Made by a program: the position numbers and the translations under genes
NCBI GenBank assembly: GCA_963727445.1
Contig: CAVSGI010000010.1
Coordinates: 1,216,001 to 1,280,000 of the forward strand
Source: an uncultured delta proteobacterium
GTDB taxonomy: Bacteria > Myxococcota_A > Polyangia > Polyangiales > B10-G4
Direction of reading: 5' to 3'
DNA: 64,000 nucleotides
Notes under the pieces: generated by a model
Databases searched by the model: none
Seen by the model: only the letters and a program-made list of their open reading frames with translations
Told to the model about the DNA's origin: nothing
In this document: positions 1 to 64,000 of the stretch, piece after piece
Layout: every line of letters starts with the position of its first letter
Position numbering within the stretch: position 1 is the stretch's first letter

Positions 1-89
1 GAACAGGTGCCGCCGATGTTGTTGCCGCCGATACAGCCGGTGGCGAAGACGGCGACCGCCGCCAAGAAAGAAAAAGCCAAAGCTCGCAT
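1..89 (-). CDS. 5' end of a lipoprotein gene running off the window edge
   Basis: Minus-strand translation from ATG 89 is MRALAFSFLAAVAVFATGCIGGNNIGGTC (signal peptide plus lipobox FATG-C); GGGGG SD-like sequence upstream. Confidence 0.6.
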   Translation of the reverse strand, partial: MRALAFSFLAAVAVFATGCIGGNNIGGTC

Positions 90-200
90 GTAGTTACCCC
101 CAGATGGTCCTGTCGTGGACGCGCCTTTGGGCTGAGGATTCACGCCCAGCAGCGGAATATCGCACGAATTCCCCCTCCCGGACCAGGCTACACCGCCGAA

Positions 201-246
201 ATGAAACCCGGTTCATGAACGGCGTTCTAAGTGAAACAACGTTCAC
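201..246. promoter_or_regulatory. three palindromic AAC-N3-GTT sites, candidate repressor operators
   Basis: ATGAAACCCGGTTCAT (201-216), AACGGCGTT (218-226) and GTGAAACAACGTTCAC (231-246) in an AT-rich divergent intergenic region. Confidence 0.55.
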
Positions 247-253
247 TTTGCAA

Positions 254-282
254 TTTACAGGGTCTCGGCGCGCCGCTAGTGT
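254..282 (+). promoter_or_regulatory. sigma70-like promoter of the HMGR/hopanoid operon
   Basis: TTTACA (254-259), 17-nt spacer, TAGTGT (277-282); GGAGG SD before GTG 328. Confidence 0.55.
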
Positions 283-327
283 CCCGCTCGCTTTGAGGAA
301 GCCCCGACTGGGGCCTGGGAGGACTCG

Positions 328-1548
328 GTGTACCGAAGCGCGCTACCGGGCTTTTATCGCCTGCCGTTGAACGAGAGGGTCGCTCGCATCGCCGAGCTGA
401 CCGGCCTCGAGGATGCGGAGGCCCAGACCTTCGATCCCGAGGGCGGTCTCCGGGTGCCGGAGGCCGATCGGATGATCGAGAACGCGTTGGGGGTCTTCGG
501 GCTGCCCCTCGGGATCTGCGCCAACCTCCGGGTCGACGGCCGGGACCGGCTGGTGGCGATGGCCACCGAGGAGCCCTCGGTCGTCGCTGCCGCGAGCCAC
601 GCCGCCAAGCTCCTCCGCGAAGGCGAGGGTGTCGTCACAGAGGTGGGGCCGTCGCACATGATCGGCCAGATCCAGGTGCTAGAGGTCGACCGCGGTCAGC
701 CCATCGGGGACGCGATCGAGGCGGAGAAGGCCTCGCTCCTCGCCCTCGCGAACTCGGCGCATCCGAGCCTCGTCGCCGCGGGCGGAGGCGCCCGGGACCT
801 CACGACGCGCTCGATCCCCCGGATCGCCGAGCACGATCCGATCGGTGACATGTGGGTCGTCGAGATCCTCGTCGACGTTCAGGACGCGATGGGCGCCAAC
901 GCCATCAACTCGATGTGCGAGCGGCTGGCGCCGCGGATCGAGGCGATTACCGGCGGGCGGGTGAACCTCCGGATCCTGTCGAACCTCTCCGACCTCCGCA
1001 CGGTAAGAGCCGTCGGTGAGGTGCCGATCGACAAGCTCGATCCGTCGGACCGGGACAGCGCACGCCTTCTCGCGAGCCGCATCGTCGAGGCTTCGGTCTT
1101 CGCCGAGCGGGACCCCTACCGCGCCGCCACGCACAACAAGGGCATCATGAATGGCGTCGACGCCGTGCTCCTCGCCTTCGGTCAGGACACGCGCGCCGTC
1201 GAAGCCGGCGCGCACGCCTACGCAGCGCGCGACGGCCGCTACACGGCGCTGTCGCGCTTCCGCCTCCGCAGCGATGCGCTCCTCTGTGAGCTCGAGCTGC
1301 CCATGGCCGTCGGGACGGTCGGAGGCGTGGCGCACGCGCACCCCACCGTGGCCGTGGCGCGACAGATGGCGAAGATCACCCGCGCCAGCGAGCTCGCGAG
1401 CATCGCCACAGCGGTGGGGCTCGCCCAGAACCTCGCGGCGCTCCGCGCGCTCGCGGGCGAGGGGATCCAGTCGGGGCACATGCGGCTCCACGCGAGAAAA
1501 TCCACGCGGCCACCCGCCGCGACCGAGGAGAAGCGGAGGGCGTCATGA
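328..1548 (+). CDS. mvaA: hydroxymethylglutaryl-CoA reductase, class II
   Basis: Motifs IENALG, ATEEPSVVAA, DAMGAN, ATHNKGIMNG, EGIQSGHM. Confidence 0.92.
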   Translation: MYRSALPGFYRLPLNERVARIAELTGLEDAEAQTFDPEGGLRVPEADRMIENALGVFGLPLGICANLRVDGRDRLVAMATEEPSVVAAASHAAKLLREGEGVVTEVGPSHMIGQIQVLEVDRGQPIGDAIEAEKASLLALANSAHPSLVAAGGGARDLTTRSIPRIAEHDPIGDMWVVEILVDVQDAMGANAINSMCERLAPRIEAITGGRVNLRILSNLSDLRTVRAVGEVPIDKLDPSDRDSARLLASRIVEASVFAERDPYRAATHNKGIMNGVDAVLLAFGQDTRAVEAGAHAYAARDGRYTALSRFRLRSDALLCELELPMAVGTVGGVAHAHPTVAVARQMAKITRASELASIATAVGLAQNLAALRALAGEGIQSGHMRLHARKSTRPPAATEEKRRAS

Positions 1549-4500
1549 GCAGCTTCATCACAGGTGACGGTTTCGACAGCACTGCCGGCGGGGCGACGGG
1601 CGACCCGGACGACGCCTTCGTCGCGGAGATGATCCCGCGCGTCTCCCGGACCTTCGCGCTCTCCATCTCGCTCTTGCCCCGAGCGCTCCGCGAGCCGGTG
1701 GGCATCGGCTATCTGTTGTGCCGCATCGTCGACTCGATCGAGGACGAGGCGTCCCTCGCGCGCGCGTCGCGCGAGGCGCTCTTCGACGCCTTCGACGCGG
1801 CGCTCACCTCGGATCGCCACGACACCGATGCGCTCGAGACGCTCGCGCGCCGCGAAGCCCTCGGCGGAACCGACGCAGAGCACCGCCTCACCACCCACGC
1901 AGGCGCCGTCTTTCGCGCGTTCCGACGCCTGCCGCGCGTCCAGCGAGACGCGATTCGCCCCCACGTCCTCGAGATGTCCGCCGGCATGCGGGAGTTCGCC
2001 GCGCGCACCGACGAGCGCGGCGCCTTCGCGATCGACGACGTCGCCGACCTCGAGCGCTATTGCTACTACGTCGCCGGCACCGTCGGCCTGCTCCTCACCG
2101 AGCTCTTCGAGCTGGAGGTGCCGGAGCTGGACGAGGACGCGCGACGCGTCATCCACGAGACCGCGGTCGCCTTCGGCCTCGGCCTTCAGCTGGTGAACAT
2201 CGCCAAGGACGTCGCCGACGACGCCGCGCGCGGCGTCTGCTTCCTACCCGTCGATCGGGCGCGTGCCCTCGGCCTCGATCTCTCGCGCATCCTCGACTCG
2301 GACCAGCGCGACCAGGGCCTCGCGCTCCTGAACGAGGTCTGCGACCTCGCGCAGAAGCATCTCGATGCGGCGCGGCGCTACACGCTCGCCTGGCCCGACG
2401 GCGCTGCCGGAGGCGAAGGTGAAGCGGTCCGCCTCTTCTGCGCCGTGCCCCTCGCCCTCGCCGTCGCCACCCTGCGCGAGAATCCGCCGCGGCGACGATT
2501 CCCTCAGGAAGGGCCACAACCCGAAGGTCTCCCGCGAGACCGTCTCGAAGATCGTCGAGCGCGCCCTTCAGGGCGCGGGCGACGACGACGCCCTCGGGGC
2601 GCTGCTCTCCGCCGAGCCCGACGCCCTCGATCACACCGCGCCCACCAGCGCCGAAAAGCGCGCCCAGGCGCTCCTCGCCGCCACCGATCGCGCGAGTCGG
2701 TTCCTGCGGAGCATCCAGGCGCCCGAAGGCTTCTGGAAGGGCGAGCTCGAGACCAACGTGACCATGGACGCGGAGGATCTGCTCCTGCGTCAGTTCCTCG
2801 GCATCCGCACCGAAGAGGACACCCAGGCGGCCGCGCGCTGGATCCGCTCGCAGCAGCGCGAGGACGGAACCTGGTCGAACGCCCGCGGCGGGCCCGCGAA
2901 TCTGTCGACGACCATCGAGGCCTACGTTGCGCTCAAGCTCGCCGGCGACTCCACGGAGCTGCGCCACATGAAGATCGCCGCGGCGTGGATCCGCGACCAG
3001 GGCGGCGTGCGCGAGTCGCGCGTCTTCACCCGCATCTGGCTGGCGCTCTTCGGGCTCTGGCCCTGGGAGACGCTCCCCAAGCTCCCGCCGGAGATGATGC
3101 TCCTGCCGCACTGGGTGCCCCTCAACGTCTACGACTTCGCCTGCTGGGCCCGCCAGACGGTGGTCGCGATGACGGTGGTGATGAGCTATCGCCCGGTTCG
3201 GCACATCGGCTTCGACATCGACGAGCTCTCGAACGGTCCGATCGATCACAGCCGCGATCACCACACCGTGCCGGAGCGCGTCTTCGCGCGCGTCGACAAG
3301 GCGCTCACCGTGTACGAGCGCTTCCCGATCCGCCCGCTGCGCGAGCGCGCCCTCGCCGAAGCCGAGCGCTGGATCATCCAGCGTCAGGAGGCCGACGGCT
3401 CTTGGGGCGGCATCCAGCCGCCCTGGGTCTACTCGATCATGGCGCTGACCCTGCGCGGCTACCCGCCCTCTCATCCGGTCATAAAGGCGGGCCTCGAAGG
3501 GCTCGATCGCTTCACCATCCGCGAGGATGGCGTGCGTCGCCTCGAGGCGTGTCAGTCGCCGGTGTGGGACACGGCCTACGCCGTTCAGGCCCTCGCCGAC
3601 GCCGGCGCTTCGCCCTCGGACGACGCGATGGTGCGCGGCGCCGGGTGGCTCCTCGACCAGGAGGTTCGCCAGCGCGGCGACTGGTCGATTCGCCGCCCCG
3701 ACCTGCCCCCGGGCGGTTGGGCCTTCGAGTTCGCCAACGTGAACTACCCGGACGTCGACGACACCGCCGAGGTGATCATCGCCCTGCGACGCGCGGCCTA
3801 TCCGGACCCGCAGCGCATGGAGTCGGCCATCGCCCGCGGCGTGCGCTGGCTCCTCGGCATGCAGAGCAAGGACGGCGGCTGGGGCGCCTTCGACGCCGAC
3901 AACACCCAGCGTCTCGTGCGCGACATCCCCTTCTGCGATTTCGGCGAGGTCATCGATCCACCGAGCGCCGACGTCACCGCCCACGCGGTCGAGACGCTCT
4001 GCAAGGAAGGGCTCACGAACCATCCCGCGACCCAGGCCGGCATTCGCTGGCTCCTCGACCATCAGGAAAACGACGGCTCGTGGTTCGGACGTTGGGGCGT
4101 GAACTACGTCTACGGCACGGGGGGCGTCCTGATGGCCCTCGCCGAGACCGACCTCGACACGAAGTCCGACGCGATCCGTCGCGCCGTCCGCTGGCTCTAC
4201 GACAAGCAAAACGCCGACGGCGGTTGGGGCGAAGACGTCCGCTCCTACGAGGATCGCAGCTGGGCGGGGCGCGGCCCGAGCACGCCGTCCCAGACGGCCT
4301 GGGCGCTGCTCGGGCTGATCGCGGTCGGCGAGACGGGAGATGCCGTTCGTCGCGGCATCGACTACCTCGTCTCGCAGCAGCGCGAGGACGGAGGCTGGGA
4401 GGAGACCGAGTTCACCGGCACCGGCTTCCCCTGCGACTTCTACATCAACTACCACCTCTACCGTCAGGTCTTCCCGACCATGGCCCTCGGCCGCTACGCG

Positions 4501-4584
4501 CGCGCCCTCGGCCTGATCGCGAACGCGCCGAAGCCAGGTCGAGGTCTGGTGCAGCTTCGCCTCGTCGAGCAGGGGCAGAGCTGA
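1545..4584 (+). CDS. shc: squalene synthase (N-terminal) fused to squalene-hopene cyclase (C-terminal); one apparent extra base at ~2481
   Basis: Squalene synthase motifs VSRTFALSI, CRIVDSIEDE, YCYYVAGTVG, LQLVNIAKDVADD; cyclase motifs FWKGELETNVT, QSPVWDTA, YPDVDDTAEV and several QxxDGxW repeats; the frames join at ATLRE|IRRGDD. Confidence 0.85.
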
Positions 4585-4593
4585 AGACGCGCG

Positions 4594-5172
4594 ATGCTCG
4601 CTTCCCACCAGACGGCGGCTGACAGAGCGCTGATCCTCGCACCCCTCGCGGTCGAGGCCATGGCCCTGGGCCGCGGCCTTCGCCATCGCGTGATCAAGAC
4701 GGGGATGGGTCCAGCGAGGTCGCGCCGCGCCGCGCGCCGTCTCGAGGACGAGCAGGCGGATCGCGTCTTCGTGGTCGGCGTCTGTGGTGCGCTCGACCCG
4801 GCGCTGTCGCCGGGCGACGTCTTCGTAGCCGACGAAGTGCGGGGGCCGGACAAGACGGTCACCTGCGACGCCGACCAGGTAGCCGAAGCCCTCGAAGCCG
4901 CGGGCCTCGGGGTCGTCCGCGGCGTGCTCGTGTCCACCGACCACGTGGTCACCGGCGCCGAGCGCGCCGCCCTCCATGACGAAGGCGCTCACGCCGTCGA
5001 CATGGAGTCCTTCTTTCTGTCGTCCCTCGCCCGCGGCCGGCGCTTCGCCGTCGTCCGCGTCGTGGTCGACACCCCTTCGCGCGAGCTCGGTCGCGCGCTT
5101 CACACCGCAGTCGCGGGCGCGCGGGCGCTCCGCACCCTCGGGCGCATCGGTAGCGTCCTCGATCAGCTCTGA
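4594..5172 (+). CDS. hpnG: hopanoid-associated nucleoside phosphorylase
   Basis: PNP/UDP-phosphorylase motifs TGMGP, GVCGALDPALSPGDV, AVDMES, VRVVVD; lies between shc and hpnH. Confidence 0.8.
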   Translation: MLASHQTAADRALILAPLAVEAMALGRGLRHRVIKTGMGPARSRRAARRLEDEQADRVFVVGVCGALDPALSPGDVFVADEVRGPDKTVTCDADQVAEALEAAGLGVVRGVLVSTDHVVTGAERAALHDEGAHAVDMESFFLSSLARGRRFAVVRVVVDTPSRELGRALHTAVAGARALRTLGRIGSVLDQL

Positions 5173-5189
5173 ACTCTCAGGAGAAACGA

Positions 5190-6200
5190 ATGGGTATCCC
5201 GGTCCAGCAACAGCTCATCCTCGGCTCGTACCTTCTCAAGAAGAAGCTCAAGCGGCAGAAGAAGTTCCCGCTCCTGGTGGAGATCGAGCCGCTCTTCGCG
5301 TGCAACCTCGCCTGCTCCGGCTGCGGGAAGATCCAGTACCCGAAGGAGATCCTGAAGAAGCGCCTCAGCGTCCAGCAGGTGCTCGACGCCATGGATGAAT
5401 GCGGCGCACCGATGTGCTCCATCGCCGGCGGCGAGCCGCTCATCCACCCCGAGATGGACGTGATGGTCCGCGAGCTCCTCGCGCGCGGGAAGATCGTCTT
5501 CCTCTGCACCAACGCCCTGCTGCTCGAGAAGAAGATGCACCTCTTCGAGCCGCACCCGCGCTTCAGCTGGACGATCCACCTCGACGGCCTGCGCGATCGC
5601 CACGACGAGACGGTCTGCCGCGAGGGCACCTTCGACAAGGCGGTCTCGGCCCTGCGCGAGGCGAAGCGCCGCGGCTTCCAGGTCACCACCAACTCGACCT
5701 TCTTCAAGAGCGACACCCCCGAGGACGTCCGCAAGGTGCTCGACTTCCTGAACGACGACCTGGGCGTCGACGGGATGATGATCTCCCCCGGCTTCGCCTA
5801 CGAAAAGGCGCCGAAGCCCGAGGAGTTCCTCTCGGTCCCGGAGGCGCGCGAGCTCTTCCGCGCGGCCTTCGCCGACGGCCACCGCGAGAAGTGGCGCCTC
5901 AACCAGAGCCCCCTCTTCCTCGACTTCCTCGAGGGCCGGGCCAACCTCGAGTGCACCCCCTGGGCGATCCCCAGCTACTCCATCTTCGGCTGGCAGAAGC
6001 CCTGCTATCTCATGGGCGATGGCTACGTGGAGACCTATCAGGAGCTCCTCGAGACCACCGAATGGGAGCGCTACGGCCGCGGCCGCGACCCGCGCTGCGC
6101 CAACTGCATGGCCCACTGCGGTCACGAACCGACGGCGGTGATGGCGACCATGGGCTCGCTCCGCGAGGCGGCGCGCGCCGCCATGAGCTCGAACGCATGA
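5190..6200 (+). CDS. hpnH: adenosylhopane-forming radical SAM enzyme
   Basis: EPLFACNLACSGCGKIQYP (CxxxCxxC), SIAGGEPLIH, WQKPCYL, CANCMAHCG; AGGAG SD. Confidence 0.92.
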   Translation: MGIPVQQQLILGSYLLKKKLKRQKKFPLLVEIEPLFACNLACSGCGKIQYPKEILKKRLSVQQVLDAMDECGAPMCSIAGGEPLIHPEMDVMVRELLARGKIVFLCTNALLLEKKMHLFEPHPRFSWTIHLDGLRDRHDETVCREGTFDKAVSALREAKRRGFQVTTNSTFFKSDTPEDVRKVLDFLNDDLGVDGMMISPGFAYEKAPKPEEFLSVPEARELFRAAFADGHREKWRLNQSPLFLDFLEGRANLECTPWAIPSYSIFGWQKPCYLMGDGYVETYQELLETTEWERYGRGRDPRCANCMAHCGHEPTAVMATMGSLREAARAAMSSNA

Positions 6201-6934
6201 ACGACTCCTTCGACGAACCGGAGGTCGACGCGGGGGGAAATCCTCACCCCCGTGGCGGCCTGACCCGCGTTGTCCTACGCTACCCTCAGATGGGCGAGCG
6301 GGCGGAAGACCAGGGATCGAAGGGGCCTCGCGGCGCCGAGGCTCGCCGCAGCCGGATCGTCGACGTCGCCATCAAGCTCGCGCGTGGCCGCGGCTTCGAA
6401 GCCGTGGGACTTCGGGAGGTGGCCGACGAAGCCGGCGTCGCGCTCGGGACCCTCTACAAGGTCTTCAGCAGCAAAGAGGAGATGATCTCCGCTGCCGTCG
6501 ACCAGCAGACGCGCCTTCTGCGCAAGCGCTTCGAGCGTTCGCCGGCACGCGGCGAGACCCGCCTCGAGCGCCTCGAGGATCTCTTCACCCGCCTGACGCG
6601 TGCGCTGTGCCGTCGCCCGGCGTACGCGCGCGGGATCATCGCCAGCATCACCGCGAACCATCCGGAGATCTTCGCCAAGGTGCTCGAGCACGAAGACGAG
6701 ATGAACCGGATCCTCATCGCGGCGCTCCGCGGGGGTGACCCGCGCAAGCACGAACCGGCTTCCTTCACCGAGGGCGAGCGGCTTGTGACGTTCCTGCTCC
6801 GGCAGGTGTGGTTCGCAGGCCTGGTGGGCTGGGCCGGAGGCCTCTTCAGCCAGCCGGAGATCGTGCGGCAGGTGATGAGCGCGGCCGAGCTGATCCTCGC
6901 CGGCGCCGACAGCGCCGGTCTCGATCTGACCTGA
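6197..6934 (+). CDS. TetR-family regulator, KstR-like
   Basis: HTH RRSRIVDVAIKLARGRGFEAVGLREVADEAGVALGTLYKVFSSKE; ATG overlaps the hpnH stop (ATGA); the true start could be later (~6290). Confidence 0.8.
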   Translation: MNDSFDEPEVDAGGNPHPRGGLTRVVLRYPQMGERAEDQGSKGPRGAEARRSRIVDVAIKLARGRGFEAVGLREVADEAGVALGTLYKVFSSKEEMISAAVDQQTRLLRKRFERSPARGETRLERLEDLFTRLTRALCRRPAYARGIIASITANHPEIFAKVLEHEDEMNRILIAALRGGDPRKHEPASFTEGERLVTFLLRQVWFAGLVGWAGGLFSQPEIVRQVMSAAELILAGADSAGLDLT

Positions 6935-6948
6935 GCCCGCGGCTCAGG
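6930..6948. terminator. short GC hairpin at the end of the operon
   Basis: CCTGAGCC-CGC-GGCTCAGG perfect 8-bp stem; no U-tract. Confidence 0.3.
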
Positions 6949-7055
6949 CCGGCCAATTCGTCTCGCGTCGACTATTCCCGCCGCGCCGATTCTTTTCGAT
7001 TCGCTCGGCGCGATCATCCGCCGCCACCCCAATCGAGCGGTGCTAGAACCCGCGG

Positions 7056-8764
7056 GTGCACACGACGATTCGACTGATCCTTCTCGCGCTCGTCACCGCC
7101 ACCATCGCGTGCGGTGACGATGCTTCGCCACCAGTGGACGCGGCGACCGACGCCGATGCCGGGGTCGCGGACGCTGCGCCCGACGCCGCGCCCCCGATGG
7201 ACTGGCCTTCGATGGACGTGCCCGCCTCCACCGTCCCCGAGGCAGGCGTGCGCCGCGACCTCTTCCTGGTGCCGGGCGTCACGCCCCCGCCGAACCCGAC
7301 CACCATGGCCGCGACGCCCGATGAGCTCGACTTCACCCAGGTCGTCCGCTACCGCCAGGACGCGACCGACCCCGTGCCCGCGCGCGCCATCGTCGTCGCC
7401 ATGCCGGGCTTCCTCGGCGGCGGTCCGAGCTTCGAGACGCTCGCGCACGCGCTGGTGAAGCGCGGCGCGGCGAGCGGAGAGGCGCTCGAGGTGTGGGCCA
7501 TCGACCGCCGCTCGAACCTGCTCGAGGATCTGCGCGGGATGAACACCGCCGAGGCCGCGGGCAATCCGGAGATCGCCCAGGGCTACTACTTCGGTGGGGA
7601 GACCATCGATGGCGAGGCCTTCGGTCGGTTCCGCGCGGCGAGCGAGCTCTCCTTCGAGAGCGAGTGGGGGCTCGCCACACACGTCGAAGATCTCCGCCGC
7701 GTGATCGCGCTGGTCCCGGAGGCCGCGCGCCAGGGACACGTCTTCCTGATGGGCCACTCCCTCGGCGGCGCGTTCACCGAGGCGTATGCGTCTTGGCGCT
7801 TCGAGGATGGGACCCGCGGCGTCGAGGAGCTGGCGGGGCTGATCCTCATCGACGGCGCGCTCGGCGACACCGCCAGCACCGAAGACGCGTACCACGCCGG
7901 AACGATGAGCGCCTTCGGTCCGGTGCCGGGCGTCGATGGCATCCGCGAGTCGGCTCCCTTCACTGCGCTCCCCCTCCTCGGGCTCGCGATCTACGCCCGC
8001 GCCGAGATCATGAGCATGCGAACGCTCGTCGATCCGACCGGCATCGTCGCCGACGGCGGGCGCAACCAGGTCCTGTCCATCCTTCTCTCTCGACCCCCAC
8101 GCAGATCCCGGAGCTCACCAACCAGGCCGCGCTCGGATGGGGCTTCGATTCCGAGTCGAACGCCTTCTCCTTCGCGGCGGTCTCGTGCGGCCGTTCGACC
8201 GGCGGACCCACCGACACCTACGACAACCCCTTCGGCGAAGGCACGCTCCTTCACCCGACCGATCCCGACGCGACCTACGACTGGGTGGACGCGCCCGACG
8301 TCGACCCGCCCGAGCCCACGCCCATCGCCGCCCTCGCCCAGTCGTGGTCCCATGGCGCGACCAACTTCGCGGAGTGGTACTTCCCGAGTCGCCTGCCCGT
8401 CGATCTCTCGGCGGTCGGGGGAACGGACGTGCCCGAAGACGGCTATCAGGCTAGCGAGGGGCTGCGCGCCTTCGACCGCGAGCTGGTGGATGCGCCGGTC
8501 CTGGCCATCGCGGCCGCGCTCCTCGGCCCGAGCGGTTTCGACACGCTCCCCTCGCGCCTCGCCCCCTCGGTCGGCACGGGACGACCGGCGGAGGGAGCGA
8601 CCCGAGACGACGAGCGCGGGCTGCGCGTGATCGATCTCTCGTCGCTGTCGCATCTCGATCCGCTGACCGGCGTCGACAGCGACGCAAACCCCACGGCGCG
8701 GGAGGTGGAGCGCTTCGTGGGGGAGCACGTGGCGGATGGGACGGTCGAAGTACCCCTGATGTGA
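7056..8764 (+). CDS. alpha/beta-hydrolase-fold lipoprotein (frameshift ~8085-8095)
   Basis: Lipobox TIAC, MPGFLGG, WAIDRRSNLLED, nucleophile elbow GHSLGG, LILIDG; C-terminal LSHLD in the second frame. Confidence 0.75.
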
Positions 8765-8854
8765 GACACGAGCGGCGGCGCCCGTGGATGCTTGGTCAAC
8801 GGATCTCGACCCCACGATGGCGGTCCGGAAAAGGTGGTGCCACACTTCGGCGCC

Positions 8855-9853
8855 ATGAAGAGCTTCACTTTCTGGGCTGGTGTGCTCACCGCCCTCTTGC
8901 TTTGCGCCTGCGGTGACGACACACCTCCCGCGTCGAGCTGGGAGACCGTCGAAGAAGGGCTCCCCGGCGCCCTGCTCTCCGTGTGGGGGAGCGCCTCCGA
9001 CGACATCTGGACAGTCGGCGCCGACGCGCGCGACGGATCCGGGCCAGTGGTCCTTCACTACGACGGCGTGGACTGGACACGCGTCGATACGGGTCAGAGC
9101 GCCGGATCGTTGTGGTGGGTCTTCGGCTTCGCCGGCGGCCCGATCTACATGGGCGGCGAAGGCGGCATGATCCTCCGCACCATCGACGGAACGACTTTCG
9201 AGCCGATGACCACGCCCGGGACGAACACCGTCTTCGGCATCTGGGGCGCGTCTGCGGATGACGTATGGGCCGTGGGGGGCTCACCGAACGCCAATGGATT
9301 CGCCTGGCGCCTCCGCGATGGAATGACCTGGGAAGAGGAGCCGAGCGTCCCGAGCGAGATCTCGAGCGCCCACGCGATCTGGAAAGTCTTCGGCACGAGC
9401 GCCTCGGACCTCTGGCTGGTCGGAGAAGCCGGGGTGGGCCTGCATTGGGACGGCAGCACCTTGAGCCAGGAGGACACCGGCGTCGGCAGCAGCCTCTTCA
9501 CTGTCCACGCTCATGGAGGGCGTTACGCCGCTGTCGGTGGGAGCGGTAATGGGATCATCGTGGAGCTCGACGACACGGGGTGGCACAACGTGACACCGAG
9601 CGGCGGATTCGTCTCCGGCTTGAGTGGCGTCTGCCTCGGTCCCATGAATTCCGGTTACGCCGTGGGGGCTTACGGCAGCGTCTTCAGCCGCAGCGCCGAC
9701 GGCTGGACCGAAGTCGACACGGGTCTACTCTTGGACCAGAATCTGCACGGGGTGTGGATCGACCCGAGCGGCGGCGTGTGGGCCGCTGGCGGTCAAACCC
9801 TCAGCGCCAGCCTCGACGACGGCGTCTTGATTCATCGAATGGGAGAGCCATGA
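8855..9853 (+). CDS. beta-propeller-type lipoprotein (xxWGxSxxDxWxVG repeats)
   Basis: Signal peptide with LLCAC; repeats SVWGSASDDIWTVG, GIWGASADDVWAVG, KVFGTSASDLWLVG. Confidence 0.75.
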   Translation: MKSFTFWAGVLTALLLCACGDDTPPASSWETVEEGLPGALLSVWGSASDDIWTVGADARDGSGPVVLHYDGVDWTRVDTGQSAGSLWWVFGFAGGPIYMGGEGGMILRTIDGTTFEPMTTPGTNTVFGIWGASADDVWAVGGSPNANGFAWRLRDGMTWEEEPSVPSEISSAHAIWKVFGTSASDLWLVGEAGVGLHWDGSTLSQEDTGVGSSLFTVHAHGGRYAAVGGSGNGIIVELDDTGWHNVTPSGGFVSGLSGVCLGPMNSGYAVGAYGSVFSRSADGWTEVDTGLLLDQNLHGVWIDPSGGVWAAGGQTLSASLDDGVLIHRMGEP

Positions 9854-11013
9854 GCAACGCGAAGAAAATCTCGGCCGTCTGCCTGGGCGCTTGCCTCGCG
9901 CTCGCGGCGTGTGGAGACAGCGACCCCTGTGAAGGCCTCGAGTCCGGCCACGCCTGCACCTGGCTCGGCACCAAGGGCATGGAGGGGTTCAACGGCGACA
10001 ACCACCGCCTCGACACCCAGGTCAACCAGGTCCAGGACATGATCTTCCTGCCGGACGGGACCGCCTGGTTCACGGACTTCAACAACTTCCTCGTCCGCCG
10101 CGTCCACCTCGACGACGGGATGGTGGAGAGCATGATCGGCTGGACCGATCCCATCTTCCCCGGCGATGGGCCCATCGACGGGATCACACCCGCCGGCGCG
10201 CCCGGGGACGAGTGGCAGCTCAACCACCCGACGAACCTGCTGATCTCGCCCGAGGGGCGCATCGTCCTGGTGGCCTGGCACAACCACAAGATCCTCGACG
10301 TCGATCCCCAGGACGGATTCGTCCACGTCATCTGCGGAGGAGGCGCGGGCTACGCGGGTGATGGCGGGCCGGCCGAGGGCGCGAAGTTCAAGCAGCTCAA
10401 CGACGCGACCTACGACGAGGCGGGCAACCTCTACATCGTCGACCAGCAGAACGAGCGCATCCGGGTCATCGACACCTCGGACATGATCAACACCTTCGCC
10501 GGCGACGGGACGATCGGCGACAGCGGGGACGGCGGCCCGGCCGTCGACGCCGAGTTCCACTGGGCGGTGGGCTCGAACCCCAACCCGAGCGGCGGCATCG
10601 TCTATCACGAGGGCAAGCTCTACGTCTCCGACACCGAGAACGACCGGGTCCGCGTCATCGACATCGCCGCGGGGACGGTGGACGCCCTCGCCGGAACGGG
10701 CGAGGAAGGCTATTCGGGCGACGGGGGCCCAGCGGTGGACGCGCAGCTCAACGCGCCGCGCGACCTCGAGATCGGCCCCGACGGCGACCTCTACATCGTC
10801 GAGACCGACAACAGCGTGATTCGCGCGGTAAACCTCGACACGGGCATCATTCGCACCGCCGTCGGCACCGGCGAGCTGGGCCTGGACGAGGAAGAGGGGC
10901 TGCTCGCGACCGAGACCCACCTCCGCCGCCCCTTCGGCATCGTCTTCGACCCTGACGGCAACCTCTTCGTGATGGACTCCCTGAACAACCGCATCGTGAA
11001 GGTGGCGCGATGA
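9850..11013 (+). CDS. NHL-repeat lipoprotein
   Basis: Lipobox LAAC; repeated GDGGPA..AxLN.P..L...DG.LYI.D..N..IR; ATGA overlap with the upstream gene. Confidence 0.85.
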   Translation: MSNAKKISAVCLGACLALAACGDSDPCEGLESGHACTWLGTKGMEGFNGDNHRLDTQVNQVQDMIFLPDGTAWFTDFNNFLVRRVHLDDGMVESMIGWTDPIFPGDGPIDGITPAGAPGDEWQLNHPTNLLISPEGRIVLVAWHNHKILDVDPQDGFVHVICGGGAGYAGDGGPAEGAKFKQLNDATYDEAGNLYIVDQQNERIRVIDTSDMINTFAGDGTIGDSGDGGPAVDAEFHWAVGSNPNPSGGIVYHEGKLYVSDTENDRVRVIDIAAGTVDALAGTGEEGYSGDGGPAVDAQLNAPRDLEIGPDGDLYIVETDNSVIRAVNLDTGIIRTAVGTGELGLDEEEGLLATETHLRRPFGIVFDPDGNLFVMDSLNNRIVKVAR

Positions 11014-12312
11014 AGCAGCTCTCTGTCATTCTCATCCTCCTCGCGACCTCGGGCGCCGTCGCGCTCGCCGGCTGCGGCGGCGAGACCTGCGATCCCAGCG
11101 TCGCCGGGACAATCTGCACCATCGCCGGCAGCGGCAACAACGGCTACGACCGCGACGCCGACACCCGGGCGATCCCGGCCGCCGAGGTCCGCTTCTCGCT
11201 TCCCCAGGACACGCTCACCGCCTCGGACGGCACCCTGTACATCCTCGACTGGAACAACCACCGCCTGCGCAGCCTGAAGGATGACGGGATGATTCGCTGG
11301 GTCGCGGGTCGAGGCGAGCTCGGCGGCACCCTCGACGATCCGGCGAACGGCGACTTCAACCACCCGACCAACATGATCTTCGACGAGGACGAGACGCACA
11401 TCATCCTCGCCGCGTGGCACAACAGCATGGTGCGCACCGTCGACCTCGCGACCAGCATGGTGACGGATAGCTGCGGCGACGGCAACGCCGCGCCTACTTC
11501 GGCGACGAGGGCCCGGCGCTGTCGTCGGCGCTCGATCTGCCGGCCAGCGTCGCCTGGACCCCGGACGGCGACCTGATCGATCATGGATCAGGCGAACCAG
11601 GTGCTGCGCAGGGTCGACTCGGAAGGCATCGTGCACCTGGCCGCGGGCCGCTGCGTCGTCGACGCCGCGCCGCCCAACGGCCCCGGGACCTGCGACGTCT
11701 CGGAGCTCGACCCAGTGTCCCGCCGATCCCGCGGGCAACGTCTCGGGCAAGTGGGTTTGCGGCGACCCGATGGAGTTCTGCTCGCATCCCTGCACGCCCG
11801 GCTATTCGGGTGACGACATCCCGGCGACAGAGATGCGGATCGCGCAGCCCTTCGGCCAGTCCGCCACCCCGGCCGGGCGCATCGTCTACGACGACGCGGG
11901 CAACCTCTATTTCGCCGACACCGGCAACCACCTGATGCGGATGATCGACACCGACGGCATGGTTCACCGGGTCGCCGGGCAGCCGCCGGTCGACGGCGTG
12001 CCTCAGCGCGGAGCGGAGGGCGACGGTGGCCCGGCGCTCGACGCCTTCTTGAACCACCCGGTCGACCTCGCTCTTGGCGACGACGGCACGCTCTACTTCG
12101 CGGACGTGAACAACCACTGCATCCGGGCGATCGACAGCGCCGGCAACATCGACACCGTCGCCGGGGTCTGTGGCACCAAGGGCTACGAAGGCGATGGCGG
12201 GCCAGCCGACGAGGCGCTCCTCAACCTGCCCTTCGGCGTCGAGTTCACGAACGGTGACCTGATCGTCTCCGACACGGGCAACAGCGTCTTGCGCCGCTTC
12301 AGGATCCCCTGA
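11010..12312 (+). CDS. NHL-repeat lipoprotein (frameshifts ~11487, ~11580, ~11715)
   Basis: Lipobox LAGC; NHL repeats continue across ORF pieces 11010-11576, 11583-11813 and 11770-12312. Confidence 0.75.
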
Positions 12313-12773
12313 TGCGTCGTCACACCCTGTCGCTGCTGGCCATCGCCCTCGCGACGGTGGCCTGCAAGGAAGACATGCCCCCCGAGCCCGTCTTCCCCGC
12401 CGACTACGCATCCACCTACACCGAGGTGCGCGACTGCCGCCAGAGCGGCGACCACGACCTCAACGTGGTGCGCGTGCTCGCGGACCCGGTCGCCCTCGCC
12501 GCCTACAGCGATCGGATGGAGCCCTTCCCCGAGGGCGCCACCGTCATCAAGGAAGAGTACGATTTCGGCGACGCGGATTGCGCGGGCCCCATCAAGCAGT
12601 GGACGGTGATGCAGAAGCTCGCGGAGGGGTCCGATCCTTCCAACCTCGACTGGTATTGGGAGCGGGTCGACGCCGACCGCGCGGTGGTCGAGGAGCAGCC
12701 GCCCCGATGCGCCGCCTGCCACCAGGGATGCGCGCCCCCGGAAGGTTACGACGGAACCTGCACAGTCCCCTGA
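12312..12773 (+). CDS. cytochrome P460 / c'-beta family-like c-type cytochrome lipoprotein
   Basis: Lipobox TVAC; FPEGATVIKEEY..TVMQK..DWYWE pattern; C-terminal heme motif CAACH. Confidence 0.65.
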   Translation: MRRHTLSLLAIALATVACKEDMPPEPVFPADYASTYTEVRDCRQSGDHDLNVVRVLADPVALAAYSDRMEPFPEGATVIKEEYDFGDADCAGPIKQWTVMQKLAEGSDPSNLDWYWERVDADRAVVEEQPPRCAACHQGCAPPEGYDGTCTVP

Positions 12774-12806
12774 TCGATCGATGATCGATCAATCCATCCC
12801 CTGAAA

Positions 12807-13946
12807 TCAGGGGTCGAGGGGCAACATGATCCGGCGGGCGCAGCTGTTCGACTGATCCGCCACGAGGAGCGCCTCACCCTGATCGAGGGAGATGCGGCCC
12901 ACGTGCCCGAAGGCCGCCTCGAGCGCCGGACCGCCGTCGCCGGTGAAGTCGTTGGTGCCGTTGCCGGCGATGGTGTGGATGGTGCCGTCGGGATCGACCT
13001 GCCGGACGCGGAAGTTCTCGCGGTCGGAGATGTAGAGGGTGCCGTCGTCAGCCACGGCGAGACCGTAGGGTTGATTCAGCTGCGCTTCGAGCGCGGGGCC
13101 CTCGTCGCCAGCGAAGCCGGCCTCGCCCGTGCCCACGATGGTGTCGATGGTGCCGTCGGGGGAGAGCGCGCGCACCACGTTGTTGCGGGTGTCGGCGATG
13201 AGCAGCGTGCCGTCGTCCCTGAGGGCGAGGGCCGAGGGCCAGTGGAGCTGCGCCATGGTGGCAGGCCCGCCGTCGCCCGAGTATCCCTCGCGCTCGGTGC
13301 CGGCCACCGTCTGGATCGTGCCGTCGCGGAGCATCCGCACGCGATTGGCGAGGCTGTCGGAGACGTAGATGGTGCCGTCATCAGCGATGGCGATGCCGTC
13401 GAGCTGGATGAAGCGCGCGACGAGGGGATCTTCGAAGTCGCCCTCGTCTCCGCGGATACCGACCTCACCGTCGCCCGCCAGAGTCACGAGATTGCCGTCG
13501 GCGTCGATCTGGATCACCCGGGGATCGTGATAGGAGACGAAGACGAGCAGACCGTCTGGATCCCAGGTGAAGTCGATGGGGTTTTCGAGAGGTGAGTCGA
13601 CGGCCGGAACGCTGGTGTCCGCCAGGGCATGAAAGCCGTTTCCGGCGACCGTCTGAAAGAGTCCGTTCTCGTCGATCACCCGGAGCAGCTGATTGTTGAA
13701 GTCCATGACGTAGATGCGCCCATCGGGTCCGCGGCGGACCGACGACGGCAGGTACATGTCGCTCTCGGTGGCCGGCAGGCCCTCTCGGTTGAAGCCATAG
13801 GCGCCGGTGCCGGCGATGGTGCAGACCACGCCCGGCGCCGGGTCCTCACACGGGCCCGGTCCCGAAGGTCCACAGGCTGCGCAGCCGACCAGCGCGCCCG
13901 TGAGGACGCATCGAAGAAAATGGGAGATTGTGCCGCACTGGGACAC
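12807..13946 (-). CDS. NHL-repeat lipoprotein
   Basis: LVGCAAC lipobox region; repeated GDGGPA/LxxP/DG.LYISD..N..VR; GTG 13946 chosen as start because TACGCT lies 7 nt upstream. Confidence 0.8.
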   Translation of the reverse strand: MSQCGTISHFLRCVLTGALVGCAACGPSGPGPCEDPAPGVVCTIAGTGAYGFNREGLPATESDMYLPSSVRRGPDGRIYVMDFNNQLLRVIDENGLFQTVAGNGFHALADTSVPAVDSPLENPIDFTWDPDGLLVFVSYHDPRVIQIDADGNLVTLAGDGEVGIRGDEGDFEDPLVARFIQLDGIAIADDGTIYVSDSLANRVRMLRDGTIQTVAGTEREGYSGDGGPATMAQLHWPSALALRDDGTLLIADTRNNVVRALSPDGTIDTIVGTGEAGFAGDEGPALEAQLNQPYGLAVADDGTLYISDRENFRVRQVDPDGTIHTIAGNGTNDFTGDGGPALEAAFGHVGRISLDQGEALLVADQSNSCARRIMLPLDP

Positions 13947-14049
13947 GTCCACGAGCGTAGCACCCGGCATGCCACCCGCCCTCATAGGTCCCGTTTGCCG
14001 CAACGAAAGGTCCATGGAATAAGGCGAGCTTCCTTTCGAAGGGGGCGCA

Positions 14050-15849
14050 ATGCGAAGCGACGCGAATACCCTGCTCGGGCACATCGATTTCTGGGCGAAG
14101 AAGCGCCCCAACGGCGCGGCGCTCCACGCACGGCCGGCGAGTGGCCGCGGCTGGGACGTCACGACCTGGAGCGATTATCAGCGCGACTACCGAACCCTCG
14201 GCAAGGGCCTGATGGCGCTGGGTGTGAAACCAGGCGACGGCGTGGCCATCGTCGGCGCCAATCGTCCCGAGTGGGTGAAGTGTCAGATGGCCACTTTCGC
14301 CGCGGGCGGGCTTCTCGGTCCCATCTACACCACCAACACCAAAGAGCAGACGGCGTACATCGTGAACGACTGCGGGGCCAAGGTCGCGATCTGCGACGAC
14401 GCCGAACAGCTCGCGAAGTATCGCGCCGCCCAGGAAGAGGGCCTGATTGACGTCGAAAAGTTCATCACCATGGACGCGCTCGACGTCGACGACGAGCGGG
14501 TGATGTCCTACGCCGAGCTCATGGCGCTCGGCGAAGCGCAGGACGACTCGGCGCTCGACGCGCGTCTGTCGGCGATGAAGCCGGATGACGTCGCGATGCT
14601 GATCTACACCTCGGGCACCACCGGCAAGCCCAAGGGCGCGATGTACACCCACGCGAACATCGACGCGACCGGCAGCGCCACGGCGGAAGCCTACCCAGAC
14701 CTCTCCGGCGACGACGTTCGTGCCATCAGCTATCTGCCGCTCTGCCACGCGGCGGAGCAGGGAATGATCAACATGGCCGGCCTGAGGCTCGGCGCGAAGA
14801 TCTACTTCTGCGGAGACCTCAAGCAGATCAAGGACCATCTCACCGAGGTGCGGCCCTCCTTCTTCCTGGGCGTACCGCGGGTGTGGGAGAAGTTCGAGGC
14901 CGCGTTGCGTGGGCGCTTCAGTGAAGCGACGGGCGTCAAGGCGAAGCTGTTGAACTGGGCGATGAAGACCGAGCTCGCCGCCTTCGAGGAGAGCGCGCGG
15001 CGCGGCTACCGGGTGGAGGGGATCCGCCGCAGCCTCGCCAACCGCCTGGCGCTCTCCAAAATCCGAGAGGCGCTGGGGCTGGACGCCCTCGAGTACGCGT
15101 TCACCGGCGCCGCGCCGATCTCGCGCTCCACCCTCGATTTCTTCGCCTCCATCGGCATCCTCCTCCACGAGGGCTACGGCATGACCGAGACCACGGCCTT
15201 CGCCACGGTTCAACCGCCCAAGCGGCCGCGCTTCGGGACCATCGGCAAGGCGCTCCCAGGCGTGGAGATCCGCATCGCCGAGGACGGCGAGATCATGCTC
15301 AAGGGCCCCAACATGATCCGCGGCTATCACAACCTCGACGAGGAGAGCCGCGAGCTCTACACCGGCGAGTGGATGCACACCGGTGACCTCGGGAGCCTCG
15401 ACTCGGAGGGCTTCCTCGAGATCACCGGGCGCAAGAAGGACCTGATCATCACCGCCGGGGGCAAGAACGTCGCGCCCGCCGAGATCGAAGGGCTGCTCCA
15501 AGGCATCCCCGGGGTCGGGCAGGCGGTGGTGGTGGGCGACCAGCAGCCCTACCTCTGCGCGCTCCTGGTGCTCGATCAGGAAGCGCTCCCCGAGCTCGCG
15601 CAGGCCTCGGGCGTGTCCATCTCCTCCACCTCCGACGCCGCGAAGAACGACGCGATCCGCAAGTGGTTCGATGACCGCATCGCCGCCGACTGCAACGGGA
15701 AGCTGGCGCGCTATCAGACCATCAAGAAGTTCGAGATCCTCCCCGAGCCGTTCAGCGTCGACGGGGGCGAGCTGACGCCGACGATGAAGGTGAAGCGCAA
15801 CGTCGTTAACGACAAGTACAGGGCGGTGATCCAGCGCTTCTACGCGTGA
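14050..15849 (+). CDS. long-chain fatty acyl-CoA synthetase (AMP-dependent synthetase/ligase)
   Basis: IYTSGTTGKPKG, SYLPLCH, GVPRVWEK, EGYGMTET, MHTGDLG, ITGRKKDLI, ELTPTMKVKR. Confidence 0.92.
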   Translation: MRSDANTLLGHIDFWAKKRPNGAALHARPASGRGWDVTTWSDYQRDYRTLGKGLMALGVKPGDGVAIVGANRPEWVKCQMATFAAGGLLGPIYTTNTKEQTAYIVNDCGAKVAICDDAEQLAKYRAAQEEGLIDVEKFITMDALDVDDERVMSYAELMALGEAQDDSALDARLSAMKPDDVAMLIYTSGTTGKPKGAMYTHANIDATGSATAEAYPDLSGDDVRAISYLPLCHAAEQGMINMAGLRLGAKIYFCGDLKQIKDHLTEVRPSFFLGVPRVWEKFEAALRGRFSEATGVKAKLLNWAMKTELAAFEESARRGYRVEGIRRSLANRLALSKIREALGLDALEYAFTGAAPISRSTLDFFASIGILLHEGYGMTETTAFATVQPPKRPRFGTIGKALPGVEIRIAEDGEIMLKGPNMIRGYHNLDEESRELYTGEWMHTGDLGSLDSEGFLEITGRKKDLIITAGGKNVAPAEIEGLLQGIPGVGQAVVVGDQQPYLCALLVLDQEALPELAQASGVSISSTSDAAKNDAIRKWFDDRIAADCNGKLARYQTIKKFEILPEPFSVDGGELTPTMKVKRNVVNDKYRAVIQRFYA

Positions 15850-15853
15850 GTCG

Positions 15854-17996
15854 TCAGAGGCGCTCGTCGCACCCGATATCCGGCATCGATGTATCCCGGG
15901 TCTCGCCGTCGAAGTCGCGCATGGGGATGACCATCGGGTCGGCGTTGCCATTGGCGGGCGAGCCGTCCTCGGAGATGTGCCCGTCGGGGGAGATCTGTGG
16001 GTCCGAGGCGAGCAGGTTTCCCGGTCCGAAGGTCGTCGTCAGGAGGGTCACGGCATCCGAAGCCAGCATGTCCGGGCTGATCCACCGCGCGCATCCGTAC
16101 AGGACGCTGTTGCTGAGGACCCGCGCCCTGAAGCCCGCCTCTTGGAAGTACGCGCCGCCCACGCCCGGCCGGCACAGGAAGATGTCGTTGCGAAAACGAG
16201 CTTCGGTCTCGCTCAGCGTGGTGCTCGACGCGCTACCCAACCTCACGAGGACCGGTCCCGATCCCGACGACATCATGGGGGTCGGCACCGCGTTGAAGGT
16301 GTTCGAATCGACCTGCGCCGGAAACGTGGCGGCCTCACCGGAGAACGCGAACGCGAGCCCCACGGACTGTCCAGACACCGTGATGAAGTTGTTGGTCATC
16401 TGGACCTCCGTGTCCGTAACGGCGATCGCATAGTGCTCCTGGGCCGCCGTGTGCGATGCGAGCTCGTAGACCCGGTTCGCGTCGATGACCATGGGATCGG
16501 CGCCCTCGATCAAGACGCCTCTGCCGGCCCCGGCGACCGCGCCGGATCGAATCTCGTTATCCATGAGAGAGCCCGCGACGCCCGAGTGATACTCGACCGC
16601 GCTCACGAAGCTCGACGTATCCGCGGTCACGCCCTGAAGAAGGCTCGAGGCGATCTCGCAAGTCGTCCCCGATCCTTCGCAGACCATCCCCACGTAGCGC
16701 GCGCCCGGAGTCGCGGCGGTAGCGGATGCATAGAGCGAACGGAGGCTGGAGGCCATGAGCCTCGTCCCGTCCCTGGCCGCGAGCCCGTAGACCAAGGGTC
16801 CCTCGCCGCCCCCGATGGTGCCGACGTTCGTGAGGTTCGCGTTCCGCGTGCTGACGAGCACGAACCCCGCGGAGACGCTCCCCGACGTTCCGCCGAGGAC
16901 CGTCCCGACGTCGTGGATGTCGAGCCCGTCCACGTTGAAAGCGCTCACGCCTGTCGATTCGCTCGTCCCCGCCATGGCGGTGATCGTTCCGACGTTCTGG
17001 ATGATCGCGCTCTGATCATTCGTGAGGGAGATGCCGAGGCTGCGATCCCCCTCACCGCCCTCGATCACCGCGACCCCGTCGACGCGGAGATCGTGCGTCA
17101 TCTCTGCCGCGATCCCCACGGCATTCCCGGACGCGTGCCCGCCGCTGATCCGTTCGACGCCGAGGAGCTGGGCCTCGCGCTCGCGCAAGTACACGGCGAT
17201 GGAGACCGTCCCGAGCGCGGTGCCGCCTGGCGGGGATGCGCCCTCGACCTGGCCGCCGTCGATGACGACCACGCCGTCCCCGGGAGGCGCTGATACGCCA
17301 TAGGCGCGGTCGGCCTGACCCGGGCGAACGATCGAGCCCCGGACCGTCCCGCCCCCCTCGAAGAGAACGCCGACGCTGGTGGCGCCGACGGCGTCGGGAC
17401 CCACGATGGTGAAATTCGACAGAGTCGTTCCGCGACAATCTCCGGTGCGGAAGAGCACGGCCTCGTTGACCACTCCCGAACCGCCGACCGGCGCGATCTT
17501 CGTGACGCACGCGGGGTCTTGCGCCCAACTCGCGCCCTCGGCGCGGAAGCCGCCCGTGACGTTGATCCCATCGGACATGTTGACCCGCTCGCCGTAGCGG
17601 GTCGCCACGCAGACGCCGCCCTCGACCTCGGCACCGACGCAAACGGACCCGCCTCCCTCGCGCTCGATGTCGCTGATGGCCACGTTGATCGATCCCATCG
17701 GCGTGCTCGCCGACCGCCCATCTCCGGTCGCATTTGCGAGCACGTACCGGTCGCAGCCGCAGTCGTCGTCGATCAGCCCGTCGCAGTCGTTGTCGAGGCC
17801 GTCGCAGATCTCGGCCATGGGAATACAGGCCGCGTCCCCGGCGTCGTAAGCCGCATCGCCGGCATCCCCGACACCTCCGTCACCGACGACGCCCCCGTCG
17901 CCGCCGCCGGCGGCATCCCCGATCGAAGGCCGGATCGGAATCCAGCAAGAGCCCGCACCCTCCGAGGAACAACGCGATGGGGAGCAAGCGGTGCAT
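15854..17996 (-). CDS. secreted lipoprotein with a MopE-like CDGLDNDC motif and a parallel beta-helix-like body (frameshift ~17920)
   Basis: MHRLLPIALFLGGC lipobox in one frame; EICDGLDNDCDGLIDD and Gly/Ile-rich beta-helix-like repeats, ending RDFDGETR..PDIGCDE, in the other. Confidence 0.65.
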
Positions 17997-18078
17997 TCGA
18001 CCACGATACCTCAGTTGCACAGGGACCACACGATGGGACGGCTGGCACCGGCACCGGCTCGGCGCTACGATCTCCTTC

Positions 18079-18642
18079 GTGAGGCTCCGCTTACGTCGTG
18101 CCCGTACGGACGACGCTCGCGCCATCGCGCGCGTGCACGTCTCGAGCTGGCAGCACGCGTATTGGGACCTGTTGCCGCGCTCGTATCTCCGGGGCTTGAC
18201 GACGCGCGGCGTCGGCACCTCCTGGCGCCGGAGGTTGGCGGTGAGCCCGCCGGGCGAACAGGTGTGGGTCGCGGTTGTGGAGGGAACCGTGGTCGGCTTC
18301 TGCGCGGCGGGCCCCGCACGCGACAACCGCGCGTGGAAGGGCTACGCGGGAGAGGTCACCTATCTCTACGTCCACCCTGCGATGCTCGGTCGCGGGGTCG
18401 GCTTCGCCCTGATGCAGAAGGCGCTGCGCGAGCTGGAGCGCCGCGGCTGCGTCTGGGCGGAGGTCGCGGTCCTCGAGCAAAACGCCCGTGCGCGCTCGTT
18501 CTACGAGCGCCTGGGGCTCCGCTTCGGGGGCGCGCGCTGGATGGACCAGCGCTTCGGGGTGAACGTCGTCCGGCACGAGATGGCGCTCAATCCGGTGGTC
18601 GACTTCGCGGAGCTGCGCTGCACCGCCACCCGTCCCCGCTGA
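18079..18642 (+). CDS. GNAT family N-acetyltransferase
   Basis: DARAIARVHVSSWQHAY, LYVHPAMLGRGVG, NARARSFYERLG. Confidence 0.88.
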   Translation: MRLRLRRARTDDARAIARVHVSSWQHAYWDLLPRSYLRGLTTRGVGTSWRRRLAVSPPGEQVWVAVVEGTVVGFCAAGPARDNRAWKGYAGEVTYLYVHPAMLGRGVGFALMQKALRELERRGCVWAEVAVLEQNARARSFYERLGLRFGGARWMDQRFGVNVVRHEMALNPVVDFAELRCTATRPR

Positions 18643-18745
18643 TCCAACTCGGGTAGTGCCTGGTCCAAGGCCCGACGTGCGAGGCGGCCGACGAACGAGC
18701 GAGAACACTTCTACGTCATTGGACCAGGCACTAGACTCCCCGGCC

Positions 18746-19648
18746 GTGGAACAAGCCCCTGTCCTCGAGCTCCACGCGCTCACCAAGCGATATGGATCGG
18801 TCGTCGCGCTCTCGGGGCTGGACCTCAGCGTCGCGGCCGGCGAGATCTACGGGTTCCTCGGTCGTAATGGCGCCGGGAAGTCCACCGCCATCCGCGCGGT
18901 GATGGGCATCACCCACCCCACCTCTGGCACGGTTCGCCTCTTCGGTGAGGAGGTGACGCGCCAATCGCACATCGCGCTCAGGCAGCGGGTCGGATACGTC
19001 GCGCAGGATCAGACCTTCTACGGCTGGATGACGCCCAAGACCCTCGGCCGATTCGTGCGCGGGTTCTATCCCACCTGGGACGACGCGAATTACGCGAACC
19101 TCCTCCGGCGCATGGATCTGCCCGAGGACCGGCGCGTCGGCACCTTCTCCGGCGGGATGAAGGCGAAGGTGGCGCTCGCCCTGGCGCTCGCCCACTCCCC
19201 GAGGCTGCTTGTGCTCGACGAGCCCACCGCAGGGCTCGACCCGGTGGCGCGACGGGAATTCCTCGAGATGATTCGCGACGAGGCCGCGCGAACGGGTGCC
19301 ACCACCTTCTTCTCGACACACCTCATCGACGAGATCGACGTCGCCGCCAATCGCGTCGGGATCGTGGATGGCGGCGTCACACGTTACGAGGGCACGGTGT
19401 CCGACCTGATGGCGCGCCACCGCCTCGTCGCCATCGTCGACCCGGAAGACACACAGCCCGCGCCGCCGGCCCTCGCCAACCCCGCCGCCTTTCGCGTCGT
19501 CGCCCAGAGGTGGCACGGCACCGAGAAGCGCATGCTGGTCGAGGCCGCCGACCCCGCCGCCTGGAGCCAGATCGACGTGCGACCCTGGCAGATATCCAGC
19601 CTCCCCCTCGAGGAGCTCTTCATCGAGATGGTGCGGAGGCCCATGTGA
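18746..19648 (+). CDS. ABC transporter ATP-binding protein (ABC-2 exporter type)
   Basis: Walker A GRNGAGKST, signature FSGGMK, Walker B LVLDEPT, STH; the start may be further upstream (18656). Confidence 0.92.
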   Translation: MEQAPVLELHALTKRYGSVVALSGLDLSVAAGEIYGFLGRNGAGKSTAIRAVMGITHPTSGTVRLFGEEVTRQSHIALRQRVGYVAQDQTFYGWMTPKTLGRFVRGFYPTWDDANYANLLRRMDLPEDRRVGTFSGGMKAKVALALALAHSPRLLVLDEPTAGLDPVARREFLEMIRDEAARTGATTFFSTHLIDEIDVAANRVGIVDGGVTRYEGTVSDLMARHRLVAIVDPEDTQPAPPALANPAAFRVVAQRWHGTEKRMLVEAADPAAWSQIDVRPWQISSLPLEELFIEMVRRPM

Positions 19649-21553
19649 GGCGACTCGGGGCGCTCGTCGCCAAAGAGCTGAGACAGCACACGCTGGCGGT
19701 GATCGGTGTGGTGGTGCTGCTCCTGCCCGTGGTGGGCCTGATGCTCCTCGGCGCGGCGCTCAACCCGCAGAACCTCTCCTACTTCGAAGCGCTGCGCTCC
19801 GGCCTCCTGCTCTTCCTGCCGCTCTTGGGGCTGGTGTTGGGGAACCGCTTGGTCGTGGCGGAGTACTACGGCCGCACGCAGCTCTTCCTCGAAGCGCTCC
19901 CCATCCGTCGATGGGAGCCGGTGACGGTGAAGTACGCGCTCGGGTTGCTCACGATGGTCGGTGCAGCGATGGGCCTGTGGGTCGTGACCGCCGGCTTCGC
20001 GGCGACCGACGAGCCCCTCGATCCGCTCTTCCTCGTGATCCTCTCCATCCGGAGCGTGACCTTCGCGGTGACGATCTGGAGCTTCCTCTTCATGATGGGC
20101 TTCACCGGACGTTTCCGGATGGCGATCTACGTCGCGCTCCTCCTCGCGCTTGTCGCCGCCGGCGAGCTGACGGATCTCGGAGATCGAGCGCTTCGGTCCG
20201 CTCCGGATGGTCGACACCACCCTGCCCTACGAGCGGGTCGAGCTGCCGCTCCGCGCGCTCCTGGAGTGCGCCGGTCTCACGGCTGGCTTCGTGCTCGCCG
20301 CTTACGCGCTCGCCTCGATCGGAGACGGCTCGCTCGCCGAGTCCCTCGCGAAGCGAATGAGCGCGCGGGAGAAGAGCGCGGTGGGTGCCGTGCTCATGGT
20401 AGGGCTCTTCACCTACACGACGGTGCTGGACGAGCGACGCAAGCCGGACCCCTACGCGTTTCCCCCGGGCACGGCGATGGTCGAGAGCGGGCGCGCGCCG
20501 GTGCAGATCGCGTTCACCGACGAGAGCAGCCGCCCGGCAGCCGCGCGCCTCCTCGACATCGTGGACGCGGACGTCCGGGAGCTCGCGCAGAGGCTCCAAT
20601 GGCACGACACGCCGACGGTGCGCGTCTCTCTTCGCGAGACGCTCGACGCAGACACCTTCGAGCCGGTCCATCTGGGCGAGGGAGACGGCGTGCTCGTGCG
20701 CGCGAACTACACGGCCGAGGATCTGGACGAGCTCGGCCTGAGGAGCGCCGTCGTCGAAAGGGCCATCGACGCGCACGTCAACGGCCGCGCCGTCTTCGAG
20801 CCTCAGCGCTTCTTCCTCGAAGGCTATGCGCGCGAAGTGGTGGAGGGCGACGTCCCGCGGAGCGATCGCACGACGCTTCTCCGCGCCCTCTACGCCACGC
20901 GGGACGCGCCCCTCTCGGTGCGCGACCTCGTCCGCTGGAACGAATCGCGCGAGCGATGGGGTCCGGCCGTCGCCGAGGGCGTCGCCGCCGCGGCGGTCGA
21001 CGCGTTGGTCGAGGAGGTCGGCCAGGAGAAGGTCGACGCCCTCGCCCGCGCGCTCTACCGCGAGCCGGTCGGCGACAGCTCCTGGGTGACCGTGCGCGAC
21101 GAGCTCGACCCCTTCTCCGAGGTCTTCGAAGAGCAGACCGGGCTCACCCTCACGGCCTTCGTCGAGCGGCTGAACGCATCCCTCGAATCGCTCCGGGCTG
21201 CGCCGTGGGCCGCGCCCGTCCGCGACATGCCCGCGCTCCGCGCGGACATCGCGGTCGAAAGGGTCGAAGGTAGGCTCCGCGCGATCGAAGCAGAGGTCTC
21301 GCAGCGGTCGCCGCGCGACTCGCCCACCATCGCCACCCTCGTCCACCACTCCCTCGAGCCCCTCGACGATCTGCTCGTCGAGCTCGAGCTCGAGCGGGAC
21401 GACGTCGCGTGGGAGAGCGGCGCACGGAGCGCCTCGGTGCGCCTCGAAGGACGCTATGGGCCCGGCGAGCGCGCGTTTCTCGCCCTGGAGGTCGAGGACG
21501 AGACCCTCCATTGTCCGATACGTCTCCTCGCCGAGCGAAGGACCATCCGATGA
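19645..21553 (+). CDS. ABC-2-type permease with a large C-terminal peptidase-like (degenerate) domain; frameshift ~20190
   Basis: LVAKELRQ start, several hydrophobic segments, FLEALPIRR; soluble C-terminal domain with FFLEGYA but no HExxH. Confidence 0.65.
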
Positions 21554-23465
21554 GGACGCTCCTCCTCAAGGAGCTCCGCGCCCTGGTGCCGGTTTACGTC
21601 GTCACCTTCCTGCTCATCAGCGGCGACATCTTCACCCGCCCCTTCAGTCAGCGCCTCGACGAAGCGAGCTGGAGCTCCATCAGCAGCATCACGAACAGCG
21701 ATCAGTCCTTCTACGCCTTCATGCTGGTGATCCTGGCCCTCATCGTCGCCTACGCGGCGCTGCCGCGGGAGCACGACGAGGGGACCATCGAGCTGCTCTA
21801 CAGTCTCCCCATCTCGCGCACCGCGGTGTTCGGGGCGAAGGCGATCGCCGGGATGACGGTCCTGGTGATGGGCGTCGCGGGCGGGGCGGTGACCGACGCG
21901 CTCCTCGCCGCCCCCAACCCGCAGTCCCTCGGGGGTGAGCAGTTCCACCTGGGCATCGCCGCGACCTCGGTCTTCCTCCGCGGCCTCTTCGCGATCGTCA
22001 TCTACTGCCACGCACTCTTCGCGAGCTTCTTCCGCCGTCTCGGACTGATCCCCTTCATGGGGATCGCCTACGGACTGGTGGTGTTCCAGGACGCGGTGCC
22101 GGACCTGGCGTTCCTCGACCCTTCGACCATGGCCGACCTCAGCTACGAGGGACAGCGGATCCTCATCCCCTGGAAGGTCATCGGGCTGCACGTTCCCCTC
22201 GCGGCCCTCTCCCTCGTCGCCGCCGGCGTCCTGTGGACGCGCGCCGGCGAGAACACCGCGTGGCTCATGGATCGCGCACAGCGCACCGTGGTCGGCCGCG
22301 TCGGGCTCGGCTGTGCGACGGCGGCGGTGGTCACCACCGCCACGGTGCTCATCGTCATCCTCTCGATCCGCAGCACCGAGGGCGAAGAGGACCCGACCCA
22401 TCCCGAGATCGAATACGTCTCCTTCGCGTCGGCCACCGCCGAGACCGATCACTTCCATTTCACCTATCCCGTCAACCTCCGCGGCCGCGCCATGCCCCTC
22501 GTCGCGCGTTCGGAGGAGCTCTACGGGGGCCTCGGCGAGCTCCTCGAGATGCCCGATCGGCCGCCGGCCACGATCGATCTCACCGAGGCGAGCAGCCAAC
22601 ACCTCGGTATCGCGTCCTGGACCAGGGTGCGCGTGGGTCTGGTGCTTCACCCCGACCCGGTGGAGCTCGAGCACACGGTGACGCACGAGCTTGCGCACGT
22701 GCTCCAGCACCACCTCTCCGACCGGCGGATGAACGACGCGCGACGCGCGACCGCCCTGTTCATCGAAGGAAGCGCCGAGTACCTCGCTTACGAGGTCGTC
22801 CCACGCCCGGAGAGCCGCCTCAGCGCGCGACGGGTCGCGGCCGCGATGTGGCAGCGCCACGACCTGTCCACGGACGAGCTCCTGGATCACGACCGCATGA
22901 AAGAGCGTTGGGATCCGCGGCTCGCCTATTACGTCGGTGAGGTGTACACGCAGGCCGTGGTCGACGCCTGTGGCGAGCACGCGGTCGGCCGGGTCTTTCG
23001 TGCGATGGCGCGCCCCGACGCCCCGCAGGATTCTGGCGCCCGACGCGTTCTGGCGGGACACGCTACAGGCCATCTCGTGCTCCTTCGAGACCGTCCGCGC
23101 GAGCTTCGAGCGCATCCTCGCGGAGACCGCCGAAGCCGAGCATGCGTTCATCGACGCGGTGCCCCGGCCTTCGGGCGGCGTCGTCGGCCCGAGCCCCGAA
23201 GGAGCCCAGAATCCTCGTCACCCTCGACAAGCCGCTGCCGCCCGGCGGGCGGGTCGTCGTCTCCGTCCGGCGCCATGCAGGTGTGGCCGATTCCGAGATC
23301 AGCGGCACCATCGCCTCGCCGCGCGCGGACGACCCGCTGCACTTCGATGCGAACGTTCCCGTACCGCTCGGCGCCGAGAGCTTTCAGTTCGAGATGGGCG
23401 TCCAAGCGGGCGAGGACCAGTGGCCGGTGTACGAGCCGTGGCGCAACGCGCGAATCAGCTGGTGA
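21550..23465 (+). CDS. ABC-2-type permease fused to a zinc metallopeptidase domain; frameshifts ~23035 and ~23200
   Basis: LLLKELRAL, EHDEGTIELLYSLPISR permease motif; HELAH followed by FIEGSAEY (gluzincin pattern). Confidence 0.72.
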
Positions 23466-23933
23466 TCACGGAGGCTCTGGAGGGATGGTGCCGGCCGCCT
23501 CTTCGAGGCGTCCCTTCGCCATCATCTCCACCGACCAGGAGACGAGATCCGACTCGGTGAGGATGCCGAGCAGGTGCTCCCCCTCGGTGACCAGCACACA
23601 GCCGAACTTCTCCGTGAGCATGAGCCGCGCTGCGTCGTCGGCAGGCGTCGCCGGACCGCAGGTCGCCAGGTCGTGGTCGGTCATGAAGTCGCCGATGCGG
23701 ACGCTCACCACCTTGTCCTCGCTCGAGCTCGCGGCGGCATCGGTGAGGAGCTTCGCCTGCGCGCGCATCAGATCGCGGTGGGTCACCAGACCGACGAGCT
23801 TTCCGCCTTCGACCACGGGAACGTGGCGGACGTGCTCGAGCCGCATGATCTGTTCAGCGGAGACGAAGTCCTGATTCGGGTCGACGGTGAAGACCTCGGT
23901 GGTCATGAGGTCGCGGACGCGCATGAGGCTCAT
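23466..23933 (-). CDS. CBS-domain pair protein
   Basis: VRDLMT..VRHVPVV..LVGLVTHRDL; second CBS unit GCVLV..LLGILTESDL; AAGGA SD. Confidence 0.88.
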   Translation of the reverse strand: MSLMRVRDLMTTEVFTVDPNQDFVSAEQIMRLEHVRHVPVVEGGKLVGLVTHRDLMRAQAKLLTDAAASSSEDKVVSVRIGDFMTDHDLATCGPATPADDAARLMLTEKFGCVLVTEGEHLLGILTESDLVSWSVEMMAKGRLEEAAGTIPPEPP

Positions 23934-24134
23934 GGCGGGCTCCTTGTCTCGGGCACTCCTCAAGTGGGCCCCGCGCGAGAGGAAACAACCCGCAAAGTCC
24001 TGGCCAAACCCCTCGAACCGGAAGCCTCAGGGGCCGATCGGCGGATCCATTCGCCACCTGTGTCCCCGGAATCATTCGCTTAAGCACTGGTACGCCCGTT
24101 GCGTAGGAGAGGGACTGGGTATCAGGAGGCGGGC

Positions 24135-26630
24135 ATGGCAGCGCATCAAAAGATTCTGAAGACGCTCTTTTTGGCACTGGCCCTCGCGGGCTGCGTGGGA
24201 CAGGGCGGCGAGCCGGCGATGGACGAGATCGAGGTCCAGTGCGACGGCAAGTGCGACGGCCTCGGCGGCAGCATCCGTTCGCTGTGGGACCGGGCCCGGC
24301 AGGTGGACCGAGGCGACCTCGTCAACGTGACGGCGGAGCTGGCCACCGACCAAGTGAACGACGCGCTGGCCTTCGACAACGCGGCGCTGGGCTTCGACGC
24401 GCCCGAGCTCTACGCGCTTCACGACGACGCGTCGATGGACCTGACGCTCCACGATCTCGACGACCTCACGCAGGGGCTCGCCTATCGCTACGGGGAGCGC
24501 GAGCTCACCACCGCGGTCAACCGGGTTCGCCAGGAGCACCTGACGAACAGCGGCGACGTCGTCTTCGCCGAGGCCGCCTTCGAGATCGACGGCCGGGTCA
24601 ATCACGGCTGGAACCTCGAGACCGGCGGCCTTCTGGGTGACGATAGCTGGGCCTCGGTCGGCTTCACCGCCGGCGCGCGCCTGCAGAGCCGCGTCATCGG
24701 CGCCTTCGGCAACGAGATCCGCTCCAACGGCCAGTCGATGCTCCGCGCCATGCGCGAGAGCCGCGGCTTCATCCTGCCCCGCAGCGCCGACGACCTGCGC
24801 GAGATGGCGCCCGGCGAGTCGATCGCGCTGTCGGGCGAGGGCGCTCTGGGCATCAACATCGGCGCGGGCGTGCCCCTCATCGTGGCCGAGCCCTCCTCAC
24901 ATCTCACCTACAACATCGTGGTCTCCGGCTCCCTCCGCGCGCGCCTCGAGGGCGAGCTCGACGTGCAGCTGGTGCGCATGGACGGCGACGACGTCTACGT
25001 CGACGTCGGCACCACCAAGGTCTTCGAGCGCAGCGCCAAGCTGGCCATCTACGACGGCTGGGGCGTCGGCGGCTTCATCGAGACCGAGATCGAGATCGCG
25101 AACCACGTGGTCGACCTCGGGCGCATCGTCGAGCGCGCCCTCGAAAAGCAGCTCGACCGGCAGATCAACCTCATCGACGGCCGCCTCGAGCGCACCGGCC
25201 AGGAGAGCCGCGTGAGCGTGGCGCGCTTCCGCTTCGACCTCGACGAGCTCGGCGAGGACGGCAAGAAGGCCCTCGAGCAGGTCCTCTCGGGCGACGTCCG
25301 CCTGGCCCAGCTCCTCAGCAACCAGAACGAGCCTGGCGTCCACGCCGAGTTCGATCTCCTCCGCTCCGGCGAGACGAGCACCGGCTACGCCGGGATCGAC
25401 CTGCTCGGCATGAGCTTCTTCCGCGAGCGCATCGAGCGAAACGGCTCGGCGGTCATCCAGACCCCGGGCGGCGTCCGCAGCATCATGTTCGACTCGCTGC
25501 ACCGCGAGAGCGGCTGGTTCTTCTCCAGCCACGGCTACACCCGCGTGGGCCTGAGCGGCCTCACCTGGGACCCCCGCGGCGGGGGCGAGCCCGAGGGTGA
25601 AGCGAACCTCTTCATCCAGGTCGTCGAAGGCGACAGCTACATGCAGCGCGACAAGGTCCTCGACCACATCGATTCTCTCATCGTGGCCCTCGTCGGCCCG
25701 GAGCCCTTCGCCATCGTCGAGGACTACGGCAACCGTGTCGAGGCGCACACCGAGTCGCTCTGCTCGCCGAGCAGCCGCGCGGGCTCGGCCTGCTTCGAGG
25801 ACGTCCTGACCGACCCGACCACCGTCGCCCTGCGCAACGACGGCCTCGAGGCCTTCTCCGCCGCGCTGCCAAGTGGCCTCTCCGAGGACGTGCGCAACCT
25901 GGCCCTCGACGCCGCCCGGCTCCGCCTCACGGCGCAGGCGACGGTGGAGATCGCCGCGTCGCTCACCGGTCCCGAGACCTCGGTGGTCCTCGACTACCGC
26001 CTCGACGACCGCGCCCTCGACAACCTCATGTTCAATCGCAGCGGTGACGACTTCGCCAAGGCGATCCGGCAGTACCTCGTGCTGGCCGAGGCGGACCGCG
26101 AGCTCGATCCCACCGACCAGGCGGAAGCACGCCGCCGCGTGCTCGAGCGGAACGAAGGCCACATTCGCGCCCTCACCTCGCTCTTCGACACCTACCGCGA
26201 GCGCTACCAGGAGCAGGCCTCGGCGGAGCGTTCGATCCTCACGGGGGTCGGCGAGCTCGGCGCCCAGGCCCTGGAGATCCGCTACGACGTGGACCGCGAT
26301 GGCGCCCCGGTCTACGAGTCCGCCACGGCGCGCTCGCTGGCGCAGGCCCGCTCCGCCACCGCCACCGAGCTCTACGACGCGCTCATCGACGCCGCGGGCG
26401 ACCTGCCGGGTCTGGAGGAGCAGGTCGTGGCCTACTCCTTCCTCTTCATGACCCCGGCCGAGAACCAGGACATCCGCATCGACATGGACTTCGACACCAG
26501 CAGCTGGGTCTACGAACACTACGAGACCGCCGGCTATGCCGACTTCGACTGGTACGCCAAGGGCGCCTCGGTGGCCCACATCGACGGCGGCTTCTTCGAC
26601 ATCGACGCCCTCGTCAACGTCGACGACTGA
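24135..26630 (+). CDS. large uncharacterised lipoprotein (831 aa)
   Basis: AGGAGG SD; lipobox LAGC; N-terminal QCDGKCDG; long ORF with GC-rich third positions. Confidence 0.8.
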   Translation: MAAHQKILKTLFLALALAGCVGQGGEPAMDEIEVQCDGKCDGLGGSIRSLWDRARQVDRGDLVNVTAELATDQVNDALAFDNAALGFDAPELYALHDDASMDLTLHDLDDLTQGLAYRYGERELTTAVNRVRQEHLTNSGDVVFAEAAFEIDGRVNHGWNLETGGLLGDDSWASVGFTAGARLQSRVIGAFGNEIRSNGQSMLRAMRESRGFILPRSADDLREMAPGESIALSGEGALGINIGAGVPLIVAEPSSHLTYNIVVSGSLRARLEGELDVQLVRMDGDDVYVDVGTTKVFERSAKLAIYDGWGVGGFIETEIEIANHVVDLGRIVERALEKQLDRQINLIDGRLERTGQESRVSVARFRFDLDELGEDGKKALEQVLSGDVRLAQLLSNQNEPGVHAEFDLLRSGETSTGYAGIDLLGMSFFRERIERNGSAVIQTPGGVRSIMFDSLHRESGWFFSSHGYTRVGLSGLTWDPRGGGEPEGEANLFIQVVEGDSYMQRDKVLDHIDSLIVALVGPEPFAIVEDYGNRVEAHTESLCSPSSRAGSACFEDVLTDPTTVALRNDGLEAFSAALPSGLSEDVRNLALDAARLRLTAQATVEIAASLTGPETSVVLDYRLDDRALDNLMFNRSGDDFAKAIRQYLVLAEADRELDPTDQAEARRRVLERNEGHIRALTSLFDTYRERYQEQASAERSILTGVGELGAQALEIRYDVDRDGAPVYESATARSLAQARSATATELYDALIDAAGDLPGLEEQVVAYSFLFMTPAENQDIRIDMDFDTSSWVYEHYETAGYADFDWYAKGASVAHIDGGFFDIDALVNVDD

Positions 26631-26658
26631 TCCGCGCGATCACCTTGCATCGCGAGAG

Positions 26659-26688
26659 GGGGCCGAACGCAGCTGCTGCGTCGGCCCC
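26659..26688 (+). terminator. hairpin, probable terminator
   Basis: GGGGCCGAACGCAGC-T-GCTGCGTCGGCCCC near-perfect inverted repeat followed by CTTCGGTTT. Confidence 0.5.
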
Positions 26689-26780
26689 GCTTCGGTTTCA
26701 CGGAGATCACAGGGGAAAACGGTGGCCCGGACCTTGCTCCATGGAGGGTGTCATACCCTTTCAGCCCCTCGGAGCACGCC

Positions 26781-26945
26781 ATGGCCAGCACCGTTTCCCA
26801 TCTCCCGAAGCTCTCGAAGCGTGAGAACAAGGAGCCCAACTACCGGAAGACCCCGGCGTTCCCGCTTCTCATCGGCATCCTGACCTCGGTGTCGGCGCTT
26901 CTGATCTTCGCGGTCTACAAAGCGATCAGCCTCGGCATTTTCTGA
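26781..26945 (+). CDS. small single-pass membrane protein (54 aa)
   Basis: GGAG SD; basic N-terminus, then the hydrophobic segment FPLLIGILTSVSALLIFAVY. Confidence 0.6.
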   Translation: MASTVSHLPKLSKRENKEPNYRKTPAFPLLIGILTSVSALLIFAVYKAISLGIF

Positions 26946-27094
26946 GCGACTGCCATTTTCTTACTCGCGTCGTCGCGCCCCTCTCCAGACGAGAAGGGGC
27001 GCGGCCGCAATTGTGGCGTTCGCCCGCGAACACGGTGTTTGCGTAGAGCGTGCAAGAGGTTGCCGTGAGCGCATCGGGGTCCAGATCCCCCTTT

Positions 27095-27319
27095 GTGAGC
27101 CCGAAGACGCGCTCGTGTCTCTTCCTCGCCCTGTGGGCCCTCTCGCATCTGAGCGGCTGTGCCACGACCAAGCCGTGGGAGCGGGAGAACCTCGCGCAGC
27201 CCGAGATGGCGCCCGACGAGGACCCGGACAGCGCCAGGCTTCGCGGTCACTACCAGAGCACGCGTGAGGGGGCGGTCGGTGGGTTTGGGGGTGGAGGCGG
27301 AGGCTGCGGTTGCAACTGA
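27095..27319 (+). CDS. DUF4266 family small lipoprotein
   Basis: LSGC lipobox, KPWERENLA, C-terminal REGAVGG..GGGCGCN. Confidence 0.85.
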   Translation: MSPKTRSCLFLALWALSHLSGCATTKPWERENLAQPEMAPDEDPDSARLRGHYQSTREGAVGGFGGGGGGCGCN

Positions 27320-28476
27320 AGCACTGGCTGGCGGCGCTCCCCCTCCTCGCCGTCGGACTCGTCAGCGCCACCCCGACGCGAGCCCAGGTCGACCCGTGGC
27401 GCGTCGCCGTGGACACGCTGCTCTACACCGATGACGACAACGTCATGGTGGTCACGCCGCAGCTCGCGGTGAGCTACATGCCCGACGAGGACGGGAGCAA
27501 GGTGTGGGCTTCCGGCGCCGTCGACGCCATCAGCGCGGCCTCGGTGGACGTGGTGAGCCACGCGACCAACGGGTTTCAGGAGGTTCGCTACGAGGGCAAC
27601 CTCGGGATGGCGTGGGCCTTCGGGGACTACGTCCCTTCGGTCAGCTATCGCAGCTCCTACGAGCCCGACTACTTCAGCAACGGAGGGCGGGTCGGCCTCC
27701 AGGCCAATCTGGCGGGCGACGACACCACCCTCAACGGTGGCTACGGGCTCACCTACGACATCGTGGGTCGGGCGTACACGCCGTGGAACGCTTTTCAGAG
27801 GACGCTGGTGACGCACACCGGAGACATCGGCGTGACGCAGGTGCTCGGGCCGAACACGCTCCTCAGGGGCGTCTACACGATCACCGTGCAGAACGGCTAC
27901 ATGGAGAAGCCATATCGCTACGTCCCGCTCTTCGACGCCGCGGGGATCGCCAGAGCCCAGGCCGATGGAACGCAGATCGACCTGTCGAACTTCGATCGCT
28001 ACCGCCTGGCCACCAGACCACCGGAGGAGGTGCCCGATCAACGCTACCGCCACTCCTTCGCCGTGCGCCTCATGCACTACCTCGAAGGGATACGAACCAG
28101 CCTGAAGCTCGACTACCAGTTCTACTTCGACGATTGGGGCGTCACGGCGCACATCCTCGAGCCTGCCCTCGAGATCGCCGCTTCCGACCGTCTGCTCATC
28201 CACCTGGGCTTACGAGGGTATCTGCAGACGCGTGCCAGCTTCTGGCAACGGACCTACGTGGTGGATCGACCGGAGGACATCCCGCAATACCGAACCGTCG
28301 ATCGGGATCTCAGCGGCTACACGACAGGCCTCTTCGACGCGCGGCTGGAATGGACGAACGGGACCTTCACACTCTACGGAGACGCCATGACGGCCTACAC
28401 CCGGTACTTCGAGTTTCTGTATCGTGATCATCTCTTCACGCTGCTCTTCCTCGCTGGCCTGCGGGTGAACCTTTGA
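27310..28476 (+). CDS. DUF3570 family outer-membrane protein
   Basis: TTG start 'MQL' overlapping the DUF4266 end; VDAISAASVDVVS, EPDYFS, EEVPDQRYR, YFDDWGVTAH. Confidence 0.82.
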   Translation: MQLKHWLAALPLLAVGLVSATPTRAQVDPWRVAVDTLLYTDDDNVMVVTPQLAVSYMPDEDGSKVWASGAVDAISAASVDVVSHATNGFQEVRYEGNLGMAWAFGDYVPSVSYRSSYEPDYFSNGGRVGLQANLAGDDTTLNGGYGLTYDIVGRAYTPWNAFQRTLVTHTGDIGVTQVLGPNTLLRGVYTITVQNGYMEKPYRYVPLFDAAGIARAQADGTQIDLSNFDRYRLATRPPEEVPDQRYRHSFAVRLMHYLEGIRTSLKLDYQFYFDDWGVTAHILEPALEIAASDRLLIHLGLRGYLQTRASFWQRTYVVDRPEDIPQYRTVDRDLSGYTTGLFDARLEWTNGTFTLYGDAMTAYTRYFEFLYRDHLFTLLFLAGLRVNL

Positions 28477-29003
28477 CGCTTCGGCTGACGACGCTGGCGC
28501 TCACGTCGATGCTCGCGGTGGGGGGCTGCATCGGCACGACCCCGGAGGACCGCGCCAGAGACAGCCTCCCGCCCTACTACGACGGTGATCAGTTTCATCG
28601 GCCGGGCCAGCCTTGCATCCTCTGCCACAACGGCGGCTTGACGGGCGAGGGGGAGTTCATGGTGGCCGGGACCGTCTACCCGATGGCGAACAGCAATTCG
28701 GAGGCGGGGATGGGCGGCGTGGTCGTCGAGGTCACCGACGCCGAAGGCAACGTGGTCCGGGTGACGAGCAACCGCAAAGGCAACTTCTACTTCGAGCAGG
28801 GCGGCGGTCTGCGAGAGGGCGTGGGTCAAACCCGCGTCCCCTACCAGCTCGTCTACCCGCTGCAGGTCCGCCTCCTCTACGGCGATCTGATCAAGGTGAT
28901 GAAGGGTGTGACCTGGCGCGAGGGAAGCTGCGCCCACTGTCACACGCTTCAGGGCCCGAACGAGGCGAGCGAGCCTCCCGTCTACCTGATGGATCCGCCA
29001 TGA
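28473..29003 (+). CDS. putative diheme c-type cytochrome lipoprotein
   Basis: Lipobox VGGC; HRPGQPCILCH and SCAHCH; central AGTVY...TSNRKGNFY. Confidence 0.7.
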   Translation: MTLRLTTLALTSMLAVGGCIGTTPEDRARDSLPPYYDGDQFHRPGQPCILCHNGGLTGEGEFMVAGTVYPMANSNSEAGMGGVVVEVTDAEGNVVRVTSNRKGNFYFEQGGGLREGVGQTRVPYQLVYPLQVRLLYGDLIKVMKGVTWREGSCAHCHTLQGPNEASEPPVYLMDPP

Positions 29004-29482
29004 GACACGTGGCACTCCCCCTCTTCGTCCTCCTGCTCGGCGCGTGCAACATCGCGCCGGGTGCGGTCCCGATCGAGGTCATGGCAGACCGGGACGACTG
29101 GGCGAATCACGTGCAGCCCTACGTCGAGAGACGCTGCGGCACCCTCGACTGCCACGGCGTCGAGGGCCGGCCGTTTCGCGTCTACGCCTTCGAGGGTTTG
29201 CGCGCACAGCCGGACCGCACCCTGATCATCACCGACGCCGAGATCGACGACAACGTGGCGGCCGCCATCGGCGTGGGCCCGACGGACTCGGTGGAGAGCC
29301 ACCCGCTGCTGCTGAAGCCGTTGCCTCCCGACGGCGGCGGCTTTCACCACAAGGGCGATCCGGTCTGGTCATCGCGCAACGACCCCGGCTACCTGTGCCT
29401 CTACGATTGGCTCAGCGGCATGGACCCGAGCGCGGACTGCGCGGATGCCCTCGCCGCCGTGCCTCGCACCGAGCAGCCCTGA
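29000..29482 (+). CDS. lipoprotein with a non-canonical CX4CH motif
   Basis: Lipobox LGAC; VQPYVERRCGTLDCHG, LLLKP..HKG, YLCLYDW. Confidence 0.65.
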   Translation: MRHVALPLFVLLLGACNIAPGAVPIEVMADRDDWANHVQPYVERRCGTLDCHGVEGRPFRVYAFEGLRAQPDRTLIITDAEIDDNVAAAIGVGPTDSVESHPLLLKPLPPDGGGFHHKGDPVWSSRNDPGYLCLYDWLSGMDPSADCADALAAVPRTEQP

Positions 29483-29499
29483 GCGGCTGCGCTCCGAAT

Positions 29500-30219
29500 T
29501 CAGCGAATCGCGCGCCGCGCGCGCAGGATCAGCAGGTCGAGGAGCATGCGGCCCGCGTCCCCGAAGGGCGAGACCTTCGACTCCGGCACGTGTGACCAGG
29601 TCACCGGCGCCTCGCACACGCGGAGGCCGAGATCACGTGCGACGAGCAGCACCTCGACGTCGAAGGCGAAGCGCTCGATGGTCAGGCGCGAGAAGATCGC
29701 GTCGGCCGCGTCACGCCGAAACGCCTTGAAGCCGCACTGTGTATCGGCGTAGTCGTGCATCAACAGGAGGCGTACGAGGCCGTTGAAGGTCTTGCCCATG
29801 CGCTCCCGGTACGAGGGCTGGCGACGAGCGATGTGGCTCTCGCGGTGCGCCCTCGATCCGATGACCACATCGCACCCTTCGTCCAGAAGCGTGAGGAAGC
29901 GGTCGATCTCCTCGAGGGGCGTCGCCAGATCGGCATCCATGAAGAGGACGCGCGCGCCGCGACTCGCGAGCACCCCGCGCCGAACCGAGGCTCCCTTTCC
30001 GCGACCTCTCATCCCGCCCAGGTGGCGAAGACGCGGCTCCTCCGCCGCGCGCGCATCGACGATCTCGGCGGTCGCGTCGCGCGATCCATCGGTGACGACG
30101 AGGAGCTCGAAGCGCGGGTAATGCATCTCGAGATACGAGACGGTCTCGTCCAGGGTGCGCCCGATGCGCCGCGCCTCGTCGTAGGCGGGGATGACGATGC
30201 TGAGCTCGGGCAGGCCCAC
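29500..30219 (-). CDS. GT2 glycosyltransferase, polyprenol-phosphate glucosyltransferase-like
   Basis: LSIVIPAYDE, TDGSRD, GKGASVRRG, FMDADLAT, DTQCGFKAF, FAFDVEVL. Confidence 0.9.
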   Translation of the reverse strand: MGLPELSIVIPAYDEARRIGRTLDETVSYLEMHYPRFELLVVTDGSRDATAEIVDARAAEEPRLRHLGGMRGRGKGASVRRGVLASRGARVLFMDADLATPLEEIDRFLTLLDEGCDVVIGSRAHRESHIARRQPSYRERMGKTFNGLVRLLLMHDYADTQCGFKAFRRDAADAIFSRLTIERFAFDVEVLLVARDLGLRVCEAPVTWSHVPESKVSPFGDAGRMLLDLLILRARRAIR

Positions 30220-30286
30220 GACGCGAGGGTTAAAGCACATTTCGTGACCCCGACCGAGGATTACGGATCGTGTACTGTCTGCGCAC

Positions 30287-30985
30287 GTGCTCTACGGAAC
30301 CGCCTTCATCGTGACCGCCGTGCTTCTCGCGTTGGGCGCAGACGAGGGCGGCGTACTCACGATCCTCTACTGGCCGGCGGCCTGCTGCGCAGTGATCGGC
30401 GCCGGTTATCTGGGTCTGGGCGCCGGCATGCTGGGCAAGCGCGCGGATGGAACACGCCCGCTTTGGAGCTGGGTGATCTTCGCGCCCTATTACCTCTTCG
30501 TGTGGATCGCGATGACCTTCCTCCGCGGTCTTTCGAGCGAAGACCGCTACAACGAGGTGGCGCCGGGGATCTTCGTCGGCCGCCGCTGCGAGCTGGACGA
30601 GCTGCCGGAGGGCGTCTCCACCGTCGTCGATCTCACGGCCGAGCTCGACGTGCCTCGTGGCCTCAGAGACGCGGTCTTCTATCGGACGCTCCCCACCCTC
30701 GATGGCGCGGCGCCGAACGAGCGCCGACTCCGCGCGCTGGTGGACGAGGTCGCGGCGCGCCCCGGCCCCATCTACGTCCACTGTGCGGCAGGACACGCGC
30801 GATCGGCGCTCACCGCCGCGGCGATCGTGCTCCACCGTGGCGGCGCGGCTGACGCGGTGGAGGTGATGCGCAGCTTTCGCAAAGCGCGTCCCAGGATCGG
30901 CCTGTCGTCGCCTCAGTGGTCGCTGCTCCGGCGCCTGGCCGCGGCCAGCTCACCCGACGCCGGAGAAGCCCGTCTCGGCGATTAG
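30287..30985 (+). CDS. membrane-anchored dual-specificity phosphatase family protein
   Basis: N-terminal hydrophobic segments; VVDLTAE, LPTLDG, CX5R loop VHCAAGHARS. Confidence 0.85.
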   Translation: MLYGTAFIVTAVLLALGADEGGVLTILYWPAACCAVIGAGYLGLGAGMLGKRADGTRPLWSWVIFAPYYLFVWIAMTFLRGLSSEDRYNEVAPGIFVGRRCELDELPEGVSTVVDLTAELDVPRGLRDAVFYRTLPTLDGAAPNERRLRALVDEVAARPGPIYVHCAAGHARSALTAAAIVLHRGGAADAVEVMRSFRKARPRIGLSSPQWSLLRRLAAASSPDAGEARLGD

Positions 30986-31681
30986 CGCGTCCCGCCACGC
31001 CAGCAGGTCGGAGTAGTGCTCCGTGAGCTCGGCGTCCGTCCAGATGCGTCGCTCGGCAGGCCCACGTTCCGCCAGCTCGCTCGGCCGGACGTACTCGAGC
31101 ACCACCGCCATCACGACGTCGGCGTAGCTCGGCGCGTCGCCGATCAGGTACTTGCGCCCGCCCAAACCCTCGCGGAGCGCATCGAGCGCGGCGGCCAAGC
31201 CGGCGGGCTGTTCCGCGTCGTACTTGCCCATCGTCCGTTTGGCGATGGCGCGGGCGATCGGACGGAGCGCCGGTGCGACGAAGGCCGGGTAGGACCGGGA
31301 CGACGCCTCGTCCAGCGCTGTGGGGTCGTCGATCAGCGCCATGGTAGAGCGGCGGCGGCCGATCTCGAGCGCGCGCTCGCTTTGCTCGTTCCAGCGCTCG
31401 ACCGCCTCGAGCTCCGGGAAGAGCGATGCGCCGCGTCCATGGGCGTCGGCCCAAAGCGCGATGTTCCACGAGTCCTCGATGGCCCCGACGTCGGTACCGA
31501 GGAGCACCGGGACGCTCATGCGCCCGCTGAAGCGCCCGAGCCGCAGGCGCAGGCCGAGCTCGCCGAGAGTGGGCGTGTAGTGGCGCACGCGATGATCGAT
31601 GCTGCGGAGGTGTAGCGCCCAGGCAGCCTTGAGCGACCAGGGCGAATAGGGGATCGCGACGAGGCTCGGCCTCTTGCTCAT
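30950..31681 (-). CDS. glutathione S-transferase family protein
   Basis: YSPWSLKAAWAL, SVPVL, EDSWNIA, YLIGDAPSYADV. Confidence 0.82.
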   Translation of the reverse strand: MSKRPSLVAIPYSPWSLKAAWALHLRSIDHRVRHYTPTLGELGLRLRLGRFSGRMSVPVLLGTDVGAIEDSWNIALWADAHGRGASLFPELEAVERWNEQSERALEIGRRRSTMALIDDPTALDEASSRSYPAFVAPALRPIARAIAKRTMGKYDAEQPAGLAAALDALREGLGGRKYLIGDAPSYADVVMAVVLEYVRPSELAERGPAERRIWTDAELTEHYSDLLAWRDALIAETGFSGVG

Positions 31682-32274
31682 GGGACCGTGCTGGCTTCGG
31701 ACGACGAGGGCTGCGCCGGTCCCTCGGCGGTGATCGCGTGCTCATCGACCTCGCGGGCCACGCCTTCTCCCCGCGCACGCGCGGCTTCGATCGCCTCGAC
31801 CACCGCGTCGGGCTGACGGCAGACGAGAATGGTCGCGCCGCGATCTCCCCGCCGGTGTAGATGAAGGGCGCATCTCTTGCTGCCGAGCATCGAGTAGACG
31901 ACATCGCCGTTCATCGTCGCGCGGGCGGCGACGCCCATGCTCGTGCTGCGACGGGGAGCCGGCGCGATCTCCACCGAAGTGATCTCGTCGATGGGCACCC
32001 GCAGGTGGTGCGCGCCGACCTGAACCTCGAGCACGTCTTCGAAGACCGCCAGTCGCACCACACCGGTCACGAGGAGCATGACGATCGAGAGGAGCGGAAC
32101 GAGGATGCCCATGGTCGTGATCGCCAGAGACGGCACGAATGGAAGGAGCCCAGTGAAGAGCAACAAAGCGCCGCCTCCCCCCAACACCAGCGCAGGCAGG
32201 CCACCAGCGAGAAGGAAGATCCACAGCGAGAGCCGGGCCTTTTGGCGGTGGAGCGCGGCGATGGGCACGGACAC
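31678..32274 (-). CDS. hypothetical membrane protein (two TM helices plus soluble C-terminus)
   Basis: ORF with two hydrophobic segments; stop overlaps the GST start; GTG 32274 has TATGCT 7 nt upstream. Confidence 0.6.
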   Translation of the reverse strand: MSVPIAALHRQKARLSLWIFLLAGGLPALVLGGGGALLLFTGLLPFVPSLAITTMGILVPLLSIVMLLVTGVVRLAVFEDVLEVQVGAHHLRVPIDEITSVEIAPAPRRSTSMGVAARATMNGDVVYSMLGSKRCALHLHRRGDRGATILVCRQPDAVVEAIEAARARGEGVAREVDEHAITAEGPAQPSSSEASTVP

Positions 32275-32355
32275 GGCCGGCAGCATACGAGGTCGGGGGG
32301 TCGGGCTCACGGAAACCCCTATGGGCGCCTTCGTGAGTTTCCACACACGTCTTAC

Positions 32356-32395
32356 CTGACGAATCGTCAGGATATGTTATCTGACACTTCGTCAG
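32356..32395. promoter_or_regulatory. twin palindromic operators CTGAC-N5-GTCAG
   Basis: CTGACGAATCGTCAG (32356-32370) and CTGACACTTCGTCAG (32381-32395) directly upstream of a TetR gene. Confidence 0.7.
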
Positions 32396-32398
32396 CCA

Positions 32399-33016
32399 AT
32401 GGGACGTCCGATCGACATGGAAAAGCGCCGGGATCTGGGCCGTAGAGCGGTCGAGGTGCTGCGCCGCGAAGGCCTCGACATCTCGAACGCGCGCCTCGCC
32501 GAGGCGCTCGAGATCAAACGACCGACGCTCCTCTATCACTTCCCGAGCCGCGCCCACCTCGTCGAGCAGGCCCTCGAGGAGCTCCTCACGGAGCAGGCGA
32601 TCTTCGTGATGGAGCGGGTGAACCGTTACAGCCATCCCATCGACCGGATCTACGCCCAGGTTCGCGCCGTCCACGACTTCCATCGCGACCGCGAAGACCG
32701 CATCGTCTTCTTGAGTCAGGCCATCGCCACCAGCTCTCGGGCGCGGATGGCCGAGATCATCGACGTGGGTAATCGGGTCTTCGCGGCCCAGCGTGCCGCC
32801 GCCACCGCGCTCCTCCGCGAAGGCATGGACGAGGGCACGGTCGCCCCTTGCGATCCCGACGCCCTGATGGCGACGATCCGCGCCGCGCAAGACGGCCTGA
32901 TGGTGCAGCGAGTGATGACCGGCGTGGACCTCGCGCCTGTGCACGAGTTCATTTGGAAGCACGTGCTCGAGCCGCTGAAGTGCGGCGACGGCACCGAGGA
33001 GAGGGAAGAACCATGA
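32399..33016 (+). CDS. TetR/AcrR family transcriptional regulator
   Basis: MGRP..KRRDL..ISNARLAEALEIKRPTLLYHFPSR helix-turn-helix. Confidence 0.88.
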   Translation: MGRPIDMEKRRDLGRRAVEVLRREGLDISNARLAEALEIKRPTLLYHFPSRAHLVEQALEELLTEQAIFVMERVNRYSHPIDRIYAQVRAVHDFHRDREDRIVFLSQAIATSSRARMAEIIDVGNRVFAAQRAAATALLREGMDEGTVAPCDPDALMATIRAAQDGLMVQRVMTGVDLAPVHEFIWKHVLEPLKCGDGTEEREEP

Positions 33017-34452
33017 CGAAGCGATCGTTTCCCCAGGGTGGGCAGAGCCGCGAGGAGATCCTCGCCGCGCTGACCGACGCCAAATCCCGCGACCTCGAGA
33101 CCGACGGGCGCGCCTTCGCCTTCATCTACGATGCAGGTGAAGAAGCCCGTTCGCTCGCGCGCGAAGCCTACGCCGCGTGTATGAGCATCAACGGGCTCGA
33201 CCCGACGGTCTATCCATCGGCGCGCAAGCTCGAGAACTTCGTGGTTGGCGCCTGCCTCGACTTGATGAACGCGCCCGAGGGCGCGGTGGGCACCGCGACG
33301 GCGGGGGGTACCGAGAGCGTGATGCTCGCGGTGAAAGCCGCTCGCGATTACGCCCGCAAGCACCGGCCCGAGGTGAAGCATCCGAAGATGCTCCTCCCCG
33401 AGACGGCGCACGCCTGCTTCCACAAGGGCGCCCATTATCTCGGGGTCGACGTCGTGACGGTGGACGTCGACCCCGAGACGATGCGGGCCTCGGTCGAAGA
33501 CGCGCGCGCGAAGATGAGCGACGAGGTGATCCTGGTGGTCGGCTCGGCCCCCAGCTACGCGCACGGCGTGATCGATCCCATCGAGGGTCTGGCGAAGCTC
33601 GCCGCGGCAAACGGCGCCCTGATGCACGTGGATGCCTGCGTCGGCGGCTGCGTCCTGCCCTTCATGCGTGACAACGGCGTCGACGTGGCGCCCTTCGACT
33701 TCGCGGTGGAGGGCGTGACCAGCATCTCCCTCGACCTTCACAAGTACGGCTTCGCGCCGAAGGGGATCTCGATCCTGCTCCAGCGCAACAAGGAGCTCCG
33801 CGAGGCGCAGTACTTCGCCTGCGCCACCTGGACCGGCTACTCGGTCATCAACGCGACCACCCTCGGCAGCAAGTCCTGCTCGGCGCTGGGCGGCGCGTTC
33901 GCGCTGCTCAACCACCTCGGCCGCGACGGCTATCGCGCCCACGCCGACGCCATGTGGAAAGCCACCCAGAAGGCGCTCGCTGGCATCGAGCGCATCGACG
34001 GCGTCCACGCCGTCACCAAGCCCGACGCGAACCTCTTCGCTTTCGCCACCGAGGAAGGCGACATCTTCGAGCTCGCCGACCGTCTCACGGAGCACGGCTG
34101 GCACGTGCAGCCGACCTATTCGTACGGTCGCTCTCCCACCCACATCCACCTCACCATCGAGCCGACCAACGCGGCGCACATCGACGACTTCATCGCCGAT
34201 CTCGAAAAGTGCATGGAGGGGCTACCCCCGAAGCAGGAGGCGCCCGCGCCCGTGGTCGCCATGCTCGAGCAGATCACGCAGGCGAGCGGCGAAGACGACG
34301 GCCTCGACGCCGGCATGTTGATGGGACAGCTGGGCATCACCGACGGTCAGCTCCCATCTCAGAGCGCGATCATCCATCGTCTGATCGACGCCGCCTCCCC
34401 CGCCGCTCGCGAGCGCCTCCTCGTCCTCTTCTTCGGGGAGCTCTTCTCGTGA
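33013..34452 (+). CDS. PLP-dependent group II decarboxylase-fold enzyme, sphingosine-1-phosphate lyase-like
   Basis: NGLDPTVYPS, AGGTESVMLA, SAPSYAHGVIDPI, HVDACVGG, SISLDLHKYGFAPKG. Confidence 0.8.
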   Translation: MTKRSFPQGGQSREEILAALTDAKSRDLETDGRAFAFIYDAGEEARSLAREAYAACMSINGLDPTVYPSARKLENFVVGACLDLMNAPEGAVGTATAGGTESVMLAVKAARDYARKHRPEVKHPKMLLPETAHACFHKGAHYLGVDVVTVDVDPETMRASVEDARAKMSDEVILVVGSAPSYAHGVIDPIEGLAKLAAANGALMHVDACVGGCVLPFMRDNGVDVAPFDFAVEGVTSISLDLHKYGFAPKGISILLQRNKELREAQYFACATWTGYSVINATTLGSKSCSALGGAFALLNHLGRDGYRAHADAMWKATQKALAGIERIDGVHAVTKPDANLFAFATEEGDIFELADRLTEHGWHVQPTYSYGRSPTHIHLTIEPTNAAHIDDFIADLEKCMEGLPPKQEAPAPVVAMLEQITQASGEDDGLDAGMLMGQLGITDGQLPSQSAIIHRLIDAASPAARERLLVLFFGELFS

Positions 34453-36020
34453 AGCGGCCGCGCTTGCCCCGCCTCGGCCGCGGCGGCCCCAAGCTCCGCA
34501 TCGGCTACGGCCGGATCTTCCACGAAGCGAACACCTTTTCGCCCTCCCTGACCGAGCGCGAGGCGTTCACCGGCTTCCACCACCTCCTCGGGGACGCGCT
34601 CGCCGAAACGGCGACGCTCCGTGGATCCGAGCTGAAAGGCTACCTGCCCCACGCCGAGCTCACGGGCTTCTGCCAGGCAGCACGCCTCGCGGGTGACGTC
34701 GAGACGGTGCCGCTGTCGTCTTCCTTCGCGGTACCGAGCGGGCCGCTCACGCTGGACACCTTCGAGTGGTTGCTCGACGTGCTGATCGACCGCGTCCTCG
34801 GAGCGGGCGAGCTCGACGGGATCTACCTCGCCCTTCACGGCTCGATGGAGGTGAAGGGCCTGGGCGAAGCGCCCGAGGCGGTGATCCTCCGGCGGGTGCG
34901 CCAAGCGGCTCCCCGCGCGCGCATCGCCGTGAGCTACGACCTGCACGGCAACCTCTCTTCCGGCCTCGTCGATCCGGTCGACGTCCTGATCGCCTACCGC
35001 ACCAACCCCCACTGGGATCTGGCGCCCACCGGCTTCCGCGCCGGCAATCGCCTCATCCGAACCCTTCGCGGCGAGTGCCAGCCGGTCCACGCCTGGCGCA
35101 AGCTCCCGATCGTCCTGGGCGGCGGCACCACCATCGACTTCATGAAGCCGATGCGGAAGATCTTCCGCGCGATGAAGGAGATGGAGAAAGACCCGCGCGT
35201 GCTCAGCGCGAGCCTCTTCATGGTGCACCCCTACACCAGCGCCGACGACCTCGGCTGGGCGGCGCACGTCTCTACGGACGGCGACCAGGCGCTCGCCGAC
35301 ACCCTCGCCAGCGAGCTCGCCGACCGCGCCTGGTCCGTGCGCAAGGTGGAGCTGCCGCCGATGCGAAAGGCAAGAGAAGCGCTCGACGAGGTGCGTGACG
35401 GATCGTGGCGAAAGCTCGGCCCCGTCACCCTGGTCGACGTGGACGACATCGTCGGCGCCGGGGCGCCCGGCGGAAACACGCGCATCCTCGAGGAGCTGGT
35501 GCGAGACGATCGCGGCCTCACCACCCTGTTGACGGTGCACGATCCCGCGCTCGTCGACGAGCTCTGGGAGGCGCCGGTCGGCTCACGGAAGAGAATCACC
35601 GTGCGCGGGACCCCGGGCTACGATCAGCCGCCGGTGGAGATGGTCGCGACGCTGGCCTCACGGCGCGAGACGGACTTCGGTCGGACGCTGCGCCTCGACT
35701 TCGGTGGCATCCGCCTGGTCGTCGCGGAGCAGCCGCCGCTCCCCGTCCATCCCAAGCTCTTCCGTGAGATGGGTCTGAAGGTCCGCGACGCTGACGCGAT
35801 CGTGCAAAAGAACTTCTTCCACTACCGGATCTTCTACGCGGCCTCCTCGTTCCACCACATCCCGGTCGTGACCGACGGAGCGACCAGCCTGATCCGAGTA
35901 CGGGAGCGGGAGTACCGCATCCCGACCTGGCCGGGCAGCGACCCGAGCGATTGGCGCAGCGCCAATCGCATCCTGCGCGAAGGGCTCGCACGCGGGTCCG
36001 AAGACGTCGTGCGAGCGTAG
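34449..36020 (+). CDS. M81 / MlrC-like metallopeptidase
   Basis: FHEANTFSP, IYLALHGSM, SYDLHGN, AYRTNPHWD, DIVGAGAPG; GTGA overlap with the upstream stop. Confidence 0.85.
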   Translation: MKRPRLPRLGRGGPKLRIGYGRIFHEANTFSPSLTEREAFTGFHHLLGDALAETATLRGSELKGYLPHAELTGFCQAARLAGDVETVPLSSSFAVPSGPLTLDTFEWLLDVLIDRVLGAGELDGIYLALHGSMEVKGLGEAPEAVILRRVRQAAPRARIAVSYDLHGNLSSGLVDPVDVLIAYRTNPHWDLAPTGFRAGNRLIRTLRGECQPVHAWRKLPIVLGGGTTIDFMKPMRKIFRAMKEMEKDPRVLSASLFMVHPYTSADDLGWAAHVSTDGDQALADTLASELADRAWSVRKVELPPMRKAREALDEVRDGSWRKLGPVTLVDVDDIVGAGAPGGNTRILEELVRDDRGLTTLLTVHDPALVDELWEAPVGSRKRITVRGTPGYDQPPVEMVATLASRRETDFGRTLRLDFGGIRLVVAEQPPLPVHPKLFREMGLKVRDADAIVQKNFFHYRIFYAASSFHHIPVVTDGATSLIRVREREYRIPTWPGSDPSDWRSANRILREGLARGSEDVVRA

Positions 36021-36099
36021 GTCGAGAGCGAACCCTCTGTTACTCTCGGAGCTGGATGCTCCTCCGTGTCGCGCTGCTCTCGACGCTCTCGTTCGGCAT

Positions 36100-36330
36100 G
36101 GTGGCCTCGAGCCCCGACGTAGGCATCTCCGTGGGCAGCGGCTCGGCCATCATGTCGCGCCTCGTCGCCGTCGATCCACGCGCCGGCGACACGCCCACCC
36201 GCAGGCCTTCGGCACCTCCGAGAGCTATCTGACGAGCTCCGGCAGCTCGCGCGAGCGCTTCATCATCCTCGCGACCGACGGCCTGCCGGAGCCGGCGTGT
36301 GGCTCCACCCTCCCCGCCGCCATCGCCGGT
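36100..36330 (+). pseudogene. fragment resembling the C-terminal part of a vWA domain
   Basis: Across one frameshift (~36200): PDVGISVGSGSAIMSRLVAVDPRAGDTPT / QAFGTSESYLTSSGSSRERFIILATDGLPEPAC; no DxSxS N-terminal half seen. Confidence 0.4.
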
Positions 36331-36425
36331 GGACGTCCGCGCAGCGGCGGAGGGCTCCGCTACTACGAAGCGGTGGGAGGACAGCGCTCGACCGGGCGGC
36401 GATCGCGTGGCAGGCTCGGCGCGCC

Positions 36426-38510
36426 GTGAACCAGGGGCGATCGCGGACCAAGCTCGCAGCAGGGATGGCCATCGGTGTGGTGGTGGTCGTCGGCGCGGGC
36501 GTCGGCGCGTACCTCCTCGGCGGCGATGCCGCGAGCACCGCCGACGTCCCCAAGATCGCGGCCCGCCTGCGCGCGACCGACATGAAAGCCTCGGCCGATC
36601 CCCAGACCGGCCTCAGGCCCCTGATCAGCGTCCTCGCCGAGCCGACCGAGTACGACGCCATCGCTGTCGGACGCGATGGAACCCTCGCGCTCGCGATCCG
36701 CCAGGAAGGCGAGGTGCGGATCGTTCGCTTCGCCTCCGGGGAACAATCGGCCAGCTTCATCGAAGGCGCCCAGGCGGTCACCGCCCTGGGGGTCGATCCC
36801 GACGGGACGATCTACGTGGGGCTCCGGCGCGGAGGCTTCGCACACATCACCCCCAACGGCGCGGTCCAACAGGACACGACGCTGGCGGAAGGCTTTTCGA
36901 TCGTCGGCTTCGCCTTCGACCCGGCGTCACGGCGCTCGGCAGTGATGCTCAGCGGTGGCGAGGTGCGTATGGGGCTGAGGCCCATCAGCGCCGACTCGCT
37001 CCAGACGGTGACCATGCCCGCGGATGCGCGGATCCGCGCCATGACCTACGACGGCGATGGGGACCTCTGGGTGGCCGGCGACGCAGGCGCAGTCTTCGAG
37101 TCGACCGACGAGGGCTGGGAGGAGCACAACCTGATGACGCCCGGGCGCGTCACCGCTTTCGGGACCGGACCGGACGGAGACGTGGTGGCCGGCCAGGCGG
37201 GCGGGCAGATCTACCGGGGCGATGGCGGCGCGTGGTCACTCGTCGGCCAGGTCGGCACGACGCCGGTGGCGGTGGGAAGCGACGCGGAAGGCGCGGTGGT
37301 GGTGGCGGGAGCCGACGGCAGCCTGCACCGCCAGGGAGAGAGCAGCGCCGACTTCGTCGGGGTGACGGGGTACACGCCGCCCGACGGAGAGCACGCGGTG
37401 CACGGCGCGGTGCTGCTCGGCCCGATCGCCGCCTTGGTGACGCCGGAGCGCGCGTGGGTGTGGGACGACGTCCTGTGGGACTCGGCCGCCGACGACGTGC
37501 AGCATCCCGCGGGCGCCGAGGGACGTGTGGCGCCGCTCGGGCCCTGGTCAGCGCGATTCGTGGGTGACCCGCCGACGTACTTTCTGCCGGAAGGGGACGA
37601 GAGCATGGTGCGGCGCTACGAAGACGGCGTGCTCGTGTCCCTCGAAGAGGTTCCCTATCGCGGCGGCACGGTGAGCGCGACGTCCTTCCGATACGCCGTG
37701 CGCTCGGCGATCCCCGGCCGCCGGGTGTGGGTGAACGACGCGTACTACGCGATGGACGACCACGGCATCTCGCGTTGGGACGGCTCGGAGGGCTACGTCG
37801 AGCTGGCGCAATTCCCACAGGACGCCGGGCGTCTGGTGAACGCGAGCGGGCGGCCGACCGCCGAGGGCATCGAGATCGTCGCCGTCACCGATAGCGGCGA
37901 CATCTACCGCGCGGTGCTGGGCCCGGAAGAAGGCGCGTTCGAAGAGGTGGTGCCCTACGCGCGCTTCGAAGCGCTCACGCCGGAGGCGGAAGGCGAGGCG
38001 GAAGGCGAGGAGCAGCGCTTCCCCGCCAGCGCCAGCGTGACGTCCCTCTCCCTCGGCCGGCTCCTCGTGATCCACGACGCCGAGCGGATCTTCTCTGTCG
38101 ATCTGGCCGCCGATAGCGTGGAGCCGCTCGACCTCGGCGTCCCCGGTCGGATTCACGGCGTGGTCGCCATGCCTTCGGGGGCGCTCATCGCAAAGGGCAC
38201 CGGCTTGTTCGAGATCGGCGAGGACTTCGGTGTCACGCCCTGGGCGATCCCCGAAGGGGTCGTCGCTCGCTTCTCCGCGCGAGGCGGACAGCTGCTCTTC
38301 GCGACGCGCAGCGATCAGACGCTCATCGGGGGGGACAACCAGGGACGGACATTCGCCTTCCGGTGCCGCGCGCGCGCCTGCGAGCGGCTCCCCCTGCCCG
38401 CGAGCGTCGTCCCCGCCGCGCTCTTCTTCGCCAGCGACGACGAGGCGCTCGTGTGGCGAGAGGATGGCGTCTTGTCCGTGTTGCCGCTCGGCGTTCCCCC
38501 CGGAGCCTGA
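36426..38510 (+). CDS. membrane-anchored or secreted beta-propeller-like protein
   Basis: N-terminal TM segment (GMAIGVVVVVGAGVGAYLL); blades VTALGVDPDGTIYVG, IRAMTYDGDGDLWVAG. Confidence 0.65.
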   Translation: MNQGRSRTKLAAGMAIGVVVVVGAGVGAYLLGGDAASTADVPKIAARLRATDMKASADPQTGLRPLISVLAEPTEYDAIAVGRDGTLALAIRQEGEVRIVRFASGEQSASFIEGAQAVTALGVDPDGTIYVGLRRGGFAHITPNGAVQQDTTLAEGFSIVGFAFDPASRRSAVMLSGGEVRMGLRPISADSLQTVTMPADARIRAMTYDGDGDLWVAGDAGAVFESTDEGWEEHNLMTPGRVTAFGTGPDGDVVAGQAGGQIYRGDGGAWSLVGQVGTTPVAVGSDAEGAVVVAGADGSLHRQGESSADFVGVTGYTPPDGEHAVHGAVLLGPIAALVTPERAWVWDDVLWDSAADDVQHPAGAEGRVAPLGPWSARFVGDPPTYFLPEGDESMVRRYEDGVLVSLEEVPYRGGTVSATSFRYAVRSAIPGRRVWVNDAYYAMDDHGISRWDGSEGYVELAQFPQDAGRLVNASGRPTAEGIEIVAVTDSGDIYRAVLGPEEGAFEEVVPYARFEALTPEAEGEAEGEEQRFPASASVTSLSLGRLLVIHDAERIFSVDLAADSVEPLDLGVPGRIHGVVAMPSGALIAKGTGLFEIGEDFGVTPWAIPEGVVARFSARGGQLLFATRSDQTLIGGDNQGRTFAFRCRARACERLPLPASVVPAALFFASDDEALVWREDGVLSVLPLGVPPGA

Positions 38511-38522
38511 TAGAATCCCCCC

Positions 38523-41500
38523 GTGGGTCCTCGGTCACCCCGACGCTTTCTTTCCCTCGCGCTGGTCCTTCTGCTTCCTGTGTTGGTGAGCTGCGCGGAC
38601 AAGACGTCGATGCTGATCGAGGTGACCTCGGAGCTCGAGGTCCCGAGTCAGATCGACGCGATCGAGGTCCTCGTCACCGGCGACGTCGCCGGCAGCATGG
38701 TCAACCGAACCTACGAGCTGTCGACGCCGTGGCCGCACACCATCTCGGTCCGGCCGGGCGAGACCGAAACCCAGGGTGTGACGATCCAGGTGACGGCGCG
38801 CCTCGGCGGCGGATTCGTGGCGCAGCGGCTGGTGCGGAGCGCCTTCGTCTCTGGAGAGGAGGTGGTGGTTCGAATCGACCTGCCCGCGTCCTGCGTGTCG
38901 GTCGTCTGCGATACGGGCGAGGACTGCCGGGACGGCACCTGCGTGCCCATCGGGGGCAACATGGATGCGGGGCCGATGGACGCGGGTACGGACAGCGGCC
39001 CGATGGACACTGGCGTCGACGCTGGCTGCAGCAGCGCCGCCGAGTGCAACGACGACGTGCCCTGCACCCAGGACACGTGCCAGGACGGCGCCTGCGTGAA
39101 CGAGCCCGACGACACGCTCTGCGAGGTGGGGTCGACCTGCGATCCGGTGGACGGCTGCCCGCTTCGCGCATGCGTGATGGATTCCGACTGCAGCGATGGC
39201 GTGGTCTGCAATGGCACCGAGGTCTGCGCCTCGATGTCGTGCGCGCCTGGCGTGGTGATCGACTGCAACGATGGCGACACCTGCACCAGCGATCAATGCG
39301 ACGAGTCGATGCGTGGGGCGTGCCTGCACACGACCAAGGACGCGGATGGCGACGGCTTCGGCGACTCGATGTGCGCAGAGACGGGGGGGGTGCCCGCCAC
39401 CGACTGCAACGACACCAACCCCGACGTGAATCCCATGGCGCCAGAGACCTGCAACGGGATCGACGACGATTGCATGAACGGCTGCGACGACCCCTTCACC
39501 TGCTGTCGCGGCGAGATCGGGATGTGCACGACCAGCTGTGGCACGACCGGGACGCGGGTCTGCAACACCTCATGCGCCTGGGACGTCTGCGCCCCTCCCG
39601 CAGAGACGTGCAACGGCGTGGACGACGACTGCAACGGCAGCGCCGACGACGTCTTCGCGTGTGTTCAGGGGGCGACCGAGACCTGCACCACCGGCTGCGG
39701 CTCCCCGGGCACGCGCACCTGCCTCACCGACTGCTCCTGGAGCGCCTGCATGGCGCCCGCCGAGACGTGCAACGGAGGCGACGACGACTGCGACATGAGT
39801 GTCGACGAGGACTTCGCGTGCGTTCGCGGAACCTCCACCGGGTGCACCACCAGCTGTGGCTCCACCGGTTCCCGCACCTGCGACACGAGCTGCACGCTCG
39901 GCTCCTGCACGCCGCCCCCCGAGGGCTGTAACGGCGTCGACGACGACTGCGATGGCGCAGTGGACGAGACGAGCGAGTGCATGCCGGGGACCACCGGAAC
40001 GTGCGTGACGAGCTGCGGGTCCACCGGGATGCGCACCTGTGGCTCGACCTGCGTCTACGGCACCTGCAATCCGCCGGCAGAGACCTGCAACTCCATCGAC
40101 GACGACTGCGACGGTCGGATCGACGAGACCTCCACCTGCATCCCGGGCACCACCGGGAGCTGCACGACCGGCTGTGGCACGGCCGGCATTCGCACCTGCA
40201 GCGCGTCCTGCAGCTGGAGCGCCTGCGCGCCCCCCATCGAAGCCTGTAACGGTCTGGACGACGACTGCGACACGATGTGCGACGAGACCTTCACCTGCTG
40301 CGCTGGGACGAGCGGCTCGTGCACGACGAGCTGCGGGACCACGGGGTCCCGTACATGCACCTCCTCTTGTGGCTGGAGCGCCTGCTCACCGCCCGCGGAG
40401 GTCTGCAACGGCATGGACGACGACTGCAACGCCACCTGCGACGACGGCTTCGGCTGTTGCGCGGGGACGACGGGAAGTTGCACCACCACCTGCGGATCGA
40501 CCGGGAGCCGCACCTGCTCTTCGAGCTGCACCTGGGGCGCGTGCGCGGTGCCTGCCGAAATCTGTAACGGGGTCGACGACGACTGCGACGGCGCCATCGA
40601 CGAGACCCAGACCTGCATCGCAGGCGAGATGGGGTCCTGCACCACCAGCTGCGGCTCGACCGGAAACCGCACCTGCTCGGGCTCTTGTGCCTGGGGCTCG
40701 TGCAATCCGCCGACCGAGGCCTGTAACGGCGTGGACGACGACTGCGACTCCGCCGTGGATGAAGGCTGCGGCGGGTGTGGAAGCTGCACGGGAGCGGCGG
40801 CCGTTTCGGCGCCAGGCGGACGGTACAACGTCCCGCTCTCCCCGAACGCCCAGACCGGCTCCTGCGGCGGCGCCGGCTCGGAGGGCTATCTCACCTTCAC
40901 CCTGGGGAGTGTCGCCGACGTCTTCATCACGACCCATCAGGCCGGTTCCATGGACACCGTCCTCTACGTCCGGGACTGCAACTGCACTGGGGCTGAGCGC
41001 GCCTGCAACGACAACGCCGACGGGCGCACCACCTCGATGCTCCGCCTGACCAATCTCCCGGCCGGCACCTACAACGTCGTCGTCGACACCAAGACGGCCA
41101 CCAGCGGCAGCGTTCCGGTCGACGTCTACATCAGCACGCCGGGCACCGAGTCGGATCGCTGCGGCAACCCCACACTCATCCCGGCAGGGGGCACGTCGAT
41201 CAGCGGCGACACCTGCTCCTTCACGATGGACTACCTGCCGACGGCCACGGTGGACTGTGACGCCTCGGGAGTGGGCGCCGGGTGGGACCGCGTCTACTAC
41301 TTCTACCTCCCGGCGGCCGCGACTGTGAGCTTCGACGGCTGTAACTCGACGTCGAACTACGACGAGACGATCTTCATCCGCTCGGTCTGCAGCAGTGGTG
41401 CGGCAGCTGACCAAGTCATGTGCATGGACGACAACTGTAGCGGCGGCCTCGGCACCTGCGGCGGCGGGCGCCGCGCCTCGAGGAGCATCGCGCTCCCGGC

Positions 41501-41588
41501 GGGGCTCTACTACTTCTTCGCCGATGGCTGGGGCACTACCTCGGGCTGCGCCTGCGGCAACTTCCGCTACGACATCAGCGGCATCTGA
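38523..41588 (+). CDS. Cys-rich surface lipoprotein with MopE-like/53-aa repeats and C-terminal PPC-like domains
   Basis: Lipobox LVSC; DADGDGFG..DCNDTNPDVNP..ETCNGIDDDC; repeats; DTVLYVR..ACNDN..LPAGTYNVVVD. Confidence 0.85.
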   Translation: MGPRSPRRFLSLALVLLLPVLVSCADKTSMLIEVTSELEVPSQIDAIEVLVTGDVAGSMVNRTYELSTPWPHTISVRPGETETQGVTIQVTARLGGGFVAQRLVRSAFVSGEEVVVRIDLPASCVSVVCDTGEDCRDGTCVPIGGNMDAGPMDAGTDSGPMDTGVDAGCSSAAECNDDVPCTQDTCQDGACVNEPDDTLCEVGSTCDPVDGCPLRACVMDSDCSDGVVCNGTEVCASMSCAPGVVIDCNDGDTCTSDQCDESMRGACLHTTKDADGDGFGDSMCAETGGVPATDCNDTNPDVNPMAPETCNGIDDDCMNGCDDPFTCCRGEIGMCTTSCGTTGTRVCNTSCAWDVCAPPAETCNGVDDDCNGSADDVFACVQGATETCTTGCGSPGTRTCLTDCSWSACMAPAETCNGGDDDCDMSVDEDFACVRGTSTGCTTSCGSTGSRTCDTSCTLGSCTPPPEGCNGVDDDCDGAVDETSECMPGTTGTCVTSCGSTGMRTCGSTCVYGTCNPPAETCNSIDDDCDGRIDETSTCIPGTTGSCTTGCGTAGIRTCSASCSWSACAPPIEACNGLDDDCDTMCDETFTCCAGTSGSCTTSCGTTGSRTCTSSCGWSACSPPAEVCNGMDDDCNATCDDGFGCCAGTTGSCTTTCGSTGSRTCSSSCTWGACAVPAEICNGVDDDCDGAIDETQTCIAGEMGSCTTSCGSTGNRTCSGSCAWGSCNPPTEACNGVDDDCDSAVDEGCGGCGSCTGAAAVSAPGGRYNVPLSPNAQTGSCGGAGSEGYLTFTLGSVADVFITTHQAGSMDTVLYVRDCNCTGAERACNDNADGRTTSMLRLTNLPAGTYNVVVDTKTATSGSVPVDVYISTPGTESDRCGNPTLIPAGGTSISGDTCSFTMDYLPTATVDCDASGVGAGWDRVYYFYLPAAATVSFDGCNSTSNYDETIFIRSVCSSGAAADQVMCMDDNCSGGLGTCGGGRRASRSIALPAGLYYFFADGWGTTSGCACGNFRYDISGI
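39444..40770 (+). repeat. intragenic tandem repeat, 159-nt (53-aa) unit, 8 full copies plus 1 partial
   Basis: ExCNxxDDDC starts at 39444, 39603 ... 40716 (= 39444 + 8 x 159). Confidence 0.9.
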
Positions 41589-41597
41589 GCTCGCCGC

Positions 41598-42488
41598 TCA
41601 GAAGGCGACGAGGGGCAGCTGGATGTTGCCGAGGCTTCCGTCCTCGGGTCCGCCGCTGGTGGCGAGGACCACCGCGGTCACCACGCCGCCCGCGACCAGA
41701 GCGACGCCCAGCGTGATCCAGAGCCAGGCGAGGCTGCCGCCTTCCTCCTCGACCTCGGCGTCATCGTTCGGTCCCGCGACGCCCAGAACCGGTGAGCTTC
41801 CCTCGGGTGCCGCCGGGACCTCGAAGCTCAATGGCGTTTCCATCGACCCGGCACGCGCCAGCACCGCCCCCGAAGGCGCCGCCGCCTCGATCACGTACTC
41901 GACCGAGTACGCGTCGCGCTCGGCGAGCAGTGGGATCCGAGCGCTGGCCACCCCATCGCGGAGGTTCATCACGACCGTCGAAAACGCACCGGCGCCCTGG
42001 CGATAGCGAAGACGCACCTCCTGCACGGCGTCGGCCCCCTCTCCATCGAGCTCCACTTCGAGCTCCGGGGGTACCCGCTCGTCGAAAGACGGCGAGGTGT
42101 GGTCGAGGAGGACCTCGACTGGCGCCGGCGGGTTCTCGCGCGCGCGGCCGAAGGCGCTGAGCACCGGAGGGCTCGGGTCCGATTCGCTCAGACGGTGCTG
42201 GGGATCGCGCGCGTAGAGGGACTGTAGGGTCTCGTCGGCCTCACGGGTCTGGCGACGCGCAATCTGCACCGTGGCCAGCACCTCCAAGCCTGCATTGCGG
42301 CCGGCCGCGTCCAGGTCGTCGCGGGCGAGATAGGCTTCGAGCTCGGTGAGCGCTTCGCGGTACTGCGCGTAGAGCACCTTGTCCCGGATCTCCGCCAGCA
42401 CGTCTTCCGGTGCGGCTTCCTGCGCCGTGGCGAGCGCAGGAAAGAGCCCGAACGACAGGAGCACCAGCAGAGAGTTACGGAGCCACAT
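41598..42488 (-). CDS. exported TPR-like protein with a C-terminal TM anchor
   Basis: Signal peptide MWLRNSLLVLLSFGLFPALATA; helical N-domain ending SPPVLSAF; C-terminal WLWITLGVALVAGGVVTAVV. Confidence 0.7.
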   Translation of the reverse strand: MWLRNSLLVLLSFGLFPALATAQEAAPEDVLAEIRDKVLYAQYREALTELEAYLARDDLDAAGRNAGLEVLATVQIARRQTREADETLQSLYARDPQHRLSESDPSPPVLSAFGRARENPPAPVEVLLDHTSPSFDERVPPELEVELDGEGADAVQEVRLRYRQGAGAFSTVVMNLRDGVASARIPLLAERDAYSVEYVIEAAAPSGAVLARAGSMETPLSFEVPAAPEGSSPVLGVAGPNDDAEVEEEGGSLAWLWITLGVALVAGGVVTAVVLATSGGPEDGSLGNIQLPLVAF

Positions 42489-42519
42489 GGGTACGAGTGT
42501 ATAATGATACGGACTCGAG

Positions 42520-44589
42520 ATGTCAGACCCACCCAAGGGGCCGGGCGGCGTAAGGAGGGCTTTGCCGAAAGGCATGTCCGACGTACCGGAGGCGCGCGGC
42601 GGCGTGGTCACACGCGCTTCCTCCAGCTCACACCCACCGCCACCGGGCCCGACCCTGCGCCCGCGCAAGGGCGGCAAGCCCCTGCCCGATCTGCCGAAAG
42701 ACCCCTCGGAGGCGGACGATGTCATCGAGGTCGATCTGAACGCGCTCGCGCTACCTGGACCCGCGCCCACCGGGATGAAGGCCGCGAGCGGTGGACCGGC
42801 GACGCTGCCGGCGATCTGCATGTTCGGCCGCTATCAGATCCTGGGGCGCCTCGCCTTCGGCGGCATGGCGGAGATCTTCCTGGCGCGCGAGGCCTCGACC
42901 GCGGGGGCGAGCCGCCACGTGGTGATCAAGCGGGTGCTGCCCAACGTCGCCGACGATCAGAAATTCGTCGAGATGTTCCTGAACGAGGCCCGCCTGGCAA
43001 TTCAGCTCAACCACCCGAACATCTGCCACATCTACGAGTTCGGCGACTTGGAGAGCAGCTATTTCATCGCGATGGAGTGGATCGATGGCGTGCCGCTGGG
43101 CAAGCTCATCCGCCGCGCACGCAAGTCGGGCAAGGGAGTGCCCGTCGAGATCGCGGTGCGCATCGGCGCGCAGATCGGCTCCGCCCTCCACTATGCGCAC
43201 CGCGCCAAGGACGCCCTGGGTCGCCCCATGAACATCGTCCATCGCGACGTCACGCCACACAACGTGATGGTCGCCTACGACGGCCAGGTGAAGCTCCTCG
43301 ACTTCGGCATCGCGAAGGCGGAGACGCAGACGCAGAAGACCGAGGCCGGAACCGTGAAGGGGAAGTTCTCGTACATGTCCCCGGAGCAATGCACCGGCAA
43401 GGCCATCGACGGACGCTCGGACATCTTCGCGCTCGGCATCTGCCTGTGGGAGGCGATCGTCGGTCGCGCGCTCTACCGGCGCGACACACAGTACGAGACG
43501 ATGCACGCGGTGATTCACGAGCCGCCGCCGTCGCTCCGGAAGTTTCGGCGAGGTGTGCCGGTGGAGCTGGATGCGATCGTGGCCCAGGCGCTGGCGAAGA
43601 ACCCGGAGGATCGCTATCAGTCCGCGGGAGAGCTTCAGCGCGCGCTCGAGCTGTGGCTGGCCGACAACCGCAAAGTGGTGAGCTCCGCGCAGGTCGCGGA
43701 GCTGATGGAGGAGCTGTACGAGAACGAGATCCAGAGGGGCCCGCTCGTCGACACCAACCCCTTCGGCTCGTCGTTCCAGGGCCTCGGCGAAAAGCGGCCG
43801 GCTCCGGAGCACGCCTCGGGCTCTATGTCGGCTGCGCGGCCGCTGTCTCATCCGAGCTTGCTGTCGGCCCAGGCGATGGACCCGCCCCCGCTCGAGCCGA
43901 AGCGGAACGGGGGGGTGAAGATCGCCGTGATCGCGGTGGCCACGCTTCTGGGCTTCGGAGCAGCAGCCGCGGGCTTCGGTGGTCTCTTCGGAGGCGACGA
44001 CTCCGGAGCACACACCAACGGGCCCGAGCAGGACGAGAGTCCGAGCGCAGATGCCGGGGAGACAGTGGCCGATGCCGCGCTGACATTCGGGGCCGAGGAT
44101 GGTGACGAGGTAGACGCCGCTGTGGTCGATGCCGCGGCAGCGCCGGCCACGGCCGTCGTGGAGCTGACCTATGCGCCGTCGCGCGCACACATCACCCTCG
44201 ATGGAAGCGAGGTCGCGGGCCCGAGCCCGGTCACGATAGAGGACGTGACGCCGGGCGTGCATCACCTGGAAGTGAAGGCACCGGGGTTTCACGACTTCGC
44301 GCAGGATGTCGCGCTCAGCCCCGGCGATCGCCTGAGCGTGGAAGCGAGCCTGCACCCGCTCCGACGCCAGCCCGCCGCCCCTCCTGGACGACTCTCGATC
44401 AACACGCGTCCCTGGTCGAAGGTCTACGTCGGCCCTCGTCTCCTCGGCACGACGCCGATCGCCGAAGCTCGCGTCACCTCCGGCGCCGTTCGCCTGCGCC
44501 TGGTCGACCGCGACGGACGAACCCACACCAAGACGGTGCGGGTGCCGGCGGGCGGCGCGCAGCGCGTGTTCTACGATCTCAGCCGCTGA
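42520..44589 (+). CDS. Hanks-type Ser/Thr protein kinase with TM helix and PEGA domains
   Basis: GGMAEIF, VIKR, VHRDVTPHN, LDFGIAK, YMSPEQ, SDIFALG; TM segment; C-terminal LSINTRPWSKVYV..LGTTP. Confidence 0.93.
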   Translation: MSDPPKGPGGVRRALPKGMSDVPEARGGVVTRASSSSHPPPPGPTLRPRKGGKPLPDLPKDPSEADDVIEVDLNALALPGPAPTGMKAASGGPATLPAICMFGRYQILGRLAFGGMAEIFLAREASTAGASRHVVIKRVLPNVADDQKFVEMFLNEARLAIQLNHPNICHIYEFGDLESSYFIAMEWIDGVPLGKLIRRARKSGKGVPVEIAVRIGAQIGSALHYAHRAKDALGRPMNIVHRDVTPHNVMVAYDGQVKLLDFGIAKAETQTQKTEAGTVKGKFSYMSPEQCTGKAIDGRSDIFALGICLWEAIVGRALYRRDTQYETMHAVIHEPPPSLRKFRRGVPVELDAIVAQALAKNPEDRYQSAGELQRALELWLADNRKVVSSAQVAELMEELYENEIQRGPLVDTNPFGSSFQGLGEKRPAPEHASGSMSAARPLSHPSLLSAQAMDPPPLEPKRNGGVKIAVIAVATLLGFGAAAAGFGGLFGGDDSGAHTNGPEQDESPSADAGETVADAALTFGAEDGDEVDAAVVDAAAAPATAVVELTYAPSRAHITLDGSEVAGPSPVTIEDVTPGVHHLEVKAPGFHDFAQDVALSPGDRLSVEASLHPLRRQPAAPPGRLSINTRPWSKVYVGPRLLGTTPIAEARVTSGAVRLRLVDRDGRTHTKTVRVPAGGAQRVFYDLSR

Positions 44590-44601
44590 TCGGCAGAAGG
44601 C

Positions 44602-44979
44602 TCAGGGCAGGGGGTGTCGCTGGCGCCAGACCCGGTCCAGCACCTCGGCCATGTCGACGGGCTTCGACTGCACCTCGGCCGCGATGTTCTCCGCTTCCAG
44701 CGTCTTCGTCGCCGTGTCGCCGTTGCCTGTCGCCACGCTCACCGGAAGCGGCGGCGCGAGACGGCGCGCGAGACCGATGGCGGGAAGGCTGGTGCCCTCC
44801 TGAAGATGGAAGTCCGTGATCAAGCCGGCCGCCCCCGGCGATGCGAGGGCCTCCATCGCAGCGTCGAGGGTCACGCAAGGCACCACCGGCACGGCGTGCT
44901 TGTCGGCTGTGCGCACCCACGAGCGCAGCATCGCTGCGTCGTCCTCGAGCACGACGATGAACCTGGGTGGCCTGTGCAT
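44602..44979 (-). CDS. single-domain response regulator (CheY-like)
   Basis: VVLEDD, LITDFHL, VATG, SKP. Confidence 0.75.
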   Translation of the reverse strand: MHRPPRFIVVLEDDAAMLRSWVRTADKHAVPVVPCVTLDAAMEALASPGAAGLITDFHLQEGTSLPAIGLARRLAPPLPVSVATGNGDTATKTLEAENIAAEVQSKPVDMAEVLDRVWRQRHPLP

Positions 44980-45088
44980 CGTTCGTACACTTATGCCAGG
45001 GAAGCGAGGCTGACTGAACACGAAAATGTCGCTTGGGCGCGACGTGCACCGTGTGCGCGTAGCATTCCACCCCGGACGGACGGAAGCG

Positions 45089-45611
45089 TCAGCGGCGCCG
45101 GTAGGTCAGGCGGTAGTGAAGGTCGTCTGGGAGTCGTGGGTGGGAGATCCGAACGGCCATTCGCAACGTCTGTCCATCCTCGGAGAGGCCGAGTGCGTGG
45201 TGCGTGCGCGCATCGTCGAAGCGCTCGGAGTACTGGAGCTGACCGCGGCTGAAGTCGCAGCGGCCCTGCCCTTCTTCGTCGTTCGCCCCCTCGGCCCGGT
45301 GCCAATCGCCGTCGCAGGGGATGCGAACGCGCTGCTCGAAGCGGAAGGTGGTCTCCCCATTCACGCGCGCGATGGTGATGGAGGTCTCCGGCCGGATGTC
45401 GTTGTGCATCCGTCGCCGCGCGAATCCCCGCGCGAGGAAGCCGAAATTGATCCGCGACGCGGTCGATCTCCTGGGTCAATGCCTGACGCTGACTCTGCCC
45501 GCCCGAGAAGCGGTACGTTCCGATGAAGGTCTCGGGGATCTCGTCCGCGTGCACCACGATCGCGGCCGTGAAAGCACTGAAAGCGGCGATGATGGCGAGC
45601 GCACGAGGCAT
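45089..45611 (-). CDS. secreted hypothetical protein (frameshift ~45445)
   Basis: Signal peptide MPRALAIIAAFSAFTAAIVVHA; C-terminal piece ends SHPRLPDDLHYRLTYRRR. Confidence 0.55.
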
Positions 45612-45671
45612 GGCTGGTACGACGGATCTGGACACGAATTGCTTCAAATCAACGGAATTCCTGCTGTCGGG

Positions 45672-47687
45672 TCAGCCCCCACCCACGATCATCGGCGAGG
45701 AAGTGTAGACGACCGTATAGGGGCGCGCCTGGACGACGACCATCTCACGGTTTCGCGTCATCAGGAACTCGACGTCGACGGCGTTGGCAGGTGCAGTGTA
45801 GTGCGGACGCATTCGCTGATCGAGCTCCAGCAGGATCTCCGTGAGGCGCAGGACATCGACCTCTCGGAGGATCGGCTGCCCGTCGGTCAGCGAAGAGCGT
45901 GACAAGACCTCGGGCTCGGGGGTCTCTGGATAGGTGTAGACGAGGTGCTGTTCGGGCACGTCCTCGCCAGCGTCGGTCACGCTCCCTGCCGAGACCTGGA
46001 TGTTGATGAACACACCCGGCCGATTCGGATTGAACGGATTGCGCGTGATGGCGACGCCGCTGGCGATGACGTCGGCGACGAAGGGCTGAACGAGAATCGC
46101 CATCGCGACGTGGCGGTGGTCGATGCGGTAGAAGTCGCGCTCGTCGTAGCCGCGAAGCGTCCACACGCTGGCCCAGACCTCGCGAATCGCGTTCTCGATG
46201 TCGTCGGAGGATGGATTGGCGTCGACCACGATGGAACGGTAGAGGCCCGCGCCGTTGAAGCCGATGAGATCCTCGGCGTTGGTGCTCGAGCGGAAGATGG
46301 TGCGCGTGGGACCGAAGGCCGCGATCTTTCGGCGGACCTGGCGGATGAGCTCGGGATCCACCGGGAGGCGCTGAATGATGTTGCGCAGCTCCTCGAGGCG
46401 CTGCGCACGAACCCGGGAGTCGTCGCGAAAGTCGCCGTCGACGAGCATCTGCCCGATGCCCTCATCGATGTGGTTTCGTTCGAGATGGGTCGTGTAGTAG
46501 TGAAAGGGGATCACGAATCCGCCGGGCGTCGCGATGCGCGGGGCGAGCGGGCAGACCTCCGCGAGCTGAGAGGCTTTGGCGCCCGCTACCGAGATCGATT
46601 GGGCGTTCAGGTCGCAGAGATCGAGGAGGCGGCGCTCCCGGCGGTCGACCTGAGGCGTAAAGGGCTGCGCGGGACGAAGATCGGCCCAGAATTGCAGCCG
46701 CGACCTGCTGGTCGGCCGGCTCGACCTTGAAGTCCTGGGGGCCGACGTAGAGACGCACGAGCTGGCCGTCGAGGCGCGTGAAGCGGGCGTCGTCCGCCGC
46801 GCCACGCAGCGCCATGTTGGGGGTGCCGCGATTCTGGCTGAGGACGGCGACGTGGGAGAGCGGCGCTTGGAGGGCCCCGGTCACCAGGCCCATCGAGAGC
46901 GGCAGGTCTGGCGGTACGTGATCGCTGACGATGATCTCGTTGCGTCGAACGGAGGACATGTCGAGCGTCCCGCGCACGATGCGCAGATACCCGTAGGTCA
47001 CGCCCTGGGTGAGGGGCTGATAGCGGAGATCGCCGAGGAGCTCGTCGGTGGTGATGGTGGGGAGGCGATCGGCCACCGAGGCGATCATGCGCTGGTTGAG
47101 CTCCGAGAGCGCGCGATAGCGAAGCTGGTCACCGAAGAAGACCGCATCGCGAACCTGCTCGAACGCGCGAAGCACGCGCGGGCCCTCGAGGTCGTCTCCG
47201 GAGATCATCTCGAAGGTCCACACGTCGGGGTCGAGGTAGTGCACGAGGCTGCCGCAGATGAAGCGGCGGCCGGGGGTGCGGTACTCCCGGACGTTGAAGG
47301 CCGCGTGCGACTCGACGGGATGCTCGGCGCTGTGGAGGAACTGCCGCGCGAAGTCGTAGTGGATGTCCCAGCGCGCCGTCTGCGGAAACCAGAGCCTTCG
47401 GTCGTCCTCGAGATCGATCAGGAACTTCACGACCTCGGTGCGGGCGAAGACCACACCGTCGGGTCGCGCCGCCAGCAGAGACCATTCGTGGAGGTCGTCG
47501 ATGCGATGGGCGAAGTCCGGAGCGCCCTCGGGCACCGGGGGGTTGGGATCATCGAGCTACGTCGCTCGACCTCGGCGGTGGAGGGGCGGGGCGCATCGGG
47601 ACCGCGTAGCCCCTCTTTCGCAGAGCCGCACGCCGCCGGGACGAGGGCGAGGCAGAGGGCCAGGAGGGTGGCGGGTCCTTTTTGCAC
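45672..47687 (-). CDS. PEP/pyruvate-binding (PPDK_N ATP-grasp) dikinase-like protein, possibly a lipoprotein; frameshifts ~47555 and ~46700
   Basis: GAKASQL, FRSSTNAEDLIGFNGAGLYRS, MAILVQ, DVEF..VQARP; upstream phospho-His-like LSHVAVLSQNRGTP; possible signal peptide MQKGPATLLALCLALVPAAC from 47687. Confidence 0.72.
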
Positions 47688-47745
47688 GCTGGGATTCTAC
47701 CTCGGGGATGTTGCCTGGGGCCCTGGGTGTTGGTACTGGCGAGCC

Positions 47746-49128
47746 ATGCGTGATGTGACGGTCATTCTGGTCCTTTCGGTCTCCCTCCTCTCGGCTGGCT
47801 GCGGAGACGACGACGACGCGAGCCCGACGCCCGAAACCACCGCGACGACCGCCGCGGCCGGCGAAAGCGCCGAAACGAGCGCAGGCGAAGGCCATGGCGA
47901 GAGCGGGAGTGCTCAGGACGAAACCGCCGTACCCGACTCACTCCCCAATGCGCTCCTCCTCTCCTATGCGCAATTCGGCGGTCGAACGCCCGGGGCGGCG
48001 AAGATGGGAATCCTGAGGCGCGCAGGAGGCGAGTGGCAGATGGAGTTCTTCGAGGACACCGACGCCATCGTCTTCCACAAGGGGATGCTCTACGAAGCGC
48101 CGACGGTGCCCGCGGGCATCGTCACCCTCACCGGGACCACGCCGGTCCCTGACGGCGTGAGCGATCAGGAAGCGACCGTGAAGATCTGGCGTCGCACGGG
48201 CGGAGAGTGGCACGCCGACACCATCTGGTCGGCGAAGTTCGGCGGGCAGATCAACCGCATGCGCGACGCCGAGATCGCCGACCTCTACGGCGACGGAATG
48301 CCGGACATCGCCGTGGGGACGCACGACATGGGCGTCTTCGCTGTCCTTCGTCCGCCGACCGAGGCCGGCGGCGACTGGCGCGTCGAGGAGCTCGACCGCG
48401 CGACGGAGCGCACCTTCATCCACGAGATCGAAGTGGGTGACCTGAACGGGGACGGAACCCTCGAGGTCTACGCGACGCCGAGCGAACCGAACACCCTCGG
48501 TGGCGGCGAGCAACATGGCCAGGTCGTGCGCTACGTCCCGAAGAACGGCCGCGAGCGCACCGTTGTCGCGGATCTCGGCAACCGCCACGCGAAGGAGATC
48601 TACGTCGGCGACGTCGACGGGGATGGGACCGACGAGCTCTACGTCGTGGTGGAGGCGCTGACCGAGGGCGACGAGGGCAACGTGAGCATCGTCGAGCCGG
48701 TCGAGATCCGGCGCTACGACGCCGACACCCCGCCCGACCAGGGAGCGGTGATCGCGACCATCAACGACCGCTTCTGCCGCTTCCTGACGGTGGGCGATCC
48801 CGACGGTGACGGAAAGAAGGAGATGGTCGCCGCGGCGATGTCCTCCGGCCTCTGGTTCCTCGAGCCAGGCCGCGATCCGCGAGGCGAGTGGTCGATCGAG
48901 AACATCGACCGCGACTCCGGCGGCTTCGAGCACGCCGCCACCTTCGCCGATCTGGACGCCGACGGAACCGACGAGCTCTATGTCGCCGCGGATCGCGCCG
49001 GCGAAGTGCGGCGCTACGTCTGGCAGAACGGCCGGCCTCGCCGCGAGACGATCCACACCCGCCCCGAAGCCCGCTCGATGCTGACCTGGAACATCACGGT
49101 GGTGCCGGTCTCCGTCCTGGAGAACTGA
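47746..49128 (+). CDS. FG-GAP/VCBS-repeat lipoprotein
   Basis: Lipobox LSAGC; repeats ADLYGDGMPDIAV, GDLNGDGTLEV, GDVDGDGTDEL, GDPDGDGKKEM, ADLDADGTDEL. Confidence 0.82.
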   Translation: MRDVTVILVLSVSLLSAGCGDDDDASPTPETTATTAAAGESAETSAGEGHGESGSAQDETAVPDSLPNALLLSYAQFGGRTPGAAKMGILRRAGGEWQMEFFEDTDAIVFHKGMLYEAPTVPAGIVTLTGTTPVPDGVSDQEATVKIWRRTGGEWHADTIWSAKFGGQINRMRDAEIADLYGDGMPDIAVGTHDMGVFAVLRPPTEAGGDWRVEELDRATERTFIHEIEVGDLNGDGTLEVYATPSEPNTLGGGEQHGQVVRYVPKNGRERTVVADLGNRHAKEIYVGDVDGDGTDELYVVVEALTEGDEGNVSIVEPVEIRRYDADTPPDQGAVIATINDRFCRFLTVGDPDGDGKKEMVAAAMSSGLWFLEPGRDPRGEWSIENIDRDSGGFEHAATFADLDADGTDELYVAADRAGEVRRYVWQNGRPRRETIHTRPEARSMLTWNITVVPVSVLEN

Positions 49129-49129
49129 G

Positions 49130-49660
49130 ATGGCCGGCATCGACGAGTCGATCGACTTCGTCCCGGTCCGCATCGCGATCATCACGGTGTCGGACACGCG
49201 TACCGAAGAGACCGATCGCTCGGGACGCATCCTGGTGGAGCTCGCCGAGGGGGCGGGCCATGCGGTGCACCCGAAGGTGATCGTGCCTGACGAGCTGCCG
49301 CGGATCGTCGAGGCGCTCGAGGGATACGTCGACGATCCCGAGGTGGACGTGGTGATCACCACCGGCGGCACCGGGGTCACGGGACGCGACACCACGCCCG
49401 AAGCCCTCGCCGCCATCTGGGACAAAGAGATCCCCGGTTTCGGCGAGCTCTTCCGGCACCTGAGCTTCGCGACCATCGGGACCAGCACCGTTCAGTCGCG
49501 CGCCACCGCGGGTGTGGCACGAGGAACGTACGTCTTCGTTCTGCCGGGCTCGACCGGCGCAGTGAAGGATGCCTGGGAAGGCATCCTGAAGACGCAGCTC
49601 GACGTGCGCTACCGGCCCTGCAACTTCGTCGAGCTCTTGCCGCGCTTGAAGGAGCGCTGA
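49130..49660 (+). CDS. moaB: molybdenum cofactor biosynthesis protein B
   Basis: TVSDTR..DRSG, TTGGTGVTGRDTTPEA, IPGFGELFR, QSRATAG, LPGSTGA, RPCNFVEL. Confidence 0.93.
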   Translation: MAGIDESIDFVPVRIAIITVSDTRTEETDRSGRILVELAEGAGHAVHPKVIVPDELPRIVEALEGYVDDPEVDVVITTGGTGVTGRDTTPEALAAIWDKEIPGFGELFRHLSFATIGTSTVQSRATAGVARGTYVFVLPGSTGAVKDAWEGILKTQLDVRYRPCNFVELLPRLKER

Positions 49661-49666
49661 CGCGGC

Positions 49667-50860
49667 TTACTCTGCGGTGCCGGTGGGCATCGGCTCGACG
49701 CTCTGCAAGTAGGCCCACAGGGCCTGGAGCTCGACGTCGGTCATCTCGGCGGCGTAGGGCTGAATCAGCGTCATCGGGTAGCGAAGCTCGGTCCCGTCCG
49801 GACGCCGGAGCTCGCGCAGCGCGGTCACGAAATCGTCGTACTCCCAGTCCGCGAGACCCTCCGCGTGAGGCGTCAGGTTGCGCGCCGGAATCCAGTCCGG
49901 GGGACCGACGGGGATGGGGCCGCCGTTGAGGGTCTGCCGGTGGCATCCCGTGCAGACGCCGGCGAGGTGCTGGCCGAACTCGGCGGTGGGCGCGGTCTCG
50001 GGCGGGCGCTCGGCGTGCGTGCCGTCGTGATCATGGATCAGGTCGTACGCGAAGGGGAGCTTGCCCAGCGCCGTGAGCACGGTGCCTACCGGGCCCATCT
50101 CGGGCCGAGGCACGTCGTTGTCCACGGGCGGCACGGTGCGCAGGTACGCGATGATGTCCGAGAGCTCTTGATCGCTCATGAGCTGATAGTCGTCGGCGGG
50201 CATGGAGGACGGGTGCCCGCTCGGGAGCACGCCGTGTCGCACGCTGTGGTCCCAGTCCGCCACCGTGTAGTCCGCCGTGCGCCCACCCTCACCGGTGGTG
50301 AGGTTCGGGCCGAGGATCACGGCGAAGGCCGGGTCGTTGATCATCTCGCCGCCCCCGAAGTTCTGGCCGTGGCACTCGACGCAGGCGTAGCGCGCCTTCA
50401 CGAGGTGCTCGCCGCGGGCGATGGCGCGCTCGAGGGCGATGGCTTCGAGGTCCACGCCCTCCATGGGATCGACCTCGGGCTCGGGGGCGACCTCCGCCTG
50501 CGTCTCGCCTTCCACGTCGGTCGCGGTCTCGCCCTCCGCGTCGGTCTCGGTCTCGGTCTCGGTCTCCGTCGCCGTCTCGGTCTCCGAGTCCGTCTCGGTC
50601 TCCGTCGCCGTCTCCCCGTCCCCTTCCGTCTCCTCGACGTTGGCGACGGTTTCGGTCTCGAGCTCGGCGATTCGCTCGCGGCGGATCTGGGCGATCTCGG
50701 CCTGGGTCAGCGGAAAGGGGACCGGGAAATCCACGTCATGTGCTTCGACGATGCGGTCGCGCAGGCTGCTCGTCTTACTGGAAGCCCATCCGTAGAAGCC
50801 ACCCGCGGCGACGAGCAAGACGACGACCACGATTCCGATCCACTTGAGCGCTTTCTTCAT
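49667..50860 (-). CDS. membrane-anchored diheme cytochrome c with an acidic insertion
   Basis: N-terminal TM; RGEHL..CVECHG..PNLT..SMP; GQHL..CTGCH..RNLTP..YPM. Confidence 0.85.
   Translation of the reverse strand: MKKALKWIGIVVVVLLVAAGGFYGWASSKTSSLRDRIVEAHDVDFPVPFPLTQAEIAQIRRERIAELETETVANVEETEGDGETATETETDSETETATETETETETDAEGETATDVEGETQAEVAPEPEVDPMEGVDLEAIALERAIARGEHLVKARYACVECHGQNFGGGEMINDPAFAVILGPNLTTGEGGRTADYTVADWDHSVRHGVLPSGHPSSMPADDYQLMSDQELSDIIAYLRTVPPVDNDVPRPEMGPVGTVLTALGKLPFAYDLIHDHDGTHAERPPETAPTAEFGQHLAGVCTGCHRQTLNGGPIPVGPPDWIPARNLTPHAEGLADWEYDDFVTALRELRRPDGTELRYPMTLIQPYAAEMTDVELQALWAYLQSVEPMPTGTAE
50515..50665 (-). repeat. low-complexity Glu/Thr-coding hexamer repeat inside the cytochrome gene
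   Basis: Runs of GTCTCG/GTCTCC on the + strand encoding ETETETET on the - strand. Confidence 0.75.
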
Positions 50861-50903
50861 CGTGGCGGACCGTAGCCAACAATGGCTGCGTCCCGCAAGA
50901 GCC

Positions 50904-51674
50904 TCAGGGGACGGTGTCGCCCACATCCATTCGGAAGCGGAGCTTGCCGCCGCCTCCGCCACCACCGCAGAGGCTCGCCGCCACGTCGACCATCCTCACA
51001 CCTTCGACGACGGGACGACCTGTAATCCGGTCCACCAAACCGAGGTAGTAGGTCCCGCCCGGCGTGGAGCAGGAAGTCTTCCAATAGACCGTGACGTTCG
51101 TGGCGCCGGTCGAATCCTCACCGCCGATGATCGAGGGCCCGCCGTAACCGTCGTTGCGAATCACGTTGCCGCCACAATAGTCGGTGCGGGTGACGAAGGG
51201 GAGGAGGCGGCTGACGCCGATGGCGCCGTAGTAGCTGAGCGTGGCCACGTAGCGATCGCCCGCCTGAAGAGTGGAGGGGCCGGACGAGTCGAGCGGGTAG
51301 TAAGCCCCACTGATCGTGTTGTCCGGATCACAAACACAATCATTGCTGGCTTTGGCCTCGTCGAGGAGCGTCTGATCGGCGCCGGTGAGCCACCCATCGC
51401 GGTCGATGTCGGCGGCGGCATCACCGGAGGTGAAGGCGCTGTCGAAGAGGGACTGGTCCGCCCAGCCCACCTGGAAGTCCTGGTTCAGGTCGCCCGTGCA
51501 CGCGACGCAGAGCCCCTCCGACGTGCAGGTGGGGTGAGTTCCCGGACAGTCGGCGTTGGCCGCGCACTCGGTGACCAGCGCAGCCATCGCGCCGCCGACG
51601 TCCTCTGGGGCCACCTCCGCTGCGCACCCCACGGAGAAGACCAGAACCAGAATCGAAATCCGCTGAACCATCAT
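50904..51674 (-). CDS. hypothetical lipoprotein with a dockerin/EF-hand-like duplicated Ca-binding loop
   Basis: Lipobox SVGC; GDLNQDFQVGWADQSLF and ADIDRDGWLTGADQTLL; the 3' end is uncertain. Confidence 0.55.
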   Translation of the reverse strand: MMVQRISILVLVFSVGCAAEVAPEDVGGAMAALVTECAANADCPGTHPTCTSEGLCVACTGDLNQDFQVGWADQSLFDSAFTSGDAAADIDRDGWLTGADQTLLDEAKASNDCVCDPDNTISGAYYPLDSSGPSTLQAGDRYVATLSYYGAIGVSRLLPFVTRTDYCGGNVIRNDGYGGPSIIGGEDSTGATNVTVYWKTSCSTPGGTYYLGLVDRITGRPVVEGVRMVDVAASLCGGGGGGGKLRFRMDVGDTVP

Positions 51675-51791
51675 CGCCACGACCTCCGAGATTCAACTTC
51701 GCTCGGGGACGCGCATAAAGCGCCTTACAAAGGCTTAAAGCGGGCCAGATGCGAGTTTCGTGTGTGATGTCGACGACTTCGCCGGAGCCGA

Positions 51792-52292
51792 TCACTCGAG
51801 CATCACGACCTTGTGCTCGGTGCGGGGCTCGAGCTTGTGGTCCTTGATGGTGCGGACGCAGGCGTTCCAGCGAAGCGTGGTATCGGGGTTGCCCTCGGGG
51901 GCATCCTCGGCCGCCTGCTCGTAGTGATCCATCGCCTCGCGAAAGCATTCGTAGGCGTTCTCGCTGGCGAGGCCCTTGTTGAGATAGGCCCGCCCCTCGC
52001 GCTCGCAGATCAGGGCCTGATAGTAGATCCGCTCGTACTTGCTCTCGAGCGACTTGGCGTGCCTGCGCGCGAGCCGGATCCGCGACGTCGAGGCGCTCTC
52101 GGCGAACTGGTCGGTGAGGGCCAGGATCAGGATGCGCTTCGCGATCTGGTTGTCGGGCTCGACCTCGAGGATGTCGAGGCAGATGCTCTCGGCCTGAGAC
52201 GGATCGTTGAGGAGCCGGTAGTGCTCGGCCTTCTCGATCGCGGTCTTCACCTCGTCCGGATCGATCTTCTTCAGCTCGAACTCTTCACTCAT
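51792..52292 (-). CDS. TPR-like hypothetical protein, last gene of the sdh operon
   Basis: Helical sequence AIEKAEHYRLLN..AESICLDILEVEPDNQ, AMDHYEQA..LRWNAC; co-directional with sdhB. Confidence 0.7.
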   Translation of the reverse strand: MSEEFELKKIDPDEVKTAIEKAEHYRLLNDPSQAESICLDILEVEPDNQIAKRILILALTDQFAESASTSRIRLARRHAKSLESKYERIYYQALICEREGRAYLNKGLASENAYECFREAMDHYEQAAEDAPEGNPDTTLRWNACVRTIKDHKLEPRTEHKVVMLE

Positions 52293-52347
52293 CGCCGCCC
52301 CCACAGTGCGTTGTCGCGCGGGGCTCCGAGGCGGCCCCCCGCGAGCC

Positions 52348-53128
52348 CTAGCCCTCGCCCTTTTCCTCGGCGAGGGTCTTCTTCCGAACCTTCTTACCAG
52401 TGAGCAGGCGCGCGATCGAGAGCAGGGGGTCGTAGTAGCGGTCGACCACCCGCTCCTTCAGCGGAATGATGCCGTTATCCGTGATGCCGATGTGCTCCGG
52501 GCAGACCTCGGTGCAGCAGCGGGTGATGTTGCACATCCCCGAGCCGTACTCCTTCTTGATCTCCGGGATGCGGTCGTCCTGATCGAGCGGGTGCATCTCG
52601 AGCTGCCCGACGCGGATCATGAAGCGGGGGCCGACGAAGCGATCCTTGCCCTCGCGGTCGCGCAGGACGTGGCAGACGTCCTGGCAGAGGTAGCACTCGA
52701 TGCACTTGCGGAACTCCTGCACCCGGTCGACGTCCTCCTGGTACATGCGGTAGTTGCCGTCGGCGTCGCGCTTCGGCGGCTTGAGCGGGCGGATGCGCTT
52801 GTTCTGCTCGTAGTTCCAGCTGACGTCGGTCACCAGGTCCTTGATGACCGGGAACGTCTTGAGCGGCTGCACGGTGATCTCGCCCTCGGGGAGGCTGTTC
52901 ATCCGCGTCATGCACGCGAGCTTCGGCTTGCCGTTGATCTCCATGCTGCAGGAGCCGCACTTGCCGGCCTTGCAGTTCCAACGACACGCGAGGTCGGGGG
53001 CCTGGGTGTGCCTGGACGCCGTGGATGACGTCGAGGACGACCATGCCCTCGGAGACCTCCTGCTCGTAGGTCTCGAACTTGCCGCCTTCGGAGTCGCCGC
53101 GCCAGATCTTCAGAGTCCGCTTCGCCAT
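52348..53128 (-). CDS. sdhB: succinate dehydrogenase/fumarate reductase iron-sulfur subunit (frameshift ~53010)
   Basis: GMVVLDVIH, RWNCKAGKCGSCSMEING..LACM, CIECYLCQDVCH, CNITRCCTEVCP. Confidence 0.88.
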
Positions 53129-54979
53129 CACGCGTCCTTCCCGACCTTGCCGGATTCGAGGTCCTCGAGGGTCGCCTCCGCGATCGCCTTGAGCAGGGGA
53201 TCGGGATCCGGGCGCTCGACCTTCTCGACCTTCATCTCGCCGTCGTCACCCTTGGAGACGACGATGTTGTACTTGAGCCACTCCTCGTGCTCGCCTTCGT
53301 AGTCGATGCGGGTGTGGGCGCCGCGGCTCTCCTCGCGCATGTGCGCGGCGCGGGCCACCGCTTCGCCGGTGAGCATCATGGAGGGGATGTCGAGGGCCTC
53401 GTTCCAGCCGGGGTTGTACTGGCTCGCGCCCTTGGCCTTGACGTTCGCGGCCTTGTCCTTGAGCGCCTGGAGCTTCTCGATGCCCTCCTCGAGCTGCTTG
53501 CCCTCGCGGATGATCCCGACGTGCTCGCTCATGATGTCCTGGAGCTCTTCGTGGACCAGGTACGGGTTCTCGCCGCTCTCGCGCTTGAGCGGCGCGGTGG
53601 CCCAGCGCACGAGGCCCTCGATCTGCTCGTCGTCGGCCTTCGGGGTCTTGTCGAGGCCGCCCACGTAGTCGGCGGCGCCGTCGCCGGCGAGCTTGCCGAA
53701 GACGATCAGGTCGGAGAGCGAGTTTCCGCCGAGGCGGTTGGCGCCGTGCAGCCCCGCGGCGCACTCGCCGCAGGCGAAGAGGCCGGGCACGTTCGTCATC
53801 TGCGTGTCGGCGTCGACCCGGATGCCGCCCATGAAGTAGTGGAGCGTGGGGCCGACCTGCATCGGCTCGGCGGTGATGTCGACCTCGGCCAGCTCCTTGA
53901 ACTGGTGGTACATCGACGGGAGCTTGCTTCTTGATGAACTCGGCTTCGCGCCGCGACGCGATGTCGAGGAAGGCGCCGCCCTTGGGCGAGCCGCGGCCGG
54001 CCTTGACCTCGGCGAGGATGGCCCGGGCGACGACGTCGCGGGTGAGGAGCTCCGGCGGGCGCCGCGCCTCCTTGTCGCCTTCGAGCCAGCGCTGGGCCTC
54101 CTCGATCGTGTCGGCGGTCTCCGCTGCTGAAGCGGTCCGGGACGTACTCGAACATGAAGCGCTTGCCCTCGCTGTTGAGGAGGATGCCGCCCTCGCCGCG
54201 GACGCCTTCGGTGACCAGCGTGCCCCGGACCGACGGAGGCCAGACCATCCCGGTCGGATGGAACTGGGTGAACTCCACGTCCATCAGCTCGGCGCCGGCG
54301 TCGTAGGCGAGGCGAAGGCCGTCGCCGGTGTACTCCCAGGAGTTGCTGGTGACGTGCCAGGCAGCGGCCGCCGCCGCCCGTGGCCATGATCACGGCCTTG
54401 GCGCGGAAGAGCACGAAGCGGCCCGTCTCGCGCCAGTAGCCCACGGCGCCGGCGATGCGTTCGCCGTCCTTGAGCAGGCCGACGCAGGTGCACTCCATGT
54501 GGAAGTCGATGCCCTTGTGGACGCCGTGGTCCTGGAGCGTGCGGATCAGCTCGAGGCCGGTGCGGTCGCCGACGTGGGCCAGGCGCGGGTAGCGGTGACC
54601 GCCGAAGTTGCGCTGGTTGATCAGACCGTCTTTGGTGCGGTCGAAGACCGCGCCCCAGTCCTCGAGCTCGCGCACGCGCTCGGGCGCCTGCTTCGCGTGC
54701 AGCTCGGCCATGCGCCAGACGTTGAGGAACTTGCCGCCGCGCATCGTGTCGCGGAAGTGGACCTTCCAGTTGTCGCGGCTGTCGACGTTGCCCATCGACG
54801 CGGCCATCCCGCCCTCGGCCATGACCGTGTGGGCCTTGCCGAGGAGGCTCTTGGAGATGACGCCGGTGTTCATGCCCGCGGGCGCTGCACTCGATGGCCG
54901 CGCGCAGGCCCGCGCCACCGGCGCCGATGACGAGCACGTCGTGCTCGAATGTTTGAAGCTCGGAGACGTCGAGAGCCAT
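53128..54979 (-). CDS. sdhA: succinate dehydrogenase/fumarate reductase flavoprotein (frameshifts ~54880, ~54360, ~54125, ~53930)
   Basis: VIGAGGAGLRAA, KAHTVMAEGG, QFHPTG, TEGVRGEGG, HYFMGG, LHGANRLGGNSL, ESRGAH. Confidence 0.88.
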
Positions 54980-54989
54980 GCTCAGTCCC

Positions 54990-55826
54990 TCACATGTCCC
55001 AGGTGTTGAAGTCGGTGATCACGCCCATCGAGACCAGCCGGACGTAGAGGTCGGTGAAGCCGACCCAGAAGAGGCTGATCCAGGCGAAGAGCTGGTGACG
55101 CTCGTTGAGCCACGACGACTTCTTCCAGGCGCCGTACTTGAGCGTGCTCTGCCCGCAGGACATGCAGTTGTCGTGACCGCCGATGACGTGGCGGAACGAG
55201 TGACACCCGAGGGTGTAGCTGCCGAGGAAGACCACGTTCAGGGTCAAGACGATGCTCCCGACCCCGATGCCGAGCGCGCCGTCCCGGTGGTAAGCCATCC
55301 ACGCGTCGTGGGCGAGGAAGAAGAGGAAGATGACGGCGAAGTACATCGCGTAGCGATGCAGGTTCTGGAAGAGCAGAAGCGAGGTCTCGCCGTTGTACTT
55401 GCGCTTACCGGCGGCCATGGGGCCCACGGCGCAGGCCGAGGGCGAGCCGGTGAAGGCGCGGTAGTAGGCCTTGCGGTAGTAGTAACAGGTGAACCGGAAG
55501 GAGAGCGGGAAGATCAGGATGAGCATCGCCGGCGACGGCGGGAGGAAATCGGGCCACCAGGCAGGCCACTCACCGAACCAGGCGATGTCGAGGGGCGCAT
55601 GCCCCGCCGCCTCGAGATGCGTGAACAGAACCGGTGAGTAGAAAGGGCTCAGATACGAGCCGTTCGCCCAGTAGTTGCTCGCCTGAAAGAGCGCCCAGTT
55701 CGCATACGCGACGAAGGCGCTCAGGCCGAGGAAGACGGCGAGGGGACCCCCCCACCAGTTGTCCTTCCTCTTGGTGGCGCCGAACCCGTTTTCGTGCCCT
55801 CCGAGGACCGGAAGATGAGTGGCCAT
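54990..55826 (-). CDS. succinate dehydrogenase membrane anchor, mycobacterial Sdh1 (Rv0249c)-like
   Basis: YLSPFYSP, FRFTCYYYRKAYYR, YNGETS..QNLHRY, YTLGCHSFRH, HQLFAWISL. Confidence 0.8.
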   Translation of the reverse strand: MATHLPVLGGHENGFGATKRKDNWWGGPLAVFLGLSAFVAYANWALFQASNYWANGSYLSPFYSPVLFTHLEAAGHAPLDIAWFGEWPAWWPDFLPPSPAMLILIFPLSFRFTCYYYRKAYYRAFTGSPSACAVGPMAAGKRKYNGETSLLLFQNLHRYAMYFAVIFLFFLAHDAWMAYHRDGALGIGVGSIVLTLNVVFLGSYTLGCHSFRHVIGGHDNCMSCGQSTLKYGAWKKSSWLNERHQLFAWISLFWVGFTDLYVRLVSMGVITDFNTWDM

Positions 55827-56011
55827 CGAGCTGCTCTCCCATCCGCGGGACCCGAATGATTACGGGCCCACCCGCGCGCGCACCCTAGCCCTCTGGGGAG
55901 TCCGAGGCAAGGGACATAGGAACGGACCTCGCTTTCTCGCTTTTGCCCCCAAACGTCGAGCCCCGCTGCAGCCGTCACCGCGCGAAAGCGAGAGAGCGAG
56001 GTCCTTGGTGT

Positions 56012-56626
56012 TCAGCGCGTGCAGAGGCCAGGACAGGGCAGTCCGCTGCTCCCGCCGGGCGTGCAGTCGTCGCTCGGGTCGTCGACGCAAGTGGCGCCGT
56101 CGGGGCAGGAGAGCACGGGGAAGTCGGGGTAGCACTCGGCGGCGCCGAAGCCGTCGCTGCCCGGCGAACGGCCGTCGCCGGAGCCATCGCTGCCAGGCGT
56201 GCCCGAAGGGGCCACGTCGCAGATTCCGGGACAGCCGTCGCGCGCGTCGCCGTCGCAGGTGTCGCTGGGATCGTCGACGCAGATCTCACCGTCCGGGCAG
56301 CCGAAGCCGCCGCCCGAGCCGTCTCCGAAGTCGAGGCCGACAACGCAGGGCATGCCCGAGCCGGTGGGGCCGCCATCCGCCGGCGGCGGGGGCGGTGGAA
56401 GGGCCGAGTCGGGCGCAGAGGACGAGCCGGAATCTGACGTGGGTGAGCCGGCGTCCGGAGGATCGCTGGGATAGGTGGGCGTCATGCCGGCGTCGTCGGG
56501 GGCGGCTGGCGGTGGCGTGGGGGGTGGCGGTGCGCCGCTGTCGTCGGACGCGGCCGCGTCTTGGTGACAGCCCGCGAGGGCGAGGAGGAATCCGATGATG
56601 AGGGGGGTCGTTCGTCGTCCGTTCAC
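56012..56626 (-). CDS. Pro-rich lipoprotein with two Cys-rich modules
   Basis: GAAGGAG SD; lipobox LAGC; CPDGEICVDDPSDTC..CPGIC and CPDGATCVDDPSDDC..CPGLC. Confidence 0.7.
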   Translation of the reverse strand: MNGRRTTPLIIGFLLALAGCHQDAAASDDSGAPPPPTPPPAAPDDAGMTPTYPSDPPDAGSPTSDSGSSSAPDSALPPPPPPADGGPTGSGMPCVVGLDFGDGSGGGFGCPDGEICVDDPSDTCDGDARDGCPGICDVAPSGTPGSDGSGDGRSPGSDGFGAAECYPDFPVLSCPDGATCVDDPSDDCTPGGSSGLPCPGLCTR

Positions 56627-56808
56627 GCTTACTCCTTCGGGCGTGCAATCGCCTGCCGAAGTGGAGGAGAGCAACGGGCGTGCCGCGACGGATTCGCGAG
56701 GGAAGACCCTGGACCGTGGCTCCCCGGCGTTTCGTGTGAGGGGATCGCGCTCGGGTTCGATGTCCCCAAGCCGCTCTCTGTCCCCAACATCGACGTTACA
56801 CTGTCGCG

Positions 56809-57840
56809 ATGACGACGAAGGACGACAAGGACGAGATTCGCGCGCGGGTGATCCGCTCGGCGCAGAGCGCGGCGATGCTTCACCTCGCGTACTTCGGTGT
56901 GACCGCGGGGGTCTTCGAAGCGCTGGAGCGCCTCGAGCGCGCGACGCCGGGGGCCATCGCGAAAGAGGCGGGTCGTGACGCGGGCTACGTCGCGCGTTGG
57001 TGCGATGCGGCGTATGCCTTCGAGCTCCTGCGGGAAGCGGAGGACGGGATCTTCGAGCTGACGCCGCTCGGGGCGTCGTTCTTGCCGAAGGCGCAGGGGA
57101 CGATGATGCCGCTCGCCATCGGCGCGGTGCTCGGGGCGCACATGGCCGAGCGCGCGAGTGGGCTCTCGGTCTCGGGGGAGCGTCCGGGCGAATCTGTGCT
57201 CGCCGAGCGGGAGACGATCCTGCCGTGGTTCGGGCCGATGCTCGAGGCGCAGTTCGGGCCCTTCTTCGAGCGGGAGATCGCCGGCTCACTCGACGCGTTC
57301 GCGGCGATCGACGCGCGGGGCGGGACGGTGGTGGACCTCGGCTGCGGCAACGGCTGGTACCTGCGGCGGCTCGCGACGCGCCATTCGAAGCTGCGCGGGA
57401 TCGGTCTCGACGGCTTCGAGGCGAACATCTCGGCGGCGAAAGAGGCGGCGGAGCGTGAGGGCGTCGCAGACCGGTTGAGCTTTCGAACGGGCGACCTGCA
57501 CCATTTCACTGTCGACGAGCCGGTGGACGCGATCGCGATGAACCGTGCGCTCCACCACGTGTGGAGCGACAAGGCGAACGTCTTTCGGATCCTGCGCGAG
57601 CACCTCGTGCCGGGCGGCGTCGCGGTGATCTGGGAGCCCGCGTGGCCGGACGAGCGGAGCGCGCTTCGCGCCCTCGCCATGCGTCCGATGGCGTTTCAGA
57701 ACCTGGCGGAGCACGTCCAGGGCAATCACTTCTTGCGGCCCGCGGAGATCGCCGAAGAGCTCGAGGCGTCGGGTTTCGACGCCTCGATTCGGCTCTTCGC
57801 TGAGGGGCGGGAGGCGGTGGTGGTGGGGGTCAGGCGCTAG
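56809..57840 (+). CDS. class I SAM-dependent methyltransferase with an N-terminal winged-helix domain
   Basis: IAKEAGRDAGYVARWC, VVDLGCGNG, ALHH, LVPGG. Confidence 0.85.
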   Translation: MTTKDDKDEIRARVIRSAQSAAMLHLAYFGVTAGVFEALERLERATPGAIAKEAGRDAGYVARWCDAAYAFELLREAEDGIFELTPLGASFLPKAQGTMMPLAIGAVLGAHMAERASGLSVSGERPGESVLAERETILPWFGPMLEAQFGPFFEREIAGSLDAFAAIDARGGTVVDLGCGNGWYLRRLATRHSKLRGIGLDGFEANISAAKEAAEREGVADRLSFRTGDLHHFTVDEPVDAIAMNRALHHVWSDKANVFRILREHLVPGGVAVIWEPAWPDERSALRALAMRPMAFQNLAEHVQGNHFLRPAEIAEELEASGFDASIRLFAEGREAVVVGVRR

Positions 57841-57876
57841 ACGCGCGCGCCGGAGTGTGGGCGAAGCCCACGCGCA

Positions 57877-58495
57877 CCGAAGTCCGACCCATCGCCCGAT
57901 GCCTCCGAGAGCGGTTCGCCTGCGCGGGCCGAAGTCCGACCCATCGGGCGTTGCCGCCGAGAGCGGTTCGCCTGCGCGGGCCGAAGTCCGACCCACCGGG
58001 CGTTGCCGCCGAGAGCGGTTCGCCTGCGCGCGCCGAAGTCCGACCCATCGCCCGATGCCTACGAGAGCGGTTCGCCTGCGCGGGCCGAAGTCCGACCCAT
58101 CGGGCGTTGCCGCCGAGAGCGGTTCGCCTGCGCGCACCGAAGTCCGACCCATCGGGCGTTGCCGCCGAGAGCGGTTCGCCTGCGCGGCCCGAAGTCCGAC
58201 CCACCGGGCGTTGCCTCCGAGAGCGGTTCGCCTGCGCGACCGAGGTCCGACCCATCGCCCGATGCCTACGAGAGCGGTCCGCTCACGCGAGCCGAGGTCC
58301 GACCCATCACCCGATGCCTACGAGAGCGGTCCGCTCACGCGAGCCGAAGTCCGGCCCATCGCCCGATGCCTACGAGAGCGGTCCGCTCACGCGAGCCGAA
58401 GTCCGCCCCATCACCCGATGCCTACGAGAGCGGTCCGCTCACGCGAGCCGAGGTCCGACCCATCACCCGATGCCCCCGAGAGCGGTCCGCCTCGA
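57877..58495. repeat. non-coding tandem array, 12 copies of a 52-bp unit
   Basis: Units CCGA(A/G)GTCCGACCCA...GAGAGCGGT(T/C)CGC... start at 57877, 57929, 57981, 58033, 58085, 58137, 58189, 58240, 58292, 58344, 58396 and 58448; lies between convergent genes. Confidence 0.95.
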
Positions 58496-58581
58496 CCGAA
58501 TCGTCCGTTACGCCGTTCTTCGCCGCGGAGACGTGACCAATCGCTTGCCCGGGGGCGTGGATGGGCGAAACCAAGACCCGA

Positions 58582-59266
58582 TCAGCGCACGACCTTGAAC
58601 GCGAAGGACGGGGTCTGCAGCTTGCCGTAGAGGCGCGTCCAGATCGGCAGGAGCATCTCCGTGGCGCGGGCGCTGTCGATGCCGCCCATGTCGACGACGT
58701 CCTTCCAGCCGAACCACTCCTTCAGGTAGCCAGCGACGGTGTTGCGCGCACCCTCGTCGTCGCCGCAGACGAACATGGTGTGATCCCCGCCGGCGAGCTG
58801 GCTGGGATCGACCATCAAGAAGGCGTTCACCGTGTTGAGGGTCTTGACGACCTTGGCGCCGGGGAACGCTTTCTGGATCTGCTCACCGAGGGAGTCGGTG
58901 TTGCAGACCGAGAGGCTCGGCGGGAAGCCCTTTGAGAAGTCGAGTGGGTTCGAGATGTCGATGAGGATCTTGCCCTCGAGGTTGTCCTTGCCCGCCTGCT
59001 CGAGCATCGCCAATGCGCCCATGCCGTTGCCGGCATTGACGACGAGCTCGCGCGTTCTTCGCCGCGTCTGCGAAGGTCTCGAGACCGACCTTGTCGTTCG
59101 CCTTTCGCCATTCGGCGATGGGCGGAAGGCCCGCCATGTCCTTTTCGGTGCGCGCCATCGTCGCTTCGACGTCCCGTGTGCCGATGACGACGTCGTGTCC
59201 GAGCGAGGAGAGCTTCCCCGCGATGACCTTGCCAACCACCCCCGTGCCGAGAACCGCGATCTTCAT
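58582..59266 (-). CDS. NADP oxidoreductase, F420-dependent reductase family (frameshift ~59055)
   Basis: MKIAVLGTGVVG Rossmann motif; LIDISNPL, SLGEQIQ..VVKTLNT, FVCGDD; GGAGG SD. Confidence 0.85.
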
Positions 59267-59351
59267 GTTCCTGCCTCCATGGTTGTCGGTGTGGAGACAT
59301 TGGTAATCGTCTTCGGCTGGGTGCACAATGGGTGCCTCAGTCAGGCTATAG

Positions 59352-60259
59352 ATGACGAATAAGTTCATGATCCCCTCTTTCACCGGCGTGCCTGTCTTCG
59401 TTCAGGTGGCGGAGCAGCTCAGCTTTCGTGGGCGCCGCGCGAGTCCTGGGTGTGACGCCCACCGCCGTGAGCAAGGCCGTCTCGCGGCTCGAGGAGCGCC
59501 TCGGGGTCACCCTGCTCCATCGCACCTCGCGCCGGGTCTCGCTGACGCCCGAGGGTGAGCTCTACTTTCGTCGCTGCCGCGAAGCGCTCGAATCTGCTGT
59601 CCGCCGCCCAGGACGAGCTCGACGCCTCGGCGGACGCCGTGCGGGGCGCAGTGAAGATCTCGCTCTCCTTCGTGCTGGGCCGGCTCGTGACGGAGAGCCT
59701 GGGGCGCCTCCTGTCGCGCTACCCGCAGGTGCGGGTCGAGCTGTCGCTGACGGATCGCGAGGTGAGCCTCGTCGAGGAGGAAGTGGATGTCGCCCTGCGG
59801 ATCGGGACGCTCGAGGACTCGTCGCTGATCGCCAAGAAGCTCCGGGCGACGCGCTGGGTGACCGTCGCGTCGCCCAGCTATCTCGCGCGCACGCCCGCGA
59901 TCGAGCGCTACCAGGACCTCGACGCGCATCGCTGCCTGCGCTTTTCGCGCCCGGGCGGCGGCGTCGCGGAGTGGCAGTTCGTCCCGGCTGAAGGTGCGGC
60001 GCCGGTGGCGTATCGCTCGGACAGCGCGGTGTTGATCGATCAGGGAGACCTGTTGCTGCACGCCGCGGCCAGCGGCCTCGGCGTCGTGCAGGCCCTCGAC
60101 TTCATGGTCGAGGAACATCTCGAGCGCGGCGAGCTGGTGGAGGTGCTGGCGCATCAGGCGGCGCCGGGCCCCGACATTCATGCGCTCACCCTGCCGAGCC
60201 GCGGCCGCGTCCCGCGCGTGCGGGCAATCGTGGATCTGCTGGCCGAGATCCTCGGTTAG
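59352..60259 (+). CDS. LysR family transcriptional regulator (frameshifts ~59430, ~59597)
   Basis: [11 protein letters not shown] / [41 protein letters not shown] / [16 protein letters not shown]; divergent from the oxidoreductase. Confidence 0.85.
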
Positions 60260-61081
60260 CCGAGGCCGAAGACGCGCGCCGCGTTGTCGTGCAGGAAGAG
60301 GCGCTTCGCCTCGTCGTCGAGCTCGAGAGTGTCGAGCTGAGCGACGCACTGGGCGGGCTGGATCATCGGGTAGTTGCTGCCCGAAGAGGACCTTCTTCCG
60401 CCCGTGCCCGCGCATGAACGCGACGAGCTGCGGCGGATAGCGCTTCGGCTTGTAGGCCGAGGTGTCGATGTAGACGCGCTCATACTTCGTCGCCAGCGCG
60501 ATCATCTCGTCGGTCCAGGGATAGCCGATGTGCCCGCCGACGATCGTCAGCTCCGGGAAGTCGAGGGCCACGCGGTCGAGATAGGGAATCGGCCGCCCCG
60601 GCTCCGAGGGCTTCAGCGGCCCCGCGTGCCCCACCTGAAGGCAGAAGGGAACGCCCAGCTCCACGCACTCCGCGTAGAGCGGGTAGTAGCGCCGGTCATC
60701 CGGCGGCAGCTCCCACAGCCACGGCAACATCCGCAGCCCCACGAAGCCAAGCTCCTTCACCGCGCGGCGAAGCTCGCGCACCGCCTCCATCGGCTGCGAC
60801 AGGTCCACCGACGCCACCCCGAAGAAGCGGTCGGGATGGGCCGTCACGAAGGACGCCACCTCATCGTTGTCGATCAGCGCCCCCTTCGGCCCCCACCAAG
60901 CCGACACCAGCGCCTTCGACACCCCAGCAGCGTCGAGCGCCCCCACCGTCAGCCCCAGCGGGATCGCCGCCGGAACCTCCGTCACCCCCATCCACCGCCG
61001 GAGCGACGCGAACATCTCGTCCCCCACGAACCCAGGCGTCGGATGCTGAATCCACGCATCGATGATCGGCGTATCGCTCAC
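60256..61081 (-). CDS. amidohydrolase family 2 protein (frameshift ~60380)
   Basis: IIDAWIQH, NDEVA..HPDRF, YPLYAECVELGVP, GHIGYPW, VYIDTSA, KVLFG/SNYP, NAARVF. Confidence 0.85.
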
Positions 61082-61111
61082 CTCGCGAAGCTTACCCCCA
61101 CAAAGAGCGAA

Positions 61112-61140
61112 ACCCCCACCTCCGCGAAGGAGATGGGGGT
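61112..61140 (-). terminator. rho-independent terminator of the giant surface-protein gene
   Basis: Minus-strand RNA ACCCCCAUCUCC-UUCGC-GGAGGUGGGGGU (12-bp stem; the one non-Watson-Crick position is a U-G wobble on this strand only), followed by UUCGCUCUUU. Confidence 0.7.
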
Positions 61141-61181
61141 CGCTTCGTTGGTGCTCCGGGCTAGCCGGAGCTAGTGGGCGA

Positions 61182-64000
61182 TCAGGTGCCGGTGCCGGTC
61201 ATCGCGACGGTGGCCGTCTTGTTGGGCGAGCCGTCGGTGACCGTCAGGGTCGCGTTGCGGGCGCCGGTGGCCGAAGGCAGGAAGCGGACGCGCACCGAGC
61301 AGGTCGCCCCGCTGCGCGCGGGTCGAGCCGCTGCAGCTGTCGAGGATGATGTCGAAGTCGGCCGCATTGGCGCCCGTGATCGTCGGCTACCAGAACGCCC
61401 GTCGCCGGGTTGGCCTGGTTGGTGAAGGTGGAACGTGGTCACGACGCCACCCGCCGTCACCGAGGTGCTGCCGAAGGCAGGAGCTCCCGCTGGTGCGCTC
61501 CAGCGCCGCAGTACCGCTCGAGGTGATGTCGCCGGTGACCGACGAGATACCGGGCGAGCTCACGGTGAGTGTGCCGGAATCGGCGCCGATGCCCGTCGGA
61601 GCGTGGAGAATGGTGACGTCGCACATTCCGCCAGAAGCGGTCAGCGTCGGCGACGTGACGCAGCTCGACGACGGGTCGACCTCGAAGTCACCCGTGACCG
61701 CCGCCGACACATCCGCGTCCGAGCCTCCACCATTCTGAACGGTGAAGGTGGCGCAGGTGTAGGTGTCGTTGCCGGCATAGTTCGCCGGACACGACTGGGT
61801 GGTGGTCGGGGTGATGCCGAGGACTGCAGCCGCGAGGCCATCGCCGGTGAGGCTGGAAGTGTCCGAGAGGCCACCGCCCGCGTTCACGTTCAACGTCGCG
61901 TTGTAGGTGATCGGCGCCACCGGGTTGAAGGTGACCTCGATGGTGCAGCTATCACCGCCCGCGAGCGGTCCACCCGCGCAGGTGTTCGCGCCGATGGCGT
62001 AGATGCTGGACGCCGGGCCGGTCAGCGTCGGGGCAGGCGCCGAGGGTGTGGCCACGTCGCCAGCGTTGGTGACCGTGAAGGTGAAGGAGTCGCTCGAACC
62101 CGCAGTGGTGTCATCATACGTATGCGAGCCTGGGCTGAGGGTCAGACCCGCCGGCGCAAGCGAGGTACCCGTCGACGGCGCCCGCGGCATCGTCGGAACG
62201 CACCTGGGAAGTCGACTACGGCCGTGGCCTGATCGAAGCCGATAGGGAGCCCCTGCCGGGCGGATTGTAGGTGACGTCGACCGTGCAGCTCGCACCGGGC
62301 ATGACCGTGATACGCCCACCGTGCAAGGCGTCCCGCCCGCAGGCGTGATGGTGAATCGGCTGGCTGCCGGACCGCTCATGCGATGACGGAGATCGTCAGG
62401 GTGATGGCGCTGTTGTTGGACACCGTGAACGTCTGAGGACCGACCGAGACGCCACCCGGCGTGGAGCCGAAGTCGTACGGGGTCGGATTGATCGTCGGCG
62501 CTACGTTGGGCATCGAGATAGCCGTTGACGTAGATGACGCACTGAGCCTCCAGGGGTGCCGGTCACCGTGATGTCGCCGTCCTGATAGGGCGTCGGCGGT
62601 CCAACCGGCGGGCTGAAACGCGCATCGACGCGTGCAGCTGGCCCCGCCCATGAGCACGCCAGTGCAGGTCGTGCGACGATGTCGAAGTTCGCGATGGTTG
62701 GTGGTCACCGACGCGACTGAGAGTCCCCGTGGGCAGGTCGCCGCCGTTGGTGATGACGAACCGGCGGTTCGCTGAGTTGGCGCCGTTGATGAGTACGGCC
62801 GAACCAGAAACGAGTCCCGGCCGGGCAGCCGTAGCTGCCGCAGGTGCCAAGCCATTGGTGGTCGGAGGTCGTCGCGGACACATCCGCCGACGACATCACG
62901 AGCGCCGGATTGGACGCGGAGATGCTGTCGACCAAGCTGACTGCCGCGCGAGCGGTGTCGGCGAAGTACACGCCATTGCTCGCGCGAACCTCGACGTCCA
63001 TGTAATCGCTGGCCGCCGACGCCGGCGAGAACGCGACGTCGAAGGTGCAGGTGGCACCCGCGGTGAGCGTGCTGCAGGTGTTGTTCGTGATCGGGAACTC
63101 CGCGGCATGGCTGCCCATGCCCACGACGATCGAGCCGGTCGCCGCGGTTCCGACGTTCGTCACGGTGAAGGTCGTGGCCGCGCTGGTCGTGCCCTCACCA
63201 GTCGTGAACATGGCCGTCGCCAGGCGTCAGCGTGATCTGCGAGGACACCATGCCCGTAAGCGACGTGTTGTCTGTCTGTGCGCCCTGCTGGACGATCAGC
63301 GTCCCGTTGTAGGTCGCCGTCGTGCTGTCCGTGTTGTTCGGAGAGAAGCGAACGACGATGGTGCAGCTCGCGCCGCCTGCCAGGACGTCGGTTCCAGACG
63401 CGGGACAGGTGCCCGAACCCAGGATCGTGTACTGAGTGGCGCCGGTCAGCGAGTAGCTGAGCGTGCCCGTGTCCTCGGTCGGAGAGGTGTTGGTGACCGT
63501 GAAGGTGCGATTCTGATTGCGGGTCGCGATCACGGTTCCGAAGTTGGTCGTCCCGGTCACGTTGATGCTCGCACCGACGACGCCGTTGCCCTGGATGTTG
63601 GCGGTGGCGCTGTTCATCCCGTAGTCGAGAGTGACTGTACCCATGCTGGCGCCCGTGGACTGTGGGATAGAACCGCACTGACGACTCGCAGGTCGCGCCG
63701 GCCGCCAGGTTGGTGCCCGAACACGTATCGCGAAGATCGCCATGTCAGAGCCGAGCGCGGCGTCGTCGGAGATGATCCCGCTGCGTGACGGCGCCGGTGT
63801 TCTGCGCGGTGAGCTCGATCCGAGGACGTCGGCCGATGGCAATATCACCGAAGTCGGCCGGGAAGGTGGTGTTCGCCGCACCGGAGGGAGAGCGCTGCCA
63901 CTGCAGTGAACCGAATCGGCCCAACCGCGTTCCCATCGAGGGTGGCCGTCTCGGTCGCCATACCCGAGCCCGTGACGGTGAAGGGCGAGGTGCGGGCGCC
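61182..64000 (-). CDS. 3' part of a giant surface protein of tandem choice-of-anchor-D/ASH-like Ig domains; many frameshifts
   Basis: Repeated units FTVTNxG...F.I..NTC..L..GxSCT..VxFxP....ATLxV...LTGxG in shifting minus-strand frames; ends VAMTGTGT* at 61182. Confidence 0.75.

Follow-up and report, generated by a model that had tools for sequence, protein, structure and literature searches.

The question raised by this locus is whether squalene is made and cyclised by one polypeptide, a fusion of squalene synthase (SQS) and squalene-hopene cyclase (SHC) as the original prediction held, or by the products of two genes that meet at a frame break near position 2481. Positions are those of the window, the whole 64,000-nucleotide stretch of DNA that was analysed.

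Domain architecture of the predicted protein

A profile search of the window placed SQS_PSY (PF00494, E 2e-52) at 1545-2480 on the forward strand (312 codons) and both SQHop_cyclase_N and SQHop_cyclase_C inside 2482-4581 (700 codons), together 1012 codons, which agrees with the corrected length of about 1012 aa originally proposed. The synthase domain before the break (1545..2480, +) carries SRTF (1644), DSIED (1731), YCYYVAG (2058), NIAKDVADD (2196) and RLFC (2430). Its C-terminal helices, with PKVSR (2521-2535) as the counterpart of VKIRK, follow in the cyclase frame together with a variable linker (2482..2680, +), and the cyclase domain, with the DxDD protonation motif present as DVDDTA (3751-3768), runs through the stop (2681..4584, +). 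As shown by sequence, the predicted product consists of an N-terminal single-step squalene synthase with the isoprenoid-synthase fold, a short variable linker and a complete SHC.

The cyclase half scored 766 bits on TIGR01507 in the window and 751 bits in the intact homologue P0001 (cut-off 431). It is 47% identical to the SHC of Alicyclobacillus acidocaldarius (1sqc/1gsz; TIGR01507; E 1e-192), with DVDDTA aligned to D374-A379 and the F365 and PFCD motifs also aligned; the Alicyclobacillus enzyme stands alone, whereas the window cyclase forms the C-terminal two-thirds of the fusion. For the synthase half the best PDB sequence matches were squalene synthases, and TIGR01559 ranked above the HpnD, HpnC and CrtB models. 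The window part reached 103.9 bits of the TIGR01559 cut-off of 286.75 and the intact proteins P0001, P0363 and P0009 reached 107-139 bits, all below it; scores for HpnD (TIGR03465, 76.5 of 278.6), HpnC (TIGR03464, 61.4 of 250.5) and CrtB (at most 59 of 480-550) were likewise below their cut-offs. The synthase half is filed as Sqs-like from its motifs and fold, outside membership of the TIGR01559 model, and because of this score and an identity of 20-26% to solved SQS structures its product can only be inferred.

The first Asp motif, DSIED, is of the DT/SxED type, unlike that of HpnC, HpnD and CrtB, and DTxxD is given as the squalene synthase signature in the available text of PMC7306690. All elements of the second half-reaction were found, namely the flap SRTF, RLFC and the VKIRK-like PKVSR; the accessible part of PMC10378455 describes VKIRK as the proposed NADPH-binding element. 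Compared with single-step squalene synthases (human FDFT1 3vj8/1ezf, Aspergillus 7wgh, Trypanosoma 3wca; bacterial Sqs/FdfT), the fusion shares the fold (TM about 0.8), the flap, both Asp-rich regions, Tyr171, Phe288 and the VKIRK-like motif, but has a cyclase instead of the C-terminal membrane helix. Across 14 of 14 aligned fusions the SQS residues (flap SRTF, D74/E77/D78, Y186, K235/D236/D240, F308-C309, K337/R340) and the SHC motif D750-x-D752-D753 were invariant or near-invariant.

A model of P0001 built from 122 sequences (pLDDT 92.7, pTM 0.72) replaced a patchy first fold from 14 sequences (pLDDT 72.5, pTM 0.52); neither fold gives an inter-domain error. Its TM score of 0.96 to 1sqc supports the two-barrel beta-gamma fold of the cyclase half, and its TM score to human SQS is 0.82. 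The linker is 21-34 aa long, and its mean identity of 18% compares with 55% and 69% in the two domains; of the internal parts of the model it has the lowest confidence. The hinge at 372-375 has a pLDDT below 50 and a long helix (376-404) leads from it into the cyclase. A hydrophobic anchor at the junction was not found (maximum KD19 0.35). A complex prediction with the two domains as separate chains (score 0.00) speaks neither for nor against contact between them.

The frame break near position 2481

All 15 full-length homologues tested aligned as two pieces with a change of frame at the break, the second piece restarting at 2482 in 11 cases and at 2494-2503 in four. Residue 322 of P0001 ends at 2480 and residue 323 begins at 2482, and the DNA of a genome of the same genus (G001) aligned with a one-base gap at this site, so that the one-base shift lies where it had been predicted. 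A contig of a separate run, X1, about 99% alike the window, sets 251 letters over 252 window bases (2322-2573) with two mismatches and one gap somewhere within, and so has one base fewer over the junction stretch; among the pieces listed for runs X2, X3 and X5, none crossed the junction, and no RNA data set was listed as containing the locus. In the window's assembly (G000), 17 of 149 control gene pairs were frameshifted (0.11 events per kb), a background rate at which a 3-kb gene has a chance of about 28% of carrying a frameshift. Taken together, the alignments with homologues, G001 DNA and the X1 contig and the control genes indicate that the extra base, located within 2479..2483 (+), is most likely an assembly error.

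The synthase-frame ORF (1545..4622) meets its first stop only at 4622, bearing out the observation that no stop ends the synthase in its own frame. Past the break the GC3 of this frame drops from 0.90 to 0.49 while that of the +1 frame is 0.92, although the latter is already 0.82 before the break. Between 2482 and FWKGEL the cyclase frame holds no ATG, GTG or TTG, as had been stated, and only two CTG. Upstream of the break, two possible start codons in the same frame had been missed, ATG at 2365 and GTG at 2419; because they precede the break, the public gene call P0283 (721 aa) covers the cyclase half alone.

These start codons and the recorded 721-aa product, together with the presence of the extra base in the assembly and a second, divergent and also split SQS-like gene elsewhere in the genome (C21:641.8-642.7 kb), are what might be expected if the fusion were real in relatives and the copy of this strain were genuinely frameshifted and a pseudogene, from which a cyclase might still be translated starting at 2365 or 2419. 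We regard this as very unlikely, given that background frameshifts affect 11% of genes, that the X1 contig lacks one base over the junction, and that either half is free of any further stop or shift and retains all motifs. That a +1 shift is programmed here, or that two genes are translated separately, is more improbable still and close to negligible: in another lineage sqs and shc commonly lie side by side as separate genes, but all 15 tested relatives are contiguous in one frame and do not conserve the shift, the synthase frame stays open for 700 codons, and the PKVSR motif and last helices of the synthase are located past the break. We know of no +1 slippery or stop-codon pause site of the recognised kinds at this position, which also counts against a programmed shift.

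Relatives, operon and regulator

Uncultured relatives carry the gene intact; in G001 the intact protein of 1024 aa lies in the same operon with the same gene order. Both domains were present in 16 of the 120 long homologues listed, 15 of them full length (970-1224 aa), and in one additional fusion (P0363, 988 aa); the relatives do not, therefore, always encode two separate genes, and the original claim of a single-polypeptide fusion is upheld. In G001 (86% complete) and G117 (98% complete) PF00494 matches nothing but the fusion, which is also the sole PF13243 locus in G001, G117, G211 and G374. The window's own genome (85.6% complete) also has a CrtB-like gene adjoining an HpnE-like gene that scores below the cut-off; a genome search found neither Dxr nor oxidosqualene cyclase there, and neither HpnN nor HpnE above the cut-off, which need not mean that these genes are absent.

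The synthase domains of 18 fusions group in one clade among myxobacterial-type squalene synthases (SH-aLRT 93, not starred), and at least two families have retained the fusion. The cyclase halves reject the hypothesis that all fusions go back to one origin (AU p 2e-102, with one long branch, P0132). The fusion arose independently at least once more, and probably twice more. Around a second fusion lineage sqs and shc are adjacent but separate at 57 of 80 loci and fused at only four. The cyclase is of a type that Actinomycetota also have; an actinobacterial donor is unsupported, as the same type of SHC occurs in further families of Myxococcota and the backbone support is 83-88. Close stand-alone relatives of the cyclase occur in one family (f22), which implies that the fusion is dispensable for function.

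The gene order HMGR, SQS::SHC, hpnG, hpnH, TetR corresponds to a hopanoid operon that draws on the mevalonate pathway. The class II HMG-CoA reductase (328..1548, +; PF00368 E 7e-97; TIGR00532 370 bits, cut-off 260) has a stop overlapping the ATG of the fusion gene, and in G001 it is fused to a polyprenyl synthase (777 aa). Downstream lie an HpnG-like hopanoid-associated phosphorylase/nucleosidase (4594..5172, +; PF01048; best NCBIfam TIGR03468 at 100.6 bits, below the cut-off of 187), whose counterpart is fused to SQS::SHC in P0009, the radical-SAM adenosyl-hopene transferase HpnH (5190..6200, +; TIGR03470 506 bits, cut-off 225) and a KstR-like TetR-family regulator (6197..6934, +; PF00440 and PF17925; NF033703 95.6 bits, below the cut-off of 280), found at the same place in G001. 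Upstream, at 217..244, two tandem imperfect palindromes RAAC-N3-GTTY, 17 nt apart and conserved in G001, are a candidate operator to which the TetR protein of the operon may bind; no other tandem pair with a spacing of 14-20 nt occurs across the 9.47-Mb genome. Their match to the KstR operator consensus TnnAACnnGTTnnA, as given in the available text of PMC1995591, is not exact; the spacer here has three bases.

As far as the accessible parts of PMC5462960 and PMC7306690 go, hopanoid operons with HpnCDE or stand-alone Sqs plus Shc share the shc-hpnG-hpnH order and the expected end product, but form and cyclise squalene with separate genes, and the only fusion named for such operons is HpnC-HpnD of Acidobacteria.

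Proposed mode of action and significance

We consider it likely that the locus encodes one bifunctional enzyme of about 1012 aa and that the extra base is an error of the window's assembly. The synthase would couple two FPP to presqualene diphosphate and reduce this with NAD(P)H to squalene. Eukaryotic SQS has a membrane anchor and SHC binds the membrane monotopically; in the fusion the monotopic cyclase might anchor the whole chain on the inner membrane in place of such an anchor. Squalene would be freed into the bilayer beside the cyclase, DxDD protonation would yield hopene or diplopterol, a function with which the hpnG and hpnH neighbours fit, and HpnH and HpnG could extend the product to C35 hopanoids. 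The benefit may lie in 1:1 co-expression and proximity rather than in a sealed tunnel, which a variable linker with 18% conservation makes unlikely.

Could one half be inactive or give a different product? The score below the TIGR01559 cut-off, the replacement of Y420 of the Alicyclobacillus SHC by F, and GFPCDFY in place of GFPGDFY in the window would allow this, but invariant catalytic residues in both halves and the position of the fusion, beside hpnG and hpnH, as sole SQS-family gene in two genomes make it quite unlikely. True channelling, in which the exit of the synthase would dock against the entrance of the cyclase, so that squalene passes between them and stays out of the bulk membrane pool, is also unlikely in our view, if somewhat less so. 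Retention of the fusion in two or more families, its repeated origins, the predicted helix spanning from the hinge into the cyclase and a pTM that slightly exceeds the fraction of the chain made up by the cyclase (about 0.6) would agree with channelling, and the available text of PMC9177416 considers proximity channelling in chimeric synthases of fungi. Against it stand the poorly conserved linker, a junction about 30 aa longer in P0009, the low-confidence hinge of the model, the predominance of unfused neighbours in the second lineage, and a general tendency to fuse, as the same synthase family is also joined to unrelated partners (SDR, FPPS, HMGR). Of the original proposal, bifunctionality is thus favoured by the intact homologues, both retained motif sets and the two genomes with no other SQS-family gene, whereas substrate channelling is not; membrane co-localisation explains the fusion more simply.

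Fungal PvCPS likewise joins an alpha-fold prenyl-coupling domain to a beta-gamma class II cyclase, but is a fungal enzyme of C20 diphosphate chemistry with a soluble substrate. The fungal chimeric class I triterpene synthases TvTS and MpMS make and cyclise a C30 acyclic precursor with one chain, using head-to-tail hexaprenyl diphosphate and a class I cyclase instead of head-to-head squalene and a class II DxDD cyclase (PMC9177416, available text). A TvTS-type identity is ruled out by the SQS_PSY and class II SHC domains of the fusion. No description of an SQS-SHC fusion was found in the openly accessible literature searched (main texts and the supplement of PMC7306690); the component enzymes are known, and the joined arrangement appears to be new. 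Most named database copies are labelled only 'squalene--hopene cyclase', which has hidden the fusion, and one JGI label (P0129) names both activities.

A broader and rather doubtful reading sees SQS::SHC as a natural enzyme of two or three independent origins that takes FPP to a pentacyclic triterpene in a single chain and channels squalene on the way. In myxobacteria-like hosts it would then represent one form of a modular assembly line for isoprenoids (HMGR-FPPS-SQS-X, up to 1601 aa), in which the partner fused to the rear of SQS steers squalene to hopanoids or sterols. If our preferred reading of a bifunctional, co-localised enzyme is true, the fusion would provide a natural path by which a single gene turns FPP into a pentacyclic triterpene. 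With it one could readily ask if tethering or channelling makes a difference when the intermediate is a lipid, and terpene engineering would gain a compact part. The fusion would also mark uncultured myxobacteria-like lineages as likely hopanoid producers via mevalonate and Sqs, which bears on the reading of hopanoid biomarkers.

Reading frames of the fusion locus

The fused squalene synthase (SQS) and squalene-hopene cyclase (SHC) gene is encoded on the + strand, preceded by an HMGR gene (328-1548, +) and followed by hpnG (4594-5172, +), hpnH (5190-6200, +) and a TetR gene (about 6197-6934, +). Its SQS_PSY region occupies 1545-2480 (+) and the cyclase region follows in the next frame at 2482-4584 (+). 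Together these parts sum to 1012 codons, the approximate size given in the original prediction, which also noted no in-frame start codon between ~2481 and the conserved cyclase N-terminus. Indeed, no ATG, GTG or TTG is present from 2482 to the FWKGEL motif of the cyclase; ATG 2365 and GTG 2419 are situated upstream of the break, and the public gene call P0283 comprises the cyclase alone (721 aa). The synthase frame remains open until 4622. Its GC3 falls from 0.90 to 0.49 past 2481, where the +1 frame has 0.92, a weak control alone because the +1 frame already reaches 0.82 ahead of the break.

An assembly error most probably explains the frame break, since P0001, the homologue in a same-genus genome (G001), is contiguous over 1024 aa and has the same neighbour genes, and since the frame changes at the same window point against 15 of 15 tested full-length homologues. 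Residues 322 and 323 of P0001 map to 2480 and 2482, respectively, and the DNA alignment with G001 has a one-base gap at this junction, where the original prediction removed one base (~2481). A 251-letter contig from a separate sequencing run (X1) aligns to 252 window bases that include the junction; the alignment has 2 mismatches, and 1 gap somewhere along its length. As a control, 272 coding-like ORFs were taken from 400 kb of the 7.1 Mb of G001; 230 had matches and 149 pairs reached ≥55% identity over ≥150 aa. Seventeen of these 149 pairs were frameshifted in the genome holding the window (21 events in 64,201 aa, 0.11 per kb); 8 of the 21 events are clean adjacent shifts, and some of the rest could be artefacts of repeats. 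Two more genes (7056-8764 and 11010-12312) are apparently split between frames as overlapping ORFs, consistent with indel errors. At 4423-4443, Cys replaces the usual Gly of GFPGDFY, a change that is either genuine or a further sequencing error.

Tandem RAAC-N3-GTTY palindromes at 217-244 are conserved in G001, and no other such tandem occurs in the window's genome; they are a candidate operator of a KstR-like TetR in the hopanoid operon. Their spacer is unlike the KstR consensus (PMC1995591, accessible part).

Distribution and origin of the fusion

Searching longer proteins with the synthase half gave 196 matches out of 8000 scored candidates. A cyclase is present in 16 of the 120 listed matches (15 full length), confirming that homologues with both domains exist. 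P0009 (1224 aa; P0274 in NCBI/ENA) is a triple fusion, SQS::SHC::HpnG. In other listed matches the synthase is joined to SDR, polyprenyl synthase, HMGR or combinations (up to 1601 aa), and one of the 120 is a stand-alone synthase. Myxobacterial-type HMGR-FPPS-SQS-SDR mega-fusions (P0004, P0011, P0024 and others) extend to 1601 aa, all four domains occurring in 13 of the 120. Several relatives have an oxidosqualene-cyclase-like gene directly downstream of the SQS-containing gene. P0284, at first sight a split form, clusters with a 988-aa fusion. Among 50% representatives, SHCs with other fused domains (P0197, P0201, P0217, P0243, P0131, P0171 and P0184) have glycosyltransferase 28/EryCIII-like, DUF116, TetR or amino oxidase partners; P0197 (1132 aa) has a tail without assigned domain.

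SQS::SHC is rare. With two candidates scored in each of 400 other genomes of the order, a single-frame fusion was found in G001, G117 and G211, and the G374 copy is shredded by shifts; a phylum sample of 400 genomes gave G117 only. These genomes overlap the protein matches and are not additional counts. Because named members carry the labels Polyangiaceae or Deltaproteobacteria MAGs, we infer a myxobacterial host.

In a tree of 107 rows, omitting every second non-cyclase protein match, the fused synthase domains (n = 18) form a single clade within the myxobacterial-type SQS family (SH-aLRT 93, not starred). The fused cyclase halves form a clade with support of 99-100 (starred), and its neighbours in the tree are SHCs from Actinomycetota, Chloroflexota and other Myxococcota, with no single donor picked out. 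The clade includes stand-alone SHCs of family f22, which are either fissions or unfused sisters. In G022, one of the f22 genomes, an SHC of the fused type stands alone, and four further contigs carry several other triterpene-cyclase-like genes. When 1.84 billion representatives were searched with a profile, the best 150 results included three further SQS::SHC proteins (P0126, P0129 and P0132, the last named Planctomycetota), whose halves are 34-39% identical to those of P0001. A single clade for all fused cyclases was rejected (AU p 2e-102; P0132 is a long branch). Around P0126, 80 metagenome loci comprise 4 fused, 57 adjacent but separate, 18 synthase-only and 1 cyclase-only arrangements. Taken together, this divergence, the AU test and the P0126 loci indicate that the fusion arose at least twice, a third origin being probable, and at least one fusion derived from adjoining operon genes.

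Properties of the two halves and their proposed coupling

Judged from sequence, both halves look active. Of the human SQS features described in the accessible part of PMC10378455 (flap, Asp-rich regions, Tyr171, Phe288 and VKIRK), the flap (as SRTF), the two Asp-rich regions and counterparts of Tyr171 and Phe288 are retained in the fusion, with PKVSR corresponding to VKIRK; these positions are invariant or near-invariant over 14 aligned fusions. As PKVSR lies downstream of the break, a synthase that stopped at 2480 would lack this motif and so be incomplete. With TIGR01559, the synthase half reaches 104-139 bits, below the cut-off of 287, and its scores with the HpnC, HpnD and CrtB models are lower still. 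The cyclase half is above the TIGR01507 cut-off, and its DVDDTA aligns with D374-A379 of Alicyclobacillus SHC. The P0001 model (122 sequences; pLDDT 92.7, pTM 0.72) has a TM of 0.96 to 1sqc and 0.82 to human SQS; none of the structures listed for it is a solved chain spanning both halves.

Most likely, a single chain would make squalene from FPP and cyclise it to hopene, the product that HpnH and HpnG would then extend. SHC is a monotopic membrane enzyme that draws squalene from the bilayer, and eukaryotic SQS has a membrane anchor at the site where the cyclase follows the synthase in the fusion. Since the monotopic cyclase replaces the anchor position and no hydrophobic helix was found at the junction, the cyclase may tether the synthase and bring both activities into proximity. 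Channelling of squalene between the halves, raised in the original prediction, seems unlikely: the linker varies (21-34 aa; 18% identity versus 55% and 69% in the domains), the hinge of the model has low confidence and the synthase family is prone to fusion with many partners, all of which disfavours a sealed tunnel.

Isoprenoid background and significance

Neither G001 (86% complete) nor G117 (98%) yielded a PF00494 match or a triterpene cyclase locus other than the fusion. Additional PF00494 genes are present in G211, G374 and the window's genome. No prenyl synthase was found in the window's HMGR/SQS::SHC locus, where HMGR stands alone; its G001 counterpart (L021:3468-5801) is joined to a polyprenyl synthase. 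A search for Dxr in the window's genome (G000) found none, and three GHMP kinases adjoin another HMGR there; both observations agree with mevalonate supply and with the pairing of MVA with SQS reported in myxobacteria (PMC8237579, accessible part). A second, divergent SQS-like gene (C21:641.8-642.8 kb; L023:7775-8765; about 40% identity) is split by a frameshift and has no recognised terpenoid genes among the neighbours scanned. On contig C15 (L171:5798-10523), adjacent crtI-family, CrtB-like and HpnE-like genes (the last at 157 bits, below cut-off) are probably a carotenoid cluster.

PvCPS is one of the closest concepts to the fusion. Another is the fungal chimeric class I triterpene synthases (PMC9177416, accessible part). 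No description of an SQS-SHC fusion was found in the literature searched, and uncovered journals or supplements could hold one; the accessible parts of PMC7306690 (including its supplement), PMC8237579, PMC12324236/PMC12414744, PMC9907078, PMC5462960, 10.1101/2025.07.29.667474, PMC10378455, PMC7839719, PMC1995591, PMC10992375, PMC9177416 and PMC10563020 do not mention one. Intact homologues that read through in one frame uphold the predicted fusion. SQS::SHC is real and recurrent; it joins two well-known enzymes in a fusion that has apparently not been described, and its chemistry would be that expected from the two.
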